From the NCBI GenBank assembly GCA_965224825.1, contig CBDDAG010000003.1:969414-1033413 (forward strand): a stretch of 64,000 nt of DNA. Reading direction: 5' to 3'. Shown here piece by piece: positions 1-64,000 of the stretch (the stretch's first letter is position 1; each line of letters starts with the position of its first letter). The position numbers and the translations under genes were made by a program. The notes beneath the pieces were generated by a model. The model was not told where the DNA came from. It saw only the letters and a list, made by a program, of their open reading frames with translations, and searched no databases. This DNA comes from Gammaproteobacteria bacterium (GTDB taxonomy: Bacteria; Pseudomonadota; Gammaproteobacteria; CAJXQU01).

Positions 1-768
1 GCGCTGCAACACAATTCGATCAATGAATTTAAACGTTTTTATCGTTCTGTTGATGTTTTGCTGATTGATGATATTCAGTTTTTTGCCGGCAAAGAACGCT
101 CCCAGGAAGAGTTTTTTCACACCTTTAATGCTTTGCTGGAAGGTGATCATCAGATTGTTCTAACCTGTGATCGATATCCCAAAGAAGTTTCCGGTGTTGA
201 AGAAAGATTAAAATCCCGTTTTGGCTGGGGCCTGACCGTTGCCATCGATCCACCCGAACTTGAAACAAGAGTTGCGATTCTTAAAAGCAAAGCCGCCATT
301 GAAAATATAGAGTTGCCTGACGATGTGGCATTTCTGATCGGTAAACGCTTTCACTCAAATGTTCGTGAACTGGAAGGCGCTTTACGACGTATCATTGCCT
401 ACGCACACTTTACGGGCAGGCCTGTTAGCCTTGATTTCGCCAAAGAAGCACTCAAAGATCTTCTGGCTTTACAGGATAAAATGGTCACCATTGAAAATAT
501 TCAGAAAACAGTAGCTGAATATTTTAAACTACGGGTTGCTGATCTCAATTCTAAAAGAAGAAACCGATCAATCGCCAGGCCCAGGCAAATTGCTATGGCT
601 TTAGCAAAAAGTATGACCAACCATAGCCTGCCTGAAATTGGCGATGCTTTTGGTGGTAGAGATCACACCACTGTTTTGCATGCGTGCAGAAAAATTGACG
701 AACTTTGTAAAAGTGAGCCGCGTATTAATGAGGATTATACGAATCTGTATAGGATACTTTCGACCTGA
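1..768 (+). CDS. dnaA: Chromosomal replication initiator DnaA, C-terminal part (5' end lies upstream of the window)
   Basis: Frame 1 is open from position 1. AAA+ sensor and domain IV helix-turn-helix signature (…[23 protein letters not shown]…, …[27 protein letters not shown]…). Followed by dnaN-recF-gyrB. Confidence 0.95.
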
Positions 769-791
769 CTTTTGATATTTAAAATAATACC

Positions 792-869
792 TGTGTATAA
801 CATTGTTGATAAGCCTGTTAAGAAAAATTGTATGCTTTTTTTCATAAACTTATTCAGGTTTTATACACA
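792..869. promoter_or_regulatory. Three near-consensus DnaA boxes (TGTGtATAA 792-800, TGTtGATAA 805-813, TTATaCACA 861-869) in the AT-rich dnaA-dnaN spacer
   Basis: Each is 1 mismatch from TTATCCACA/TGTGGATAA. Located in the 232-bp intergenic region upstream of dnaN. Confidence 0.35.
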
Positions 870-1000
870 GGAAGATCAGAGTATTCCAGACCGGTTTTAA
901 GAACACTTACCAACAAGACAAGTATTTGATTTATAATTGATTTATTGACTTACTAACCGTTATTATTGGTGCTAATAATAACAATAACAAGATATATAAT

Positions 1001-2101
1001 ATGAAAATCTTAATAAATAAAGAAGCTCTCATAGAACCACTTTTAGCGATCAGTGGCGTTGTTGAACGTAGACAAACTTTGCCAATCCTCTCAAACATTC
1101 TTATACATGTTGAAGAAGAGATAATCAGGTTAACGGCAACAGATATGGAAGTTGAGTCCTGTTTTATTATTCAGCACAAATCGAGTGAAACAGGAAAAAC
1201 AACCGTACCTGCCAGAAAATTTCTGGATATTGTGAAAGCGCTGCCTGATAATTCAGATATTGAATTAAATTTTGAAAATGAAAAAGTAAGGATCTTGTGC
1301 GGCAAAAGTAAATTCACTTTAAGCACCATGCCTGCGGATGATTTTCCTTCCATCGAAAACCTTGATGAAATAGTTAGTTTAAATTTGCCAGAAAAAACAA
1401 TAAAAAAATTACTGGAAAATACACAGTTTGCAATGGCACATCAGGATGTCAGATATTATTTAAATGGTTTATTGATCGAACTGGATGGACAGAATATTAG
1501 AGCTGTTGCTACTGATGGTCATCGCCTGGCACTTTCGGAAACTGTATTTTCAACGGGTGTTTCAGATCTGTTACAAATAATAGTTCCACGAAAAGGGGTT
1601 CTTGAGATTAGTCGTCTACTAGGTGATAGCGAAACAGAAGTCGAATTAGTGATCAGCAAGAATCATTTGCGACTCGTCACAGAAAACCAGTCGTTAACAA
1701 CAAAACTCATTGATGGGAAGTTTCCTGACTACGATCGGGTTATTCCTCAGGATAGTAATAAAAAAGTTTATGCTGATCGGGAAAAGCTCCGCAGCGGCAT
1801 GGCCAGGACATCGATTCTCTCAAACGAAAAATTCAGAGGAATTAGGATGGTGCTGGAAGAAGGGAAGGTAATTGCATCAGCTAATAATCCGGAACAGGAA
1901 ACAGCAGAAGAAGAAATTGAAGTCATGTATTCAGGCGAATCAATGGAAATAGGTTTTAATGTTTCTTATTTGCTGGACGCGCTTAATATTATTAAATCTG
2001 ATCAGGTTTTACTTGAGTTGAAAGATTCAGATAGCAGTTGTTTGATCACTTCATCGGAAGATACGGATAGTCGTTATGTAATCATGCCAATGCGTTTGTA
2101 A
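1001..2101 (+). CDS. dnaN: DNA polymerase III beta sliding clamp
   Basis: 366 aa with a three-domain clamp pattern. C-terminal …MPMRL. Position after dnaA. Confidence 0.95.
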   Translation: MKILINKEALIEPLLAISGVVERRQTLPILSNILIHVEEEIIRLTATDMEVESCFIIQHKSSETGKTTVPARKFLDIVKALPDNSDIELNFENEKVRILCGKSKFTLSTMPADDFPSIENLDEIVSLNLPEKTIKKLLENTQFAMAHQDVRYYLNGLLIELDGQNIRAVATDGHRLALSETVFSTGVSDLLQIIVPRKGVLEISRLLGDSETEVELVISKNHLRLVTENQSLTTKLIDGKFPDYDRVIPQDSNKKVYADREKLRSGMARTSILSNEKFRGIRMVLEEGKVIASANNPEQETAEEEIEVMYSGESMEIGFNVSYLLDALNIIKSDQVLLELKDSDSSCLITSSEDTDSRYVIMPMRL

Positions 2102-2110
2102 GCAGAAAAA

Positions 2111-3181
2111 GTGGCAATAGAAAAACTGCAAATTAGAGATCTGAGAAATATAGAAAAAGCGGAGCTGAATACAGAACCGGGCATTAATATAATCACTGGT
2201 GAGAATGCCAGCGGGAAAAGCAGCCTGTTAGAAGCAATACATCTTCTTTTATTATCAAAATCGTTTAGAAGTACTAAAGCAGATGTTGTGATTAGGCATA
2301 ATCAGGAAAAATGTCAGATAGTTTCCAGGATAAGAAAAAACCAGCAGACACAAACGTTAGGGATAGAAAAGAACAGGAAACAGACAATCATCAAATACGC
2401 TGGAGAAAAGTTAGCCAGCGCAGCACAACTCGCAAAGATCCAGCCGGTAGTATTGATAACACCAGAAAGCCATCAGCTGATCCTTGGAGGGCCGGCGAAA
2501 AGAAGAGCGCTGATCGACTGGTTATTGTTCCACGTGGAACAAAGTTATTATAAAAACTGGCAAACCTATAATAAAGTCCTGAAACAAAGAAATGCAATTC
2601 TTAGGAAAAGAAGGTTTTGTGAGGAATTGTTGGTTTGGGATGAGAAGCTAGTACAAACAGGAAAGCTTCTTGATCAGCAGAGAAAAGATGTTGTTGAGAA
2701 GTTAGTTATAAAGCTTCAAAAGAAAACATCCGTATTTTGTGCGTTTCCTGTTGAACTGGAATATGAATGTGGATGGGGTGATCAAGATCTTGGTGAGGTG
2801 ATCGAAAAAGGGAGAGAACAGGATCTTTCCGTCGGTTATACAAGAAAAGGCCCTCACCGCTCGGATCTCACAATAAAAACAAACGGACAGCAAGCAGCAC
2901 AGGTTTTGTCACGCGGGCAAACAAAAATACTTTCAGCGGCACTGGAAATGGCAAAGATATCTTTGCTAAAAGAAGAAACAGGTAAGACAGCCATCATTCT
3001 TGTTGACGATCTGGCAGCAGAGCTCGATCAGGAAAGAAAAGAGAAAATAGCCGACATGCTGATTTCAATGGACACACAGCAGTTTATCACCGCAACAGAG
3101 CAGAAGTTGTTACCCGAAAAACTGATCAGCGAAACAAAGATGTTCCACGTGGAACAGGGTTGCTTTAAAGAAGTGCTATAA
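2111..3181 (+). CDS. recF: DNA replication/repair protein RecF
   Basis: N-terminal Walker A (GENASGKSSLLEA) and SMC-like signature. dnaN-recF-gyrB synteny. Confidence 0.9.
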   Translation: MAIEKLQIRDLRNIEKAELNTEPGINIITGENASGKSSLLEAIHLLLLSKSFRSTKADVVIRHNQEKCQIVSRIRKNQQTQTLGIEKNRKQTIIKYAGEKLASAAQLAKIQPVVLITPESHQLILGGPAKRRALIDWLLFHVEQSYYKNWQTYNKVLKQRNAILRKRRFCEELLVWDEKLVQTGKLLDQQRKDVVEKLVIKLQKKTSVFCAFPVELEYECGWGDQDLGEVIEKGREQDLSVGYTRKGPHRSDLTIKTNGQQAAQVLSRGQTKILSAALEMAKISLLKEETGKTAIILVDDLAAELDQERKEKIADMLISMDTQQFITATEQKLLPEKLISETKMFHVEQGCFKEVL

Positions 3182-3218
3182 TGCCGCAATAAATAAAAAC
3201 ACCAGAATAAACACCTGA

Positions 3219-5684
<2,466 letters not shown>

Positions 5685-5693
5685 CCAAAACAC

Positions 5694-5801
5694 CGTCATT
5701 CCGGTAAGTTAGTTTACCCAGTCTGGCTGAGAACAAGCTTGAGCCGGAATCCATGGTTAAGGTTAAGCGCTAGATTCCCGCTAAAACCTGTGGGAATGAC
5801 G
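5694..5801. repeat. Intergenic palindromic element: 9-bp IR CGTCATTCC/GGAATGACG flanking about 90 bp with a nested CCGG/GGAAT stem
   Basis: Read directly in sequence between convergent gyrB and comF. Same CGTCATTCC core as the element at 53929-54011. Confidence 0.5.
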
Positions 5802-5810
5802 AGAGCAGTT

Positions 5811-6554
5811 TTAATCAGATATCGTACGAGCACAAGCCCAGACTTCGATCGTTTCTGCACCAGCCTGTTGAAGAACTCTGGCCAACTCATTAACTGTGCT
5901 ACCCGTTGTTACAACATCATCCAGAATAGCGACATGTTTTGCCGAGAACTTGCTGCTGACAGAAAAAGCATTCCGGATATTCTTCTTTCGCTTACTTTTG
6001 TTGAACCCTGTTTGTTGTAATGTGTTCCTGATCCTGCGGCAGGATTTTAGATCGATCGGGATATTTAATTCTGTCGAAATATTTTTTGCGATCAGGGCAG
6101 ACTGATTAAAACCACGCTTCATTAATCGAAACGGATGAAGCGGTACAGGAATAATAACTTCGGGAAGGGGCCTGCTTTCCTGTCTAATTTTATCCAGAAC
6201 GGACTGTGATAATATTTCAGAAAATAGTAGTTTATCGTTATATTTCAATTGTTTAATAAGTTCTGTGATCGGGAAGGTGTATTCAAGAGGAATGACACTT
6301 TTCTGATAAAAGGGCTTTGTTTGTAAACAGGAGCCACACATGCCAGCAGAGTCTTTAGCCGAAAGAGTCACACTACAAACAGAACAGGGAGTTGTTATGA
6401 CGGGTAGATCAGAAAGGCACGGCTCGCAGATTAGGCTCTGGCTAGAGCCACCACAAACCTCGCCACATAAAACACAAAAACTCTCAGGTGTTATAGAAGG
6501 CAATACCCTTCTGTAAACTTGCCTGATAGAATCAAGCGAACTCATATATTTCAT
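5811..6554 (-). CDS. comF: ComF-family phosphoribosyltransferase (competence protein F homologue)
   Basis: N-terminal 4-Cys zinc ribbon. C-terminal PRTase motif …VAILDDVVTTGSTVNELA…. Confidence 0.7.
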   Translation of the reverse strand: MKYMSSLDSIRQVYRRVLPSITPESFCVLCGEVCGGSSQSLICEPCLSDLPVITTPCSVCSVTLSAKDSAGMCGSCLQTKPFYQKSVIPLEYTFPITELIKQLKYNDKLLFSEILSQSVLDKIRQESRPLPEVIIPVPLHPFRLMKRGFNQSALIAKNISTELNIPIDLKSCRRIRNTLQQTGFNKSKRKKNIRNAFSVSSKFSAKHVAILDDVVTTGSTVNELARVLQQAGAETIEVWACARTISD

Positions 6555-6599
6555 CCCTGAATATTTTCAATAAAGTACGACAAGAGAATAAGGTACAGC

Positions 6600-7580
6600 A
6601 TGTCAGCACAGGAAAAAGTAAAAAATAATAATATTATCGATCAAGTCCGGAGTAACTGGACGCGGGAAGAGGTTGCAGCGCTTTTCGATCAATCACTCTT
6701 TGAAACGCTTTTTCAGGCACAAACATTACATCGACAATATTTTAATGCCAACGAAATCCAGTTGAGCACCTTGTTGAATATAAAAACAGGCGGTTGCGAA
6801 GAAGACTGCGCCTACTGTCCGCAAAGCATCAAATACAACACCGATGTAGAACCAGAAAAACTCATGGATCTGGAAGCCGTAAAAATGGCAGCACAGGCAG
6901 CAAAAGAAAAAGGTGCCAGTCGATTTTGCATGGGTGCGGCATGGCGCGAGTTAAAAGATCGCGATCTGCCAAAAGTTACTGCAATGATCAAAGAAGTAAA
7001 GGATCTGGGTCTGGAGAGTTGCGTCACGCTGGGAATGATCACCGCAAACCAGGCCAGCACAATGAAAGAAGCAGGTCTCGATTATTACAACCATAATCTT
7101 GATACATCAGAATCCTATTACGAAAACATAATTAGCACACGAAGCTATCAGGATCGGATCGACACACTTCAAAACGTCAGAGATGCAGGGATCAATGTCT
7201 GCTGTGGCGGAATTGTCGGCATGGGCGAAAAAGAAGAAGATCGCGTTGATTTGTTGCTATCTTTGGCAAACATGTCCAAACATCCGGAAAGTGTCCCGAT
7301 CAACGTGTTGGTAAAAGCAACCGGAACACCGCTGGAAAATGAACAGGATATTGATCCTTTTGATGTCGTCAAGATCATCGCGGTTGCCAGAATCATGATG
7401 CCAGCGTCTATGCTCCGACTTTCGGCTGGAAGGACAGAAATGAATGACGAACATCAGGTTCTTTGTTTTATGGCTGGCGCAAACTCAATTTTCTACGGCG
7501 AAAAATTACTCACAACCAGTAATCCCCAGCATCAGCGTGATCAGGCATTATTACAACGTGTTGGGATGACGCCTTCATAG
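6600..7580 (+). CDS. bioB: Biotin synthase
   Basis: Radical-SAM CxxxCxxC (…[13 protein letters not shown]…) and full-length BioB pattern. Confidence 0.95.
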
Positions 7581-7606
7581 GTGTTTCTCTCTCTAGTACG
7601 ATAGCT

Positions 7607-8029
7607 ATGCTCAAAAAAACGATAAAGTACATTTCCCATCTGATAGCTTACTACTTGCTGAAAGTATTCACAGGAATTGTATTTACCATGTCACACGTAC
7701 CGTTATTTCAAGGTTTTTGGAAGCAATTGTATTCCGCAACATTGTTTGGAAAAGGCTTCGGACACTATTTTAGAAAGGAATATGCAGCAGCAGAACAAGC
7801 ATATAAAAAAGCACTCACTTATTATGAGAATAATGATCTAAAAAAGGACTATGATATTCATGCTGAAACCGCATATGAACACATGGGGCATATATACGAA
7901 GAAGGTTTAGGTGTTGAACAAGATGAATTGCAAGCAGAAGAATATTTTCTAAGAGCCGGAACACGAGGAAATAGTGTTTATGAGCACGAACTTGCGACAC
8001 GTTCCTTTAATGAAAAATACCGAAAGTAA
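7607..8029 (+). CDS. Small Sel1-like repeat protein with N-terminal hydrophobic segment
   Basis: …HMGHIYEEGLGVEQDELQAEEYFLRAG… matches the Sel1/TPR-like repeat. Embedded between bioB and bioF. Confidence 0.5.
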   Translation: MLKKTIKYISHLIAYYLLKVFTGIVFTMSHVPLFQGFWKQLYSATLFGKGFGHYFRKEYAAAEQAYKKALTYYENNDLKKDYDIHAETAYEHMGHIYEEGLGVEQDELQAEEYFLRAGTRGNSVYEHELATRSFNEKYRK

Positions 8030-8035
8030 GTAGAA

Positions 8036-9202
8036 ATGTCATTGGAAGACAAATTAGAGAAAAACCTGCAACAAAAGCACAAAGAAAACCTATATCGAGT
8101 TCGATCTATCAGACAAAAAACACAGGGTGCAACTATTCAGATCAATGATCGACAATATCTGAATTTTTGTAGCAACGATTATTTAGGTCTGGCCAATCAC
8201 CCCGAAATTATTTCAGCAGCAAAATCAGCGTTTGATGAATATGGCGTTGGCAGCGGTGCTTCGGCTCTGGTTACTGGCCATACAAAGATCCACCAACAAC
8301 TTGAAGAAGAGTTAGCAGTATTTACAGATCGCAGCAAAGCTTTACTCTTTCCAGGTGGTTTCGCAGCAAATGTCGGCATAATAAGCGCATTAGCTGATAA
8401 GGACGATACTTTGATCATGGATAAGTTGTGTCATGCCTCTTTAATTGATGGCGCACGATTATCGGATGCAAAATTACAGCGTTATCGTCATCTTGATGCT
8501 GAAAGTCTTGAGCAGAGGGTAGAAAAAGCAGATCAGGATTCATGGGTAATCACAGAAAGTCTTTTCAGTATGGACGGGGATTCTGCGCCGCTTGAAGAAA
8601 TTTCAGCGATTTGCCAGAAGAGTTCAGCCAATTGTTATGTAGATGATGCACACGGTTTTGGTATTTATGGTGAAAATGGTGCCGGAAGTGTGAAAGCGGC
8701 AAATTTATCGGAACAAGAAGTTCCTGTTTTAGTCGCCACTTTTGGAAAAGCCTTTGGGGTCTCCGGTGCATTTGTTGCCGGATCAGAAGCGCTGATCGAA
8801 ACTCTGATCCAAAGCGCGCGATCCTATATTTACACAACCGCCATGCCCCCTGCCCTTGCCGCCGCAGTATTGAAATCTCTGGATCTGGTTAAAACTGAAA
8901 ATTGGCGACGGGAAAAACTGTTTGATCTGGTTCAGCAATTCAGGGAAAAAGCAGCCGAGCGAGGAATTCCGTTATCAGAAAATGCCCACGGCCCAATCCA
9001 GCCAGTGGTTATTGGTGATAGCAACAAAGCGATGAAGATCAGCAAACAACTGGCAGACAAAGGCATAAAAATATCAGCGATACGCCCGCCAACTGTTCCG
9101 AAAGATACTGCAAGATTACGCATCACCTTTTCGGCCGCGCACGAAGAAGAACATATAGACTCTCTGGTTCTCGCATTAAGTGAAGTATTGAAACTTGGAT
9201 AA
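8036..9202 (+). CDS. bioF: 8-amino-7-oxononanoate synthase
   Basis: PLP-dependent alpha-oxoamine synthase pattern. Lysine motif region …TFGKAFGVSGAFVAGS…. Confidence 0.9.
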   Translation: MSLEDKLEKNLQQKHKENLYRVRSIRQKTQGATIQINDRQYLNFCSNDYLGLANHPEIISAAKSAFDEYGVGSGASALVTGHTKIHQQLEEELAVFTDRSKALLFPGGFAANVGIISALADKDDTLIMDKLCHASLIDGARLSDAKLQRYRHLDAESLEQRVEKADQDSWVITESLFSMDGDSAPLEEISAICQKSSANCYVDDAHGFGIYGENGAGSVKAANLSEQEVPVLVATFGKAFGVSGAFVAGSEALIETLIQSARSYIYTTAMPPALAAAVLKSLDLVKTENWRREKLFDLVQQFREKAAERGIPLSENAHGPIQPVVIGDSNKAMKISKQLADKGIKISAIRPPTVPKDTARLRITFSAAHEEEHIDSLVLALSEVLKLG

Positions 9203-9935
9203 TCACGAACGCCCTCTTCTGGTGATGATCCACGGTTGGGGTTTTGACTCTGGTGTCTTCACAAGCCTGATCGAAATTATGGAAAATAGATTTCGTATCC
9301 AGGCAATTGATTTGCCTGGTTATGGTGATCAGAGCTTAGTTGGTAAGTCTTCACTTTCTGGTCTGGCAAAGTTTGTTATGGATCAGGTTTCAGAACCAGC
9401 AATTTATCTTGGTTGGTCAATGGGCGGTTTGATCGCACTGGAACTGGCGAAAAACCATCCGGAAAAAATAAAAAGCCTGATCCTTATGACAACAACGCCC
9501 TGTTTCGCAAAGAAAGAAAACTGGTCTCATGCAATGGATCGCAGCATTCTTGAAAACTTCGTTTCGGCATATAATAAAGAACCTGAGCTGACATTAGACA
9601 AGTTCAGCTATCTTGCTTCTGAGGGTAGTAAAAATCCACGAAACTGGATCAGAGAATTGAAAAAACTTTCGACAGCAAAAGTTGATCCGCTGGCGCTTGA
9701 ACAAGGATTACAGATTTTGTTGAATTCTGACTTGAGAGAAAATATCAAAGATCTGCAAATCTCGACGTTGATGATTTTCGGAGAAAAAGATTCACTGGTT
9801 CCTGTTGGTGTAGAAAAGGAGATCGGTTTGTTAAATGAAGCGATCAGAACAAAAATAATTAAAGGATCAGGACATACGCCATTTTTGACAGATACAGAAC
9901 TGGTTGCAGAAACCATCATTGATCACACTTTATGA
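9195..9935 (+). CDS. bioH: Pimeloyl-ACP methyl ester carboxylesterase
   Basis: Alpha/beta hydrolase with …LVMIHGWGFDSGVF… and nucleophile elbow GWSMGG. Very close to the E. coli BioH pattern. Confidence 0.85.
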   Translation: MDNHERPLLVMIHGWGFDSGVFTSLIEIMENRFRIQAIDLPGYGDQSLVGKSSLSGLAKFVMDQVSEPAIYLGWSMGGLIALELAKNHPEKIKSLILMTTTPCFAKKENWSHAMDRSILENFVSAYNKEPELTLDKFSYLASEGSKNPRNWIRELKKLSTAKVDPLALEQGLQILLNSDLRENIKDLQISTLMIFGEKDSLVPVGVEKEIGLLNEAIRTKIIKGSGHTPFLTDTELVAETIIDHTL

Positions 9936-10801
9936 ACACGCCTCTCGATAAACGAAAAGTCGCAAAATCCTTCAGTCGTGCCGCTTCGACTTATGAGGAT
10001 GTTGCGGTTGTACAACAGGCTGTTTTGGCAGAGCATCTTGATCGCTTGTCATTTGCAAAAATAGAACCGGAAAGAATTCTTGATCTTGGATCAGGTACAG
10101 GAACCGGCGCACAGGAATTATCGAAAAAGTATAAAAAAAGTCGTGTGATCGCGATGGATATTGCGCAGGGAATGTTACTGGAACATCGTAAAAAATTACT
10201 ACGATTTAGAAACAGGACAGATCTGATCTGTGCTGATCTCGATCATTTGCCACTAGAAGATAATTCGATTGATCTGGTTTTTTCTAATCTGGCTGTCCAG
10301 TGGAGTAATGATCTTCATCAGGTGATCAAAGAATTCCGACGTGTTTTACGAACCGGCGGTTTGTTAAGTTTTACCACTGTTGGGCCAGATACTTTGAGAG
10401 AATTGCGTGATGCTTGGAATAGTATTGGATCGGACGATCATGTGCATGATTTTCTCGATATGCACGAAATTGGCGATGCTCTGATCAGTAATGGTTTTGG
10501 TGCGCCGGTGCTGGATGTGGATCGTTATACGCTGACTTATCCGGATGTTAAATCTTTGTTCAGCGATTTGAAAAAACTGGGGGCGACGAATGCTTCTAAT
10601 GAACGTTCTAAGGGAATGATGGGGCGGGAAACGATCAGAAAACTTGAAATGGCCTATGAAAAACAACGCCATGAAGGTAAGTTATCGCTTACTTACGAAA
10701 TTGTTTATGCTCACGCATGGATCCCCGCTGAAGATATGCGACTGCAAGACGGTAGTACCGTTGCCCATTTTCCTGTTTCGGAATTAAAACGACGATCATG
10801 A
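9932..10801 (+). CDS. bioC: Malonyl-ACP O-methyltransferase
   Basis: Class I SAM methyltransferase. N-terminal …KVAKSFSRAASTYEDVAVVQ… is typical of BioC. Overlaps bioH and bioD by 4 nt. Confidence 0.85.
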   Translation: MNTPLDKRKVAKSFSRAASTYEDVAVVQQAVLAEHLDRLSFAKIEPERILDLGSGTGTGAQELSKKYKKSRVIAMDIAQGMLLEHRKKLLRFRNRTDLICADLDHLPLEDNSIDLVFSNLAVQWSNDLHQVIKEFRRVLRTGGLLSFTTVGPDTLRELRDAWNSIGSDDHVHDFLDMHEIGDALISNGFGAPVLDVDRYTLTYPDVKSLFSDLKKLGATNASNERSKGMMGRETIRKLEMAYEKQRHEGKLSLTYEIVYAHAWIPAEDMRLQDGSTVAHFPVSELKRRS

Positions 10802-11487
10802 GTAGAGGGTACTTCGTAACCGGAACAGATACAGGTGTTGGCAAGACTCTGGTGACAGCGGGTTTGATCAGGCTTTTTGCAGAAGACGGAATTAAAGTTG
10901 CCGGAATGAAACCAGTTGCTAGTGGTTGTGAAGTCACGGATCAAGGTCTGCGGAATGAAGATGCGATTCTGATTATGCAGGAATCAAATGTGGCTCTGGA
11001 TTATGAGTTGATCAATCCTTACGCTTTTGAACCACCGGTTTCTCCACATTTTGCTTCTGGCGAAAGTGATCAGAAAATTAAGCTTGATCACATTGTTGAA
11101 AAGTTTACGGCGATTTCTAAGAAAGCTGATCTGGTAATCGTTGAAGGAGTTGGCGGTTGGCAAGTTCCTTTAGGCGACGATCTAAATATGTCAGATCTGG
11201 CAGAAAAATTAAACCTTCCGGTTATACTCGTTGTTGGTTTGAGGTTGGGTTGTATCAATCACGCACTTTTAACCGCCAATGCGATTCGTCAAAAAGGATT
11301 GTCTCTGATCGCCTGCGTTGCCAGTCAGATTGATCCCGAATATCAGCGGCTGAACGAGACACTGGAAACATTAGAAAAAAGACTAGGAATTCCCGTTCAA
11401 TTAATCCCACAAATCGAGAATGCAAAACCAGAGCAAATTACACAATATTTAGAAGAGACAAAAAATCAAATAAATGAAAACATTTAA
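10798..11487 (+). CDS. bioD: Dethiobiotin synthetase
   Basis: P-loop …VTGTDTGVGKT… and DTB synthetase length. Confidence 0.9.
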   Translation: MSRGYFVTGTDTGVGKTLVTAGLIRLFAEDGIKVAGMKPVASGCEVTDQGLRNEDAILIMQESNVALDYELINPYAFEPPVSPHFASGESDQKIKLDHIVEKFTAISKKADLVIVEGVGGWQVPLGDDLNMSDLAEKLNLPVILVVGLRLGCINHALLTANAIRQKGLSLIACVASQIDPEYQRLNETLETLEKRLGIPVQLIPQIENAKPEQITQYLEETKNQINENI

Positions 11488-12487
11488 CTCCCTCGCCCGA
11501 CTTACTTTAATTCTTACACTCTGCGTTATCGTGCTCGGCGCTTACGTTCGGCTTTCCGATGCCGGTCTTGGTTGTCCCGACTGGCCCGGTTGTTATGGCG
11601 AACTGATCGTGCCGGAAACCAGCGAACAGATCGGTGATGATTTCCGTCATGGAGAGAGCAATGAACTGCAGAGAAAACTGGAACCAGAAAAAGCCTGGAA
11701 AGAAATGACACATCGATACCTGGCGAGCACACTTGGGTTCCTGATTTTGATATTAGCCTTTCTGGCATTCAAAAATAGACACGATCCCGATCAGCCACTG
11801 ATCACGCCTTTTGTTCTTGTTGGGCTGGTAATCTTTCAGGGTCTGTTGGGCATGTGGACAGTAACTCTGTTATTAAAGCCGGTCGTAGTAACCGCTCACT
11901 TACTGGGAGGAATGACGACACTGGTTTTTCTCGCATGGCTGGTTATGGCAACACGAGAGAAAAAAGTTATTCCGGTCATACACAAAGAAAACCGACTACT
12001 TTTACCATTAGCGATTTTTGCGTTTATTGTTCTTTTCGTACAGATTTTCCTCGGCGGCTGGACCAGCAGTAATTACGCTGCTTTGATATGTCCGGACTTT
12101 CCAACCTGCCAGAATCACTGGTGGCCAGCGATGAATTTCAAAGAAGGTTTTACCCTCTGGCGAGGATTGGGAATTGATTATGAATACGGTATTTTGAAAG
12201 CGGACGCCAGAACTGCGATCCACATGACACACCGAATAGGTGCGTTAGTGACGTTTGTGACGATAAGCCTTCTCGTTATTATCGCTCTAAGAAGTCAGCT
12301 CAGCTCGATCCGAAAAGCAGCGCTTTTGGTCGCCTTTTTTCTGATGCTCCAGGTGACGTTAGGCATAGCAAATATCGTTAAGGGTTTGCCGCTTTATATC
12401 GCTGTTGCACATAATGGTGTTGCCGCTTTGTTATTGTTGAGCCTGACAATTTTGTTGTATACCGTACAAAGGTCAAGAAGATCATAG
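11474..12487 (+). CDS. ctaA: Heme A synthase (COX15/CtaA type 2)
   Basis: Polytopic membrane protein with …GLGCPDWPGCYG… motif. Confidence 0.8.
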   Translation: MKTFNSLARLTLILTLCVIVLGAYVRLSDAGLGCPDWPGCYGELIVPETSEQIGDDFRHGESNELQRKLEPEKAWKEMTHRYLASTLGFLILILAFLAFKNRHDPDQPLITPFVLVGLVIFQGLLGMWTVTLLLKPVVVTAHLLGGMTTLVFLAWLVMATREKKVIPVIHKENRLLLPLAIFAFIVLFVQIFLGGWTSSNYAALICPDFPTCQNHWWPAMNFKEGFTLWRGLGIDYEYGILKADARTAIHMTHRIGALVTFVTISLLVIIALRSQLSSIRKAALLVAFFLMLQVTLGIANIVKGLPLYIAVAHNGVAALLLLSLTILLYTVQRSRRS

Positions 12488-12516
12488 ATGGGAAATGTAT
12501 TTGATCAGAGAAAAGA

Positions 12517-13217
12517 ATGAGTAATTTATTCAAAGATCATTTTTCCGAAAACACGAAAGATTATGCAGCATTTCGCCGGAAAAGAAAACTGCCTGGGATT
12601 GTGCAACCGGCAATGGACAGTCCGCACAGGAACTGAGTAAATATTTTTCACAAGTTCTCGCAACGGATGCAAGCGCGTCACAAATTGAACAGGCAACAAA
12701 ACAACAGAATATTATTTATAGTGTTTCTACAGCAGAGCAAACTTCAATAGAAACTGGATCAGTCGATCTTGTGACAGTGGCACAAGCGCTGCACTGGTTT
12801 GATCAGGAAAAGTTTTTTCTTGAGGTGAAACGCGTCCTTAAGCCTAAAGGCGTTCTCGCCGTCTGATCATACAATCTTTTGAAGTTACGATCAGAGATTG
12901 ATGATCTAATAAATCATTTTTATGCAGAGACTCTGGAATCTTATTGGCCGCCAGAAAGAAGAATGGTCGAACAGGGTTACGGTAAAATTCAATTTCCATT
13001 TAAGCAGATCGAAACACCAGATTTTGCAATGAAGCAGGAGTGGAATTGTTCACAACTATTGGGTTATCTAAGAACCTGGTCAGCCGTAAAAAAATACAAA
13101 CAGGAAAAAGGTATCGATCCCGTTGCTGAACTATCTGAAGAGATCACCCTTTTATGGGGAGATCCTGAAGAGACATTGAAAGTAGAATGGCCATTAAATA
13201 TCAGGGTCATGGTATAA
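12517..13217 (+). pseudogene. Decayed class I SAM-dependent methyltransferase (at least two frameshifts)
   Basis: MSNLFKDHFSENTKDYAAFR… then a frame switch near 12585 to …WDCATGNGQSAQELSKYFSQVLATDASASQIEQA…VDLVTVAQALHWFDQEKFF…KPKGVLAV. In-frame stop at 12864. C-terminal part continues in ORF 12879-13217. Confidence 0.6.
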
Positions 13218-13249
13218 AGGTACAAACAAAATAAAAAAGAGGAGATTTA

Positions 13250-13633
13250 ATGCGAATACTTCACACGATGTTGCGAGTTGGTAGTCTGAATCGATCACTG
13301 GAATTTTATACAGGAATTCTGGGCATGAGGTTGTTGCGGACACAGGATTATCCAGAAGGTAATTTCACGCTGGCATTTGTTGGTTGTGGTGATGAATCAG
13401 AAAATTCGGTACTGGAACTGACTTATAACTGGGATACAGACAGCTATGATCACGGCAATGCTTTTGGCCATATCGCGGTCGAAGTGGAAGATGTTTATAA
13501 AGCGGCGGAAGAGATTAAAGAACGCGGCGGCGATGTTGTTCGTGAAGCCGGTCCGATGAAAGGTGGAGATACGGTGATTGCGTTTGTGAAAGATCCGGAT
13601 GGCTATATGATCGAATTGATCGGGGTTAAGTAG
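13250..13633 (+). CDS. gloA: Lactoylglutathione lyase (glyoxalase I)
   Basis: 127 aa. …[13 protein letters not shown]… and …[12 protein letters not shown]… metal-binding pattern. Confidence 0.85.
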
Positions 13634-13695
13634 GTCGAAGTTATTCTGGTTATTAATTTGAGTAAATTGTTCTGAGGGCTTGCTGGCTTCGAATG

Positions 13696-13764
13696 GAGAT
13701 CCTTCGCTCTGCTCAGGATGACACCTTTTTTAGATTGTCATCCTGAACGATAGTGAAGGATCTC
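13696..13764. repeat. Inverted pair of about 28-bp REP-like units (TGTCATCCTGA-N-GAAGGATCTC), forming a bidirectional-terminator-like hairpin between gloA and rpoH
   Basis: Unit 13736-13764 and its reverse-complement copy 13696-13723. A third copy at 38413-38438. Confidence 0.55.
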
Positions 13765-13815
13765 TGAAAGAAACCACCGAAACGCTCGAAGAAACAAAGT
13801 TTGTGGATCTATCTC

Positions 13816-14676
13816 TTAAGCCGCAGCTTCCATAGCAACCCGCAATTTCTGCATAGCCGCCTTTTCCAGCTGGCGGATCCTTTCCGCAGAAACACCATAC
13901 TCATCAGCGAGATCATGCAGCGTTACCTTGCCATCAGCCAACCAGCGTCTGGCAACAATATCCTTAGTCCGATCATCCAGCGTGTTCATAGCTTTGCGCA
14001 ATAATGCCGTTTGCTGACTTTCATGCTGATCATTTTCCGCCAGTGACTCCGGCTGATATTGTTTATCAGACTCCAGATATTGACCCGGTGAAAAAACATG
14101 ATCATCGTCGTCCGAATCGAAAGCCGGATCAAAAGACGCATCATGCGCGCTCATGCGTTTTTCCATTTCCATCACAGTTTGTGGTTTCACACCCAGATCT
14201 TCGGCAACTTCATTAACCTCTTTCTGGTTCAACCAGCCAAGACGTTTTTTCGAGCTACGCAGATTAAAGAATAACTTTCGTTGTTCCTTGGTCGTCGCAA
14301 CTTTAACAATGCGCCAGTTCTTGATAATAAATTCATGCATTTCCGCACGGATCCAATGCACAGCATAAGTGACCAGCCGCACACCAACCGTCGGATCAAA
14401 ACGTTTCACCGCTTTCATCAAACCAATACTACCTTCCTGAATCAGATCATTTTGTGCAAGACCATAACCGTTATAACCACGGGCAACCTTAACCACAAAA
14501 CGTAGATGCGACATGACCAACTGACGGGCAGCTTGCAGATCACCGGTTTTCTGGAAACGGGTCGCAAGATCTTGTTCTTCCTCCAATGTCAGCATTGGAA
14601 CGGTATTAACCGATCGGATATAGCTATCCAGCGAGCCTGTTGGCAGCGCAAGTTGTAATTCAGCGTTATTCATCAT
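13816..14676 (-). CDS. rpoH: RNA polymerase sigma-32 heat-shock factor
   Basis: 286 aa with sigma-70 regions 2 and 4 and the RpoH box (…QRKLFFNLR…). Position upstream of ftsYEX. Confidence 0.95.
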   Translation of the reverse strand: MMNNAELQLALPTGSLDSYIRSVNTVPMLTLEEEQDLATRFQKTGDLQAARQLVMSHLRFVVKVARGYNGYGLAQNDLIQEGSIGLMKAVKRFDPTVGVRLVTYAVHWIRAEMHEFIIKNWRIVKVATTKEQRKLFFNLRSSKKRLGWLNQKEVNEVAEDLGVKPQTVMEMEKRMSAHDASFDPAFDSDDDDHVFSPGQYLESDKQYQPESLAENDQHESQQTALLRKAMNTLDDRTKDIVARRWLADGKVTLHDLADEYGVSAERIRQLEKAAMQKLRVAMEAAA

Positions 14677-14724
14677 TCGGGAATAATCCTCCTTTCGTAT
14701 ATGCCTATTTTAGCACTCAGGAGA

Positions 14725-14752
14725 TAAGAGTGCTAATAAACAGAAAAGTTCC
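14725..14752 (-). promoter_or_regulatory. Candidate sigma-E-type promoter for rpoH (GGAACTT-N16-TCTTA on the minus strand), embedded in an 8-bp IR hairpin (14711-14735)
   Basis: Minus-strand reading TGGAACTTttctgtttattagcacTCTTA about 45 nt upstream of the rpoH ATG. E. coli rpoH P3 is sigma-E dependent. Confidence 0.3.
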
Positions 14753-14964
14753 ATGATTTTCAGTTGCTTATAGAGATTGATCTCGTTCCCATGGTCTCCG
14801 TGGAAATGCATACCGGAACTCAATTCTGTCCGTGTTGTCTGAGTATGGATTCCCACGCAAGAGCATGGGAACCAGCAAGTAGGGCGGACTCGCTTGCAGT
14901 CCGCCGTTACAAACCTTCATGTACTTCATGCGGCGCGCATGGGAACCAGAAACCCAATCTCAAA

Positions 14965-15927
14965 TCAGCTTATTTCGCTCTTTTCAAGGTCTTTCTGATA
15001 AAGATAGACCGCGATCCATGAACTGATCACACCTAAAAGTGCGCCACCAAGAATGGTCAAAAGACAGTATTTGAGAAAAGATGAACTTGATTCCAGATCT
15101 ACCTGGTAGGACGAAAGTAATTCCCGGAAAGGTTCGGCGAGTAAGGCATAGCTGATCAACAATAATAGACTGGCAAGAATTCCGCCAAAGAATCCATATA
15201 ACAAACCACTATAAAGAAAAGGTCGTCGGATGAAGGCATTTGTTGCACCAAAAAGTCGGGAGAGCTGGATTTCCTGAATTCGACTCTGGATGCCGACACG
15301 GATCGTATTACCAATGATCAGCAATATGCTGGCGATCAATAAGGTACTGAGAACCGTGGCAGATTTATTCAGGAGCTGAATGATGGAATGTAGACGTTTT
15401 GCCCAGTGGCTGTCGAATTGTACGAGTTCAACTTCGGGCAATTTTTCCAGTTTGCTGACCAGAGAGTCCAGATTTTCCGACGATTCTTCATTAGCTGGTT
15501 GAATATTTAAAACAGCCGGCAGCGGGTTGTCGCCGAGTAATTCGATCAAATCACCTTGTACGGATGTCTGGCCATATTCTTCCAATGCCTGATCGCTGGA
15601 GATAAAATTAATCTCACTGATCTGATCATTGGCTTCCAAATTTTTCTGTAATTGTGTGATCTGTTTTTCACTAATGTCCTTTTTAAGGTAAAGCGAGATT
15701 TTATTGGTGGTGTCCACCATTCCGGTCATTTGATCAATATTATTTAGCACCAGAGATAATCCCACGGGCAAGGCTAAAGCAATTCCGATCACGGCAACAG
15801 TCAAAATGGTTGATGTTGGTGATTGCATCAATTGACCAAGGTTGGCCATCAGACAACGTAAATGCGTTTGCCACCATGAGCGGATCTTGCTTTTCAGGTT
15901 TGGTGAAGGTTTCTTAATCTCGTTCAC
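14965..15927 (-). CDS. ftsX: Cell division permease FtsX
   Basis: 320 aa with 4 TM and FtsX architecture. Overlaps ftsE. Confidence 0.9.
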   Translation of the reverse strand: MNEIKKPSPNLKSKIRSWWQTHLRCLMANLGQLMQSPTSTILTVAVIGIALALPVGLSLVLNNIDQMTGMVDTTNKISLYLKKDISEKQITQLQKNLEANDQISEINFISSDQALEEYGQTSVQGDLIELLGDNPLPAVLNIQPANEESSENLDSLVSKLEKLPEVELVQFDSHWAKRLHSIIQLLNKSATVLSTLLIASILLIIGNTIRVGIQSRIQEIQLSRLFGATNAFIRRPFLYSGLLYGFFGGILASLLLLISYALLAEPFRELLSSYQVDLESSSSFLKYCLLTILGGALLGVISSWIAVYLYQKDLEKSEIS

Positions 15928-16610
15928 TGGACTTGTTCCTGATCCGACTCAGATTCAAACGGGATTTGTTTACCGTCTTTCAAAGCAATTATGCGATGAC
16001 CCAGTGTTTTAGCCATTTCAACTTCATGCGTTGCGATTACAACCGTGACACCGATGCTTTTAAATTCTTCAAACAGCTTCATGATCTCGATGGAAAGTTC
16101 GGGATCAAGATTACCCGTTGGTTCATCAGCCAGCAGGATCGGCGGACGATTAACCACGGCGCGGGCAATGCCGACGCGTTGTTGTTCTCCACTGGAAAGC
16201 ATTAGCGGTTGTTTCTTTTCTTTTTGCAGCAGGCCAACTTTATCCAGCGCGGCATGGACGCGGCGGGGAATTTCTTTGTGATCATAACCAGCGATGACCA
16301 GCGGCAACGCGACATTATCGAAAACCGTGCGATCATTTAATAGGCGATGATCCTGAAAAATAAAGCCGATCTGTCGGCGCAGATAATAACGATGTTTTTC
16401 CGGGACTTTCTGGATATTGATTCCGTCGATGAGGATTTCGCCGCGAGTATGATTTTCCATCAGGGCGATCAGGCGTAATAAAGTACTTTTTCCAGCGCCA
16501 GAATGACCGGTGACGAAAACCATCTGTTCCGGTGGAATATAGAGATCCAGCGATTTGAGCGCTTCGCCCTGTCCGGGGTATAGTTTGGTGACGTTGGAGA
16601 ATCGGATCAT
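15924..16610 (-). CDS. ftsE: Cell division ATP-binding protein FtsE
   Basis: Walker A (GHSGAGKST), ABC signature (LSSGEQQR), Walker B. Confidence 0.95.
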
Positions 16611-16619
16611 ATATAGGGG

Positions 16620-17657
16620 CTACGTTTCTATATCCAGAAGCGCATCGACAAATTCTTTTGCATCAAAAACACGCAGATCTTCCTTTTGTTCGCCCACACC
16701 AATAAACCTAATAGGCAGATCAAACTTTTCTGCCAGCGCAAAAATAATGCCGCCCTTGGCTGTCCCGTCCAGCTTGGTTAAAGTCAGTCCGGTCAGCCCG
16801 GCAAATTCGTTAAAGCTTTCTGTTTGATTGATTGCATTTTGTCCGGTGGTTGCGTCGATCACCAGCATCACTTCGTGCGGTGCAGAAGCATCAACTTTGC
16901 TGATCACGCGGCGGATCTTGCGAAGCTCTTCCATCAAATGTGTTTGGGTTTGTAACCGTCCGGCGGTGTCGGCAATCAGCACATCAATATTTTTTGCCTT
17001 ACAGGATGAAACCGCATCGAAGATCACGGAAGCCGGATCAGCCTTGCCTCCATCGGTTCCGGAATGAGCAATAACGGTGACATTATTGCGTTCGCCCCAT
17101 GTTTGTAATTGCTCAACTGCCGCTGCCCGAAAAGTATCACCAGCAGCCAACGCGACAGATAATCCTTGTTCCTGAAAACGCTTGGTTAACTTGCCAATAG
17201 TAGTAGTTTTTCCCGCACCATTAATGCCGACCATCAACAAAACAAAAGGCCCATCCAGATCGCGGGGAATTTCTAATGGTTTACAGGTTGGCTCCAAAAG
17301 CTCCAGCATTTGATCACGTAAGGCTGTTTTCAACGACTGACCATCTTCCAGCTTTTGTTTTTTCAGCTGATCACGCAGACCCTGAACAATCGTTTCCGTT
17401 GCATCAATACCCACATCAGACATTAATAACTGATCTTCCAGTTCTTCCAGCGATTTTGCATCGATCTTTTCGCCACGACTAAAAAGCCCAGAAATCCCAC
17501 CGGTAATACTTTCGCTAGTCCGGCTCAGGCCGTCTTTTAGCCCTTTGAAAAAACCTTTCTTCTCTTCCGCGGGCTTTTCTGTCACCGGGGCCGGATCAGA
17601 AATTTCAGCCGTTTCGGGTTCTTTATCAGATTTTTTTTTGCGTCCAAATGTAAACAT
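16620..17657 (-). CDS. ftsY: Signal recognition particle receptor FtsY
   Basis: Acidic N-terminal region and SRP GTPase NG domain (GINGAGKTTT, DTAGR, TKLD). Confidence 0.95.
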   Translation of the reverse strand: MFTFGRKKKSDKEPETAEISDPAPVTEKPAEEKKGFFKGLKDGLSRTSESITGGISGLFSRGEKIDAKSLEELEDQLLMSDVGIDATETIVQGLRDQLKKQKLEDGQSLKTALRDQMLELLEPTCKPLEIPRDLDGPFVLLMVGINGAGKTTTIGKLTKRFQEQGLSVALAAGDTFRAAAVEQLQTWGERNNVTVIAHSGTDGGKADPASVIFDAVSSCKAKNIDVLIADTAGRLQTQTHLMEELRKIRRVISKVDASAPHEVMLVIDATTGQNAINQTESFNEFAGLTGLTLTKLDGTAKGGIIFALAEKFDLPIRFIGVGEQKEDLRVFDAKEFVDALLDIET

Positions 17658-17734
17658 AGTGAGTAGATTGGGGAACTAATTTATAGAATACGCTATCCTA
17701 ACATTGGAATAGATTAACTAGGAGACTGAATACG

Positions 17735-19126
17735 GTGTTTCACAAATCAAAATTACTAAAGTTATCATTGGCGAGTATTTTCCTCGTAAACATAAGCGGC
17801 GGGGTTGCTGCTGATCAGGGTGCAGAAAAGACCCACGAATACATGCTGGAGAATGGTCTGAAACTGATCGTTCAGGAAGATCATCGATCGCCGGTTGTCG
17901 TGACGCAAGTCTGGTACAAAGTTGGTGCGAGTTACGAGCACGAAGGCATTACCGGATTATCCCACATGCTCGAACACATGATGTTCAAAGGCACGAAGGA
18001 TCTGGAGCCGGGCGAATTTTCACGGATCATTTCCGAAAATGGTGGCCGCGAAAATGCTTTCACCAGCCGCGATTACACGGCATATTATCAGCAACTGGAA
18101 AAATCCCGTCTGCCGGTAAGTTTCAAACTGGAAGCTGATCGCATGCGTAACCTGATCATTTCAGATGAAGAGTTCCTCAAAGAAAGAAAAGTCGTCACCG
18201 AAGAACGTCGTATGCGAACCGACGACAAGCCAACATCTTTGGCCTACGAAAAATTACAGGCCGCTGCGTTTCAAACCAGCCCGTATCGAAATCCGGTGAT
18301 CGGTTGGATGGCGGATATCGAACATTACGAACCGCAGGATATGCGCGACTGGTACGGCATGTGGTATGCACCGAACAACGCCACGGTTGTGGTCGTTGGC
18401 GATGTCGTTCCGGAAGCCGTGCATCAATTAGCGATTAAACATTTTGGGCCTTTGAAACCGGAAAAACTGGCCGTGTTGAAAGATCGACCGGAGATCCCGC
18501 AAACGGGTGAAAAACGATTAGTCGTTCGGGATACTGCTCGAGTTCCTTATTTGTTGATGGGCTATAAAGTCCCTTCACTGGTTCAGGCGCTTGCTGATGA
18601 ATCTATTTCCGAAAAAGAAATATACGCGCTAGAAGTTCTGGCGGGAGTTCTTGATGGTGGCAGTAGTTCACGTCTGACTAAAAACCTGATCCGCGGACAG
18701 GAAATCGCCACCAGTGCCGGTGCGGGTTATAGCATGATGTCGAGACTGGAAACTTTGTTCTTTTTCGACGGAACACCAGCGCAAGGTCAGACGATCGACG
18801 CTCTGGAAAAAGCGATCCGATCCGAGATCGAGAAAGTAAAAAATGAACCGCTGGATGAAAAGGAAATGGCCAGAGTGAAAACACAAGTGATCACCGGCGA
18901 TATTTATGAAAAGGATTCTGTTTATTATCAGGCGATGATCATTGGATCACTGGAAACAATTGGACTCGACTGGAAAATTCGTGATGAATATGTCGGCAAA
19001 GTTCAGGCCGTAACCGCAGAAGAAGTTCAGGAGGTTGCGCGGAAATATCTACTGGATGATCACCTGACGGTGACAATTCTTGAACCGCTACCCGTTGAAA
19101 ATAAAACCGCATCAGTCGATCACTAA
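17735..19126 (+). CDS. M16-family zinc peptidase (active subunit, HxxEH)
   Basis: Signal peptide plus inverted zinc motif …GLSHMLEHMMFKGT…. Confidence 0.8.
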   Translation: MFHKSKLLKLSLASIFLVNISGGVAADQGAEKTHEYMLENGLKLIVQEDHRSPVVVTQVWYKVGASYEHEGITGLSHMLEHMMFKGTKDLEPGEFSRIISENGGRENAFTSRDYTAYYQQLEKSRLPVSFKLEADRMRNLIISDEEFLKERKVVTEERRMRTDDKPTSLAYEKLQAAAFQTSPYRNPVIGWMADIEHYEPQDMRDWYGMWYAPNNATVVVVGDVVPEAVHQLAIKHFGPLKPEKLAVLKDRPEIPQTGEKRLVVRDTARVPYLLMGYKVPSLVQALADESISEKEIYALEVLAGVLDGGSSSRLTKNLIRGQEIATSAGAGYSMMSRLETLFFFDGTPAQGQTIDALEKAIRSEIEKVKNEPLDEKEMARVKTQVITGDIYEKDSVYYQAMIIGSLETIGLDWKIRDEYVGKVQAVTAEEVQEVARKYLLDDHLTVTILEPLPVENKTASVDH

Positions 19127-19134
19127 TAAAAGAA

Positions 19135-20460
19135 ATGAATAATATGAAATTTTTAATTACCAGCCTTTTTCTATTTTTAGCCAGCGCAGTACAAGCCGGC
19201 CCCGCGATCCAAACCTGGGAAACCAGCAATGGTGCAAAAGTATTTTTCGTACCCGCACCAGAATTGCCGATGGCAGATATCCGTGTCGTCTTCGATGCGG
19301 GCAGTGTTCGCGAAGGTGAAAAATGGGGACTGGCTGCTTTAACCAGCGGCATGTTAGACGAAGGCGCGGATGGTTTGACCGCCGAACAGATCAGCGAATA
19401 TTTTGAAGATGTTGGTGCGCAAATGGGCAGCGGATCTTTGCGCGACATGGCTTTTGTTAGCGTGCGAACGATCACCGAGCCGGCGAATTTTGATCCGGCG
19501 CTGGAAGGGCTGGCAAAAGTCATCAGCAAACCAGATTTCCCACAGGCGGCTTTTGAACGTCAGCAAAAAAGAACACTGATCGGGCTGGAGCAGAAAAAAC
19601 AATCACCATCATCAATCGCAACGGATGCCTTTTACGAAGCCGTTTATGGCGATCACCCATACGCGCATCCAACCAGCGGCAACGAAGAAACGGTCAAGAG
19701 TTTCACCCGTGATGATCTGGTGACCTTTTATAAAGAATGGTACGTGGCGAAAAATGCCATGATCGCGATCGTTGGTGATCTAAGCACTGAACAGGCAAAA
19801 CAAGCGGCAGAAAAAGTCATCGGACAATTGCCCGTCGGAAAAGCCGCGCCATGTATTCCGCCAGTAAAAGATCTAACCGAAGAAAAAATCATCAAGATTC
19901 CATACCCATCATCACAAACAAGCATCTTCGTCGGACAGCCCGGAATGAAACGTGGCGATGCGGATTATTTTTCACTCTATCTTGGCAATCATTCTCTCGG
20001 TGGCAGCGGACTGGTTTCAAGACTCAGCGACGAAGTGCGTGAAAAACGCGGACTCTCTTATAGTGTTTACAGCTACTTCGCACCCATGGGTGAAAAAGGC
20101 CCCTTCATGTCCGGCATGCAAACCCGCAACGATCAGACGGATGAAGGCGTAAAAGTGCTGAAAGAAACCATCGCGAAATATATCAACGAAGGCCAGACGG
20201 AAAAAGAATTCGCCGCATCGGTAAAAAATATTACTGGCGGATTTCCCATGCGGATTGATAACAACGGCAAGATTGTCGAATATTTATCCATGATCGGATT
20301 CTACGATCAGCCGCTGGACTACCTCGATACTTTTATCGGCAAGATCGAAGCTTTGACAATTGATCAAACCAGAGATGCGATGAAACGCAGACTGGATCCG
20401 AATAAAATGGTTACAGTGATCGTTGGTGGCAGTGTAGAAAAACCAGCTAAAGGATCATGA
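19135..20460 (+). CDS. M16-family peptidase (non-catalytic partner subunit)
   Basis: Signal peptide and M16 fold-like length. Lacks HxxEH. Adjacent to the active subunit. Confidence 0.7.
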   Translation: MNNMKFLITSLFLFLASAVQAGPAIQTWETSNGAKVFFVPAPELPMADIRVVFDAGSVREGEKWGLAALTSGMLDEGADGLTAEQISEYFEDVGAQMGSGSLRDMAFVSVRTITEPANFDPALEGLAKVISKPDFPQAAFERQQKRTLIGLEQKKQSPSSIATDAFYEAVYGDHPYAHPTSGNEETVKSFTRDDLVTFYKEWYVAKNAMIAIVGDLSTEQAKQAAEKVIGQLPVGKAAPCIPPVKDLTEEKIIKIPYPSSQTSIFVGQPGMKRGDADYFSLYLGNHSLGGSGLVSRLSDEVREKRGLSYSVYSYFAPMGEKGPFMSGMQTRNDQTDEGVKVLKETIAKYINEGQTEKEFAASVKNITGGFPMRIDNNGKIVEYLSMIGFYDQPLDYLDTFIGKIEALTIDQTRDAMKRRLDPNKMVTVIVGGSVEKPAKGS

Positions 20461-20481
20461 TCCGGCTTACCTAAGCCCAAT

Positions 20482-20531
20482 AGCAGAATTGCAGATATTC
20501 CGTAATTCTGCTATTCTTGCTATGAGAATAG
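20482..20531. promoter_or_regulatory. Two short palindromes (AGCAGAATT-N13-AATTCTGCT and CTATTCT-N7-AGAATAG) directly upstream of the antitoxin gene: candidate operator or M16 terminator
   Basis: Read in sequence. AbrB/MazE-type antitoxins usually autoregulate through promoter palindromes. Confidence 0.35.
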
Positions 20532-20543
20532 AGAGGTAAGGTC

Positions 20544-20795
20544 ATGAGAGAAAATTTACTCGTATCAAGTAGAGGACAAATCACACTTCCAGCGGCGATC
20601 CGTAAACAGTTTGGGATTCAGGCTGGCGATGTCGTTGTGCTGGAAGAACATAATGGAGAACTGGTTCTTCGCCCAAGCGCTGTTTTACCGATTGAATTTT
20701 ATACGGACGAACAGATCAAAGAATGGGACGAAGCTGATCAATTTTCAGACGAAGATAAACTGGTTGATCAAAAGCAGAAAGCCAGCGTTTCATGA
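20544..20795 (+). CDS. AbrB/MazE/SpoVT-family antitoxin
   Basis: 83 aa. …SSRGQITLPAAIRKQFGIQAGDVVVLEE… swapped-hairpin pattern. 4-bp overlap with the downstream PIN gene. Confidence 0.55.
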   Translation: MRENLLVSSRGQITLPAAIRKQFGIQAGDVVVLEEHNGELVLRPSAVLPIEFYTDEQIKEWDEADQFSDEDKLVDQKQKASVS

Positions 20796-21202
20796 AGAAA
20801 GTTTTTCTTGATGCAAATGTTCTTTTTACCGCAGCACATAATCCCAAAGGAAAAGCCGCCTGGCTTCATACGATCAGTGGAGGCTGGATATTTGTAACTT
20901 CTAACTATGCTGTAGAAGAAGCAGTTAGGAACATTCAAAAGAAATATCCCGCTTGTCTGGAAAGCCTCGAAAACTACATTTCTAATCTTGAGATACACTC
21001 TTCTGGCGATGGAAGTACTTGTCCAATCTCTTTACCTGACAAAGATAAGCCTATCTTTGAGTCTGCGATGCAAGCACATTCAACACACCTGCTCACGGGA
21101 GATATAAAAGATTTTGGTCGTTTTATGAACAGGTCGAAAGAAACGGAAGGGATAATAATTCAAACTGTTGCAGAGTTTATTGATGAAATCCAAGCTGGGT
21201 AA
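20792..21202 (+). CDS. PIN-domain toxin (VapC-like)
   Basis: 136 aa. Starts MKKVFLDANVLF. Acidic residues spaced as in PIN nucleases. Coupled to the upstream antitoxin. Confidence 0.55.
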   Translation: MKKVFLDANVLFTAAHNPKGKAAWLHTISGGWIFVTSNYAVEEAVRNIQKKYPACLESLENYISNLEIHSSGDGSTCPISLPDKDKPIFESAMQAHSTHLLTGDIKDFGRFMNRSKETEGIIIQTVAEFIDEIQAG

Positions 21203-21743
21203 AGTACGCATAATCGCCGGCGAATGGCGTAGCCGAAAACTACCCGTCGCCGATGTTCCCGGTCTTCGTCCAACCACAGACAGGGTTCGCGAAACCCTGT
21301 TCAACTGGTTACAAAAATCCATTGTACAAGCACGGTGTCTTGATCTGTTCGCCGGAACTGGTGCGTTAGGTTTCGAAGCAGCATCGCGTGGAGCAGCAGA
21401 TGTGCTGATGATCGAACGTGATCGAACAGCCTTCACTAGTTTGCAGCAATCCTTAGAAATTCTGAAAACCGAAAAGGTAAAAGTTATTCAGGCGGACGCG
21501 CTAAACTGGTTGGAAAAAACGGAGCAGGTTTTTGATATTATTTTTCTTGATCCGCCGTTTGATCAAAACCTTATACCTGAAACCCTTGAAAAATTAATGC
21601 GATCATCCTGTGTGAAAAAAGGAACCTTGATCTATTTGGAAGAAGAACAGCAGGCTACTGAATCACCATTACCAGAAAGTCTGGAAATGATGAAACATGG
21701 TAAAGTTGGGCGGGTTAATTATTCATTGTTGAACGTCGGATAG
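21168..21743 (+). CDS. rsmD: 16S rRNA (guanine966-N2)-methyltransferase RsmD (true start probably an internal Met around 21183)
   Basis: …GKVRIIAGEWRSRKL… and …DLFAGTGALGFEAASRGA…, …FLDPPF. Confidence 0.8.
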   Translation: MQSLLMKSKLGKVRIIAGEWRSRKLPVADVPGLRPTTDRVRETLFNWLQKSIVQARCLDLFAGTGALGFEAASRGAADVLMIERDRTAFTSLQQSLEILKTEKVKVIQADALNWLEKTEQVFDIIFLDPPFDQNLIPETLEKLMRSSCVKKGTLIYLEEEQQATESPLPESLEMMKHGKVGRVNYSLLNVG

Positions 21744-21766
21744 AAAAACAAACAGCAGGAGCTTCT

Positions 21767-22084
21767 ATGATAAAAAAAATCACCACCCTTATAGGTTTGT
21801 TTTTGTTTCTTATGGGTTGCGCAACGTCAAAAAGTCCCTCTGACTTTGTTGAGGGATCAAAAACAAGAGAATCATTTTGTTACGATATTGAAACAGAAAT
21901 TGTTGAAAAACGTATCCATAAATTTATGTCTGGTTGTTACGCCCCTATTGAAGCAGTTATTCCTGATATGGACAGTTGTAAAACGCAGGTTAACTTGTCA
22001 GGCTTGAACGGGTTTTGGCGTAGACACTTTCTCCCTATAGATAAAGAAGCACAAGGACAAGTCGGGGAATGTTTTTTACGATAA
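21767..22084 (+). CDS. Hypothetical lipoprotein
   Basis: Lipobox …FLMGCATSK. Confidence 0.4.
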   Translation: MIKKITTLIGLFLFLMGCATSKSPSDFVEGSKTRESFCYDIETEIVEKRIHKFMSGCYAPIEAVIPDMDSCKTQVNLSGLNGFWRRHFLPIDKEAQGQVGECFLR

Positions 22085-22138
22085 TTTGGTTAGAGTAAAA
22101 ATCAAACAGAAAAAGAGGGCGTTTATATCATGTCAATA

Positions 22139-22441
22139 TTATGTTTCTAAAAGTTTCTCCTGAGCATCCATACGCTTATGTAAGATCCGAACAATCTCTA
22201 TTTGATCATCACTTAAACATCGATAAAAAATAAGATGACTAGCATTGGGGAATTTTTTATAGCCAGGTTTAATCAAGTCACATTTAATTCCGACATCGGG
22301 AGTTTCGGCAAGCATGTGGAAAGCATCATCAAACTGACGAACATAAATTTTTCGTTGCTCTTTTCCCCACTTTCGCTGTGTGTAAGCAGCTATAGATTTC
22401 AAATCAGCTAGAGCTGCATGGGTTAAAATAAATGTTCCCAC
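22139..22441 (-). CDS. parE: ParE/RelE-family toxin
   Basis: 100 aa with a RelE/ParE-fold pattern. Start overlaps the stop of upstream parD. Confidence 0.7.
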   Translation of the reverse strand: MGTFILTHAALADLKSIAAYTQRKWGKEQRKIYVRQFDDAFHMLAETPDVGIKCDLIKPGYKKFPNASHLIFYRCLSDDQIEIVRILHKRMDAQEKLLET

Positions 22442-22680
22442 TAACCGAGTTCTTCATCAAGTTCATTCATTAGACTTTCGTAACTGTATTCAGCCGTTCC
22501 ACTTTTTTCACCTTCTTCAAGCAGGTGGCGGAGCGTTGCGATTTTGCTATCGTTATCTTCAAGCATTCTAAGGCCTGCACGTATAACCTCGCTTGCAGAG
22601 GCGAAACGACCTTCGTCCATTTTCTGTGCAATAAAACCATCGAAATGATCGCCAAGAGTAATGCTGGTATTCTTTGCCAT
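22441..22680 (-). CDS. parD: ParD antitoxin (RHH/CopG family)
   Basis: MAKNTSITLGDHFDGFIAQKMDEGRFASASEVIRAGLRMLED… is a classic ParD pattern. Confidence 0.75.
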   Translation of the reverse strand: MAKNTSITLGDHFDGFIAQKMDEGRFASASEVIRAGLRMLEDNDSKIATLRHLLEEGEKSGTAEYSYESLMNELDEELG

Positions 22681-22716
22681 AGTTGTCTCCTGCGTGTACC
22701 GAAATATACCTAATTG

Positions 22717-22725
22717 TGGTATAAT
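22717..22725 (+). promoter_or_regulatory. Extended -10 element TGgTATAAT upstream of coaD
   Basis: Read in sequence about 30-45 bp upstream of the coaD start. Confidence 0.35.
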
Positions 22726-22753
22726 GGTTGCGGTAAGTCAATCTTGTGCGTAA

Positions 22754-23251
22754 ATGAGTATCAGAAGATTTATGAGTAAAAAAGCAATCTACCCCGGAAC
22801 ATTCGATCCGTTGACTAATGGTCATGTTGATATCATCGAGCGTGCGTCAAAGATTTTTGATCACGTCTTTGTTGCTGTTGCTGACAGCACTTCAAAAAGC
22901 ACTTTGTTTTCTACGCAGGAAAGAATGGATCTGGCCGAGGAAGCTTTGTCAGAAATCTCCAATGTCAGTATTGTTTCTTTTAATCGTTTGATGACTGACT
23001 GTGCGAAGGAAAACGATGCTTTGATTATTCTTCGTGGTCTTCGTAGCGTATCGGATTTTGAGTACGAATTTCAGATGGCGGGTATGAATCGAAAACTTTT
23101 CCCGGATGCGGATACGATGTTCATGACACCGGATGAAAGCTTCTCTTATATTTCTTCGAGCCTGGTCAGAGAGATCGCGAAACTTGAAGGCGATGTTAGT
23201 CAGTTTGTACCACCTAATGTTCTTGCTGCATTGAACGAACGTTTTTCCTGA
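22754..23251 (+). CDS. coaD: Phosphopantetheine adenylyltransferase (start may be the second Met at 22772)
   Basis: …KAIYPGTFDPLTNGHVDII… HxGH nucleotidyltransferase motif. Confidence 0.9.
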   Translation: MSIRRFMSKKAIYPGTFDPLTNGHVDIIERASKIFDHVFVAVADSTSKSTLFSTQERMDLAEEALSEISNVSIVSFNRLMTDCAKENDALIILRGLRSVSDFEYEFQMAGMNRKLFPDADTMFMTPDESFSYISSSLVREIAKLEGDVSQFVPPNVLAALNERFS

Positions 23252-25200
<1,949 letters not shown>

Positions 25201-25238
25201 ACAAAAGTAAGCTATTCCAGTCGTAGTTATATACGACA

Positions 25239-26003
25239 TTGGAGGGTTTGAGCATGAAGACAACATTTCTTTTTCTCGCACTATGGTTTTCTCTTATCGC
25301 TTATGTACAGGCGGAACCACAAACATTTAGCAGTAATGACACCCGGACAAATTTAATCGAACTGTATACATCGGAAGGTTGTAGCAGTTGTCCTCCGGCT
25401 GATCGTTGGCTGAGTAAGTTCAAAAATGACGATCGCTTATGGAAAGAGTTTATCCCTGTCGCTTTTCATGTGGATTACTGGAATTATATTGGTTGGAAAG
25501 ATCGATTTTCTGAAGCTCAATATGGCCAGAGACAGCGACGTTATGCGGAAGGAAATAATCTAAGCACGGTTTATACGCCCGGCGTGATCTTGAATGGAAG
25601 CGAATGGCGATCTTTACAGGATAAGCGTGCACTCAGCCTTGATAAATCAAATGTAGTTGGGATGTTAAATGTAGGTGTTGATGGTGACAAAGTCATGGCT
25701 ACGTTTCTTACTGGCAAGAAAAATAAACCGGCCTATCTAAATGTGGCTGTATTGGGCTTTGATCTGATCACCACGGTTGAAGCAGGTGAGAATCATGGAA
25801 GAAAACTGGAACATGATTTTGTTGTGCTTGGTTATCAGAGAACGGTAATGAAGGCATCTGAGGAAGGCTATGCGCTGACAACAAAACTTCCAATGAAGAT
25901 TGAGCCTGCTCCTAAAACTGGATTGGCGGTCTGGGTGGATTACGGTAAGGATCTAACACCAGTGCAGGCTACAGGTGGTTGGTTGGCTGTTGCGAATAAC
26001 TAA
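25239..26003 (+). CDS. Secreted DUF1223-family protein (thioredoxin-like CxxC)
   Basis: Signal peptide. …ELYTSEGCSSCPPAD…. Confidence 0.55.
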   Translation: MEGLSMKTTFLFLALWFSLIAYVQAEPQTFSSNDTRTNLIELYTSEGCSSCPPADRWLSKFKNDDRLWKEFIPVAFHVDYWNYIGWKDRFSEAQYGQRQRRYAEGNNLSTVYTPGVILNGSEWRSLQDKRALSLDKSNVVGMLNVGVDGDKVMATFLTGKKNKPAYLNVAVLGFDLITTVEAGENHGRKLEHDFVVLGYQRTVMKASEEGYALTTKLPMKIEPAPKTGLAVWVDYGKDLTPVQATGGWLAVANN

Positions 26004-26845
26004 GTTTCTTCATCATCTGGTTCTTTTAAAACGGCATGAGTTACCAGTAGAGAAAGCAGACAATAAGCCGTGAAGAAATAAACACCCAGATCAGTTTCTG
26101 CTCGCGTAAAGTCCTGCGTGTCTAAAGCAAAAATAGAAATCAAAATCGCAACAACAAACACATCCGCCATTGACCATTTTCCTAACAAATGAATCAGGTC
26201 GTGCGCTTTCTTGTGTAAAGAAGGAGCAACATTAAACAGGTTCATTCCAACAACGCTCATTTTTAGAAGTGGTGTAAAAATACTAAACAAAGCGATCAAA
26301 CCGGCAATGATCAAATTGCCATGAGTAAACAAACCATGCACCGTAGAATAAATACTTTTCGCTTCGTATTTAAAAACTACTTCACCTAAAACGGGGAGCT
26401 CTTTATATGCGGTCATTTGCATCATCGGTGTGATCAGACCAACGATCAGACACAATATAGAGACTAACAAAACGTGTCGCCAGAAACGGTTTGCATTATT
26501 TGTGTTGTGAGAGAGGAAAAATTGTATTACTAACCACACAAGAGATACTGCTAAGAAGACAATCGAAAAATACTGTGCCTTATTTTTTTCAGCGTCCGCT
26601 TGCTCAATTAGCAGCCTATGTTTTTCTACGCGCTCAGTTGCACCTTCATACAAAGAAAAACTAATTGTTTCGGCAATTTCGGCCAGGGCAAGATCAACAC
26701 TACCTTCCATATCCATCGCTTCAGCGATCTGAGTATTCAGGTCAATACTATTATTACTGTGCTTACAAACGAAAAGGGCGGCTGCTATTAGAAACAGATA
26801 AATAATAATATTTATTGAAAACCAGATAGTTCTATTCGCTTCCAT
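26000..26845 (-). CDS. PqiA-like inner-membrane protein (single PqiA module)
   Basis: Polytopic membrane protein. …GKWSMADVFVVAIL… resembles the PqiA signature. Confidence 0.45.
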   Translation of the reverse strand: MEANRTIWFSINIIIYLFLIAAALFVCKHSNNSIDLNTQIAEAMDMEGSVDLALAEIAETISFSLYEGATERVEKHRLLIEQADAEKNKAQYFSIVFLAVSLVWLVIQFFLSHNTNNANRFWRHVLLVSILCLIVGLITPMMQMTAYKELPVLGEVVFKYEAKSIYSTVHGLFTHGNLIIAGLIALFSIFTPLLKMSVVGMNLFNVAPSLHKKAHDLIHLLGKWSMADVFVVAILISIFALDTQDFTRAETDLGVYFFTAYCLLSLLVTHAVLKEPDDEET

Positions 26846-27432
26846 CAGTGTTGTGTTCCGTAATATCGATAGTGCCCAGTGATCGTATATTTAAAAAGAA
26901 TGTCATCCATCTTTGGGCCGAGACCAATGTTGTGGACGATCATGGGGCGTTTTTTATTCGTACTTAATTCATCAACAACGATACCGATGTGGGTCATATT
27001 ATTGGGTAAAACCCAGCTCACAATATCTCCGGTAATATAATCTTCAGGATCACGACTTTTTGCAAGAGATTGACCTTTCCTTGTGAAGAAAGTTTGCAAA
27101 TTCGGTACTCGTCTATGATCAATATTGGTATCGGTTTTTGTCAGCCCCCAATTGTTAGGATATTTAGAAAAGTTACTTTTCATATCCTCATGCACTTCTT
27201 TTTGCAGATCGATTCCAACGGTTCGATATGCTCGGATCACGACATCTGTACAAACACCAAACATGGCTGGAAGATCGCCGCCAGGATAATCAAGTTTCCG
27301 ATAAGCGCCATTATAGATCACGATATGAGAAGTTCTTTCGATTGCCGCATCAGATAATTTTTGTTTGAAGTCTTCAGCGGTGGATGTTGTGGCGAGAGAG
27401 GTTAGAAATAAACTGATCAATAATTTTTTCAT
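26845..27432 (-). CDS. Secreted DUF1287-family protein
   Basis: Signal peptide. …VIYNGAYRKLDYPGGDLPAMFGVCTDVVIRAYR…. Confidence 0.5.
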   Translation of the reverse strand: MKKLLISLFLTSLATTSTAEDFKQKLSDAAIERTSHIVIYNGAYRKLDYPGGDLPAMFGVCTDVVIRAYRTVGIDLQKEVHEDMKSNFSKYPNNWGLTKTDTNIDHRRVPNLQTFFTRKGQSLAKSRDPEDYITGDIVSWVLPNNMTHIGIVVDELSTNKKRPMIVHNIGLGPKMDDILFKYTITGHYRYYGTQH

Positions 27433-28754
27433 TCACTTTCCTTTTGAATAAATGCTTCTGCCCGCTTAGCCATTTCATTATCTGGATCAAAATCCTTAGC
27501 TCTTTGCAGGTTTTTTCTGGCAAGCTCTATCTTACCCTGTTTTGCATAGCCGATGGCTAGCGTGCTTTTCACATTGGCATAAGTTGGATCGGGAAGCATT
27601 TGATAGCGTCGATCATTGAGTAATTTGATGCCTTCTTCCAGCTGGCCTGCTTCGATCAGAATTGATCCGCGAGTGGATCGAATCGCCAATTCCCACGGAA
27701 CCAGATTAAACGCCGCTTCAGATAATTCCAAAGATTCTTCTAACAATTCTGGATCATTGATCCGGTAATTAGCATAAGCAATATTGTTCAGAAATATTCC
27801 TCGCTCAAGTTCAGAAATTTCTTTATCTATAATAATTTCTCTAAATATTAAACGTCCTTCCTTGAAATATCCTTGCTCAAGCAGTGCAACACCTAATATA
27901 TTTTTCAGGTGTCGATCATCCGGGTATTGATCTAATCCTTCCTCAGAAAATGTTTGCGTTATGTCATAATCATGATGTTGTAACGCTGCGAAGGCTTGAC
28001 TATAAATCCCCGAAAGTTGGTAGCTTTCAATTTCTGCCGCTTTCATAAAAGGTGTTGTTAATAACTTTCCGCCATCGCTCCAGAGCCTCCCAACCGAAGA
28101 GTTAAATTGAAAAGGTAGTAAGTTGATGCAACCAGTGACAAAATTAGATAAGAATATAATGGGTAAGATAGCCGCCTCATGTAAAAAAGCATTCATGAAT
28201 TTTTCGTGACCTATTTGCTGCCAGACGAGCCACGCGATCAGCAGGTTTATTAAAGGCCCTGCCGCCGTTGTGATCATGACCTTTGTACGAAAAAACGATG
28301 ATGCTCCTGGCAGATAAAATGTAAGCCCTCCTGCCGGGACTTTCTTAAGATCTAGGTAAGCGCCCAATACTTTTTTTGATAAAATATTTTTGCCACGACC
28401 AAAATTGATCGCAATTACTTTTTGCCCCGTTATCCAGGCTGCTAGAGCATGCCCTAGTTCATGAAAAATAGTGGTGAAAAAAGACACGATGAAAAACAGA
28501 GCAATGTTGATTAAAAGCCAACCAATACGAACTGTTGCTGCGGAATCTACATAGACAAGAAACGAGCCTAAGATGATAAGCGCAGGAAAATGAAACTTAT
28601 ATTCTCTCAGTGCATTGGAATCATATTCATAATTATGACAGGTGACACAGATCGTTTTACTTTTCTTGAATAAACTATTTTCTGTGACAAAACCTTCTGG
28701 AAGTGCGGAATGTGCGCCACAATTTGAACATGTTTTTGTGCTTATAATGGTCAT
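27429..28754 (-). CDS. M50/site-2-protease-like membrane metallopeptidase with N-terminal zinc ribbon and C-terminal TPR repeats
   Basis: CSNCG…CVTCHN zinc ribbon. TM helices with HExxH (…FHELGHALAAW…). C-terminal TPR-like repeats. Confidence 0.55.
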   Translation of the reverse strand: MTIISTKTCSNCGAHSALPEGFVTENSLFKKSKTICVTCHNYEYDSNALREYKFHFPALIILGSFLVYVDSAATVRIGWLLINIALFFIVSFFTTIFHELGHALAAWITGQKVIAINFGRGKNILSKKVLGAYLDLKKVPAGGLTFYLPGASSFFRTKVMITTAAGPLINLLIAWLVWQQIGHEKFMNAFLHEAAILPIIFLSNFVTGCINLLPFQFNSSVGRLWSDGGKLLTTPFMKAAEIESYQLSGIYSQAFAALQHHDYDITQTFSEEGLDQYPDDRHLKNILGVALLEQGYFKEGRLIFREIIIDKEISELERGIFLNNIAYANYRINDPELLEESLELSEAAFNLVPWELAIRSTRGSILIEAGQLEEGIKLLNDRRYQMLPDPTYANVKSTLAIGYAKQGKIELARKNLQRAKDFDPDNEMAKRAEAFIQKESE

Positions 28755-28843
28755 TCAGATCAAATTAATTAGAAAGTTTATTCATAGTTTGCCGATAGTT
28801 TAATCGAAGATATTCAAAAAAATACATAACAAAGGTAATAAAC

Positions 28844-30889
28844 ATGGCGCAGGAAGTTCATCTGGATAAAGAACAAATTGATCAACTAGAAGAATATTAT
28901 CGACAAGGCCTGTATCTCAAGGCCTATGAACAAACCTCAGAGCTTGGCCACATAAAGCATTGGCGCGGCGAGAAAGGGCGAATCCTTGCTGGCCGATTAG
29001 CCTACAATCTCGGTGGACACCGCCTGGGTTACCTTCTGCATTATCGCGCATGGAAAGAACATCCTGAATCTGGCGAGGCCATTTATTTTTATGCGCGTGC
29101 GCTGGCAACTGTGCGTGGAGCGTATCGAGCTTTGCGTTTTATTCGTGAAACAGGCGATCTTCCAGACAACACTTCCAAAGAAAGAAAAGCCGAATGGCGA
29201 GCTTTTGAAGCTTATCTTCTGGGTCGTTTTCGGGACTTTGATAATGCAGAAAAACTGATCGCGGAAGCAAAAGAAATTGATCCGGATAGTAATTGGATCG
29301 AGCTGGAACGAGCCAGCTTGTACGAATTTCAGGATCGTTATGACGATGCACTAGAAGTGACCACCGCCGTATTGGAAAAATCTCCGTGGTATCGATCGGG
29401 CGTTCAACATCATGCGCAACTGCTTCAATCCAGAGGGCGTGATGATGACGCGCTAAAACTGCTTACAGAAGCGATGAATCATATTGAGAGTTCAGGTGTT
29501 GCCGCACAGTGTTTACAGTTGCAGATCGAATTAAAACAATATCCTGAAGCTTTAAAAAATCTTGATCTCTACGAAAAATTGACACCTTTAAAAGACAAGG
29601 GCGAGAAACAATGGATTGCCGGACGACGTTCGGATCTCGCTTATTTTATGGGTGATCTTGATCAGGCGATCAGTCATGCTGAAGATGAAGGACGACCTTT
29701 TTATACGCATCTTGCAGAAAAACTGAAAGAGCCTGGCGATAATAAATCTGTGCGGCTGGGTGTGGAATTTGTCAAACAGCATCATATGACTTGTGGCCCG
29801 GCGACGCTGACTTCGATCGCGCAATATTGGGGACGTGAAGTGAACCAACTCGATGTAGTCGAGGACATCTGGTACGACGGCACTTCCGAATATAGCGAAA
29901 GGCAATGGGCGGTCAAAAATGATTATATTGTCCATGAATTTACATTGACTTGGGATTCGGCGGTTGCTTTGCTGGACAAGGGAATTCCTTTTGCACTTTC
30001 TACAGTTGAGCCGGGATCAGCACATTTGCAAGCCGTGATCGGTTATGACGAAGCGCGAGGTGTTTTTCTGGTGCGTGATCCGGGAACCCGATCTACGACA
30101 GAATTTTTTGCTGAAAAAGCGCTGGAGTTTTATGCATGGACTGGCCCTCGGGCGATGGTTTTAATTCCCGCTGACAAGGCTGATCTGTTAGATGGTATCG
30201 AGCTTCCGGATCGAGATATTTATGATCGTTATTTCTGGATCAAAGCGGCGTTGGAAAAAAATGATCGTGCTGCAGCTTCTGCTCATATTGAAGAAGCTGA
30301 AAAACGCTGGCCTGATCATCGTTTGCTACACGTGGCGAACCGATCGATTGCGATCTATGACGATAACGAAGCACGCATTCTTGAAAATACGGAAAAACTT
30401 TTAGAACTATTTCCTGGCAACATTAACTACCTGATGAGCAAACAACAGTCGTTGGGGAATCTTGGGCGGCGAAAAGAACAGCAGGCTTTTGTTGATGAAG
30501 CCTGCGGTGAGTCCAACGAGCATTCCATTTTGTTAATGCAAAAAGCGCAAATGTTGAGCGACGATGCGCGTGAATTTGATACGGTGGAAGAAATTTTACT
30601 CAAGCTGATCCGTTGGCAGCCACAAAATTCGGAAGCCTATTTTTTACTGGCTTATGTGCGCCGGGAACAAAATCGTTTTGATGAATCTATCGAATTATAT
30701 CGGATCGTTTCCTGTCTCGAAGACAAGGTTGAACGCTATGTGAGTAATTATTTCAAAGCGCTGCGTTGTCGTAAACGTGGTGAAGAAGGGATCGCATTTC
30801 TGAAAGATCGCTTTGATCGTTTTGGTGATAAATCTGCATTATCCGGCGATCTCTTTATGCCGTGCTTACGAGTGGTTGGATCAGGATAA
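28844..30889 (+). CDS. TPR-repeat protein with central papain-like peptidase C39-type domain
   Basis: …QHHMTCGPATLTSIAQYWG… (Q-x-CG-x-A-x-L…G Cys motif) and …SAHLQAVIGYDEARGVFLVRDPG… (His/Asp region), flanked by TPR repeats. Confidence 0.55.
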   Translation: MAQEVHLDKEQIDQLEEYYRQGLYLKAYEQTSELGHIKHWRGEKGRILAGRLAYNLGGHRLGYLLHYRAWKEHPESGEAIYFYARALATVRGAYRALRFIRETGDLPDNTSKERKAEWRAFEAYLLGRFRDFDNAEKLIAEAKEIDPDSNWIELERASLYEFQDRYDDALEVTTAVLEKSPWYRSGVQHHAQLLQSRGRDDDALKLLTEAMNHIESSGVAAQCLQLQIELKQYPEALKNLDLYEKLTPLKDKGEKQWIAGRRSDLAYFMGDLDQAISHAEDEGRPFYTHLAEKLKEPGDNKSVRLGVEFVKQHHMTCGPATLTSIAQYWGREVNQLDVVEDIWYDGTSEYSERQWAVKNDYIVHEFTLTWDSAVALLDKGIPFALSTVEPGSAHLQAVIGYDEARGVFLVRDPGTRSTTEFFAEKALEFYAWTGPRAMVLIPADKADLLDGIELPDRDIYDRYFWIKAALEKNDRAAASAHIEEAEKRWPDHRLLHVANRSIAIYDDNEARILENTEKLLELFPGNINYLMSKQQSLGNLGRRKEQQAFVDEACGESNEHSILLMQKAQMLSDDAREFDTVEEILLKLIRWQPQNSEAYFLLAYVRREQNRFDESIELYRIVSCLEDKVERYVSNYFKALRCRKRGEEGIAFLKDRFDRFGDKSALSGDLFMPCLRVVGSG

Positions 30890-33827
30890 AGAAGCTGAAA
30901 ATGCACTCCTTAAAGCACTTAATTCCCGACCAGATGATCCCGATTTACTTTTGTTCGGATCAGACTTTCTGGCGCGTCACAGTAAGTTTGATCAAGCGCG
31001 TGCTTTGCTGGAACGAGCCAAAGGAAAATGTCAGGAATTGCGCTGGCACGTTGAACAGGCCGATTTGGCGGATTATGAAGGTGAACTGAGTAAATCACTG
31101 GAATATTGGGAACAGGTTTTGGCCGCTGATCCGATGCATTTCCGAGCGATCCGTATGACAACTCGATTATTGTCTGAGACTAAAGATCGCCAGGCGGCTC
31201 TGAATTTCCTCGAACGGAAAAAAGATCAATTTCCTTATCACCACGACATTCAGAGCTTATGGGTAGATTGGCTGGATCAGGCTCCGTTATCTGAAAAAGG
31301 TGCGGCTTTGCGTCGATTGCTGGAATTAAATCCGCAAGATGATTGGGGTTTCCGGGAACTGGGACGGGTGTTGGGACAACAGGATCGTTTTGATGAAGCT
31401 TATGAAAATCTGGAAACAGCCCGACAACTTGATCCGACTAATGCCAGCTATTACAACCTCGTTGGTGAACTAAAAGAACGCCAGGGAAATATCAATGAAG
31501 CGATCGAATCTTATCGTGAAGCATTAAAATTAAATATTGATAATGATTTTGCCATGCGTGCTTTATTACGTTGCAGCAACTCAAACGATGCTAAAAAAGA
31601 ACAGCTTGAGTTTATTCGCCAGCAGTTGATCGAGCAGGTTACTCTGGGTGATGGTTTGATGTCATTTCAGGCATTAGCCGGCGATATTTTACAGCCAGAA
31701 GAATTGCTTAAAGAACTGCACAACGCAGTCGAACAAAGGCCTGATCTATGGAATGCCTGGGCTGCGATCAGTCGGGAGTATATGGATGCCGGTCAGTTAG
31801 AAGAAGCCTTGAAATATAGTAAAGAAGGCACGGATCGTTTTCCTTTGTTGCCTCGCTTATGGCTGGATCAGGCAAGAATTTATCGCTACATGGGCGAGTC
31901 GGAAGAAGAGAAAAGATGTCTCGAAAGAACCATGGAACTGGCTCCATCATGGAGCACGGCGATCCGACAGCTTGCCGAATATCACGAAACTCGTGGCGAT
32001 TATGCGGCTTCAAAAGCGATCATGGAAAGTGCGCTGACACGGATCCCGCTTGATCCATATTGTCGTGGTTTTCTGGCCGATGCATTGTGGCACTTGGGCG
32101 AACGTGATCAGGCGTTGGTTGAAATTGCTCGTGCGATAGAACTTGATCCGGAATATGACTGGGCATGGAGTGCGCTGGATCGTTGGGCAGATATTCTGGA
32201 ACAACCGGATCTGGCTGAACAAACCGCCAGAAAAATGGTGATGAACAAGCCGGGTGATGCTGATCTGTGGTGTGTGCTGGCCAGAATGCAGGACGATCCG
32301 GAAGAGAGATTAAGCTCGCTGGAAAAGGCTATCGAACTCAGCCCACGTCTGGTTGATGCGCATGAACAAAAGATTGTGATCCTGTGTCGAATGGAAGAAT
32401 ACGACAAAGCACGGGCTGCGGTAAATCATCCAGGCTGGAATGGAACTCCGCCGATGTCGATTCGTGGACATGGCCCCTGGATCAGTCGACAGGAAGGTGA
32501 TCATGATCGCAGTATTGCCGAAATGGATGCTTTGTTAGAGCAGGAGCCGACCTATTATGACGGTTTCCGGATGCTGGCTGATTGGCATGACAATGCGAAT
32601 AGTTTCGAAGAATATTTATCGGCCAGTCAGAAAATGCTGAAGCTGGATCCAACCAGTCCACACGCCATGTCTTATGTTGGCGATGCGTTGCATGATCTTG
32701 AACGTGATGATGAAGCGATCCCATATTTACAACAGGCAGCTGAACGCGATCCATCTTCGACTCTGGCAAACTTTATCCTGTTCGATATTTTGAAAGAACG
32801 TGATGATGTTCCGGCTATGCAGACCTTGATGGAAAAAATGAAACTGCATATTTTGGATAATAATTTTGTCGTAGCACGAGAAGGATCTCTGGCCGCAAGA
32901 ACGATGGACAAAGAACGGGCGATGGAATGTCTGCAAGAATTGGCGTTCTGTGGGGATGAAAATAGCTGGTTGTTTAATACCTGTATCGGCAGTATGAAAA
33001 GTGCGCGTTGGGAAGCCGATATGATCGAGACGATGGGTGAGTTTATCCAGGAAGAAAACTGCGTTGCTCCCATTGGTCGATATTGGGGCGAGATCGTCAA
33101 TGAGGAAAAAGCCTGGGATTCGCAATTGCCACGATTGAAAAATTCTTTTGATAAGGGCACGCCGGCCAGTGTTCAGGCCATGTCAGAATATCAGGATTTT
33201 GTTGCACTAAATGGATCAAAAAAAGAACACAAAAACCTGATCAGTTCTCTCGGTGAGCAACTGAGACAAAATCCGCTGACCTGGGGATCGGTCATGTATA
33301 GCTTTAGTGTCAATGATGATCTGGATGCTGGTATTAAATGGGCAGGCAATTCCTGGCGCGAAGACTCAGCTGAACGTGGTTGGGGGCTCTACTATCTTTC
33401 GCTGTTACATTGGCAAAAAAAGGATGTTGAGAAAGCACTGGAAGCAGGCCTTCATGGGGTTAATGATAATAATTTTTATATGCACGAGCCGATGTTGGCG
33501 ATGGGTTATTTCTTAACGGACGACGTGGAAAACACCGTGCTCTGGAAAGACAGAATCAATCATCATGCCATGGGCGGATATCAGGACATGCTCAACGATA
33601 CGCTGGAAATGGGACTTATTGCCTATGATCAAAGTCTTGATAATAAAGAGGCCTTGACGGGAATAAAACAAAAGTTAAGCGAGATCAATGAAGTTAAATC
33701 GGATCATGAAGATACTATTTATGAATATGTTCTTGACCAGGTTTTAGACAAGGTTGGTGAAGCTCGTAGCGGTTTCCGTTGGAAAGCCAGCACGTCGATA
33801 TTGAGTGTGAAATCTGCCTGGACCTAA
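30813..33827 (+). CDS. Large TPR-repeat protein, 1004 aa (probably continuous with 28844-30889 through a frameshift)
   Basis: TPR-like repeats throughout. 77-nt overlap in a different frame with the upstream ORF. Confidence 0.55.
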   Translation: MIVLVINLHYPAISLCRAYEWLDQDKEAENALLKALNSRPDDPDLLLFGSDFLARHSKFDQARALLERAKGKCQELRWHVEQADLADYEGELSKSLEYWEQVLAADPMHFRAIRMTTRLLSETKDRQAALNFLERKKDQFPYHHDIQSLWVDWLDQAPLSEKGAALRRLLELNPQDDWGFRELGRVLGQQDRFDEAYENLETARQLDPTNASYYNLVGELKERQGNINEAIESYREALKLNIDNDFAMRALLRCSNSNDAKKEQLEFIRQQLIEQVTLGDGLMSFQALAGDILQPEELLKELHNAVEQRPDLWNAWAAISREYMDAGQLEEALKYSKEGTDRFPLLPRLWLDQARIYRYMGESEEEKRCLERTMELAPSWSTAIRQLAEYHETRGDYAASKAIMESALTRIPLDPYCRGFLADALWHLGERDQALVEIARAIELDPEYDWAWSALDRWADILEQPDLAEQTARKMVMNKPGDADLWCVLARMQDDPEERLSSLEKAIELSPRLVDAHEQKIVILCRMEEYDKARAAVNHPGWNGTPPMSIRGHGPWISRQEGDHDRSIAEMDALLEQEPTYYDGFRMLADWHDNANSFEEYLSASQKMLKLDPTSPHAMSYVGDALHDLERDDEAIPYLQQAAERDPSSTLANFILFDILKERDDVPAMQTLMEKMKLHILDNNFVVAREGSLAARTMDKERAMECLQELAFCGDENSWLFNTCIGSMKSARWEADMIETMGEFIQEENCVAPIGRYWGEIVNEEKAWDSQLPRLKNSFDKGTPASVQAMSEYQDFVALNGSKKEHKNLISSLGEQLRQNPLTWGSVMYSFSVNDDLDAGIKWAGNSWREDSAERGWGLYYLSLLHWQKKDVEKALEAGLHGVNDNNFYMHEPMLAMGYFLTDDVENTVLWKDRINHHAMGGYQDMLNDTLEMGLIAYDQSLDNKEALTGIKQKLSEINEVKSDHEDTIYEYVLDQVLDKVGEARSGFRWKASTSILSVKSAWT

Positions 33828-33845
33828 TCAGAGATTCCTTAACGG

Positions 33846-34394
33846 CTATTTTCCAAATGCTGTCTCTGGAAATTTTTCAGTGATCAGCATGATTGGTTTT
33901 TGTTCGGCAAAAATTCGATAAGTTCTGGAAATAAGAGTTGAGTCAGCAGATTGATCAAAATGTTGACCAAGCTCTTCCGCGGGTTCTTCTTTGCAGGAAA
34001 GAATTTCCCTGAAGGTTTCTGTTTTTGCTTCGATCATCAGTCGCCCAAGTGGCTTATCTGTATTGATCAAACCTTCCTGCAAAGAAGCATCGAGTTGTTC
34101 CGGAACGAGAATAGATTCTGCATAAATATAATTTGTTTTTGAATCATTCCCTTTTAATAAAATCTTTCTCACCAGAATTTCTGTGCCCGATCGTATTTCA
34201 AGATAAGGGATATCAACATCGCTGATCCGCTTTTCCTGAAACAACTTAATAAGATTGATAGGCTCCCAGAACTGCGCCTCAAGAATTTCTGTAACCGTTC
34301 CATCAGTTGTCAGCAGAATACGTTGAAAAGGCGATAGCTCTTTCAGATCAAGATCGCTGTGTGATAAAGATTTTTCGAGATCAATGCGTAACAT
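33846..34394 (-). CDS. Chorismate-lyase-like (UbiC/DUF98 fold) protein
   Basis: …ILLTTDGTVTEILE… and …TDKPLGRLM… resemble UbiC core motifs. Confidence 0.45.
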   Translation of the reverse strand: MLRIDLEKSLSHSDLDLKELSPFQRILLTTDGTVTEILEAQFWEPINLIKLFQEKRISDVDIPYLEIRSGTEILVRKILLKGNDSKTNYIYAESILVPEQLDASLQEGLINTDKPLGRLMIEAKTETFREILSCKEEPAEELGQHFDQSADSTLISRTYRIFAEQKPIMLITEKFPETAFGK

Positions 34395-34402
34395 TTTAAG
34401 CC

Positions 34403-34609
34403 TTAATAGTGAGGAGGACGTTCATCAACCTCTTTCCCATCAGAGCCAGCATCTGTAAGTGCCCTGGCTTGTTCGAGCAAATGTCGATAACCATTGTCGA
34501 GTTGATCAAGACGTTTTTGTTGTTCAAAAATAGTTTTGTTGAGTTCCTGAATCAGATCTTCCTGATAGGCAAGTTTTGTTTCGAGTTCGATTAGGCGTTT
34601 TTCAGTCAT
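34403..34609 (-). CDS. slyX: SlyX-family coiled-coil protein
   Basis: 68 aa. MTEKRLIELETKLAYQEDLIQELN…. Confidence 0.7.
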   Translation of the reverse strand: MTEKRLIELETKLAYQEDLIQELNKTIFEQQKRLDQLDNGYRHLLEQARALTDAGSDGKEVDERPPHY

Positions 34610-34620
34610 AACGGGATTAT

Positions 34621-34783
34621 ATACCCGTCATCATTGGAATTGCGGTTTCTTTAAGTACGTATACTGAATGGGCTGGCAAGGCATATTATCAAAGTAATAG
34701 TGGTTCTATTGCTTGATAATATAACGCAGCCAGCACATTCAGTATGCGTGCTAAAAATCTGCAACTCCAATGATGACGGGTAT
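34621..34783. repeat. MITE-like palindromic element of about 163 bp (23-bp terminal IR ATACCCGTCATCATTGGAATTGC, 1 mismatch, plus an internal IR)
   Basis: Read in sequence between slyX and the ICMT-like gene. Confidence 0.55.
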
Positions 34784-34860
34784 TTATCATGAAGTATTAC
34801 TAGACAGTCTATAAATGGTTTAGAATTTAGAAATGACGTGTCAAACAGCCTGTTGCAAAT

Positions 34861-35316
34861 ATGCTAGAACTTAAAATCCCGCCACCCGTTTATATGTTGC
34901 TCACGGCGGGCGGAATGTGGTTGGTGGATCGTCTCCTGCCTGTGGCCGAAATAATTCCCACTCCCTGGAACAAGCTCGGTTATTTGTTCGTCATTATTGC
35001 GCTGTTTACCGATGGAACATCGTTGATGCAGTTTTTCCGTAGTCATACGACGATGAATCCGATTCGACCGGATAAGGCAAAAAATCTGGTGACGACGGGC
35101 ATGTATCAGATCACCAGAAACCCAATGTATGTTGGACTCCTGTTTTTGTTGATCGGCTGGGGATTTCTGTTGGGCAGTTTTATGCCTTTTCTTTTATTGC
35201 CGATCTTTATTCTACTGATCACAACGCAACAAATTATCCCGGAAGAAAGAATTCTGGAAGAAAAGTTTGGCCAGCAATATCGAGACTATAAAGATTCCGT
35301 TAATCGCTGGTTTTGA
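34861..35316 (+). CDS. ICMT/PEMT-family membrane methyltransferase
   Basis: …TTGMYQITRNPMYVGLLFLLIGWGFLLGSF…. Confidence 0.6.
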   Translation: MLELKIPPPVYMLLTAGGMWLVDRLLPVAEIIPTPWNKLGYLFVIIALFTDGTSLMQFFRSHTTMNPIRPDKAKNLVTTGMYQITRNPMYVGLLFLLIGWGFLLGSFMPFLLLPIFILLITTQQIIPEERILEEKFGQQYRDYKDSVNRWF

Positions 35317-35327
35317 AATAAACTCTC

Positions 35328-36323
35328 ATGGCAAAAAGAAAACTAAGCACGCAACAAAAAAGAAGGATTAGTGAAAAGAGAAATGCAAAAAACGATCAGG
35401 GAAAAGTATCTTCCAAAGAGAATCTGACAACAGAAAATCAGACTGGTTTGGTTATAACTAATTTTGGAAAAAAAGTGCTGATCGAGACACCAGAGGGAGA
35501 AAGATACAAATGTAATATTCGCCAGCATTTAGGAAAATTGGCTGCTGGTGATCGCGTCATCTGGCAAGAAGATCAGGAGCCTTTTACGGGTGTTATCAGC
35601 CAATTGCAAGAAAGAAAAACTTTATTGAGCCGCCCGGGTTTTCGTGGCGAGGTCAGGATGATCGCCGCAAATATCAGCCTGATCGGGATCGTTGTCCCCA
35701 TTCTTCCTGGTATTCATCCTGATATGATCGATCGCTATCTGGTCGCAGCGGAACAGATTGGAATTCCGTCATTTATTATTTTGAATAAAATTGATCTGGT
35801 TGAAGAGGAAGAACATTGGGAAGCAATAGAAGAAATTTTGAAGCCTTATAATGATCTAAAGGTTCCGATCATTCTAACCTCCAGTTATAAAGATCATGGT
35901 CTGGATGATTTACAAAACAAACTGATCAATCAAATGAGCGTTTTTGTTGGCGCATCGGGAGCAGGAAAATCATCACTGATCAATGCGTTAATTCCTGATC
36001 TGGAAATCCGCGTTGGTGAACTCTCCGAGGCAACGGGTTTGGGTAGTCACACCACAAGTAATAGTATTCTTTATCATCTTCCAAACGGTGGTGATCTGAT
36101 TGATTCGCCGGGTGTACGGCAGTTTACGCCGAAACCTTGCAGCCTCTCCGAGCTGGAACAGTTTTATCACGACTTTGAGCCTTTCCTGGATCAATGTAAA
36201 TTTAGCAACTGCACACACACACATGAACCTGGTTGCGCGATGATAAATGCTGTCGAAAACGATCAGATCTCAGTGCAAAGATTACAGAGTTTTCATCGAT
36301 TGTTGGAAGAGTTTGAAGGTTAA
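35328..36323 (+). CDS. rsgA: Ribosome small-subunit-dependent GTPase A
   Basis: Circularly permuted GTPase (NKIDL, GASGAGKSSLINAL, DSPG). C-terminal zinc finger C-x2-C…H…C. Confidence 0.9.
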   Translation: MAKRKLSTQQKRRISEKRNAKNDQGKVSSKENLTTENQTGLVITNFGKKVLIETPEGERYKCNIRQHLGKLAAGDRVIWQEDQEPFTGVISQLQERKTLLSRPGFRGEVRMIAANISLIGIVVPILPGIHPDMIDRYLVAAEQIGIPSFIILNKIDLVEEEEHWEAIEEILKPYNDLKVPIILTSSYKDHGLDDLQNKLINQMSVFVGASGAGKSSLINALIPDLEIRVGELSEATGLGSHTTSNSILYHLPNGGDLIDSPGVRQFTPKPCSLSELEQFYHDFEPFLDQCKFSNCTHTHEPGCAMINAVENDQISVQRLQSFHRLLEEFEG

Positions 36324-36489
36324 GGAACCTCTGATCAATACATGAATGACTAGCTTGAGTCCATAATTTCCAATAGCCGCGTTGCAAAGCACTTGCAATA
36401 GAACAACTATTACAAACACTTAGCGCCTTGCTCTTGAAAATTCTGAATCTCAATCTATTTCATCCATGTATTGATCAGAGGTTCCCTAA
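36321..36489. repeat. MITE-like element of about 169 bp with a perfect 21-bp terminal IR GGAACCTCTGATCAATACATG (25 bp with 1 mismatch)
   Basis: Begins at the rsgA stop codon. Upstream of deaD. Confidence 0.55.
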
Positions 36490-36580
36490 ACCTATATGAT
36501 CAGTACGGTTTTCTATAAATTAAACATGCAAGCAGTCATATAAACCGTTACACTACGCAACCATTTTTAGGTACTGCATA

Positions 36581-38410
36581 ATGACTTCCGACACAACCAC
36601 AACAACAGTTACAGCGTTTAATGAATTAGCGCTGGATAAAGCACTTTTAAAAGGACTGGATGATGTGGGTTATGAAACGCCATCACCGATTCAGGCACAA
36701 ACAATCCCGTTGTTATTGGATGGCAGAGATATTATTGGTCAGGCACAAACAGGCACGGGTAAAACAGCGGCGTTTGCATTGCCATTATTGTCCAACCTTG
36801 ATCTGAAACAGAAAGATCCACAGGTTATGGTTCTGGCTCCGACACGTGAGCTAGCGATCCAGGTGGCCGAAGCTTTCCAGAAATATGCCCGACATCTGAA
36901 AGGTTTTCATGTTCTGCCGATTTATGGCGGTCAGGAATACGGTGGACAAATTCGTGCGCTGAAACGTGGTGTACACGTTGTCGTTGGTACGCCGGGACGC
37001 GTGATGGATCACATGCGTAAAGGAACATTAAAGCTCGATAATCTTAGTGCATTGGTGCTGGATGAAGCCGATGAAATGTTGCGCATGGGTTTTATTGATG
37101 ATGTTGAGTGGGTGCTGGAACAAACACCTGATGACATACAGATTGCATTATTCTCCGCCACCATGCCACAGCAAATCCGTCGAATTGCGACGAAATACCT
37201 GACGGATCCTGAACAAATTACCATCAAGGTAAAAACCGCGACGGCAGAAACTATTCGCCAGCGTTTTATTATTGTAAATGGCATGCACAACAAGCTGGAA
37301 GCCCTGACACGAATTCTTGAGGCTGAGACTTTTGAAGCCATGATCATTTTCGTTCGAACAAAAACAGCGACTGTTGAGTTAGCCGAAAAACTCGAAGCGC
37401 GTGGTTATTCATCTGCGGCAATAAATGGTGACATTGCTCAGAATCAGCGAGAGCGGACGATCAAACGTCTGAAAAATGGTCAGGTGGATCTATTGGTGGC
37501 GACCGATGTTGCTGCTCGTGGTCTTGATGTTGATCGTATCAGTCATGTTATCAATTTTGATATTCCGCTCGACACAGAATCCTATGTACATCGAATTGGC
37601 CGTACAGGTCGGGCAGGTCGTGAGGGGGATGCGATCCTGTTTGTCGCGCCGCGTGAAAAACGTATGTTGTCAACTATCGAAAGAGTGACGAAGAACAAGA
37701 TCGATAAAATGGAATTGCCATCGACGGAGTTGATCAACGAAAAACGTAGAGAACAGTTCAAGCAAAAAATTACTGATACATTGGCATCCGATAATCTGGG
37801 TTTTTATGCCACTATGATCGAAGAATATCAGCAGGAGCATAATGTTCCGGGTGAAGACATTGCTGCCGCGCTCGCGCAACTTCTTCAGGGAGATACACCG
37901 TTCCTGATCAAGAACATGCCGAAGCAGAAAGAGAATAATCGTGATCGGAATAAAGATAGAAATGAGCGTGGTGGTCGTAATGAACGTCCGCCGCGTAAAG
38001 AACGAGGTCGTGATCGTTCGACATCTTCCCGAAGAGAAGAATCTTCAACGCAGGAAGAAGGCATGCAAAGTTACCGCATTGAAGTAGGGAATAATCATGA
38101 TGTCCGGCCTGGAAATATTGTTGGTGCGATCGCAAATGAAGCCGGAATCGATAGCCAGTATATCGGGCGAATTCGTATTCATGATGATCACACGCTTGTT
38201 GATTTACCCGATGGGATGCCGAAAGAAGTTTTCAATGATCTGAAAAAAGTCTGGGTATCAGGACAACGATTAAATATAACTCGTTATTCGGGTGATGCTG
38301 ATCAGGAAGGTTCGGCCTATCGTCCGGAAACGAAAAAAAATAATCGTCGGCCTTCTGGTGAAGATGGATCCACTAGAACACCGAAGAAAAGAGTGCGGAA
38401 AAGAGATTAG
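36581..38410 (+). CDS. deaD: DEAD-box ATP-dependent RNA helicase DeaD/CsdA
   Basis: AQTGTGKT, DEAD, SAT and HRIGRTGRAG motifs. C-terminal DbpA-like domain and R/E-rich tail. Confidence 0.9.
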   Translation: MTSDTTTTTVTAFNELALDKALLKGLDDVGYETPSPIQAQTIPLLLDGRDIIGQAQTGTGKTAAFALPLLSNLDLKQKDPQVMVLAPTRELAIQVAEAFQKYARHLKGFHVLPIYGGQEYGGQIRALKRGVHVVVGTPGRVMDHMRKGTLKLDNLSALVLDEADEMLRMGFIDDVEWVLEQTPDDIQIALFSATMPQQIRRIATKYLTDPEQITIKVKTATAETIRQRFIIVNGMHNKLEALTRILEAETFEAMIIFVRTKTATVELAEKLEARGYSSAAINGDIAQNQRERTIKRLKNGQVDLLVATDVAARGLDVDRISHVINFDIPLDTESYVHRIGRTGRAGREGDAILFVAPREKRMLSTIERVTKNKIDKMELPSTELINEKRREQFKQKITDTLASDNLGFYATMIEEYQQEHNVPGEDIAAALAQLLQGDTPFLIKNMPKQKENNRDRNKDRNERGGRNERPPRKERGRDRSTSSRREESSTQEEGMQSYRIEVGNNHDVRPGNIVGAIANEAGIDSQYIGRIRIHDDHTLVDLPDGMPKEVFNDLKKVWVSGQRLNITRYSGDADQEGSAYRPETKKNNRRPSGEDGSTRTPKKRVRKRD

Positions 38411-38412
38411 AT

Positions 38413-38438
38413 TGTCATCCTGAGGTATGAAGGATCTC
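38413..38438. repeat. Single REP-like unit TGTCATCCTGAGGTATGAAGGATCTC immediately after the deaD stop
   Basis: Same unit as the 13696-13764 pair. Confidence 0.5.
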
Positions 38439-38491
38439 AGATGGAATCATCTAATGACCAGCATTGCTTGAGCATTGAGGACGATAACTTT

Positions 38492-39172
38492 TTAGTCTTC
38501 AGGTTCTGAACGATTCGATCTTCTCGTAATATCCTTAATAGGAACCGCCACACTAACTTTCTTGCTCAGAATATTCGGTGAAGCATTCGATTTACTGTCC
38601 ACATGGAAATACCGATAGCCATTGATCATCGCTGATATGGTGGCTCCTTTGCCTTTTAGATCATGCAAGATTGCCGTGATGATATGAGCGACAGTAAAAA
38701 TAATAATGAAACTGGCGAAGGTAGAATGAAGTGAGTCGATCGAAAAAATTGTGATGAAATAAAAGTCGTTGAACAGGAATCCGGTGATTGAACAAGCCAG
38801 TAAAACGAGTAGAAAGATCAGATACAAAGGCTGCCAAAAAGGGCTGTGGGCATACCAGCTTGGTAATGGTGATCGCATTAGTGATGCGTAAAACTTGATC
38901 ATCTGAAACATGGAATGAAGTTGAGACCTCTTGGGAACTAGCGAACGCCAATGACTACTCCCGGGAATAAACAGCAAAATAAATCGCACGATCAAAGCAA
39001 CGAAAATAATCTGCCCAACGATTACATGCCAGTCATGCCAGAAAGCAAAACCTGCATCGTCATGATCAATTAACCATGCGCTGGCGATCTGAAATAAAAC
39101 ACCTAAGCCAATAACGGCATGACACAAGCGCATCCAGCCAGACCAGACTAAAACATAACGTACATTGTCCAT
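38492..39172 (-). CDS. Cytochrome b561 / Ni-Fe-hydrogenase b-type cytochrome-like membrane protein
   Basis: 4 TM with conserved His spacing. Weak motif-level call. Confidence 0.45.
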   Translation of the reverse strand: MDNVRYVLVWSGWMRLCHAVIGLGVLFQIASAWLIDHDDAGFAFWHDWHVIVGQIIFVALIVRFILLFIPGSSHWRSLVPKRSQLHSMFQMIKFYASLMRSPLPSWYAHSPFWQPLYLIFLLVLLACSITGFLFNDFYFITIFSIDSLHSTFASFIIIFTVAHIITAILHDLKGKGATISAMINGYRYFHVDSKSNASPNILSKKVSVAVPIKDITRRSNRSEPED

Positions 39173-39178
39173 ATCTTA

Positions 39179-39463
39179 TTAACGAGAACCCCAGATTTTT
39201 GCTACTGCGCGATCAGTACCAAGAATTCCGACCAGTAAACTTAGCAAACCTGCCCCACCAAAGATCACAACAGGAAATAAATAGCCAGGATCTTTCCCTT
39301 GAGCAAGAAAGAATACTAGGGTAGCTAAACCTGAAAACAGGCCTCCCATGATAATTAAAATAGTTCGGTGTGAGGGTTTATAGGCGAACGGATCATCCCC
39401 CGATTCGAATATATTCAGGATGGGGGCAAATAATTTTCGTAGTGTTTTTTTCACAATAAACAA
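39179..39463 (-). CDS. Small hypothetical membrane protein
   Basis: Two predicted TM helices. No recognisable family. Confidence 0.3.
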   Translation of the reverse strand: MFIVKKTLRKLFAPILNIFESGDDPFAYKPSHRTILIIMGGLFSGLATLVFFLAQGKDPGYLFPVVIFGGAGLLSLLVGILGTDRAVAKIWGSR

Positions 39464-39467
39464 TAAT

Positions 39468-39917
39468 CTATTGAGAAGATTCCTGATGACTTTTTGTTTC
39501 TCCAGTTTTGATCATTGCCTGGCCGCTTTTCTCCCAGGCAACAATTCCACCTTCCAAATTGAAAAGACTTTTAAACCCAAGTTCTTTCATTATGATCAAG
39601 GATTTTGCTGTTCGGCCATTTTCAACATTTGCAGCACAGTGAACAATGTAAGTTTTGTCGTGATCAAGTTTTGCCGCTTCTTCAGAAAAACTATCTTCAG
39701 CAATATTAATGTTTACCGACCCTTCGATATGCCCTGCCGCATGTTCTTCGGGCGTTCGGACATCCAGCACAACGATGCTTTTGTCATTTTTAACAAGGTC
39801 GGCTGCTGCACTGATAGTGACGTTTTCGATTTGAGATTCTGTTTTTTCAGGTGCGTCGCAAGAAGCGATTGTTATCAGCAGAACAGCTGAGAGCAGGGCT
39901 TGAAGAATAGTTTTCAT
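39468..39917 (-). CDS. Periplasmic rhodanese-domain lipoprotein
   Basis: Lipobox …ITIASC. Active-site loop …HCAANVENGR…. Confidence 0.7.
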   Translation of the reverse strand: MKTILQALLSAVLLITIASCDAPEKTESQIENVTISAAADLVKNDKSIVVLDVRTPEEHAAGHIEGSVNINIAEDSFSEEAAKLDHDKTYIVHCAANVENGRTAKSLIIMKELGFKSLFNLEGGIVAWEKSGQAMIKTGETKSHQESSQ

Positions 39918-39972
39918 TATATGTTCCAGTGATCAAAAAAGTGATCTGATAATATCAGATAATCTGGATCAT

Positions 39973-40428
39973 TTACTTTTCGTCATCCCGCCAGAATTCC
40001 CCTTCGATGGTTTTCGATTCGGTTTGGGTTTGTTCCTGAGTTTGTGAATAAGTGCTCCCAGCCTGAATAACAGTAAATTTGCTGATCAGCTTTTTCACCA
40101 GAAACTGTCTGACCATTGGGATCAGGCAGAGAAAACCAACAACATCGGTGAAAAATCCAGGGGTTAGTAACAATGCTCCAGTCAGTAGTAAGATCAAACC
40201 TTCCATCATTTCCATCGCCGGCATTTCATGATTGTTTAAGCTAGTTTGGGCACGTGCGAATGTTGAAAGCCCTTGTTTTCTCAGCATGTATGCACCCAAT
40301 ACCGCCGTACCAAAAACCAGCAAGATGGTGTACCAGGCCCCTATCGCAGAGCCGATACTAATCAAGAGGTAGATCTCGAGAACAGGAATAGTAAGGAAAA
40401 TGATGAACAGTATTGTAAATATTGGCAT
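39973..40428 (-). CDS. fxsA: FxsA-family membrane protein
   Basis: N-terminal TM pair and …LLLTPGFFTDVVGFLCLIP…. Confidence 0.75.
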   Translation of the reverse strand: MPIFTILFIIFLTIPVLEIYLLISIGSAIGAWYTILLVFGTAVLGAYMLRKQGLSTFARAQTSLNNHEMPAMEMMEGLILLLTGALLLTPGFFTDVVGFLCLIPMVRQFLVKKLISKFTVIQAGSTYSQTQEQTQTESKTIEGEFWRDDEK

Positions 40429-40765
40429 GTTTATCCGAGAGTTAATTATGCTAGTTATATGGTGCCACCATAGCCTTTTTCAAGGCATCAGAGCAAATTA
40501 TTTTTGTTATAGAAAGGGTTAGTAGAAGTGTCACTACAGTTAAGGTTTGTTAAATGGTCTGGTTGAACTTTATGAATTCACCTAAGATCACTTTCTTCCA
40601 AATTGCAGTAGAACTTTACGGAATCAAAGGGTTACGTAGGTCTATTTTGGCGGGAAAATTTTCTGCAGAAAAAGCTGTTGGAGCCGATACTATAAGTTAG
40701 AAGAGTTATCAGGGACGATAACAAGAATATTCAACAAATAACTATACAATGGATTTAGATAAACT

Positions 40766-41134
40766 ATGAGTAAATTTATACCCCTTATCCTGTTCACCGT
40801 GTTTACAAACTTCGGCTCGCAGATTTTGTTAAAAAAAGGCATGACATCGATCGAACGTTTCGATATGTCCTTTTCCGGCATAACAAGCTCTTTGCTTGAT
40901 ATTATTTTTAACAAATATGTCATCGGTGGATTATTGGTCATGGTGATCAGCATGGGCTCCCATCTGGTTGTTTTATCGCGGGTGGATATCAGCTACGCAT
41001 ACCCTTTCCTTGGACTTTCTTTTGTGCTGGTTACGGCCTGGGGTCATTTTGTGTTATCTGAGAATGTTGATTTCTGGCGTATTTTAGGTGTTGTTTTGAT
41101 CTGTTTGGGTGTTGCCTGCGTAGGTCGAAGTTAA
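40766..41134 (+). CDS. SMR/EamA-like 4-TM transporter (ArnE/ArnF-like)
   Basis: 122 aa with 4 TM. Paired with the downstream epimerase. Confidence 0.45.
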   Translation: MSKFIPLILFTVFTNFGSQILLKKGMTSIERFDMSFSGITSSLLDIIFNKYVIGGLLVMVISMGSHLVVLSRVDISYAYPFLGLSFVLVTAWGHFVLSENVDFWRILGVVLICLGVACVGRS

Positions 41135-41175
41135 TTAAAGAATTTTTGTAAAATATTATTTTTGGTGGAATTAAA

Positions 41176-42168
41176 GTGAAACATATAATTTTTGGTGGTG
41201 ATGGGTTCTTAGGAACAGAGTTGACTAAGAAATTAGTGGCAAAAGGTGAAACGGTTCTGATCTGTGATCTGAAACAAACCTTGGCATCGGGTATTTATGA
41301 TGATGAGTCATTAGTGACCTATAAGAAATTTGATGTAACGGATAAATCTTGTTTCGAAGGACTCGAGATTAATCCGGATGATGTTGTGTATCACTTTGCA
41401 GCAAAATTACTCGTACCAATATTGCCTCGCAAAGAACGTAAGGAATATTTCTGGACAGCGCTTTATGTGGGCACAGAAAATGTTCTTGAATACCTTGAAT
41501 CGCAAGGTATGAAAAAGATGATCTATTTCACGACGGATATGGTGTATGGACATACTAAGTTTAATCCGCGTACTGAAGATCATCCAAGAGAAACACTTGG
41601 TCCTTACGGAGAAGCAAAATATCAGACTGAATTATTATGTGAAAGATACCGTGCAGAAAAAGGATTTAATATCACTATCTTTAGACCTCGTCTGATCAGT
41701 GGGCCAGGTCGACTGGGTATTCTGGAAAAATTATTCAAACTGGTCGATAAAAACTTGCCTGTTCCAACGATTGGAAATGGCAAAAATTATTATCAGTTTA
41801 TTTCTGTCAGTGATTGTGCGGAAGCGGTTCTGTGTGGCGTAAAAGCCGGGTTTCCTAACGAGGCTTATAATTTAGGTTCACTAAATCCACCAACGGTTAA
41901 TGAATTATTAGGTCTTCTGATAAAAGAAGCTGATAGTAAATCTATCCTGATTCCGACACCGGCTTTTGCAGTAAAAGGTGTTCTTGGTTTTCTCGATGTA
42001 ATTGGTTCTCCAATTATGGATCCAGAGCAATACCTGATTGCGGATGAAACTTGTGTGCTTGATGTTTCTAAAGGAGAAAGAGATCTTGGTTGGGTACCTC
42101 AGGATCGTGATCAGGATATGCTTATTGCGTCTTACCATACATATAGAGAACAATTGAAAGCTAGTTAG
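41176..42168 (+). CDS. NAD-dependent epimerase/dehydratase family protein
   Basis: Rossmann fold …IIFGGDGFLGTEL… and YxxxK (…YGEAKYQTE…). Confidence 0.75.
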   Translation: MKHIIFGGDGFLGTELTKKLVAKGETVLICDLKQTLASGIYDDESLVTYKKFDVTDKSCFEGLEINPDDVVYHFAAKLLVPILPRKERKEYFWTALYVGTENVLEYLESQGMKKMIYFTTDMVYGHTKFNPRTEDHPRETLGPYGEAKYQTELLCERYRAEKGFNITIFRPRLISGPGRLGILEKLFKLVDKNLPVPTIGNGKNYYQFISVSDCAEAVLCGVKAGFPNEAYNLGSLNPPTVNELLGLLIKEADSKSILIPTPAFAVKGVLGFLDVIGSPIMDPEQYLIADETCVLDVSKGERDLGWVPQDRDQDMLIASYHTYREQLKAS

Positions 42169-42226
42169 TTTCTAGCATGTTTGAAATAGAAAGGCTTGCC
42201 TGAAAAGGCAGACCTTTTTTATGTGC

Positions 42227-43048
42227 CTAAGCTCCTGGTTGGCAACTACTGCAATAGAAACTTGATCGTTGTCCAATGACTTTCTTCCTGATCGGTTCCT
42301 GACATTTAGTACACGGCTCACCTTCCCTTCCATAAACAGCAAGTTTTTGTTTGAAATATCCCGGTTCACCAGAACTATTGGTAAAATCACGCAATGTTGT
42401 ACCGCCCTGCTTTATGGCTTGATCCAGAATTTTCTGAATAGCTGTTACCAGAATTTCAAAATGTTTTAAGGAGATTTTTCCGGCAGCAATATTGGGGTTA
42501 ATTCCACTCAGAAAAAGGGCTTCACTCGCATAAATATTTCCTACGCCGACAACTACTTTACTGTCCATAATAAAGTTTTTTATTGCAATCTTTCGTTGAC
42601 GAGATCGCTTATGTAACATGAGGGCATTGAATTCCTTATCCCAGGGTTCAGGGCCAAGATTATTTAATAACTTATGTTCAAGTGGATCACCCCTTGTCCA
42701 GAGGCAGCATCCAAATCTTCTTGGATCATGGAACCTTAAACATTGTTTGTTGGAGAGAATCAGATCAATGTGGTCATGTTTTTTTGGTGGGGAGTTCGCT
42801 GGAAGAATTCTAAGATTTCCAGACATGCCGAGATGAAGAATTATTGTCCCGGTATCTGTTCTAATCAGAATATATTTTCCACGACGTTTTACCGATTTGA
42901 TTTCTTGATCAATTGCTTCTGTTTTTAAACTTTCTGGAACCGGCCAACGCAAACGATGATCACGAATAATAATATCAGTAATTGTTTGATCCAGGAGATG
43001 TGGTTCGATACCACGAAGCGTTGTTTCTACCTCTGGTAACTCAGGCAT
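42227..43048 (-). CDS. mutM: Formamidopyrimidine-DNA glycosylase
   Basis: MPELPEVETT… N-terminus. H2TH. C-terminal C4 zinc finger. Confidence 0.95.
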   Translation of the reverse strand: MPELPEVETTLRGIEPHLLDQTITDIIIRDHRLRWPVPESLKTEAIDQEIKSVKRRGKYILIRTDTGTIILHLGMSGNLRILPANSPPKKHDHIDLILSNKQCLRFHDPRRFGCCLWTRGDPLEHKLLNNLGPEPWDKEFNALMLHKRSRQRKIAIKNFIMDSKVVVGVGNIYASEALFLSGINPNIAAGKISLKHFEILVTAIQKILDQAIKQGGTTLRDFTNSSGEPGYFKQKLAVYGREGEPCTKCQEPIRKKVIGQRSSFYCSSCQPGA

Positions 43049-43053
43049 GGTCT

Positions 43054-43578
43054 CTATTCAGCACTTTTTGCGATAAAAGATTCTGCGTCAGCGATCAGTA
43101 AATGGTGAGTTATATCTTTAACCGAGTGAACAATGCCATCATGGAATACATATCGTAGATGATTAAAATCATTGGTATTACCGAAATCAAATTGTTCATC
43201 GTTTAAGAAAAGAGTAACTTTCGGTTCAAATAATTCATACCGATGTAACTCTTTTTGTTTCATGATCTCATGCTGATGACGACTTTTAAGAGTTATAAAT
43301 TTCAAGAGTAAATTTAATTTTTCTGGATCTGCTTTACCTTCAATGGGGGAAGTTATGAGCCATGTTTGATCAGGTTTTTCAAGAATAATTTGTGTTTGAT
43401 CGGCTCTTTGAATCACAATGGTATCAACCTGCCCGGGGTTTAGTTTAGTAAGCTCAAACACTTCATTATCTTCAACAGGATTTCGATTGATGTACATTGT
43501 TAGTGAGGCAACAAGAGCAAGAAGTAACAGGTTAACAATGGTTCTTTTTGACAACATCACAACCCCCTTCTTCGCCAC
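43054..43578 (-). CDS. DUF4340-like periplasmic protein (ABC-2/GldG system accessory)
   Basis: N-terminal TM. Position downstream of the GldG-like gene. Confidence 0.45.
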   Translation of the reverse strand: MAKKGVVMLSKRTIVNLLLLALVASLTMYINRNPVEDNEVFELTKLNPGQVDTIVIQRADQTQIILEKPDQTWLITSPIEGKADPEKLNLLLKFITLKSRHQHEIMKQKELHRYELFEPKVTLFLNDEQFDFGNTNDFNHLRYVFHDGIVHSVKDITHHLLIADAESFIAKSAE

Positions 43579-44876
43579 CAGATAACAACTCCGGCGATTG
43601 CTAAAAGTAAAGGTAAAACGATCAAAAAACCAAGACCTATAATGGCAGAAAGAGTATCTGACATTTCAAAATCAAGATCGGTTGCTGGTCGCGACGGGAT
43701 TGTGATCAGTTGATCATCCGCACTTAACCAATTCATCATTCGTACACCCAGATCAAGATTGCCACCGTTTCCGATATAGCTATTGGAAATAAAATCACTA
43801 TCTCCGACGATTAGAATTCGTTGTTGGTTAGTTGGGGATGTCAGTGCCACTGCGAGCGTTAATGGACCAAGTTTTTCATGTGCTTCATCATAATCAACCT
43901 GATCTTTAATTTCTGAAATTTCTGTCCAGGACTGATCGCTGGAATTAATCAAAGGAAAACTATCCCAGTCTTTTGATGACTTTATTTCAAGTGCAAGAGC
44001 TTGTGGAAATAATGTTGTTAATGAAAAACTTTTTGTGATGGCGTGATCAGGGTATTGAGTAACCGGAATCAGATCAGGCTGGGTAATATTAAATGATTGT
44101 CCTGCACCATCGACAATAATTCCATCTAAAAACTTTACACCAATTAATCCAGCCAGTTCTGGTAAAAGTTGTCGGTGATCAGGCTCTGTTAACCATAAAA
44201 GATTACCACCCTTTTCCAGATAATTTTCTATGATCGGCCATTCGTCGGGTAATAAATTTACTTTTGGATCGGCAATAATCAACACACCTGTGTTATCAGG
44301 GATAGCGGTTGTTTCTGAAAGATTCAATGACTGAGAGTTCAGGCCGCGTTTTTTTAAATACCCAACAAATTTATCCAGATCAAAATTTGCATTTCCAACA
44401 GGAGCTCTTTCACCATGACCGTTAAGAAAAACTAACCAACGATCATCTCCGCGAAATAATGTTGCTATTGAGCTCGTGATCGATTGTTCTGATGGTTTTT
44501 GAAGATGCTCAGTTTTCCCCTGATACCTGATCAACATTTCTGCCGGGAAACGGATGTTATGTTCACGAACCTTGTCCGGGTTTTCTTCGGGGCTTATATA
44601 GTTGATCAAAATATCTGGTTTGATCTGTTGATATTGAGCCATTAGTTTTTCGACCTGTTGACCAAGCTGATCAGAACGATTTACAAACACATCGATTTCA
44701 ATTTTACCGCGTATTTTTTCCAGTAAAACTTTGCTTGGTTCAGTCAGTGATTGGCGACCATTTCTGGTGAGATCTTTGATCAGAATATTTTGTGTACTTG
44801 CCCAGGCCAATAGAACAATACAGCTAATCAAAAGTATCGGAAAGATCAGAGAATTTAGTTTGCGACCAAGATCCAT
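43557..44876 (-). CDS. GldG-like ABC-transport auxiliary component
   Basis: N- and C-terminal TM anchors with a large periplasmic domain. Typical partner of ABC-2 permease and ATPase. Confidence 0.6.
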   Translation of the reverse strand: MDLGRKLNSLIFPILLISCIVLLAWASTQNILIKDLTRNGRQSLTEPSKVLLEKIRGKIEIDVFVNRSDQLGQQVEKLMAQYQQIKPDILINYISPEENPDKVREHNIRFPAEMLIRYQGKTEHLQKPSEQSITSSIATLFRGDDRWLVFLNGHGERAPVGNANFDLDKFVGYLKKRGLNSQSLNLSETTAIPDNTGVLIIADPKVNLLPDEWPIIENYLEKGGNLLWLTEPDHRQLLPELAGLIGVKFLDGIIVDGAGQSFNITQPDLIPVTQYPDHAITKSFSLTTLFPQALALEIKSSKDWDSFPLINSSDQSWTEISEIKDQVDYDEAHEKLGPLTLAVALTSPTNQQRILIVGDSDFISNSYIGNGGNLDLGVRMMNWLSADDQLITIPSRPATDLDFEMSDTLSAIIGLGFLIVLPLLLAIAGVVIWWRRRGL

Positions 44877-45613
44877 TAACTTCGCTCCAGATCCAGTCGC
44901 CAGATTGTCAGGCCAAGAAATAATACTGTCAGTAATAGAAAATAGATCACATCAACGCTGGCAAGAAAACCAGAAACCATCGAACTGAAATGTTCCTGTA
45001 AAGAAAGATAGGTGGAAAAAACACCCATATTTTTGTCATCCCATTTTATGATCCACAAAAAGAATAATAGGGTAAATGTGCTGATCGCCGCGACGGTTGG
45101 CTGAGCAGTTAAAGAAGACATAAATAAACCGATGGCAATACAGGCCGAGGTCAGTAAAACCAGCCCCAATAGCCCGGCCATGATCTGTCCAATATCGACT
45201 GGCGCTCCAAGTAATAATGAAAAAGCCATGATCGCCAGCAGTAAAATGATGATCATAAAGAAACCGTATAAACCAAAGAACTTTCCAAGCACCAATTCTG
45301 TTAGCGAGACAGGTGAAGATAAAGTGAGTTTTAAGGTTCCGCTGCGTCGTTCTTCTGCCAGACTGCGTGAGCAAAATAATGGTGTGATGATCAGAAACAC
45401 GAGACCAGCGATCGAAAATAGACCGGCAGCGACAATTTCAGTCATTCCCGGAGCGGCATCTAGATTTCGTAAACGCGGTAAATATTGTATGAATAATTCG
45501 ATGCGGCTGAAAAACAGATAGGCAAATAGAAATTGCAGAATAGCCAGCGCGATCCAGGCTAATGGTGAAACAAACAGACTTTTAAATTCACGGGCAGCAA
45601 TGGTTCCGATCAT
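44876..45613 (-). CDS. ABC-2 family permease
   Basis: 6 TM, 245 aa. Overlaps the ATPase gene. Confidence 0.65.
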   Translation of the reverse strand: MIGTIAAREFKSLFVSPLAWIALAILQFLFAYLFFSRIELFIQYLPRLRNLDAAPGMTEIVAAGLFSIAGLVFLIITPLFCSRSLAEERRSGTLKLTLSSPVSLTELVLGKFFGLYGFFMIIILLLAIMAFSLLLGAPVDIGQIMAGLLGLVLLTSACIAIGLFMSSLTAQPTVAAISTFTLLFFLWIIKWDDKNMGVFSTYLSLQEHFSSMVSGFLASVDVIYFLLLTVLFLGLTIWRLDLERS

Positions 45614-46344
45614 GAAACCACCTCTTCGCTACAGGTTAGTCGAATGAAAACCTGTTCTAAAGGTTCGTTCTCGCTGAAGGAAGCGATAGGAGCATCGTGT
45701 ACCACTTTACCCTGCCGCAGGATGATGACTCGATCACAGACGGATTGCACTTCCGGCAAAATATGGGTGGACAGGATGACGCTGTGATCATTGCCCAGTT
45801 CGCGGATTAGTTTGCGGATTTCTACGATCTGCACCGGATCAAGTCCGACAGTTGGTTCATCGAGAATAATAATGTCCGGTTTGTGGATAATTGCCTGCGC
45901 AATTCCGACGCGTTGTTGATATCCTTTTGAGAGATTCCTGATCAGACGTTTACCAGTAGATTCAAGCCCACATCGTTTTTTTGCCTGATCAAGAGCTTCG
46001 GGAATCATGCTTGCTGCTATTCGTCGCAGTTTTGCAGAATAAACTAGATACTCATCGACGGTTAGTTCAGGATAAACGGGAGGTTGTTCTGGAAGATAAC
46101 CCAAACAGGCTCTAGCTTGCATGGGACTATCAGTAAGTGAGTGTTCACTAATTATGATCTTACCTTTATCCGGCATATGGATCCCGGCAAGCATGTTCAT
46201 GGTCGTAGATTTACCGGCGCCATTGACTCCTAAAAGCCCAAGAACCTCGCCCCGCTTCACTTTAAGGCTAATATTATCAACAGCAAGTCGATCACCAAAT
46301 GATCGTGTAAGGCCTTCTGCCTGAACGGTATATTCCTCTCCCAT
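45610..46344 (-). CDS. ABC transporter ATP-binding protein
   Basis: Walker A (GVNGAGKST), signature (LSKGYQQR), Walker B (ILDEPT). Confidence 0.85.
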   Translation of the reverse strand: MGEEYTVQAEGLTRSFGDRLAVDNISLKVKRGEVLGLLGVNGAGKSTTMNMLAGIHMPDKGKIIISEHSLTDSPMQARACLGYLPEQPPVYPELTVDEYLVYSAKLRRIAASMIPEALDQAKKRCGLESTGKRLIRNLSKGYQQRVGIAQAIIHKPDIIILDEPTVGLDPVQIVEIRKLIRELGNDHSVILSTHILPEVQSVCDRVIILRQGKVVHDAPIASFSENEPLEQVFIRLTCSEEVVS

Positions 46345-46432
46345 GCGGCTATTATGAGGAACTGGCTGAAATATACAAAGTAAATACCCAATATTTAACG
46401 AAAAAAGTTATTTTATTCGGTAATTTTTACGT

Positions 46433-46460
46433 ATAAAAAAACCGCCATAAAGGCGGTTCT
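46433..46460 (-). terminator. Rho-independent terminator of rpmB-rpmG (7-bp GC stem AACCGCC/GGCGGTT plus U7 on the minus strand)
   Basis: Read in sequence just downstream of rpmG on the minus strand. Confidence 0.7.
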
Positions 46461-46481
46461 TTCATTTTCTATCGAAAAAGC

Positions 46482-46637
46482 CTATTTAATTTTGGCTTCC
46501 TTATACATCACGTGCTTACGAACTACTGGATCGTATTTTTTCATTTCCATTTTATCCGGAACGTTGCGCTTGTTCTTGGTCGTTGTGTAATAGTGACCAG
46601 TGCCGGCACTTGATACGAGTTTGATTTTTTCTTGCAT
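46482..46637 (-). CDS. rpmG: 50S ribosomal protein L33 (51 aa, below the ORF-track cutoff)
   Basis: Manual translation [51 protein letters not shown]. Confidence 0.85.
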
Positions 46638-46663
46638 GATAGTTGTCCTTTTAGTCTTCTGAC

Positions 46664-46900
46664 TTAAACTTTTTCGCCACGGGCGCGGATATCAGTCAAA
46701 ACTTGATCAATGCCCACTTTATCAATGAGACGAAGACCTTTGCTGCTGATTTTTAATTTAACCCAACGCTTTTCACTTTCCACCCAGAAACGATGGTTCT
46801 GAAGATTTGGCAAAAAACGACGACGCGTTTTATTGTTGGCGTGTGAAACGTTGTTGCCGGACATCGGCCCAACACCTGTAACTTGACATACTCGCGACAT
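46664..46900 (-). CDS. rpmB: 50S ribosomal protein L28
   Basis: [34 protein letters not shown]…. Confidence 0.9.
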
Positions 46901-47045
46901 TTCGGAGTCTCCGTAAACTTCTTATTAACTGAAAGGGGCGCGATCTTACACGGAAATGTGACTAGATCCAATAAAAATTAGCCTCATTAATGAGATTAAA
47001 TCAGCTTGTAAGTAATTGTGTATGAATAATTCTCTAGAATTCAGC

Positions 47046-47064
47046 CTATAATCAGTGATTATAG
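47046..47064. promoter_or_regulatory. Perfect 9-1-9 palindrome CTATAATCA-G-TGATTATAG (contains TATAAT) 37 bp upstream of the TIR gene
   Basis: Read in sequence. Followed by RBS AGGGAG and the ATG at 47101. Confidence 0.35.
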
Positions 47065-47100
47065 CGTTAATTTTAGTGAAGAGCTAAAGGGAGACGGGCT

Positions 47101-48897
47101 ATGAGTGATATTTTTATCAGCTATGCCAAAGAGGATCGCGAATGGGTTGTCTCGTTCGCCGGCGCTCTGCGAAAGCATGGATGGACAGTCTGGTGGGATC
47201 GCTCTATTCCATTTGGACAATCGTTTCAGGAAGTGATCGAAACGGAATTAGACGAGGCAAAATGCGCTATCGTCGTCTGGTCCGATCATTCTGTGGGTTC
47301 TGGCTGGGTCAGTGCCGAAGCCGACGAGGCCAGGAATCGCAACATTATGATGCCGGTGTTGATCGATGATGCTTCACCACCATTAGTCTTTCGACAATTA
47401 CAGACGGCCAACCTGAAAGACTGGAACAACGATACTTCTTCCCCGATATTCAAAAAGCTTATTGCGGATCTTTCAATGTTGATCGGACAACCGACAAAGC
47501 AACCAGAGCCTCCTCAGGCTCCTGTTTCTGAAGCGGCTCCGGCTCATCAAAAGAAAGTAGCTATGTGGCCATGGTTAACGGGGTTGGTGGGCATGTTTAT
47601 TATTGCCGTACTGTGGTTTTTTAATGAGCAGGAAACAGGCTCCCCAGTTGTTCAGCCCCCGATCGTTGATTCATTTCGTTTGGATAGCGATCATATAAAT
47701 GTTGGCGATGCATTAAGTTTAATCTGGAACACATCCGGTGCAAGCACGGTTGAAATAAAAGAGCTTGGAGAAGTTGCTCACTCAGGATCATTTGTCGTTC
47801 GACCTGAAAAAACCAGTGTATATACCCTGATCGCCAGAAACAGTCATGGTGACAGTACACAGGCATCTGTCCGAGTGGTTGTTGAACAGCGAGTAGTGGA
47901 AAAGCCCACAGAAGAAACTCCGGATCCAGCGATGTTAATCTCTCTCATTAACGAATCTCTGGAAGAAGGTCGTCCTGATCTGGCAGAGGAGTTCCTTGAA
48001 AAAGCGATCAAAATGTCACCGGATCATCCGGAAGTCCTGAAGATCGGAGATCGACTTGAAACTGAAAGACAGGCTCAACAACTCGCGGAAGATAAACGAC
48101 AAAAAGACCAAGCGGAAAAGATAAGAAAACAAGAACAACAACTAGCTGAACAGCAACGGGCTGAAGAAGATAAGCAAAATTCCGAAAAAATAAAATGGGG
48201 ACAAATGGAAGAAACCCGGCTAGCTGAAATTAAAAAACAGAAAGAAGCAGAACAATTAGCATTTGAAGAATTACGGCAGGAAAAGGAATCACAAAAATTA
48301 GCCGAAGAGCAACGAAGGAAGGAAGAAGAGATAAAGAAAAAGGCTGAAAAACAACGTCTGGCCGATATAGAAAGTCGAAAAAAAATCGAAGAAGAACGTC
48401 TACAAAAAGAGGTGCAGCAGAAAAAAGAGATTGCCGAAGAACAAAAAAAAGAGGAACAACAGCGTCGGGAAGAACTTGAAAAGCAACAAGCTTTAGCAGC
48501 CCCCGCGTCCATTGTTGTCAAAGTAGATGGTGTAGAAAAACGATTTAATCGTAATGGTTTGCTGGCATCAACACTCAGGGAAAATGTGGTTCAACAACTA
48601 CAGGCCGCTGGGTTTAATGTGGTCTCCATGGCTGAAGCAAAAAAGAGTAAAGATTCGATCGTGATGCTGTTGGCTTTTAAATATATAGAAAATACATCCG
48701 CAGGTTTTTACTCTTATACCGCCAGAACAATAATCAATTCTACATCGTCAATAAAGGACAAACCGCTCTGGGTAAAGGGCCAGACGGGTACTGCCAGAAG
48801 CGTTGAGTTAAGAAAAGTGAATGGTGTTTTTGCCACGAATGTAGAACAGTTTATTCGTGATCATCCCGAAAAAGGGCTGGAGTTCAGAAAGAACTGA
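47101..48897 (+). CDS. Membrane-anchored TIR-domain protein with Ig-like segment, about 200-aa ER/K-rich helical region and C-terminal globular domain
   Basis: N-terminal MSDIFISYAKEDREWV…WWDRSIPFGQSF…AIVVWSDHSVGSGWV… matches the bacterial TIR signature. TM at about aa 150-172. KE-rich low-complexity region. Confidence 0.7.
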   Translation: MSDIFISYAKEDREWVVSFAGALRKHGWTVWWDRSIPFGQSFQEVIETELDEAKCAIVVWSDHSVGSGWVSAEADEARNRNIMMPVLIDDASPPLVFRQLQTANLKDWNNDTSSPIFKKLIADLSMLIGQPTKQPEPPQAPVSEAAPAHQKKVAMWPWLTGLVGMFIIAVLWFFNEQETGSPVVQPPIVDSFRLDSDHINVGDALSLIWNTSGASTVEIKELGEVAHSGSFVVRPEKTSVYTLIARNSHGDSTQASVRVVVEQRVVEKPTEETPDPAMLISLINESLEEGRPDLAEEFLEKAIKMSPDHPEVLKIGDRLETERQAQQLAEDKRQKDQAEKIRKQEQQLAEQQRAEEDKQNSEKIKWGQMEETRLAEIKKQKEAEQLAFEELRQEKESQKLAEEQRRKEEEIKKKAEKQRLADIESRKKIEEERLQKEVQQKKEIAEEQKKEEQQRREELEKQQALAAPASIVVKVDGVEKRFNRNGLLASTLRENVVQQLQAAGFNVVSMAEAKKSKDSIVMLLAFKYIENTSAGFYSYTARTIINSTSSIKDKPLWVKGQTGTARSVELRKVNGVFATNVEQFIRDHPEKGLEFRKN

Positions 48898-48961
48898 TTC
48901 AGGCTAATCGGCTCACAGTTTTGTATCTGGTGAATCTATACTGGATGGTATTTAAACCAAC

Positions 48962-49636
48962 CTAGATCATTCCTCGTTCGGCTAAAGACAAGGCTTCTCC
49001 ATCACCAACAATAAAATGATCAAGGACACGAACGTCGATTAGATCCAGCGCTTCTTTCAGGCGTTGTGTGATCTGTTGATCTGATCGACTGGGTTCAGTA
49101 ATCCCAGAAGGATGGTTATGGGCAAGGATCAGTGCAGCGGCATTATGATGTAGCGCTCGTTTTACGACTTCTCTTGGATGAACAGAAGCGCCATCAATAG
49201 TACCCCTGAATAATTCTTCGTAAGCGATCACACGATGTTTGTTGTCGAGAAATAATGCGGCAAAAACCTCATGTGGATGCTGGCGCAATTGTGCGGTGAG
49301 AAAAGCGCGGGTGTCTTCCGGACTGGTTAGCGCATCGGATCGTTCCAGTGATGATTTCAGGTATCGGCGGCAGAGTTCTAATGTCGCCTGAAGCTGGGTA
49401 AATTTAGCATCGCCCAGACCTTTTGCCTGACAGAAGGTTTTCCGATCAGCTTCCAGAAGTGCACGAAGACTACTGAATTCGGTGAGCAGATCGCGCGCTA
49501 GATCAATGGCTGATTTGCCGGTGACGCCGGTGCGTAGGAAGATCGCCAGCAACTCTGCGTCAGAAAGTGCCGCTGGTCCCATGCTCAATAATTTTTCTCT
49601 GGGACGTTCTGAAACCGGCCAGTGATTGATACCCAT
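48962..49636 (-). CDS. radC: RadC/UPF0758 JAMM-family protein (ORF extends to 49648 but the likely start is MGINHW)
   Basis: …[14 protein letters not shown]… JAMM motif. Position upstream of coaBC as in enterobacteria. Confidence 0.85.
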
Positions 49637-49709
49637 TGTCACCTCCATGTGATATTCGGTTAAGGGTTTTGACCATGATTATAATAATCTTGTGCCTATG
49701 CGGTAAACT

Positions 49710-50960
49710 ATGCAGATGTCAAAATTACAAAACAAACGTGTCTTGCTCGGCGTGTCGGGCGGGATTGCGGCATATAAAAGTGCTGATCTTGTGCGAAGGC
49801 TCAAGGATCAAGGTGCTGATGTGCAGGTTGTGATGACTGCAGGTGCGCAAAGTTTTGTAACGCCTCTCACTTTTCAGGCGGTTTCCGGTCATCCGGTGCA
49901 TACGGATCTGCTTGATCCGGAAGCCGAAGCAGGCATGGGGCATATCGAATTAGCGCGTTGGGCGGATGTGATTCTGATCGCGCCAGCAACGGCGAATTTT
50001 ATTGCACGTCTTACCAGTGGCGAAGCCGACGATCTTTTGACGACGGTATGTCTGGCTTCCAGTGCTCCTATTGTTATTGCGCCGGCAATGAACCAGCAAA
50101 TGTGGCAATCCGAAGCAACGCAAGAAAATTGTCAGCAATTGAAGGATCGTGGTGTTTTACAGCTTGGGCCGGGCGAAGGCGAGCAGGCTTGTGGTGATGT
50201 TGGTTATGGCCGCATGTTGGAGCCGCTGGAGATTGTTGATGGGCTAGCAGGAATTTTTCAGACAGGTGAGCTGCAAGGTATAAAAGTTTTGATCACAGCG
50301 GGGCCAACGCGGGAAGCGATGGATCCGGTTCGATATATTACTAATCACAGTTCGGGAAAAATGGGTTATGCGGTTGCGCAGGCGGCGGTTGAAGCCGGAG
50401 CCGTTGTGACGCTGATCAGTGGCCCGGTGGCTTTGCAGGAACCTTCGGGTGTCTCGCGAGTTGATGTCACCTCTGCGGGCGAGATGAATAAAGCGGTTTT
50501 GGAAGCGGTGGACAATAATCAATCCGAAATCTTTATCAGCGCCGCTGCCGTTGCAGATTACTATTTTCCGGAAGTCGCTGATCAGAAGATTAAAAAGACC
50601 GGTGATGGAAAAGATCAGACCATGACGCTGATCATGAAAAAGACACAAGATATTCTGGCGAATGTTGCAGCTTTAGCTAATCCACCATTCACCGTAGGTT
50701 TTGCCGCTGAAACTGAAAAACTCGAAGAACATGCGCGGGGCAAATTGAAACGAAAATCACTGGATATGATCGCGGCTAATAGGGTCGATGATCCAGAGCT
50801 TGGTTTTCATAGTGATGAAAATGCCCTGCATGTTTTCTGGCAGGATGGTGATCAGGAATTGCCACGTACATCAAAAACAAAACTTGCTCGCGATCTGATC
50901 GCATTAATTTCGCAACGATTTAAAACAACAACAAACAACATAAAAAGAAGAGCTAAATGA
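49710..50960 (+). CDS. coaBC: Bifunctional phosphopantothenoylcysteine decarboxylase / phosphopantothenate-cysteine ligase
   Basis: Flavoprotein N-terminal domain (…[13 protein letters not shown]…) and CoaB C-terminal domain. Confidence 0.95.
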
Positions 50961-51412
50961 AAAACATTGAACTGAAAATTCTCGATGAACGAATTGGGAA
51001 AGAATTTCCGATACCAGATTATGCGACAAGTGGATCTGCCGGAATTGATCTGCGCGCTTGTCTCGACGAGGAGCTGCTCCTGAAGCCGGGGCAAACTGAG
51101 CTGATCCCAACAGGAATGGCGATACATATTGGCGATGAGTCTCTGGCTGCTGTAATTCTGCCGCGATCAGGCCTGGGTCATAAACATGGAATAGTGCTGG
51201 GTAACCTGGTGGGTTTGATCGATTCGGATTATCAGGGGCAACTTTTCGTTTCCTGTTGGAATCGTGGAAATGATGAATTTCAGATCGAGCCGGGAGAGCG
51301 TATCGCACAACTGGTCTTTGTTCCCGTTGTTCAAGCAAAATTCCAGATTGTCGATAACTTTGATGAGAGTGATCGAGGTCAGGGAGGATTTGGGCACACC
51401 GGTAAGAATTAG
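50957..51412 (+). CDS. dut: dUTP diphosphatase
   Basis: 151 aa with dUTPase motifs (…AGIDLRA…, …RSGLG…, …GLIDSDYQG…, …[10 protein letters not shown]). Confidence 0.95.
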
Positions 51413-51423
51413 ACTGTTTTGAA

Positions 51424-53904
51424 TTGATGAAAACAAAGAAAAAAGAAAAAGAACCTTTATCCCCGGAGGCAAAAAAACTCCTGATATTCGTTGGCGTCCT
51501 CATTTTGTTGGGGCTGCTGGCAAAGATCTTTTTGCCTGGCTTTCTGGAGCAAAGAAAAGAAGAAAAACAAGCTGCAGAAAAACAGGAAATGACCGAGTAC
51601 GCTGGCAAGGTTGCCGGTGAGATCCCACGTCTGTTTGCTAAGAACATTAATGAACTTGAGAAAATGAGTCAGGAAGCTGAAGTGCTGGCACTTTTTCAAA
51701 ATTATCAAAAGGTTGAAGCTGAAGGATTAGCCAGCAAGAATAGTACTCGTTTTGAGAACAGTCTTAAATTACGACTTCTTCCTCCGGATATTGATCAAAC
51801 TGATCATGAAGATCCTCCGTTGACCTTTGCCTCTCTTGAAATGACGCGTAATGCCGTGAAATCAAATTCTCCGGTACAGGCAGAATGGCATTTTCCAAAA
51901 CAGGCCGTTGAACATATTGTGTTGGTACAGCGAGTTAACAACGAAGCTGGTGAAGCCATTGGCGCTTTGCATTTAAGTCTTAAGGTTGATCCGGTACATG
52001 AGCTATTTAAGAAAGTGGTTGATAGTAGTATTGCCTTAACCGAACTCAGGCAGGGCACAAGTGTAGGTGGTTCGGTTGTTCTGGCCACGGCTGGTGATAA
52101 GAATCGAGCTTTGCCTGGCCAGGCTGTTGTTGTACCTATTGCGAGAGCTCGATGGACGATTAAAGCACAAAATTACCCTGTGCAGGTTATTGATAGAAGT
52201 AATCTAAAAAGACTGGGCGGGCTTGGACTTGCCGGATTTCTTGGCTGGTTAATTTTCTGGTTGAGAAAATTGAAAATTGAGCGTGACTCAAGAGTAACCC
52301 TGTCCGCGAACAGACAGACTTCTCGACGAACAGCCATGATCACGCCTGAAGACACGGGTGATCTGGAAGAAATAATTGAGAACATGCCGGATAAGGATGA
52401 AGAGGAGGTTCAGCAGGTTTTTGATGAAGCTGAGATAGAAGACGAAATTGTGATTGATGATGAGGAAATTGAAGTGCCTGAAATTGATGATATAGCAGAT
52501 AATAACGATGATGTTGATGAAGCGACAAATGCCCCGGCTTCTATTTTCAGAGCCTATGATATTCGAGGTGTTGTTGGTGACACATTGACCGAAAAAATAG
52601 TTTATAACATCGGCCGAGCACTGGGGAGCGAGGCACTTGCCCGTGGCGATAATACGGTGGTTGTCGGTCGTGACGGTCGGCTTTCCAGTCCAGCATTGTC
52701 AGAAGCTTTGATTAAAGGCTTGAACGAAAGTGGCCGCGATGTGATCGATATTGGCATGGTGCCGACGCCGGTTCTTTATTTTGGAGCCAATTATTTTGAC
52801 ACCACCAGCGGCATCATGATCACTGGCAGCCATAATCCTCCCGATTACAATGGCATCAAAATGGTGTTGGCAGGCACGACGCTGGCTGATGAAGCAATTC
52901 AGGCGCTGCGTCAGCGGATCCTTGAAAACGATTACACGCAAGGTGAGGGTAAATCTCAAACAGCTGAAATTGGTTCAGAATATATTCGTCGGATCACTGA
53001 TGATATCCCTGTCGCTATCAGCAATTCTTTTAAGGTTGTTGTTGATTCTGGCAATGGCGTTGCTGGTCAACTTGGGCCACAACTGCTTCGCGCTTTGGGA
53101 CATGATGTTGTGGAACTATTCTGCGAAATCGATGGTAACTTCCCGAACCATCATCCCGATCCAAGCCAACCTGAAAATCTTGTCGATCTGATCAATGCCG
53201 TCAAATCTGAAAAAGCCGATCTGGGATTGGCTTTTGATGGTGACGGTGATCGTCTTGGTGTGGTTGATCGTGATGGAAATATAATTTGGCCAGATCGTCA
53301 AATGATGTTATTTGCTCGAGACGTGATCGAACGCAATCCGGGTGGCGAAATAATTTTTGATGTGAAATGTAGCAATCATCTTCGCCGAGTAATCGAAGAA
53401 GCGGGCGGCAAGGCCACTATGTGGAAAACCGGACATTCTTTGATCAAGGCAAAAATGAAAGAAACCGGAGCTTTATTAGCGGGTGAAATGAGTGGGCATG
53501 TGTTCTTCAAAGAGCGTTGGTATGGTTTTGATGACGGTCTTTATACAGCAGCGCGTTTGTTGGAAATTCTGGTCAAATCAGATCAGCCGCCACACGAAAT
53601 ACTGGGAAGTTTACCAGGAGGCGTTGCTACACCAGAATTAAAACTGGATATGCACGAAGATCAACATGGAGCCTTTATGGCGACATTGATCGAGCTGGCC
53701 AATTTTGGTGAAGGTGAAATCGGAACTATTGATGGTATTAGAGTTGATTTCCCAGACGGCTGGGGTTTGATCCGACCATCGAACACCACGCCTTGTTTGG
53801 TGATGCGTTTCGAGGCGGATAATGAAGCTGCGCTTGAACGAATTCAACAGTTGTTTAAAGAACAATTGCTTGGGCTTGATCCAACCCTAAAACTACCTTA
53901 CTAA
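51424..53904 (+). CDS. algC: Phosphomannomutase/phosphoglucomutase with 360-aa N-terminal membrane-spanning extension
   Basis: C-terminal about 460 aa is PMM/PGM (active-site …TGSHNPPDYNG…, Mg site …DGDGDR…). N-terminal part has 2 TM and an acidic linker. Confidence 0.85.
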   Translation: MMKTKKKEKEPLSPEAKKLLIFVGVLILLGLLAKIFLPGFLEQRKEEKQAAEKQEMTEYAGKVAGEIPRLFAKNINELEKMSQEAEVLALFQNYQKVEAEGLASKNSTRFENSLKLRLLPPDIDQTDHEDPPLTFASLEMTRNAVKSNSPVQAEWHFPKQAVEHIVLVQRVNNEAGEAIGALHLSLKVDPVHELFKKVVDSSIALTELRQGTSVGGSVVLATAGDKNRALPGQAVVVPIARARWTIKAQNYPVQVIDRSNLKRLGGLGLAGFLGWLIFWLRKLKIERDSRVTLSANRQTSRRTAMITPEDTGDLEEIIENMPDKDEEEVQQVFDEAEIEDEIVIDDEEIEVPEIDDIADNNDDVDEATNAPASIFRAYDIRGVVGDTLTEKIVYNIGRALGSEALARGDNTVVVGRDGRLSSPALSEALIKGLNESGRDVIDIGMVPTPVLYFGANYFDTTSGIMITGSHNPPDYNGIKMVLAGTTLADEAIQALRQRILENDYTQGEGKSQTAEIGSEYIRRITDDIPVAISNSFKVVVDSGNGVAGQLGPQLLRALGHDVVELFCEIDGNFPNHHPDPSQPENLVDLINAVKSEKADLGLAFDGDGDRLGVVDRDGNIIWPDRQMMLFARDVIERNPGGEIIFDVKCSNHLRRVIEEAGGKATMWKTGHSLIKAKMKETGALLAGEMSGHVFFKERWYGFDDGLYTAARLLEILVKSDQPPHEILGSLPGGVATPELKLDMHEDQHGAFMATLIELANFGEGEIGTIDGIRVDFPDGWGLIRPSNTTPCLVMRFEADNEAALERIQQLFKEQLLGLDPTLKLPY

Positions 53905-53928
53905 CAAGAGATAAGAGATTTTAACTAC

Positions 53929-54011
53929 CATCGTCATTCCTGCATGTTTTTAGCAAGAATCTAGCACTTAAATTATGGGTTCCGGCTCAAAACCGTACAG
54001 GAATGACGATG
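53929..54011. repeat. Palindromic element: perfect 14-bp IR CATCGTCATTCCTG/CAGGAATGACGATG flanking 55 bp, just after algC
   Basis: Read in sequence. Shares the CGTCATTCC core with 5694-5801. Confidence 0.55.
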
Positions 54012-54162
54012 TTTATTTCTGGTCTTTAGGACTTAATCTGATCATCAGGTTTACTAGATTAAATAAGCGCAAAATATTGCCCAATAACTCGGGAAACCTT
54101 TTTCGGAGTACTTAAGGTGTTTGATCAGACTTGATCAAAGGCTCCCTAAAATGCTCCAATAG

Positions 54163-55085
<923 letters not shown>

Positions 55086-55086
<1 letters not shown>

Positions 55087-55679
55087 TGAGCGAAAAAAGA
55101 ATGGATCGTAAACAGCAGATCCTTGAGGTCCTGGCACATGAACTGGAAACCAGTCCGGGTAGCCGGATCACAACGGCTCGACTGGCAGCAGCTGTTGGTG
55201 TCTCTGAAGCAGCATTGTATCGACACTTTCCGAGCAAAGCGCGCATGTTTGAGGGCTTAATAGATTTTGCTGAAGAAGCCATTTTTGGATTGGCGAACCG
55301 GATCATGGAAGAAGAAACTGATGTGGTTCGGCGATGCGAAAAACTATTATTAGTATTGTTAAGTTTTGCAGAAAAAAATCCGGGTATTACCAGAATACTG
55401 GTAGGGGATGCCTTAACTGGAGAGAATGAACGTTTGCGTCAAAGAATGGCACAATTATTTGAACGTCTGGAAACGCAGTTCAAACAGATCTTGAGAGAAG
55501 CACCGATGGCGGGTAGTTTACGACCGGCTGGATCGACCAGTTCGATTGCTAACCTGCTACTTTCCGTTGCCGATGGCAGGATGTCTCGTTATGTACGATC
55601 CGGTTTTACGGCGCGGCCTACTGAGTACTGGGAGATCCAGTGGCCTCTTTTGCAAAAAGGTTTGTTTATTTCCAACTAG
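55086..55679 (+). CDS. slmA: Nucleoid occlusion factor SlmA (TetR family)
   Basis: N-terminal HTH …ITTARLAAAVGVSEAALYRHFPSKARMFEGLI… Close to the SlmA pattern. Confidence 0.8.
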
Positions 55680-55685
55680 CTATTC

Positions 55686-56330
55686 CTATTCCTTAGAAAT
55701 CACCAGGAAACCAGTCTGTGAGCGTAATTTATTGTAGCGGATCAGGTCTTCATCATAGCTTTGTCTAACCTGTTCCTGTTCTTGTTGCTTGGCCAAAATA
55801 TAGCGTTTGTTCTCTGAAACCTGTGATTTGACGTTACGGATATCACCAAGAATTTTTTCTGTGGGTATTTCTCCCCGGCGCTCCATATTTGCTGCAGAGG
55901 CAAGAATTTTGTCCAGGTTGGACTGGATTTTTTCGATATGGGCCTGACGCAGGCTGATCTCGGCTGTCAGCGCAGAAAGTTTGCCTTCACGAGCGAGAAT
56001 AATGTCATCAGCCGAAGCAAACGTGTTCAACAAAAGCAGATCAGATTCTTTCTGTTTCTGGATGACCAACTGCTTTTCTTTTTCAACTTCAATCAGTCGA
56101 TCTTCCTCATCCAGTTCTTTTTTGGTTTTGGCGCGACCCGATTCATTTGTCGTGACACCCTGGCTATTCATCTGTCTGGTCTTTTGTTGTGAATATTCTG
56201 GCGGAACAGAATTTCCACATTCACGAATTCCATCACTGTTCTCCCAGCACTTGATCCGGGCATGTGATGATGAAAAAGAGATTGCGAAGAGTGTTGAGAT
56301 GATTACTATACGAAGAGTGTTTGATGTCAT
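55686..56330 (-). CDS. DUF4124-domain secreted protein with coiled-coil tail
   Basis: Signal peptide and …IKCWENSDGIRECGNSVPPE…. Confidence 0.5.
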   Translation of the reverse strand: MTSNTLRIVIISTLFAISFSSSHARIKCWENSDGIRECGNSVPPEYSQQKTRQMNSQGVTTNESGRAKTKKELDEEDRLIEVEKEKQLVIQKQKESDLLLLNTFASADDIILAREGKLSALTAEISLRQAHIEKIQSNLDKILASAANMERRGEIPTEKILGDIRNVKSQVSENKRYILAKQQEQEQVRQSYDEDLIRYNKLRSQTGFLVISKE

Positions 56331-56404
56331 TCTAATTTCCTTATTATCTGAGGAGTCCTGATTTAATAAGTTATCGGATATTTATTGAAAAACTTTAGCC
56401 TTTT

Positions 56405-57160
56405 ATGGATCTAAATAATCAAATAATACTGTTCATTATTTCGTTCCTTGCGAACCTGTTTTCTGCCTTTGCTGGCGGAGGAGCCGGGCTGATCCAGTTA
56501 CCTGCATTACTGTTTTTAGGGCTGCCATTTTCCGTAGCTTTAGGAACGCACAAACTGGCCAGTGTTGCACTAGGTGTTGGTGCAACCTTGCGGCATATGC
56601 GTGAAAAGAGTCTGGATCTCCGATTTGCTCTGTTTATCCTGGTAACAGGGATTCCCGGTGTGATCATCGGTGCGCATATTATTCTTGGTGTACCCGATCG
56701 ATGGGCAGAGATCGCGCTGGGTTGCCTGACGATCAGTCTGGGAATTTATTCGTGGCTAAAACCTTCTCTAGGACAACAAACGGTAGTGATCAATCGAAAC
56801 CGACGAGGTTATATCATTGGTGGGATGGTTTTATTTTTGATCGGTGTTCTGAATGGATCACTCACGTCGGGCACAGGTTTATTCGTCACGCTCTGGTTGG
56901 TTAGCTGGTTTGGGCTGGAATATAAACGTGCCGTTGCTTACACATTGATCCTGGTTGGCATGTTCTGGAACGGTGCGGGTGCTTTGACGTTGGGATTACT
57001 AAGTGAAATTCGTTGGGACTGGTTGCCTGCATTATTACTCGGATCATTTCTGGGTGGCTATGCTGGCGCACATCTTTCTATCGCCAAAGGCAACTATTGG
57101 ATCAAACGAGTTTATGAAGTGATCACCATTGTGATCGGCCTTAAGCTGATCTTTGGATAA
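56405..57160 (+). CDS. TauE/SafE (TSUP) family membrane transporter
   Basis: 251 aa with 7-8 TM. Gly-rich repeats typical of DUF81/TSUP. Confidence 0.7.
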   Translation: MDLNNQIILFIISFLANLFSAFAGGGAGLIQLPALLFLGLPFSVALGTHKLASVALGVGATLRHMREKSLDLRFALFILVTGIPGVIIGAHIILGVPDRWAEIALGCLTISLGIYSWLKPSLGQQTVVINRNRRGYIIGGMVLFLIGVLNGSLTSGTGLFVTLWLVSWFGLEYKRAVAYTLILVGMFWNGAGALTLGLLSEIRWDWLPALLLGSFLGGYAGAHLSIAKGNYWIKRVYEVITIVIGLKLIFG

Positions 57161-57182
57161 GCTTGTTTGCAAATGAGTAAGC

Positions 57183-57851
57183 TCATCTGTTGAACTCGCG
57201 TTTAACACGTAAAATTAACACCCGGCCATTGGCTGAATTAGATAGAATCATTGCATCCAGTTGTCCGGGATTATTTGATGGCAACAAACGAACTTGTTCA
57301 TGACTACGACTCTCTCCTGGCCCCAGGTAAACCTGTTCTTTTGTATCGGTTGGGCAAACATTCTGTTGTTCATCTTTATCTATAATGCCATTGCAGATAG
57401 TCTTTTTTAATGCTGTTGCATATTGATGTACTAAATCAGCAGGACTCGGTGTTTCATAAGATTTCAGATCAAAAGGTGCTAGCCTTTCCACACTAACACT
57501 TTGAGAAAACTCTTCTGGCATTTTACGCATTTTAATAATTATCTTATATCCAGTACTGCCTTTTTTCGATTTATAAGTACCTCGATAGGCTCTGAGTTCT
57601 GCAACGTCTTTGACAAAAGTCAACATGACACTATTGGTCATTCCAGTCTTGGGAGAATCAACAAGGATCCAGCCACGTTTAGTAAGAAGTTCAGCAATTT
57701 CTTTGACAGGTGTTAAGACAGAAATACCTTCGATCTCAAATTTGAGAATGGTATCTTTGTTTGAAAAACTCTCTAAAGCAAAAGCAGATCCCGACATCGT
57801 GGTCGCGAGAAAAACTAATAACAAAGTAATCTTCTTTTTATAAAGCATCAT
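57183..57851 (-). CDS. Hypothetical secreted protein
   Basis: Signal peptide. No recognisable family. Confidence 0.3.
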   Translation of the reverse strand: MMLYKKKITLLLVFLATTMSGSAFALESFSNKDTILKFEIEGISVLTPVKEIAELLTKRGWILVDSPKTGMTNSVMLTFVKDVAELRAYRGTYKSKKGSTGYKIIIKMRKMPEEFSQSVSVERLAPFDLKSYETPSPADLVHQYATALKKTICNGIIDKDEQQNVCPTDTKEQVYLGPGESRSHEQVRLLPSNNPGQLDAMILSNSANGRVLILRVKREFNR

Positions 57852-57938
57852 TCGTCTCCTTCTTTATTTAAAGATAATCTTTAAAAGGTAAACCTTAACT
57901 GAATCAAAAAAGTAAGAGATAAGTTCAGAGATTGTTGG

Positions 57939-58586
57939 TTAAGTCTTCTCTCCATATTGTTCACGATAAGCCAAAACTTGTTGCAGATGATCAGCCATTT
58001 CTTCCTTAACAGAAAGGTGTTCGATCAGATCAACAAGAGAAACAATACTTTCCACCGGAACCTTATGTTGTTGTTCAATTTCCTGAATGGCAGAAAGCTC
58101 ACCTTTACCACGTTCCTGCCGATTCAGCGAAATGATTACTCCGGCAAGCTCAGCACCCAGGCTATTGAAAACTTCAATGGACTCATTGACAGAAGTGCCT
58201 GCCGAGATCACATCATCAATGATCAAAACCTTGCCTTCCAAAGGAGCACCCAGAATCATACCGCCTTCGCCGTGATCTTTGACTTCTTTACGGTTCGAGC
58301 AAAAAGGCACATCATGATCATGATTCACTGCCAGCGCGATGGACGTCGCAGCCGCCAAAGGAATTCCTTTGTATGCCGGGCCATAGATCATATCGAACTC
58401 AATACCAGAATTGATGATCGCCTGCGCATAATAATCACCCAGCCGGGCTAGTTTCGCACCCGTATTGAACAAGCCTGTGTTGAAGAAATAAGGGCTTTGC
58501 CGACCAGATTTTAGTGTAAAGCTGCCAAATTTCAGGACGTCGTTTTTAAGAGCAAATTCGATGAATTCTTTTTGATATTTTTGCAT
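57939..58586 (-). CDS. pyrE: Orotate phosphoribosyltransferase
   Basis: PRPP-binding …[13 protein letters not shown]…. Confidence 0.95.
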
Positions 58587-58647
58587 GGTTTTAAAGGTAT
58601 GATAGAAAGTATCAAGTCTAACAAACAGCCCAGCTCAAGGAAACTTT

Positions 58648-59415
58648 ATGAAAATTATTTCTGCTAATCTCAACGGTATTCGTGCCGCACATCGCAAAGG
58701 TTTTTTCGATTGGTTGCCAAAACAGAAAGCCGATGTGATCTGTATTCAGGAAACCAAAGCGCAAACGCATCAGTTGGTTGATGAAATTCTGTCGCCAAAA
58801 GGTTTTCATAGCAGATTCCATGATGCAGTAAAAAAAGGTTATAGCGGAACAGCGTTATATATGAAAAAAGAACCCGATCAGATTATTACCGATCCCGGCT
58901 GGGGAGATTACGATCAGGAAGGGCGATATATTCAGGCCGATTACGGCGATCTGAGTGTGATCTCGTTATACCTTCCTTCCGGATCTTCTAGTGAAGAACG
59001 ACAGGCAAAAAAGTTTGGTTTTATGGATCGATTTTTCCCGTTGCTAGAGGGGATGAGTAAAGATGGACGTGACTATATTATTTGCGGCGACTGGAATATT
59101 GCGCATAAAGAAGTTGATCTGAAAAATTGGAAAGGTAATAAGAAAAATTCAGGATTTTTGCCGGAGGAGCGGGAATGGCTGACCAGACTTTTTGATGAAG
59201 TGGGATTTGTCGATGCATTCCGCGAGGTAAATCAGGAAGAACATCAATACACCTGGTGGTCGAACCGAGGTCAGTCATGGGCAAATAATGTTGGTTGGCG
59301 GATTGATTATCAGATCGTATCGCCGGGATTAAAAGGTAAAGCTCTCACTACCGAGGTCTACAAAGACGAACGATTTTCAGATCATGCACCGTTGATCATG
59401 ACCTACGATCTGTGA
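58648..59415 (+). CDS. xthA: Exodeoxyribonuclease III family (EEP) protein, catalytic residues retained
   Basis: …CIQETKA…, …GDWNIAHKE…, …SDHAPL… (E, D-x-N, D-H present). Located where Pseudomonas carries crc next to pyrE. Confidence 0.8.
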   Translation: MKIISANLNGIRAAHRKGFFDWLPKQKADVICIQETKAQTHQLVDEILSPKGFHSRFHDAVKKGYSGTALYMKKEPDQIITDPGWGDYDQEGRYIQADYGDLSVISLYLPSGSSSEERQAKKFGFMDRFFPLLEGMSKDGRDYIICGDWNIAHKEVDLKNWKGNKKNSGFLPEEREWLTRLFDEVGFVDAFREVNQEEHQYTWWSNRGQSWANNVGWRIDYQIVSPGLKGKALTTEVYKDERFSDHAPLIMTYDL

Positions 59416-59418
59416 CGG

Positions 59419-59868
59419 TTATTCAGTAAAAAACTGTTGCTGGAATTTCAGGTTATAAGTTTGATCGCTACCTTCAGGCTGAATCTTCAGATCAAAATCT
59501 AACGTTTCTTCGTTATGAATCGGAATCACACCGATGTAATAAATCGCACCTGAATCTTCCAGTTCACGGATCTCGATTTCGCGTAGTTGTGAAATGAGGT
59601 TGGTCGATGTCGCTGTTACTTTTGCTTTGACGGGGTTAAAAGAAGTTCCAGTGGGTTCTTTTAAAACGGAGATGCTTAAGAAAGCACGGTTTTTGCTACG
59701 GGCGATCTTATAGCCTCTTGCCACTTCCGCATTGAGCATTTCTGTATTCATTGCGTTGTAGTGAACGGTGTATTGGTCAAAGATTTGTGATTGTTCGGCC
59801 TTTGCAGATGTTGTGAAAAGGGTTGCAGCCAAAAGGATCATTGCTGGCAGGGTATTTTTTATTTGCAT
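59419..59868 (-). CDS. DUF4426-like periplasmic protein
   Basis: Signal peptide. …FDQYTVHYNAMNTEML…. Confidence 0.45.
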   Translation of the reverse strand: MQIKNTLPAMILLAATLFTTSAKAEQSQIFDQYTVHYNAMNTEMLNAEVARGYKIARSKNRAFLSISVLKEPTGTSFNPVKAKVTATSTNLISQLREIEIRELEDSGAIYYIGVIPIHNEETLDFDLKIQPEGSDQTYNLKFQQQFFTE

Positions 59869-59934
59869 AATTATCTCCTCTTTCTATGTAGACCTTTCGT
59901 AGGGCAAATAAGTTCGCCAAAAGATCAAGGGCAA

Positions 59935-60507
59935 TTAAAACAACCGACTAGCGCCAAGATCCATCAAGGGCTGAACCAGAAGCATCAATAATAATTGTAG
60001 TACAACCAGGGCAATTAAAAGCGAAAAATCTATTCCACCCGTTGGCGGGAGTTTTTTGCGAATCGGTGCAAGCAGTGGTTCTGTCAGACTGTTCAGGAGC
60101 GAGGTCATATAATTATAAGTTCCAGGTGCAACCCAGCTGAGAATGAAGCTGATAAAGAGTGCAAACATAAGCACATAGATTGTTAGCTGTATCAAACTGG
60201 CAATCGATATTATGATCAGGTTGCCGATCGGTAGCATATGACCTTTTAACAGGCCGAGGACAATCAGAAGTAATAATTGAAGAATGAACAACAATACAAG
60301 TGCTGGCCAATCTATGCCTTTCACACCGGGAATTATTTTTCGCAAAGGTCGTAATGCCGGAGTCGTGATCTTGAGAATAAATTGTGAAAATGGATTATGG
60401 AAATCTGCACGAAAAAATTGGAACAGAAATCGTAGCAACACAGCGAGGATATACAATCCAAAAAAAGTGCTGATCAGAAATGTCAGTGCGTTGTTAAAGT
60501 AGCCCAT
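59935..60507 (-). CDS. yggT: YggT-family membrane protein (two YGGT repeats)
   Basis: Duplicated …LRFLFQF…/…LLLMLLVQ… modules. Sits next to proC-yggS. Confidence 0.75.
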   Translation of the reverse strand: MGYFNNALTFLISTFFGLYILAVLLRFLFQFFRADFHNPFSQFILKITTPALRPLRKIIPGVKGIDWPALVLLFILQLLLLIVLGLLKGHMLPIGNLIIISIASLIQLTIYVLMFALFISFILSWVAPGTYNYMTSLLNSLTEPLLAPIRKKLPPTGGIDFSLLIALVVLQLLLMLLVQPLMDLGASRLF

Positions 60508-60553
60508 ATTTTTATAAAACTCCTAAATTCTTTCTGGTTATCTGCCGGTATCG

Positions 60554-61375
60554 TCAGCCCAATTCATCAGCCAGTTCTTCTGATCGATTTTTTGCTGCGG
60601 TGAGTGCTTGTTCAAATATTGAATCTATATTTTCCTGATCAAAGATACGCAAGGCCTGTTCCGTTGTCCCTCCGGGGGACGTTACCTGAACGCGTAAAGT
60701 GGCCGGATCATTCGGGCTTTCCAGCGCCATTTTTGCAGCACCAAAAGCAGTTTGTATGGTGAGTAATCTTGCCTGTTCTTCTGATAGCCCGAGTTTCATT
60801 GCGGCTTTTTCCATCGCTTCCATCATCCTGAAAAAGTAGGCTGGGCCACTACCAGAAACGGCGGTGATAACATCCATTAGAGACTCATCGTCCAGCCATT
60901 GAATAATACCAACAGCACGCATGACGGATTCTGCCATGCCGCGTTGATCCGTGCTGACATGTTTTGTCGCAAACAAACCGGTGGCACCACTTCCAACCAT
61001 TGATGGTGTATTTGGCATAGTTCTGACGATGGGCAGATCACCTCCCAGCCACGATGCCAAAGCCTTTGTACGAATGCCCGCAGCAATAGAAATGATCAGG
61101 GATTGGGGTTGATCAAGCAAGTTTTTAATTCCGTTAACTGCACGTTCCATGATCTGAGGTTTGACTGCCAGAACGATAATTTCTGCAGATCGTAATGCTT
61201 GTTGCGGACTTTCGTGAGCATTAATCTGGTATTCAAGATTCAATCGTTCCCGAATAGCCTGATCAGGATCAACTACATGGATAGCTTCCGGAGAATAACC
61301 GTCGGCGATTAGACCAGCGATCAGGCATCTGCCCATGTTTCCGCCACCGATAAATACGATTTTTTGATTATTCAT
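60554..61375 (-). CDS. proC: Pyrroline-5-carboxylate reductase
   Basis: …IVFIGGGNMG… Rossmann N-terminus and P5CR C-terminal domain. Confidence 0.9.
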   Translation of the reverse strand: MNNQKIVFIGGGNMGRCLIAGLIADGYSPEAIHVVDPDQAIRERLNLEYQINAHESPQQALRSAEIIVLAVKPQIMERAVNGIKNLLDQPQSLIISIAAGIRTKALASWLGGDLPIVRTMPNTPSMVGSGATGLFATKHVSTDQRGMAESVMRAVGIIQWLDDESLMDVITAVSGSGPAYFFRMMEAMEKAAMKLGLSEEQARLLTIQTAFGAAKMALESPNDPATLRVQVTSPGGTTEQALRIFDQENIDSIFEQALTAAKNRSEELADELG

Positions 61376-61390
61376 GAAAATTTCCCCTTG

Positions 61391-62068
61391 CTAACTTCGA
61401 GAGCCAAATAGTGCTGTACCAATACGGATCATTGTCGCACCTTCGGCAATAGCTGCTTCGAAATCATTCGTCGTCCCCATGGATAGTGTATCAAGTTCAA
61501 GACCTTGCTGTCTGAGAGAATCGAGAGCTTCGTGCAGTGCGTGAAAAGGTTGTCGTTGCTGATCGATCTCATCTACTGGTGCTGGCAAAGTCATTAATCC
61601 ACGAAGCTCTATATTCGGCAATTGATTTACTTCCAATGCAAGATCAGGCAACGCATCAAAGCTCACACCACCTTTTGAATCTTCACCGCTACTATTCACC
61701 TGAAGACAGATCTTGATCGGTGGTAAATTATCCGGACGTTGATCATTAAGTCGCTGGGCCGTCTTCAGCCGGTCAACGGTATGCACCCAGTCAAAATGTG
61801 TTGCGATCTGCCGAGTTTTATTTGATTGGATCTTGCCTATGTAATGCCATTCCAGATTTCGATGTTGTAGAGTTTCAATCTTTTCAATCGCTTCCTGTAG
61901 ATAATTTTCACCAAAACAGGTTTGTCCTTGATCTGCCAGTTTTTCAATCTCAGCCGCGGTTCTGGTTTTGCTTACTGCCAGAAGCGTGACGCTTTTGTCA
62001 GTTCGACCATACTGATCGCTAAACTCTTGTATTTCATGAAGAAGTTGTTTGATGTTCTTTGTTTTCAT
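61391..62068 (-). CDS. yggS: PLP homeostasis protein YggS
   Basis: …LLAVSKT… lysine motif and TIM-barrel length. Confidence 0.9.
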   Translation of the reverse strand: MKTKNIKQLLHEIQEFSDQYGRTDKSVTLLAVSKTRTAAEIEKLADQGQTCFGENYLQEAIEKIETLQHRNLEWHYIGKIQSNKTRQIATHFDWVHTVDRLKTAQRLNDQRPDNLPPIKICLQVNSSGEDSKGGVSFDALPDLALEVNQLPNIELRGLMTLPAPVDEIDQQRQPFHALHEALDSLRQQGLELDTLSMGTTNDFEAAIAEGATMIRIGTALFGSRS

Positions 62069-62173
62069 GGACCTTACTACTTTAGAAATAATTGGCGCAT
62101 AATTTGCACATAAGTAAGCTATATTTAGAGCTTGTAATACATCGCATCACAAGCTAATTTTTAAACAGTATAG

Positions 62174-62232
62174 TAGAGACCTTTGCACGAGAGACATGAC
62201 GGATAAAAAATGCTCTCGTGCAAAGGTCTCTA
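62174..62232. repeat. Perfect 20-bp inverted repeat TAGAGACCTTTGCACGAGAG / CTCTCGTGCAAAGGTCTCTA with 19-nt loop between yggS and pilT
   Basis: Read in sequence in the divergent promoter region. Confidence 0.6.
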
Positions 62233-62277
62233 GTAATTATACAGTCATTCGACCAGAAACTATGAGGGGAATACTTA

Positions 62278-63312
62278 ATGGACATTGGTGAACTACTGGC
62301 ATTTAGTGTCAAAAACGGCGCATCTGATTTACATCTTTCTGCAGGCTTACCGCCTATGATTCGTGTGGACGGCGATGTTCGACGAGTCAATATTCCACCG
62401 ATGGAACATAAGGAAGTTCATGGTCTGGTGTATGACATCATGAACGACAAGAACCGTAAGGACTTTGAAGAATTTCTGGAAACGGATTTCTCTTTTGAAG
62501 TTCCCGGACTTGCTCGATTTCGTGTGAATGCTTTCAATCAGGAACGTGGTGCAGCGGCAGTGTTTCGTACCATCCCTTCCGAAATTCTTTCTTTAGAAGA
62601 TCTTGGTGCTCCGGCTATCTTCAAAGACATTTCAGATTATCCTCGCGGACTTGTTCTGGTGACCGGACCTACAGGCTCTGGTAAATCAACAACGTTGGCG
62701 GCGATGGTGAATCATAAAAATGAAAGTGAATATGGTCATATTCTGACCGTCGAAGATCCGATCGAATTTGTTCATCAGAGTAAGAAATGTTTGATCAACC
62801 AACGAGAAGTTCATCGAGATACATTAGGTTTTAACGAAGCGTTGCGATCAGCTTTACGTGAAGATCCCGATACGATTCTGGTTGGTGAGCTGCGTGATCT
62901 CGAAACCATTCGACTCGCATTAACTGCAGCAGAAACCGGTCATCTTGTTTTTGGTACTTTGCATACCAGTTCTGCTGCCAAGACTATCGATCGTATTGTC
63001 GATGTATTCCCGGCGGATGAAAAAGACATGATGCGTGCGATGTTATCTGAATCCTTGCGAGCAGTTATCAGTCAAACGCTACTGAAGAAAGTTGGCGGTG
63101 GTCGAATTGCGGCGCATGAGATCATGATGGGTACGCCTGCGATCAGAAACTTAATTCGTGAAAATAAAATAGCTCAGATGTATTCAGCTATCCAGACCGG
63201 CGCTGGAGTGGGCATGCAAACACTAGATCAATGTATGCAGGAACTTGTTAACAAGAACCGGATCACCCGACAAGATGCAAAAGTCAAAGCTGTTAATAAA
63301 GATTTATTCTGA
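62278..63312 (+). CDS. pilT: Twitching-motility ATPase PilT
   Basis: Walker A GPTGSGKST. PilT signature …AHEIMMGTPAIRNLIRE…. Confidence 0.95.
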   Translation: MDIGELLAFSVKNGASDLHLSAGLPPMIRVDGDVRRVNIPPMEHKEVHGLVYDIMNDKNRKDFEEFLETDFSFEVPGLARFRVNAFNQERGAAAVFRTIPSEILSLEDLGAPAIFKDISDYPRGLVLVTGPTGSGKSTTLAAMVNHKNESEYGHILTVEDPIEFVHQSKKCLINQREVHRDTLGFNEALRSALREDPDTILVGELRDLETIRLALTAAETGHLVFGTLHTSSAAKTIDRIVDVFPADEKDMMRAMLSESLRAVISQTLLKKVGGGRIAAHEIMMGTPAIRNLIRENKIAQMYSAIQTGAGVGMQTLDQCMQELVNKNRITRQDAKVKAVNKDLF

Positions 63313-63356
63313 TCTGCCGATGACTTGAGATACAGTCTTAAATAGCGAGAGTTTCA

Positions 63357-64000
63357 ATGGAAAGAGAACAAGCGATAAGCTACATGCGGGATCTCCTGCA
63401 ATTGATGATCGACAAGAAGGGGTCGGATTTATTTATATCAGTCGGTTTCCCTCCAGCGATCAAGATGGATGGTGCAATAAAGCCGGTTTCGAAAATGAAA
63501 CTGACGCCGGAAAACACCAAGGCGCTGACCTATGCGATTATGAATGATCGTAATATCAAAGAATTTGAAGCAACCAAAGAATGTAACTTTGCCATCGCGC
63601 CAAAACCGATTGGTCGTTTTCGTGTCAATGCTCACGTTCAGTCAACTAACGTTGGCATGGTTTTGCGTACGATTGAAACCACCGTTCCTACTTTAGATGG
63701 TCTTGGGCTCCCTGAAGTATTGAAAGAAATTGCGATGACTAAACGTGGTCTTGTGATCATGGTCGGTGGTACTGGTAGTGGTAAATCTACTTCCATGGCC
63801 GCGATGGTTGATCATCGAAATGAAAACTCGCAAGGACACATAATCACCATAGAAGATCCAGTGGAATACGTACACGAGCACAAAGGCTGCATCATCATGC
63901 AACGTGAAGTGGGCGTGGATACGGATGATTGGGAAATCGCTCTGAAAAATACTTTACGTCAGGCTCCAGATGTTATTTTGCTCGGTGAGATCCGTGATCG
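63357..64000 (+). CDS. pilU: Twitching-motility ATPase PilU (3' end beyond the window)
   Basis: Manual translation from ATG 63357. …GGTGSGKSTSMAAMVDHRNE… and …ILLGEIRD…. Confidence 0.85.
   Translation, partial: MEREQAISYMRDLLQLMIDKKGSDLFISVGFPPAIKMDGAIKPVSKMKLTPENTKALTYAIMNDRNIKEFEATKECNFAIAPKPIGRFRVNAHVQSTNVGMVLRTIETTVPTLDGLGLPEVLKEIAMTKRGLVIMVGGTGSGKSTSMAAMVDHRNENSQGHIITIEDPVEYVHEHKGCIIMQREVGVDTDDWEIALKNTLRQAPDVILLGEIRD

Follow-up and report, generated by a model that had tools for sequence, protein, structure and literature searches.

Separase and TPR-CHAT (Csx29 of type III-E CRISPR) each carry a thiol protease within a large scaffold of helical repeats, to which a substrate or regulator binds. 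The giant protein that we describe here, 1660 residues of TPR interrupted by a single C39-like domain, resembles these enzymes in concept only, as an analogy: they are caspase-like members of clan CD, whereas the domain in question is predicted to be papain-like and of clan CA. Compared with TPR-CHAT, the giant gene also has no CRISPR or defence context. It lies in core synteny, and PADLOC defence models returned nothing for it beyond generic TPR similarity (weak matches to PDC-M71B, E 4.7e-6 to 1e-3).

Among the closest known systems are the stand-alone C39-like peptidases of the Peptidase_C39_2 type (PF13529), for example a Bacillus anthracis protein (PDB 3erv). C39_2 proteins are single-domain peptidases associated with transporters (PMC10318531), whereas the giant protein carries its domain inside a TPR solenoid of about 1500 residues and conserved length, is predicted to be cytoplasmic and has no conserved neighbour. 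From ComA, PCAT1 and LahT (PF03412) it differs in having no ABC transporter, no transmembrane (TM) region and no double-glycine (GG) leader substrate, and structural alignments with C39 bacteriocin-processing domains show 15-26% sequence identity. The best NCBIfam match, the PA2778 family of cysteine peptidases (NF033920; aa 307-553, E 1e-12), is alike in that it spans both the peptidase domain and the TPR after it, but the score is 48 bits against a cut-off of 150, and the model has 255 positions where the giant protein has 1660 residues.

The giant gene is transcribed divergently from a gene for a second putative protease, M50-TPR. This protein shares with RseP, SpoIVFB and M50B-like proteins an HExxH and an N..P...DG motif placed in TM helices, but it has neither the PDZ domain of the RseP type (no Pfam or NCBIfam match) nor the CBS domain of the SpoIVFB type, and it scores 19.9 bits against the RseP model TIGR00054, for which the cut-off is 147. 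Its site-2 protease core is extended by a zinc ribbon at the N-terminus and by a probably cytoplasmic TPR domain at the C-terminus.

Both genes lie in a stretch of 64,000 nucleotides from a gammaproteobacterial contig (the window). A sequence-only reading of this DNA had reported three open reading frames, at 27429-28754 on the minus strand (441 aa) and at 28844-30889 (681 aa) and 30813-33827 (1004 aa) on the plus strand, all of which are present as described, and had proposed that the two proteases could form one system. The reading that we prefer, and to which we assign a probability of about 0.7, is that the two genes are functionally independent, one a giant gene for a single soluble cytoplasmic protease of 1660 aa, the other an accessory M50-TPR gene.

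27429-28754, minus strand: gene for a 441-aa zinc-ribbon / M50 (site-2-protease type) / TPR membrane metalloprotease, assigned by Pfam and profile matches
28755-28843, no strand: divergent intergenic region between the M50-TPR gene and the giant gene, 89 bp
28844-33827, plus strand: gene for the 1660-aa TPR / C39-like / TPR protein, read in the window copy as two ORFs (681 aa, 1004 aa)

Results

One giant gene, broken by one base

The ORFs at 28844-30889 and 30813-33827 are a single gene with one extra base.

30836-30844, plus strand: frameshift site, GCATTATCC in the window, with one base extra (A30838 or A30841) relative to relatives

The ORF is uninterrupted, at 1656-1660 aa, in the relatives L004, L006 and L093 and in the nearest outgroup, L013, and four strains share a gene length of exactly 4983 nt. 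Removing A30838 in silico from the window copy likewise yields an ORF of 1660 aa with zero internal stops. Where the window reads GCATTATCC at the junction, L004 has GCTTATCC, L006 has GCTTACCC and L093 has GCATTTCC, and four distant homologues are continuous through RFxxKSxxPxxTLxWAY. It had previously been left open whether the downstream ORF merely follows the first or is fused to it by a frameshift. The intact ORFs in relatives settle this in favour of a frameshift fusion and against a separate downstream gene, and the 1004-aa "giant TPR protein", earlier counted as a third component of the locus, is actually the C-terminal 60% of the protease gene. In annotation, the 681-aa and 1004-aa ORFs should be entered as one frameshifted gene.

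The extra base at 30838-30841 reflects an error in the assembly or, alternatively, a mutation of very recent origin. If the frameshift is genuine, the source strain may be without an intact protein, and we would be dealing with a true pseudogene, or with a two-piece gene that makes a 681-aa fragment and possibly a re-initiated C-terminal TPR protein. We put the chances of this a little short of even. The extra base lies outside any homopolymer run, the gene callers' products for the contig are of 681 aa and 983 aa, and internal breaks are also found in other MAGs, at 9 of 80 family loci, all of which would be in keeping with a real break. However, past the frameshift the window lineage has acquired 4 non-synonymous and 53 synonymous substitutions of its own, the same as or below what is seen in strains with an intact gene, so that there is no sign of relaxed selection past the break. 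Judged from these substitutions, the giant gene is still under purifying selection in the window lineage. In addition, the four nearest strains are all intact and identical in length, and 4 of the 9 broken loci carry "MFD" isolate names; if these are long-read MAGs, indel errors would be a likely cause of their breaks.

A predicted papain-like site inside a TPR solenoid

The most conserved part of the giant protein is its central domain.

29744-30163, plus strand: C39-like papain-fold cysteine peptidase domain, about aa 301-440
29777-29794, plus strand: codons from Gln312 (putative oxyanion hole) to Cys317 (putative nucleophile), QHHMTC
30023-30079, plus strand: codons from His394 (HLQAVIGYD) to Asp412 (RDPG), putative general base and third triad residue

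The C39-type Cys motif and the His/Asp block that had been noticed in the 681-aa ORF are both present (QHHMTCGPATLTSIAQYWG at aa 312-330 and SAHLQAVIGYDEARGVFLVRDPG at aa 392-414), and Pfam places TPR matches on either side of the domain. Peptidase_C39_2 (PF13529) matches aa 306-413 of this ORF with 50.0 bits, well above its gathering cut-off of 24, and a PF13529 domain is also recorded in relatives. At E <= 0.01 the only peptidase models to match the ORF are PF13529 and PF12385 (C70); the ABC-linked C39 model, PF03412, has no Pfam match at that threshold. The Gln and the Cys do not vary in alignments of 18 and of 16 family members, and across 67 full-length sequences each is conserved to at least 90%. 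His394 and Asp412 are invariant in the aligned family members. The spacing from His to Asp is 18 residues, comparable to the 16 residues of ComA and papain. An AF2 model of the central domain (pLDDT 89) finds PCAT1 and ComA in Foldseek at E ~4e-6. On the strength of the model, the domain is a C39-like papain fold belonging to clan CA, of the alpha+beta kind with the Cys on its N-terminal helix and the His and then the Asp on its beta sheet, that is, the fold of a peptidase rather than a non-protease fold, and the set of Gln312, Cys317, His394 and Asp412 suggests peptidase activity.

Where in the cell this activity would be exerted is indicated by hydropathy: the maximum over 19 residues is only 0.9, from which we conclude that the giant protein has neither a TM segment nor a signal peptide. 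It is thus predicted to be soluble and cytoplasmic.

The enzymes related through PF13529 include some that do not cleave proteins, namely cell-wall endopeptidases and acyltransferases. Since relatives thus have other targets, proteolysis of a cytoplasmic protein by the giant protein is only our inference. One might imagine instead that the domain acts on some other amide or thioester, as an isopeptidase, a peptidoglycan-peptide amidase, an enzyme that deconjugates a small modifier, or an acyl or peptidyl transferase, with the TPR array serving as an assembly platform. PF13529 domains are reported from phage endolysins, and the close relationship of BtrH_N acyltransferases to the C39 and C70 families (PMC10318531) also favours this idea. 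We nevertheless think it unlikely. The giant protein carries no export signal, which makes the mature cell wall an improbable substrate, and genes for modifiers, ligases or biosynthesis are not conserved nearby; the Gln/Cys/His/Asp set is typical of hydrolytic papain-like enzymes, although it does not discriminate among these chemistries.

A large family of near-constant length

Relatives of the giant protein occur in 318 species genomes, from Planctomycetota, Verrucomicrobiota, Acidobacteriota, Pseudomonas, Myxococcus, cyanobacteria and others. The family also counts 779 clusters at 50% identity (E <= 1e-30), in which the peptidase domain always falls at approximately residues 250-520. At 66 of 80 family loci the gene is a single ORF of 1646-1981 aa (median 1673 aa), the extra length of longer members consisting of additional TPRs only, and the alignment across phyla is nearly free of gaps. 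Length that is almost free of indels across phyla, together with strong purifying selection, argues for a precise structural role for the family.

No neighbouring gene family is shared by more than 6 of 78 giant-family loci. The core synteny in which the gene sits is conserved across genera and is not that of a biosynthetic cluster. Family members go by the database label "C39 family peptidase" and nothing more. Our literature search found no characterised member of the family and no paper on either protein architecture, and what is left standing is a large family of TPR proteins of about 1660 aa, each with what looks from its residues like an intact papain-like active site.

M50-TPR is a site-2 protease relative

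The features previously noted in the 441-aa ORF, a zinc ribbon, an HELGH motif and C-terminal TPR, are all found.

28638-28730, minus strand: N-terminal CxxC...CxxC zinc ribbon, aa 9-39 (CSNC at aa 9, CVTC at aa 36)
28449-28463, minus strand: HELGH, aa 98-102, a zinc-binding motif located where TM helix 2 ends, with H98, E99 and H102 invariant
28071-28124, minus strand: second M50 motif, N211-L-L-P214 ... D227-G228, located where TM helix 4 ends
27432-28037, minus strand: C-terminal TPR domain, about aa 240-441, from Pfam TPR matches

Both M50 models in Pfam exceed their gathering cut-offs (Peptidase_M50B, PF13398, 31.7 against 26 bits; Peptidase_M50, PF02163, 31.4 against 27.2 bits), and a profile built from 7 M50-TPR homologues matches the solved RseP orthologues 9j82, 7w6y and 7w6x with E from 6e-6 to 6e-4. 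In these 7 homologues, which reach down to 30% identity, the zinc-ribbon cysteines C9, C12, C36 and C39 are invariant, as are N211, P214, D227 and G228. The protein has four hydrophobic helices; HELGH comes directly after the hydrophobic segment at aa 79-97, and the second motif, of the type from which site-2 proteases draw their third zinc ligand, follows that at aa 195-213, with a spacer of 12 residues from P to DG that is longer than in the canonical NxxPxxxxDG. In an AF2 model (pLDDT 88) the TM helices and the C-terminal TPR are present, a beta-hairpin separates helix 2 from helix 3, and short beta strands lie at the zinc ribbon. Profile and motif conservation together identify M50-TPR as a genuine site-2-protease relative. 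With four TM helices and a zinc ribbon on the cytoplasmic side, its C-terminal TPR should be cytoplasmic too. The family looks rare: a word-indexed search gave 12 matches, and there are 3 metagenome loci. Pfam detects no sigma or anti-sigma gene adjoining M50-TPR in the window.

Two further genes follow in the same direction, and M50-TPR itself exists in two old allelic forms.

26000-27432, minus strand: DUF1287 and PqiA-like genes, co-directional with M50-TPR, with stop/start overlaps at 27429-27432 and 26845
27600-28750, minus strand: block of an ancient, divergent allele that spans zinc ribbon and M50 membrane core, identified from nucleotide identity and dS

Pfam assigns the two neighbours with E 2e-68 (DUF1287) and 6.5e-18 (PqiA), and the trio recurs in L004, L005, L006, L011, L093 and L094. 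Given the overlapping stop and start codons, M50-TPR, DUF1287 and the PqiA-like gene are probably one operon. Within the allele block, nucleotide identity between the window and L004 is 66-76%, as opposed to 90-97% in the flanks; dS is 2.29 (dN/dS 0.10), as opposed to 0.22 in the adjacent DUF1287 gene. Two allele classes can be distinguished, 63-65% identical over aa 1-330 and 92-94% identical over aa 331-441. The gene illustrates how two old alleles can be swapped through recombination in a neighbourhood that is otherwise nearly identical.

Do the two genes belong together?

The pair is flanked, according to Pfam, by genes for DUF1287, PqiA-like, DUF1223, GGT and chorismate-lyase-like proteins. 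The proposal made from the sequence was that M50-TPR and the giant protein constitute one proteolytic signalling or effector-processing module with a shared divergent promoter, in which one protease might process or regulate the other, or both might act in turn on one substrate. Such a module would be a new system. In its favour, the divergent order with about 89 bp between the genes is held in at least five strains or species (the window, L004, L006, L011 and L093), both proteins have TPR domains that are probably cytoplasmic, and both genes are under purifying selection. A scan of 27300-34500 for sigma-70-like promoters gave 13 matches where shuffled sequence leads one to expect 14.2, and hence no excess.

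Several observations argue against the module, and we consider it quite improbable. First, all five cases belong to a single shallow clade in which the whole neighbourhood is common, so that the test of co-occurrence largely fails. Second, the nearest outgroup has matching gene order on both sides (DUF1223, PqiA and DUF1287 on one, chorismate-lyase-like, PEMT, RsgA and DeaD on the other), yet M50-TPR is absent from it. Third, M50-TPR is found within 10 kb of the giant gene at 0 of 78 distant loci, and no C39 gene adjoins 3 distant M50-TPR relatives, one of which is on a long contig and two on contigs of less than 3 kb. Fourth, a divergent allele took the place of the M50 core, yet over its N-terminal 665 aa the giant protein kept 97.6% identity. 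If the two had evolved as partners we might look for co-variation, and this swap shows none. The M50 gene is instead overlapped with DUF1287 and PqiA-like, suggesting translational coupling in that direction, and the TPR domains of the two proteins are alike only generically. Taken at the level of sequence, the evidence points to an adjacency specific to this lineage. The lack of adjacency elsewhere leaves room for joint action within this clade, where the two proteins may cooperate. Among the 78 distant loci, the sole other M50-type match is at L079, where an ORF of 560 aa lies roughly 5 kb upstream of the giant gene.

Discussion

On our preferred reading of two independent genes, the giant protein would represent a widespread stand-alone family in which a fixed-length TPR solenoid holds, some 300 residues from its start, a C39-like peptidase domain that is presumed to be catalytically competent. 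The repeats would form a scaffold for substrate recognition that captures a specific cytoplasmic protein or peptide and brings it to the thiol active site within, where cleavage would be limited, and no transporter would take part. M50-TPR would be an accessory intramembrane zinc metalloprotease, with zinc ribbon and TPR both facing the cytoplasm, whose gene heads the DUF1287 / PqiA-like operon; it would adjoin the giant gene because it was placed in the divergent intergenic region within one sublineage.

The remark that no ABC exporter or substrate peptide lies nearby holds for the window: Pfam finds no ABC exporter flanking the pair in the 64 kb, and a regular-expression scan of all its small ORFs, a weak test confined to the window, finds 0 with a double-glycine leader. 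A role for the giant protein in classical C39-type maturation, in which it would cleave the double-glycine leaders of bacteriocins, RiPPs or quorum-sensing peptides encoded elsewhere, is very improbable indeed, given the Pfam matches to C39_2 and C70 rather than PF03412, the lack of a fused ABC exporter or of a conserved ABC gene nearby in 78 loci, the absence of GG-leader ORFs just mentioned, a location outside biosynthetic clusters, and some 1500 conserved TPR residues that leader removal would leave unexplained.

A broader proposition, which is possible though we lean against it, is that the giant family constitutes a previously unstudied group of scaffold-regulated cytoplasmic cysteine proteases that carry out a specific conserved cleavage event. 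Recruitment of the newly adjacent M50-TPR as a partner on the membrane side, in this gammaproteobacterial clade, is a smaller, additional possibility. If the proposition were true, the giant proteins might be a conceptual bacterial analogue of separase-type or TPR-CHAT-type proteases. The family's putative structural role is testable in tractable hosts. A fixed-length solenoid with an embedded papain-fold site, free of partner genes, extends across at least eight phyla, and culturable organisms that carry a giant-family gene include Pseudomonas nitroreducens, Metapseudomonas otitidis and Myxococcus species.

A single reading frame for the giant TPR protein

The sequence-only reading of this region had proposed two TPR-decorated proteases, divergently transcribed from one promoter region, together with a separate giant TPR protein. 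All three ORFs behind that proposal were recovered:

27429-28754, minus strand: 441-aa ORF, zinc-ribbon / M50 / TPR membrane metalloprotease (the M50-TPR gene)
28844-30889, plus strand: 681-aa ORF, C39-type Cys motif at aa 312-330 and His/Asp block at aa 392-414
30813-33827, plus strand: 1004-aa ORF with TPR-type matches only (Pfam, NCBIfam)

Comparison with relatives shows that the 681-aa and 1004-aa ORFs are one gene, the third ORF belonging to the second. A single 1660-aa gene occupies the same divergent position in L004, L006 and L093 (close relatives reached via the M50 protein), and L013, the nearest syntenic outgroup, carries a 1656-aa gene there. The junction between the two ORFs, with the motif RFxxKSxxPxxTLxWAY, is uninterrupted in the distant homologues P0001, P0002, P0004 and P0014. 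At the DNA level, the window reads GCATTATCC at the junction, compared with GCTTATCC in L004, GCTTACCC in L006 and GCATTTCC in L093; removing A30838 in silico restores a 1660-aa ORF with zero stops, and the giant gene has one and the same length, 4983 nt, in each of the four strains compared. The suggestion that the 1004-aa ORF might be frameshift-fused to its neighbour is thus borne out by relatives with one ORF, and the separate giant TPR protein falls away.

Downstream (3') of the break, window-lineage substitutions comprise 4 non-synonymous and 53 synonymous changes, which is not above what is seen in strains with an intact gene. Given this lack of excess non-synonymous change, the break would be either an assembly error or else very recent. 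The extra base lies outside any homopolymer run, and a database look-up of the 681-aa product returned no entry. Programmed frameshifting is ruled out, since close relatives are all in frame at the junction and the breaks of other family members fall at differing positions. Such internal breaks, or out-of-frame ends, occur in nine fetched loci (L022, L025, L034 [identical to L001], L047, L055, L056, L075, L078 and L079), four of which have isolate names starting "MFD", and in the proteins P0004, P0012 and P0013, all family members from metagenome-assembled genomes; in these they may be a matter of indel errors in long genes, not of biology.

A widespread family with a papain-like core

The main object of interest that is left is a widespread family of ~1660-aa proteins with a TPR / C39-like / TPR architecture. 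When the 270-aa peptidase region was searched exhaustively with HMMER, 779 clusters at 50% identity were recovered (E <= 1e-30), the matched stretch corresponding in nearly all of them to residues 250-520 of a protein of ~1650-1700 aa. A genome scan with the family pattern placed relatives in 318 species-level genomes, with hosts including Planctomycetota, Verrucomicrobiota, Acidobacteriota, Armatimonadota, cyanobacteria, Myxococcus, Nitrospira, Betaproteobacteria and several Pseudomonas; the loci L051 and L050 come from the tractable hosts Pseudomonas nitroreducens TX1 and Metapseudomonas otitidis. With the 681-aa ORF as query, a word-indexed homologue search (only 8000 candidates scored) badly underestimated the size of the family: it missed even P0033, the 1660-aa, 99% identical cluster representative of that very ORF. 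TPR words probably crowded true relatives out of this search.

Of 80 fetched loci, 66 carry the giant gene as a single reading frame of 1646-1981 aa (median 1673), and 67 full-length sequences align nearly gap-free over all 1660 positions. Conservation is highest at aa 301-440, where aligned members share an invariant Gln312, Cys317, His394 and Asp412, and lowest in the last ~330 residues. The least conserved patch of the gene, 32800-33400 (aa ~1320-1520), has 76-82% nucleotide identity between strains, is poorly conserved across phyla too, has no Pfam match and looks helical-repeat-like. Longer family members (1960-2431 aa) add TPRs only and hence offer no domain-fusion clues. The protein lacks any hydrophobic segment (the top 19-residue hydropathy being 0.9), so it should be cytoplasmic.

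The 681-aa ORF scores 50 bits against Peptidase_C39_2 (cut-off 24) with TPR matches on either side (Pfam), in agreement with the C39-type Cys motif and TPR-flanked His/Asp block originally proposed. Sequence search alone yielded no solved relative of the domain; its structural neighbours include staphopain, the phytochelatin-synthase-like Alr0975, streptopain and AvrRpt2, with Foldseek concordant. The giant protein combines a papain-like fold and an intact invariant Gln/Cys/His/Asp set with a fixed-length TPR solenoid that surrounds them, and is soluble, stand-alone and under strong purifying selection. C39_2 proteins have been described as single-domain, transporter-associated peptidases only (PMC10318531), and our literature search found no published work on either the giant C39-TPR or the M50-TPR architecture.

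We suggest that the C39-like domain would act as an active thiol hydrolase, with the TPR array recruiting and positioning what would be a specific cytoplasmic substrate. Isopeptidases, deconjugases and transferases are also among the structural neighbours, so a chemistry different from protein endoproteolysis is conceivable, an alternative that we consider unlikely. A transporter-coupled leader peptidase is very unlikely: there is no ABC partner, no PF03412 match and, as the sequence-only reading had anticipated for the vicinity, no double-glycine leader ORF within the 64-kb window. A role as a defence system is dismissed, PADLOC matches being at TPR level only and the giant gene lying in conserved core synteny.

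Gene order around the two proteases

The divergent genes are separated by an intergenic region of 89 bp. Pairing was assessed from the C39 side by calling ORFs in all fetched loci and searching these with the window's M50 core and an HMM of 12 M50-TPR homologues. Among these loci, the M50-TPR gene was present only in L004, L006 and L011; L008 matched as well but had been reached via an M50 homologue, not via the C39 family, and the planctomycete locus L079 has a different M50-type ORF of 560 aa some 5 kb (approximately) upstream of the giant gene. When the giant gene's four neighbours to either side were clustered across 78 loci, no family reached beyond 6 of them, and the clusters that did form represent synteny inside single clades. 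A small conserved upstream ORF is dismissed on the same count; L001 and L002 each have an ORF without Pfam match (124-133 aa) upstream.

The outgroup L013 is particularly informative. It shares the window's gene order to the left and right of the giant gene (coaD, fdx, GGT, DUF1223, PqiA-like and DUF1287, then the giant gene, then chorismate-lyase-like, PEMT, RsgA and DeaD), with 61-80% identity in the flanking proteins, yet DUF1287 is followed directly by the giant gene and the M50-TPR gene is missing. Comparing L013 8535-9250 with window 26845-28843, we found no M50 remnant by tblastn and only 18 shared nucleotides, covering the DUF1287 ribosome-binding and start region; insertion and clean deletion both fit. 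Nor does a C39-TPR gene lie next to the distant M50-TPR members, which are P0025 (30% identity) on a contig of 22 kb, and P0024 (43%) and L096 (29%) on contigs of less than 3 kb, where immediate neighbours only are in view. The TPR domains of the M50-TPR and giant proteins resemble each other no more than is generic to the repeat.

Outside the window, and among the loci compared, adjacency is limited to L004, L006, L011 and L093, close relatives with the whole neighbourhood in common. Absent from L013 and from distant loci, the pairing is, judging by gene order, a lineage-specific accident rather than a conserved system, and the idea of a two-protease module with a shared promoter is not sustained.

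The M50-TPR protein, its probable operon and its alleles

The 441-aa protein has CSNC at aa 9, CVTC at aa 36 and four hydrophobic helices; HELGH (aa 98-102) ends helix 2 and NLLP...DG (aa 211-228) follows helix 4. Its matches to Peptidase_M50B and Peptidase_M50 exceed the Pfam gathering thresholds, with TPR matches thereafter, so that the zinc ribbon, HELGH-bearing M50 core and TPR array initially noted are all upheld. Homologues with as little as 30% identity all retain the four zinc-ribbon cysteines, H98, E99, H102, N211, P214, D227 and G228, and in the region of the HExxH helix the family profile hits RseP orthologues of solved structure (9j82, 7w6y and 7w6x). An AlphaFold2 model (pLDDT 88) has the expected transmembrane helices, with the HExxH helix followed by a long beta hairpin, and then TPR helices; a fold search with the full model was uninformative, TPR matches being dominant. 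Pfam and NCBIfam revealed no PDZ or CBS domain. Because there are four transmembrane helices and the zinc ribbon is N-terminal, both soluble domains (zinc ribbon and TPR) should be cytoplasmic. With 12 matches in the word-indexed search and three loci only in a metagenome scan with the family profile, the family looks rare.

The gene lies at the head of a compact unit:

26000-28754, minus strand: M50-TPR, DUF1287 and PqiA-like genes with overlapping stop/start codons

Stop and start codons overlap at both joints, between M50-TPR and DUF1287 in the ATGA at 27429-27432 and between DUF1287 and the PqiA-like gene at 26845, and the trio is kept together in six related loci (L004, L005, L006, L011, L093 and L094). 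Codon overlap and joint retention suggest that the three genes likely form a minus-strand operon.

A secondary curiosity is an old allele pair at the M50-TPR gene. When the window is compared with L004, identity is 93-99% in the flanking proteins and only 72% in the M50-TPR protein. The divergence is confined to a sharp-edged DNA block, 27600-28750 (aa 1 to ~380), with 66-76% identity against a background of 90-97%. Two allele classes are found, one comprising the window, L006, L093 and P0021, the other L004, L011 and L095; they are 63-65% identical over aa 1-330 and 92-94% in the C-terminal TPR (aa 331-441). Over the block dS is 2.29, compared with 0.22 in the adjacent DUF1287 gene, and dN/dS is 0.10. 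A dN/dS this low with saturated dS rules out positive selection on the M50 core and indicates old, functional alleles that recombination has moved. Over its N-terminal 665 residues the giant protein is 97.6% identical between the window and L004, so the M50 allele swap occurred without co-variation in the supposed partner. Speculatively, balancing selection might act on the membrane-exposed part, for example if it served as a phage or bacteriocin receptor. A link between these alleles and the variable patch at 32800-33400 is dismissed, that patch varying in all strain pairs.

Other features of the window

Scans of the window found no Rfam families or tRNAs. Two further gene pairs were recorded:

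22139-22680, minus strand: ParD/ParE-like type II toxin-antitoxin pair, just upstream of coaD
17735-20460, plus strand: tandem pair of M16 (insulinase/pitrilysin-type) peptidases, 463 and 441 aa, also syntenic in L004

The former looks like a ParD/ParE pair in that its 100-aa ORF matches ParE_toxin (Pfam, E 1.2e-18); the counterpart of the neighbouring 79-aa ORF at the same place in L004 is recorded as ParD_antitoxin. Nothing seen here ties the M16 pair to the two TPR proteases. Finally, a strain-variable spot lies at ~34394-34861 (L004 2891-4245), between the chorismate-lyase-like gene and PEMT, where L004 adds SlyX, HPP-family and TetR genes (a 1235-nt alignment gap), L093 adds SlyX only and the window has none.

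Follow-up and report, generated by a model that had tools for sequence, protein, structure and literature searches.

A membrane-spanning TIR protein encoded beside rpmB in an uncultured gammaproteobacterium, a candidate receptor sharing its periplasmic arm with Hanks-type kinases

The bacterial TIR systems known so far have been described as sensors of infection within the cell. In a 2024 survey of the TIR systems of Escherichia coli, Toll-like receptor (TLR)-like features, that is, a transmembrane (TM) segment together with an ectodomain, seemed to be absent from bacterial TIR systems (PMC11350192). The single-protein TIR systems of E. coli, including one with a TM segment, protect from phage (PMC11350192). 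Toll-like and IL-1 receptors are single-pass proteins with an extracytoplasmic sensing part, Ig-like in the IL-1 receptor, and a cytoplasmic TIR domain (PMC7075850). At the level of the bacterial envelope, Zorya, Kiwa, and SNIPE are inner-membrane proteins whose periplasmic part was proposed to detect a disturbed envelope or the injection of DNA and to activate a cytoplasmic effector (PMC13434031).

Here, a 64,000-nucleotide stretch of DNA from an uncultured gammaproteobacterium (the window) was analyzed, and a TIR gene next to rpmB was compared with these systems. Like the E. coli single-protein systems, it is a single gene without a linked effector. However, those proteins and the enzyme-type TIR proteins are soluble or minimally anchored, whereas about 420 residues of the protein described here form a predicted periplasmic arm. 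It shares with Toll-like and IL-1 receptors the single pass, the extracytoplasmic sensing part, and the cytoplasmic TIR domain, but the order is reversed (the TIR domain is N-terminal), there is no LRR match, and the TIR domain is of the bacterial enzyme type and not of the adaptor type; the resemblance is an architectural analogy, not orthology. Zorya, Kiwa, and SNIPE differ in their components (a motor with a nuclease, a DNA-binding protein, and a nuclease, respectively) and have neither a TIR domain nor such an arm. No homology of the TIR protein to these three systems was found, and PADLOC matched its TIR part only. On balance, we favor the reading that the gene encodes a single-pass inner-membrane receptor in which the arm would trigger an NAD+-cleaving TIR output.

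The TIR gene is an open reading frame (ORF) at 47101–48897 on the plus strand and encodes 598 amino acids (aa). Because the N terminus MSDIFISY is present in every homologue, the assignment of its ATG start codon is sound. A Shine-Dalgarno motif, GGGAG (47089–47093, plus strand), lies 7 nt upstream of the ATG, and orthologues have a similar purine-rich motif. The divergent left neighbor, on the conserved side of the locus, is rpmB (L28; 46664–46900, minus strand; Pfam Ribosomal_L28), and the convergent right neighbor, on the variable side, is radC (48962–49648, minus strand; Pfam RadC). The earlier note had given the ORF exactly, on the opposite strand between rpmB and radC, and the E. coli order that it quoted, mutM-rpmG-rpmB-radC-coaBC-dut, was verified in an annotated genome. 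Along the gene, the GC content of 40 to 48% stays in the local range; a recent transfer visible in the composition was therefore rejected. A high AT skew at 47750–48500 coincides with, and probably stems from, the coding segment rich in E and K. Between the stop codons of the TIR gene and radC, no terminator or hairpin was found.

Upstream of the gene, the octamer CCTATAAT (47045–47052, plus strand) was invariant in 5/5 aligned orthologues, including the one in L005, which lies at an unrelated genomic position; it resembles a −10 box and putatively belongs to the promoter region. Since a simple sigma-70 scan called no full −35/−10 pair upstream of the TIR gene, the promoter was placed solely by this conserved box. 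The gene had also been credited with a palindromic site of its own. A palindrome, TATAATCA-G-TGATTATA, does exist at 47047–47063 (unstranded), and it is a possible operator, but it is perfect in the window only. In the orthologues, the left half, CCTATAAT, is alone invariant and the right arm is partly kept (ATnATAG), so that the site is mainly the conserved −10-like box.

The cytoplasmic TIR_2 domain (Pfam PF13676) occupies aa 1–130 (47101–47490, plus strand), with the codon of the candidate catalytic Glu, E73, at 47317–47319. The TIR_2 profile matched aa 4–112 over profile positions 1–115 of 122 (E = 2.5e-25; 89.8 bits against a cutoff of 28). Among PDB sequences, AbTIR (7uwg/8g83), 7uxr, PdTIR (3h16), and TcpB (4lqc) were matched at low identity, with E values of about 1e-6 to 1e-7 and over only the first 75 to 87 residues or so. 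These enzyme-type TIRs share with the protein a TIR_2-type domain that starts with DxFISYxxED and contains the WxxxE motif. The segment GWVSAE (W69 and E73) was aligned with DWTNYE of AbTIR, NWTEYE of 7uxr, and QWPARE of 4c7m, which makes E73 the Glu of WxxxE, the residue that we take to be catalytic in the solved bacterial TIR enzymes. Both W69 and E73 were invariant in nine aligned sequences, and the Glu and Trp of the motif are also invariant across the wider TIR subtype. Judging from these alignments, the domain probably belongs to the enzyme-type bacterial TIRs and probably cleaves NAD+. Among orthologues, the mean pairwise amino-acid identity of the TIR domain was 84% although fourfold sites were near saturation (identity, 0.39 to 0.43), which indicates strong purifying selection. 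The AF2 model of aa 1–130, built from a shallow alignment of seq­uences numbering seven, showed the alternating beta/alpha order expected for the flavodoxin-like TIR fold at a pLDDT of only 35 to 75, and Foldseek gave no TIR match. This part of the model was poor, and the active site is accordingly a prediction from sequence.

In both PADLOC and NCBIfam, the TIR part was matched best by defense TIRs. In PADLOC-DB v2, the first 76 to 82 residues matched the TIR parts of the PDC-S66, SAVED-TIR, and ThsB models, and no system protein was matched over its full length. The likeness to ThsB of Thoeris was weak at the profile level (PADLOC ThsB, E = 2.3e-5; NCBIfam type III ThcB4, 30.2 bits), and membership was rejected on the scores (30.2 versus 220 bits for ThcB4; 15.3 versus 21.2 bits for Pfam ThsB_TIR). 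In six genomic contexts, no ThsA-type effector (SIR2/SLOG, Macro-TM, or similar) adjoined the TIR gene. The same TIR subtype also heads other TM proteins with varied ectodomains, namely Ig repeats with PG_binding_1, Big_2, or FGE-sulfatase.

Behind the TIR domain, a poorly conserved Pro/Gln-rich linker (aa 131–152; 47491–47556, plus strand) leads to a single TM helix (aa 153–176; 47557–47628, plus strand), for which an N-in/C-out topology was predicted from hydrophobicity and flanking charges. The linker and TM region had a mean pairwise identity of 47%, and segment 131–182 was modeled by AF2 at a pLDDT below 50. Residues 153–176 contain the sole strongly hydrophobic 19-mer (Kyte-Doolittle mean, 2.0), which in orthologues is preceded by Lys/His and followed by Glu. 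Because there is no signal peptide and the flanking charges indicate N-in, the TIR domain was placed in the cytoplasm; everything C-terminal of the TM helix is predicted to lie in the periplasm.

The periplasmic part begins with an Ig-like beta-sandwich (aa 186–264; 47656–47892, plus strand), assigned by AF2, with strands at 188–262 and block-mean pLDDT of 78 to 90, and by Foldseek, which returned SoxYZ, an alpha2-macroglobulin domain, and superoxide reductase. This module recurs as repeats in another protein (P0008). A TPR-like helical hairpin follows (aa 274–309; 47920–48027, plus strand; AF2 helices 276–288 and 292–305); matches to Pfam TPR_14/TPR_8 at aa 278–313 were below threshold, and the kinase homologues described below have TPR-type repeats at the same position. 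Next comes an E/K/R/Q-rich segment of the ER/K single-alpha-helix type (aa 310–463; 48028–48489, plus strand; AF2 helices 310–394 and 416–463). In its charged region (aa 313–463, about 150 aa), 67% of the residues are E, K, R, or Q, and both Pro and heptad periodicity are lacking. It has 33 opposite-charge i/i+4 pairs, against 21.8 ± 3.6 in shuffles, an excess that fits an ER/K single alpha-helix. The span of the charged helix was 153 to 179 aa in seven orthologues. In AF2 the helix is broken at aa 395–415, so that it could bend or pair. Among orthologues, the ectodomain diverges fast.

The protein ends in an alpha/beta domain of 135 aa (C-domain; aa 464–598, with the stop codon 48490–48897, plus strand) of an unnamed family with an outer-membrane-lipoprotein-like fold. 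No match to it was found in Pfam, NCBIfam, or PDB sequences, where OpgG, KARI, and LytR_C appeared at chance level only and were rejected. The modeled fold is that of the periplasmic and outer-membrane lipoproteins HpaA, PelC, CsgG, TolB-N, and LptE, a fold of proteins located at the outer membrane or peptidoglycan, and a viral fold library gave no significant match. Among 1.84 billion representatives, 69 relatives of the C-domain were found, and standalone C-domain genes adjoin dsbB in two unrelated loci. Three giant adhesins (P0041, P0050, and P0097) gave repeated partial matches over the first 45 or so profile positions; they were treated as spurious, and Pfam scans of P0050 and P0097 placed Ig/cadherin repeats at the matched sites. 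A word-indexed search with the broad alignment A6 returned 11 unnamed small proteins and missed the orthologues, and its count of output domains is thus unreliable. The C-domain is a candidate for a new domain family of the Gram-negative envelope. Taken part by part, the earlier note was right about the N-terminal TIR domain, the single TM helix, the Ig-like beta-rich stretch, the C-terminal globular domain of about 130 aa without an assigned family, and the unusual TIR-TM-single-alpha-helix architecture; the charged region is of the ER/K type as it proposed, but about 150 aa long and not about 200.

The C-domain profile also retrieved proteins that run from a Pkinase domain through TM, TPR-like repeats, and E/K/R/Q coil to the C-domain. 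These arm-bearing Hanks Ser/Thr kinases were P0036, P0045, P0046, P0048, P0049, P0053, P0055, P0062, and P0074; the Pkinase domain was confirmed by Pfam scan in eight of them and, for P0036, by the precomputed annotation of its source. Profile matches to the kinase C termini had E values of 5e-13 to 1e-8. P0036 and the TIR protein were 30% identical over 220 aa of coil and C-domain (pairwise E = 7e-19). One source names P0036 merely "serine/threonine protein kinase," and the arm-bearing kinases appear to be uncharacterized. Kinases and TIR protein have the same order of cytoplasmic output, one TM helix, TPR-like helices, E/K/R/Q helix, and C-domain, but the kinases differ in their kinase output, in their numerous TPR-like repeats, and in lacking an Ig-like domain. 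The TIR protein itself had no Pkinase match in Pfam, and its TIR domain holds that position. In addition, P0095 is an independent TIR-TM-coil-C-domain protein with a different, unrelated TIR subtype, and the coil and C-domain were also found on an M48 peptidase lipoprotein and, by themselves, in a secreted protein.

Since coil and C-domain are common to both, the TIR domain and the kinase are alternative cytoplasmic outputs of one predicted sensor module; since the same pair ends membrane-spanning Hanks kinases, the TIR domain takes the place of the output in a candidate transmembrane receptor. The earlier note, which had suggested a membrane-tethered NADase with a signaling or defense role, missed this arm. 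Its proposal holds in that the protein is a membrane-anchored TIR protein with an invariant E73, but the arm common to receptor kinases recasts it as what appears to be a transmembrane receptor with a TIR output, more than a tethered NADase.

The history of the locus was followed through related genomes. In four sister MAGs, radC lies next to rpmB and the TIR gene is absent there, with three of the four gaps measuring 77 to 114 bp. The rpmB leader ending in GATCCAA (about 46966) aligned in 8/8 loci, occupied and empty, and the leader end was followed within 77 to 114 bp by the radC stop codon in L007, L008, and L010, all of them empty sites. Because sister genomes have no TIR gene between rpmB and radC, the insert of about 2.0 kb (46967–48961, plus strand), from the conserved leader to the radC stop codon, is clade specific. 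Within the clade, the TIR gene was beside rpmB in five of six contexts (the window, L001, L003, L004, and L014). On the right, radC adjoined the gene in L004 as in the window, L003 had a TetR gene and L001 had groEL in this place, and msrA also occurred among the six contexts. No partner gene beside the TIR gene was conserved in them. In L005 and L021, homologous patatin genes (38% identity) occur close to the TIR gene, but the window and the other loci have none, and the association was rejected as too weak.

A mobile-element cargo was also rejected. The TIR gene is the only long ORF of the insert, which has no integrase or transposase ORF; no tRNA gene that could serve as an integration target occurs in the window, in which an Rfam scan found nothing; no long repeats were seen in or beside the insert, and there were no inverted repeats at its 3′ junction. 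Five of the six contexts were syntenic. At the junctions there is at most a 4- to 5-bp duplication, CCAA(C/T), possibly due to chance. Viral contigs gave one distant, TIR-only match, and the family was therefore taken not to be phage borne. Between the window and L001, fourfold identity was 0.62 in the flanks and 0.36 in the gene (Fisher P = 9e-8), indicating deeply diverged alleles at one locus and, from these sequences, one likely allele replacement within the clade. No defense island surrounds the TIR gene, whose neighbors are housekeeping genes, and the same is true of distant TIR-TM relatives. The lineage-specific insertion proposed earlier was thus supported by the rpmB-radC spacing, but within the clade the gene keeps a stable, syntenic place beside rpmB and is not a freely mobile island gene.

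How such a receptor might work can be outlined from its parts. If fully helical, the charged segment would measure about 23 to 27 nm, which by geometry would be enough to put the C-domain near the outer membrane. A change there, whether through binding of a partner or ligand, clustering, distortion of the envelope in phage adsorption, DNA injection, or envelope damage, would alter the oligomeric state of the arm and could gather the TIR domains in the cytoplasm. Self-association is required for known TIR enzymes to form their active site, and the clustered domains would then cleave NAD+. As no partner gene is conserved beside the TIR gene, the most economical output would be a loss of NAD+ together with arrested growth or abortive infection; alternatively, a diffusible ADPR-derived signal might reach an unlinked effector.

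A role in phage defense is plausible. Presence and absence among related genomes, together with diverged alleles, are defense-like population genetics. Against this, the position beside rpmB is stable across genomes with near-saturated synonymous sites, which is atypical of fast-turnover defense genes. Because the arm-sharing kinases look like ordinary signaling proteins, the arm may sense a physiological cue of the envelope and not an invader. More tentatively, and with less confidence than in the receptor itself, we propose a functional analogue of TLRs, in which an outer-membrane-proximal domain on a rigid, periplasm-length helix would sense an extracytoplasmic event (phage adsorption or injection, or envelope breach) and cluster an NAD+-cleaving TIR domain. 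The arm would then be an exchangeable input module for a Ser/Thr kinase, TIR domain, or protease, and the C-domain a new periplasmic sensor family.

The strongest alternative, though an unlikely one, is a housekeeping receptor for envelope signaling, paralleling the receptor kinases: the arm would monitor periplasm width, peptidoglycan, the state of the outer membrane, or a partner lipoprotein, and the TIR domain would make a regulatory ADPR-derived nucleotide or tune NAD+ modestly, without killing the cell. It would account for the occurrence of the arm on Hanks kinases that lie as lone genes among ordinary genes, for the C-domain genes beside dsbB, for the stable rpmB-side position with housekeeping neighbors, and for the purifying selection on the TIR domain. 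However, sister genomes that are similarly related lack the TIR gene, which is therefore dispensable; conflict genes are a better fit for allele replacement and a fast-diverging ectodomain; and the neighboring genes include no receiver or effector for a signal made by the TIR domain. To our knowledge, the characterized catalytic TIRs of bacteria are defense proteins or host-targeting effectors, not housekeeping proteins (PMC11350192).

TolA is anchored in the inner membrane and ends in a globular domain; between the two runs a long charged helix, presumed to cross the periplasm, and the TIR protein shares this layout. A further alternative, which we regard as improbable, is a nonenzymatic tether: helix and end domain would connect the inner membrane with peptidoglycan or the outer membrane, and the TIR domain would serve only in protein-protein interaction. 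The fold of the end domain, which occurs in envelope proteins such as the TolB N-domain and LptE, would suit a tether, and animal TIR domains can be pure adaptors (PMC7075850). On the other hand, the invariance of the WxxxE Glu and Trp, in orthologues and in the wider TIR subtype, and the dispensability of the gene in sister genomes speak against it. TolA has no cytoplasmic enzyme domain, and no tolQR-like genes adjoin the TIR gene. Membership in the TolA family was rejected, as the end domain resembles TolB-N, LptE, PelC, and HpaA and not TolA domain III (TolA/TonB-C fold).

A secreted or translocated effector aimed at a eukaryotic host, which the earlier note had entertained and which the sequence similarity of the TIR domain to TcpB and PdTIR and the source, an uncultured gammaproteobacterium of no established lifestyle, might suggest, is very hard to sustain, because TcpB/BtpA, TcpC, and TirS are soluble, exported proteins with a C-terminal TIR domain, whereas here the TIR domain is N-terminal, lacks a signal peptide, and precedes one TM anchor predicted N-in and some 420 residues of periplasm-type modules, the arm is common to bacterial receptor kinases, and no secretion-system genes were seen among the neighbors scanned against Pfam.

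If the receptor with an arm-triggered TIR output is real, bacteria would also link TIR enzymes, through an arm that spans the periplasm, to what happens beyond the cytoplasm, and a TIR member would be added to the small set of envelope-level sensors formed by Zorya, Kiwa, and SNIPE. The occurrence of the same arm on receptor kinases is a natural experiment on what the arm senses. In addition, the conserved helix span of 153 to 179 residues makes the idea of a "molecular ruler" directly testable.

The TIR gene (47101-48897, plus strand) encodes a 598-aa protein and lies between rpmB (46664-46900) and radC (48962-49648), both on the minus strand. A ribosome-binding site, GGGAG, is located 7 nt ahead of its start codon, which is correct because the N terminus MSDIFISY is common to every homologue. 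As the earlier note had proposed, the protein begins with a TIR domain (Pfam TIR_2, aa 4-112; E=2.5e-25, with 89.8 bits where the cut-off is 28) followed by a single transmembrane (TM) helix, placed here at aa 153-176, the one hydrophobic segment (Kyte-Doolittle mean of 2.0). In the whole-protein structure model (mean pLDDT of 67), the Ig-like, beta-rich stretch expected after the helix was recovered as a beta-sandwich at aa 188-262 (block-mean pLDDT of 78-90), followed by two short helices (aa 276-305), long helices (aa 310-394 and 416-463), and an alpha/beta domain (aa 471-598). The E/K/R/Q-rich region was of the ER/K type assigned to it, but was about 150 aa long instead of about 200. This segment is 67% E/K/R/Q and has neither proline nor heptad periodicity; opposite charges at i/i+4 occurred 33 times, exceeding the 21.8 ± 3.6 of shuffled sequences, and its composition fits a predicted ER/K single alpha-helix. 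The gene is real, intact, and selectively maintained, with an unusual architecture, and was previously unannotated.

The TIR domain matched solved bacterial TIRs by sequence (7uxr, AbTIR 7uwg/8g83, 4c7m, PdTIR 3h16, and TcpB 4lqc; E=4e-7 to 4e-5). Its motif GWVSAE aligned with DWTNYE, NWTEYE, and QWPARE of the solved domains, in which the Glu aligned with E73 is the catalytic residue. E73, a candidate for the conserved catalytic Glu that had been expected, and W69 were invariant across all aligned relatives, and the Glu was also retained in a wider set of proteins starting with MSDIF[IV]SYA. The protein is a member of the TIR_2 family and, by motif, of the putative enzyme type. Among seven full-length orthologues, mean pairwise identity was 84% in the TIR domain and 47% to 61% in the other parts, and fourfold-degenerate sites in the same comparisons were near saturation (0.39-0.43 identical), so the TIR domain is under strong purifying selection. 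The structure model of this part was poor (pLDDT of 35-75), because the alignment was shallow and nearly invariant in this region.

When aa 464-598 were modelled alone, the C-terminal domain was predicted confidently (pLDDT of 88.6, pTM of 0.83). Its fold matched HpaA (score of 10.1), a flagellar LPHT-ring protein (8.8), CsgG (8.8), PelC (8.7), the TolB N-domain (8.7), TraT (7.8), LptE (7.6), PqiC (6.6), and LpoB (6.2), and Foldseek was in agreement; all of these proteins are periplasmic or outer-membrane associated. By sequence, no match was found in Pfam, NCBIfam, or the PDB, in line with the C-terminal domain of about 130 aa and no known family described earlier. When 1.84 billion representatives were searched exhaustively with a profile of this domain, 69 relatives were recovered. 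These included small proteins (about 175 aa) that carry Sec signal peptides (P0051, P0057, and P0064), a lipoprotein bearing an M48 peptidase domain (P0052), and another TIR_2 protein whose subtype differs (P0095; order TIR, TM, coil, C-terminal domain). Two further relatives, P0054 (L017, 6001-6582) and P0101 (L018, 4001-4546), are standalone secreted proteins consisting of this domain alone. On two contigs that are not related, their genes directly follow dsbB in the same orientation, perhaps as a conserved pair that would tie the domain to the oxidation of periplasmic proteins or to envelope biogenesis.

In at least eight relatives (817-1061 aa), a Hanks-type kinase at the N terminus is followed by a single TM helix, TPR-like repeats, a coil rich in E/K/R/Q, and the C-terminal domain. 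The full-length query had already recovered a ninth kinase of this type, P0036, which was 30% identical over the coil and C-terminal domain (pairwise E=7e-19). Since kinases carry the same coil and C-terminal domain, the extracytoplasmic arm is an input module that receptor kinases also use, with the TIR domain taking the output position. The same TIR subtype also occurs on membrane proteins with other ectodomains, namely Ig repeats with PG_binding_1, Big_2, and FGE-sulfatase. No signal peptide was found in the TIR protein. Across orthologues, the TM helix is flanked by Lys/His on its N-terminal side and Glu on its C-terminal side, and all segments beyond it are built of periplasm-type parts, from which we infer a cytoplasmic TIR domain and periplasmic residues 177-598.

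The TIR family is small: 5.8 billion sequences contained seven full-length orthologue clusters (52-100% identity), and every one came from uncultured gammaproteobacteria. The TIR gene is flanked by rpmB and rpmG on the left and radC, coaBC, and dut on the right; in an annotated E. coli genome the order is mutM-rpmG-rpmB-radC-coaBC-dut-slmA-pyrE, in agreement with the earlier note for the block up to dut. The earlier suggestion of a lineage-specific insertion was supported by four sister MAGs in which radC adjoins rpmB and the TIR gene is absent there, with neighbour proteins 63-88% identical to those of the window. Of the radC-rpmB gaps, whose spacing in relatives had been of interest, three are empty (77 bp in L007 and L008, 114 bp in L010), and that of L006 is about 1.1 kb. 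The suggestion needs one qualification, that the gene then stays in place: it is beside and divergent from rpmB in the window, L001, L003, L004, and L014, five of the six contexts, with a variable far-side neighbour (radC, a TetR gene, or groEL). In L005, it is at another genomic location.

Junction alignment bounded the insert at about 46967-48961, immediately after the conserved rpmB leader. The insert contains a conserved CCTATAAT box, also present in L005; no integrase, tRNA, or long repeats were found in it, and the TIR family was not found on viral contigs. CCAA(T/C) occurs at both junctions (46960-46967 and 48955-48962) and once in empty sites, which could reflect either a target duplication of 4-5 bp or coincidence. 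The rpmB 5' leader of about 70 nt (46901-46966; TTCGGAGTCTCCGTAAA...CTGAAAGGGGCGCGATCTTACACGGA...GATCCAA) hardly varies among the eight related loci, regardless of what sits upstream. It possibly serves rpmB-rpmG as a leader or regulatory element; an Rfam search of the window returned no known RNA family. A gene for an M48 peptidase lipoprotein, separate from the fused P0052, fills the gap in L006 (4926-5753) and adjoins radC in L003 (8840-9643), where TetR, DUF2141, and DUF2269 genes are also nearby. The rpmB-radC junction is a recurrent gene-gain site in this lineage.

Elsewhere in the window, a four-gene ABC-type cluster (43057-46344; DUF4340 protein, ABC_transp_aux/DUF7088 protein, ABC-2 permease, and ATPase) lies between mutM (42227-43048) and rpmG (46482-46637), unlike in E. 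coli, and is kept in related loci including L001, L003, and L014. The phosphoglucomutase/phosphomannomutase gene at 51424-53904 encodes 826 aa, with an N-terminal extension of about 370 aa that contains hydrophobic segments and is very acidic over one stretch; products of similar length were called in L003 and L004, and the protein is a predicted, unusual membrane-anchored form. Two adjacent large TPR proteins are encoded at 28844-33827 (681 aa with Peptidase_C39_2, and 1004 aa of many TPR repeats), as mechanical calls overlapping by about 77 bp.

Over about 5.8 kb ending at the rpmB start, the window and L001 share 80-95% identity, which falls to 51-82% across the TIR gene. Fourfold-site identity was 337/545 (0.62) in the flanks and 47/131 (0.36) in the TIR gene (Fisher p 9e-8); for the window and L014, the values were 0.51 and 0.48 (p 0.46). 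The two sequence types of the C-terminal domain are also at odds with genome relatedness. We read this as a deeply diverged allele apparently swapped in at a fixed locus, with the single window/L001 pair as the basis.

The charged helix has a conserved span of 153-179 residues in orthologues, or about 23-27 nm at 1.5 A per residue, which is of the order of the Gram-negative periplasm width. Thus, the helix could hold the C-terminal domain at the outer membrane or peptidoglycan. Self-association is required for known TIR enzymes to build their active site, as the Cat1 and TIR-STING filaments also illustrate. If the arm changed its oligomeric state or its position, the cytoplasmic TIR domains would cluster and NAD+ cleavage would be switched on. 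No conserved partner gene was found beside the TIR gene, so NAD+ depletion with growth arrest would be the simplest output; alternatively, the TIR may release a diffusible product that acts on an unlinked effector. Patatin-like phospholipase genes in L005 (3919-5088) and L021 (4645-5775), 38% identical over their full length, lie 1-2 kb from TIR-TM genes in otherwise unrelated contexts, and none was found near the TIR gene in the window or other loci; this proximity could be chance or a loose pairing.

On balance, a receptor with enzymatic TIR output is somewhat favored as the predicted function. Within this model, phage defence as the specific role is the less probable case. Defence-type TIR matches, patchy distribution, and allele replacement point to it, and single-protein TIR systems in E. 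coli provide a precedent (PMC11350192). However, the neighbourhood is housekeeping with stable synteny, distant TIR-TM relatives occupy similarly ordinary contexts, and the arm-sharing kinases look ordinary. A secreted or translocated effector, the other option raised earlier, has the wrong topology, with an N-terminal TIR domain and then a TM helix predicted N-in.

Several known systems were also compared. Thoeris scores were far below cut-offs and a ThsA-type neighbour was absent, matches to PADLOC systems were limited to the TIR part, and TolA has an end domain of a different fold. Toll-like and IL-1 receptors are an analogy only; the domain order is reversed here and the TIR types differ. 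Zorya, Kiwa, and SNIPE may be likened to it only broadly, as systems that sense in the periplasm and act through a cytoplasmic effector (PMC13434031). A 2024 E. coli survey noted that bacterial TIR systems seem to lack the transmembrane and ectodomain features typical of TLRs (PMC11350192), and we found no account in the open-access literature of a bacterial TIR on a periplasm-spanning arm or of the C-terminal domain. As predicted from sequence, the protein joins a TIR signalling or defence protein with the sensor arm of receptor kinases and an unnamed envelope domain.
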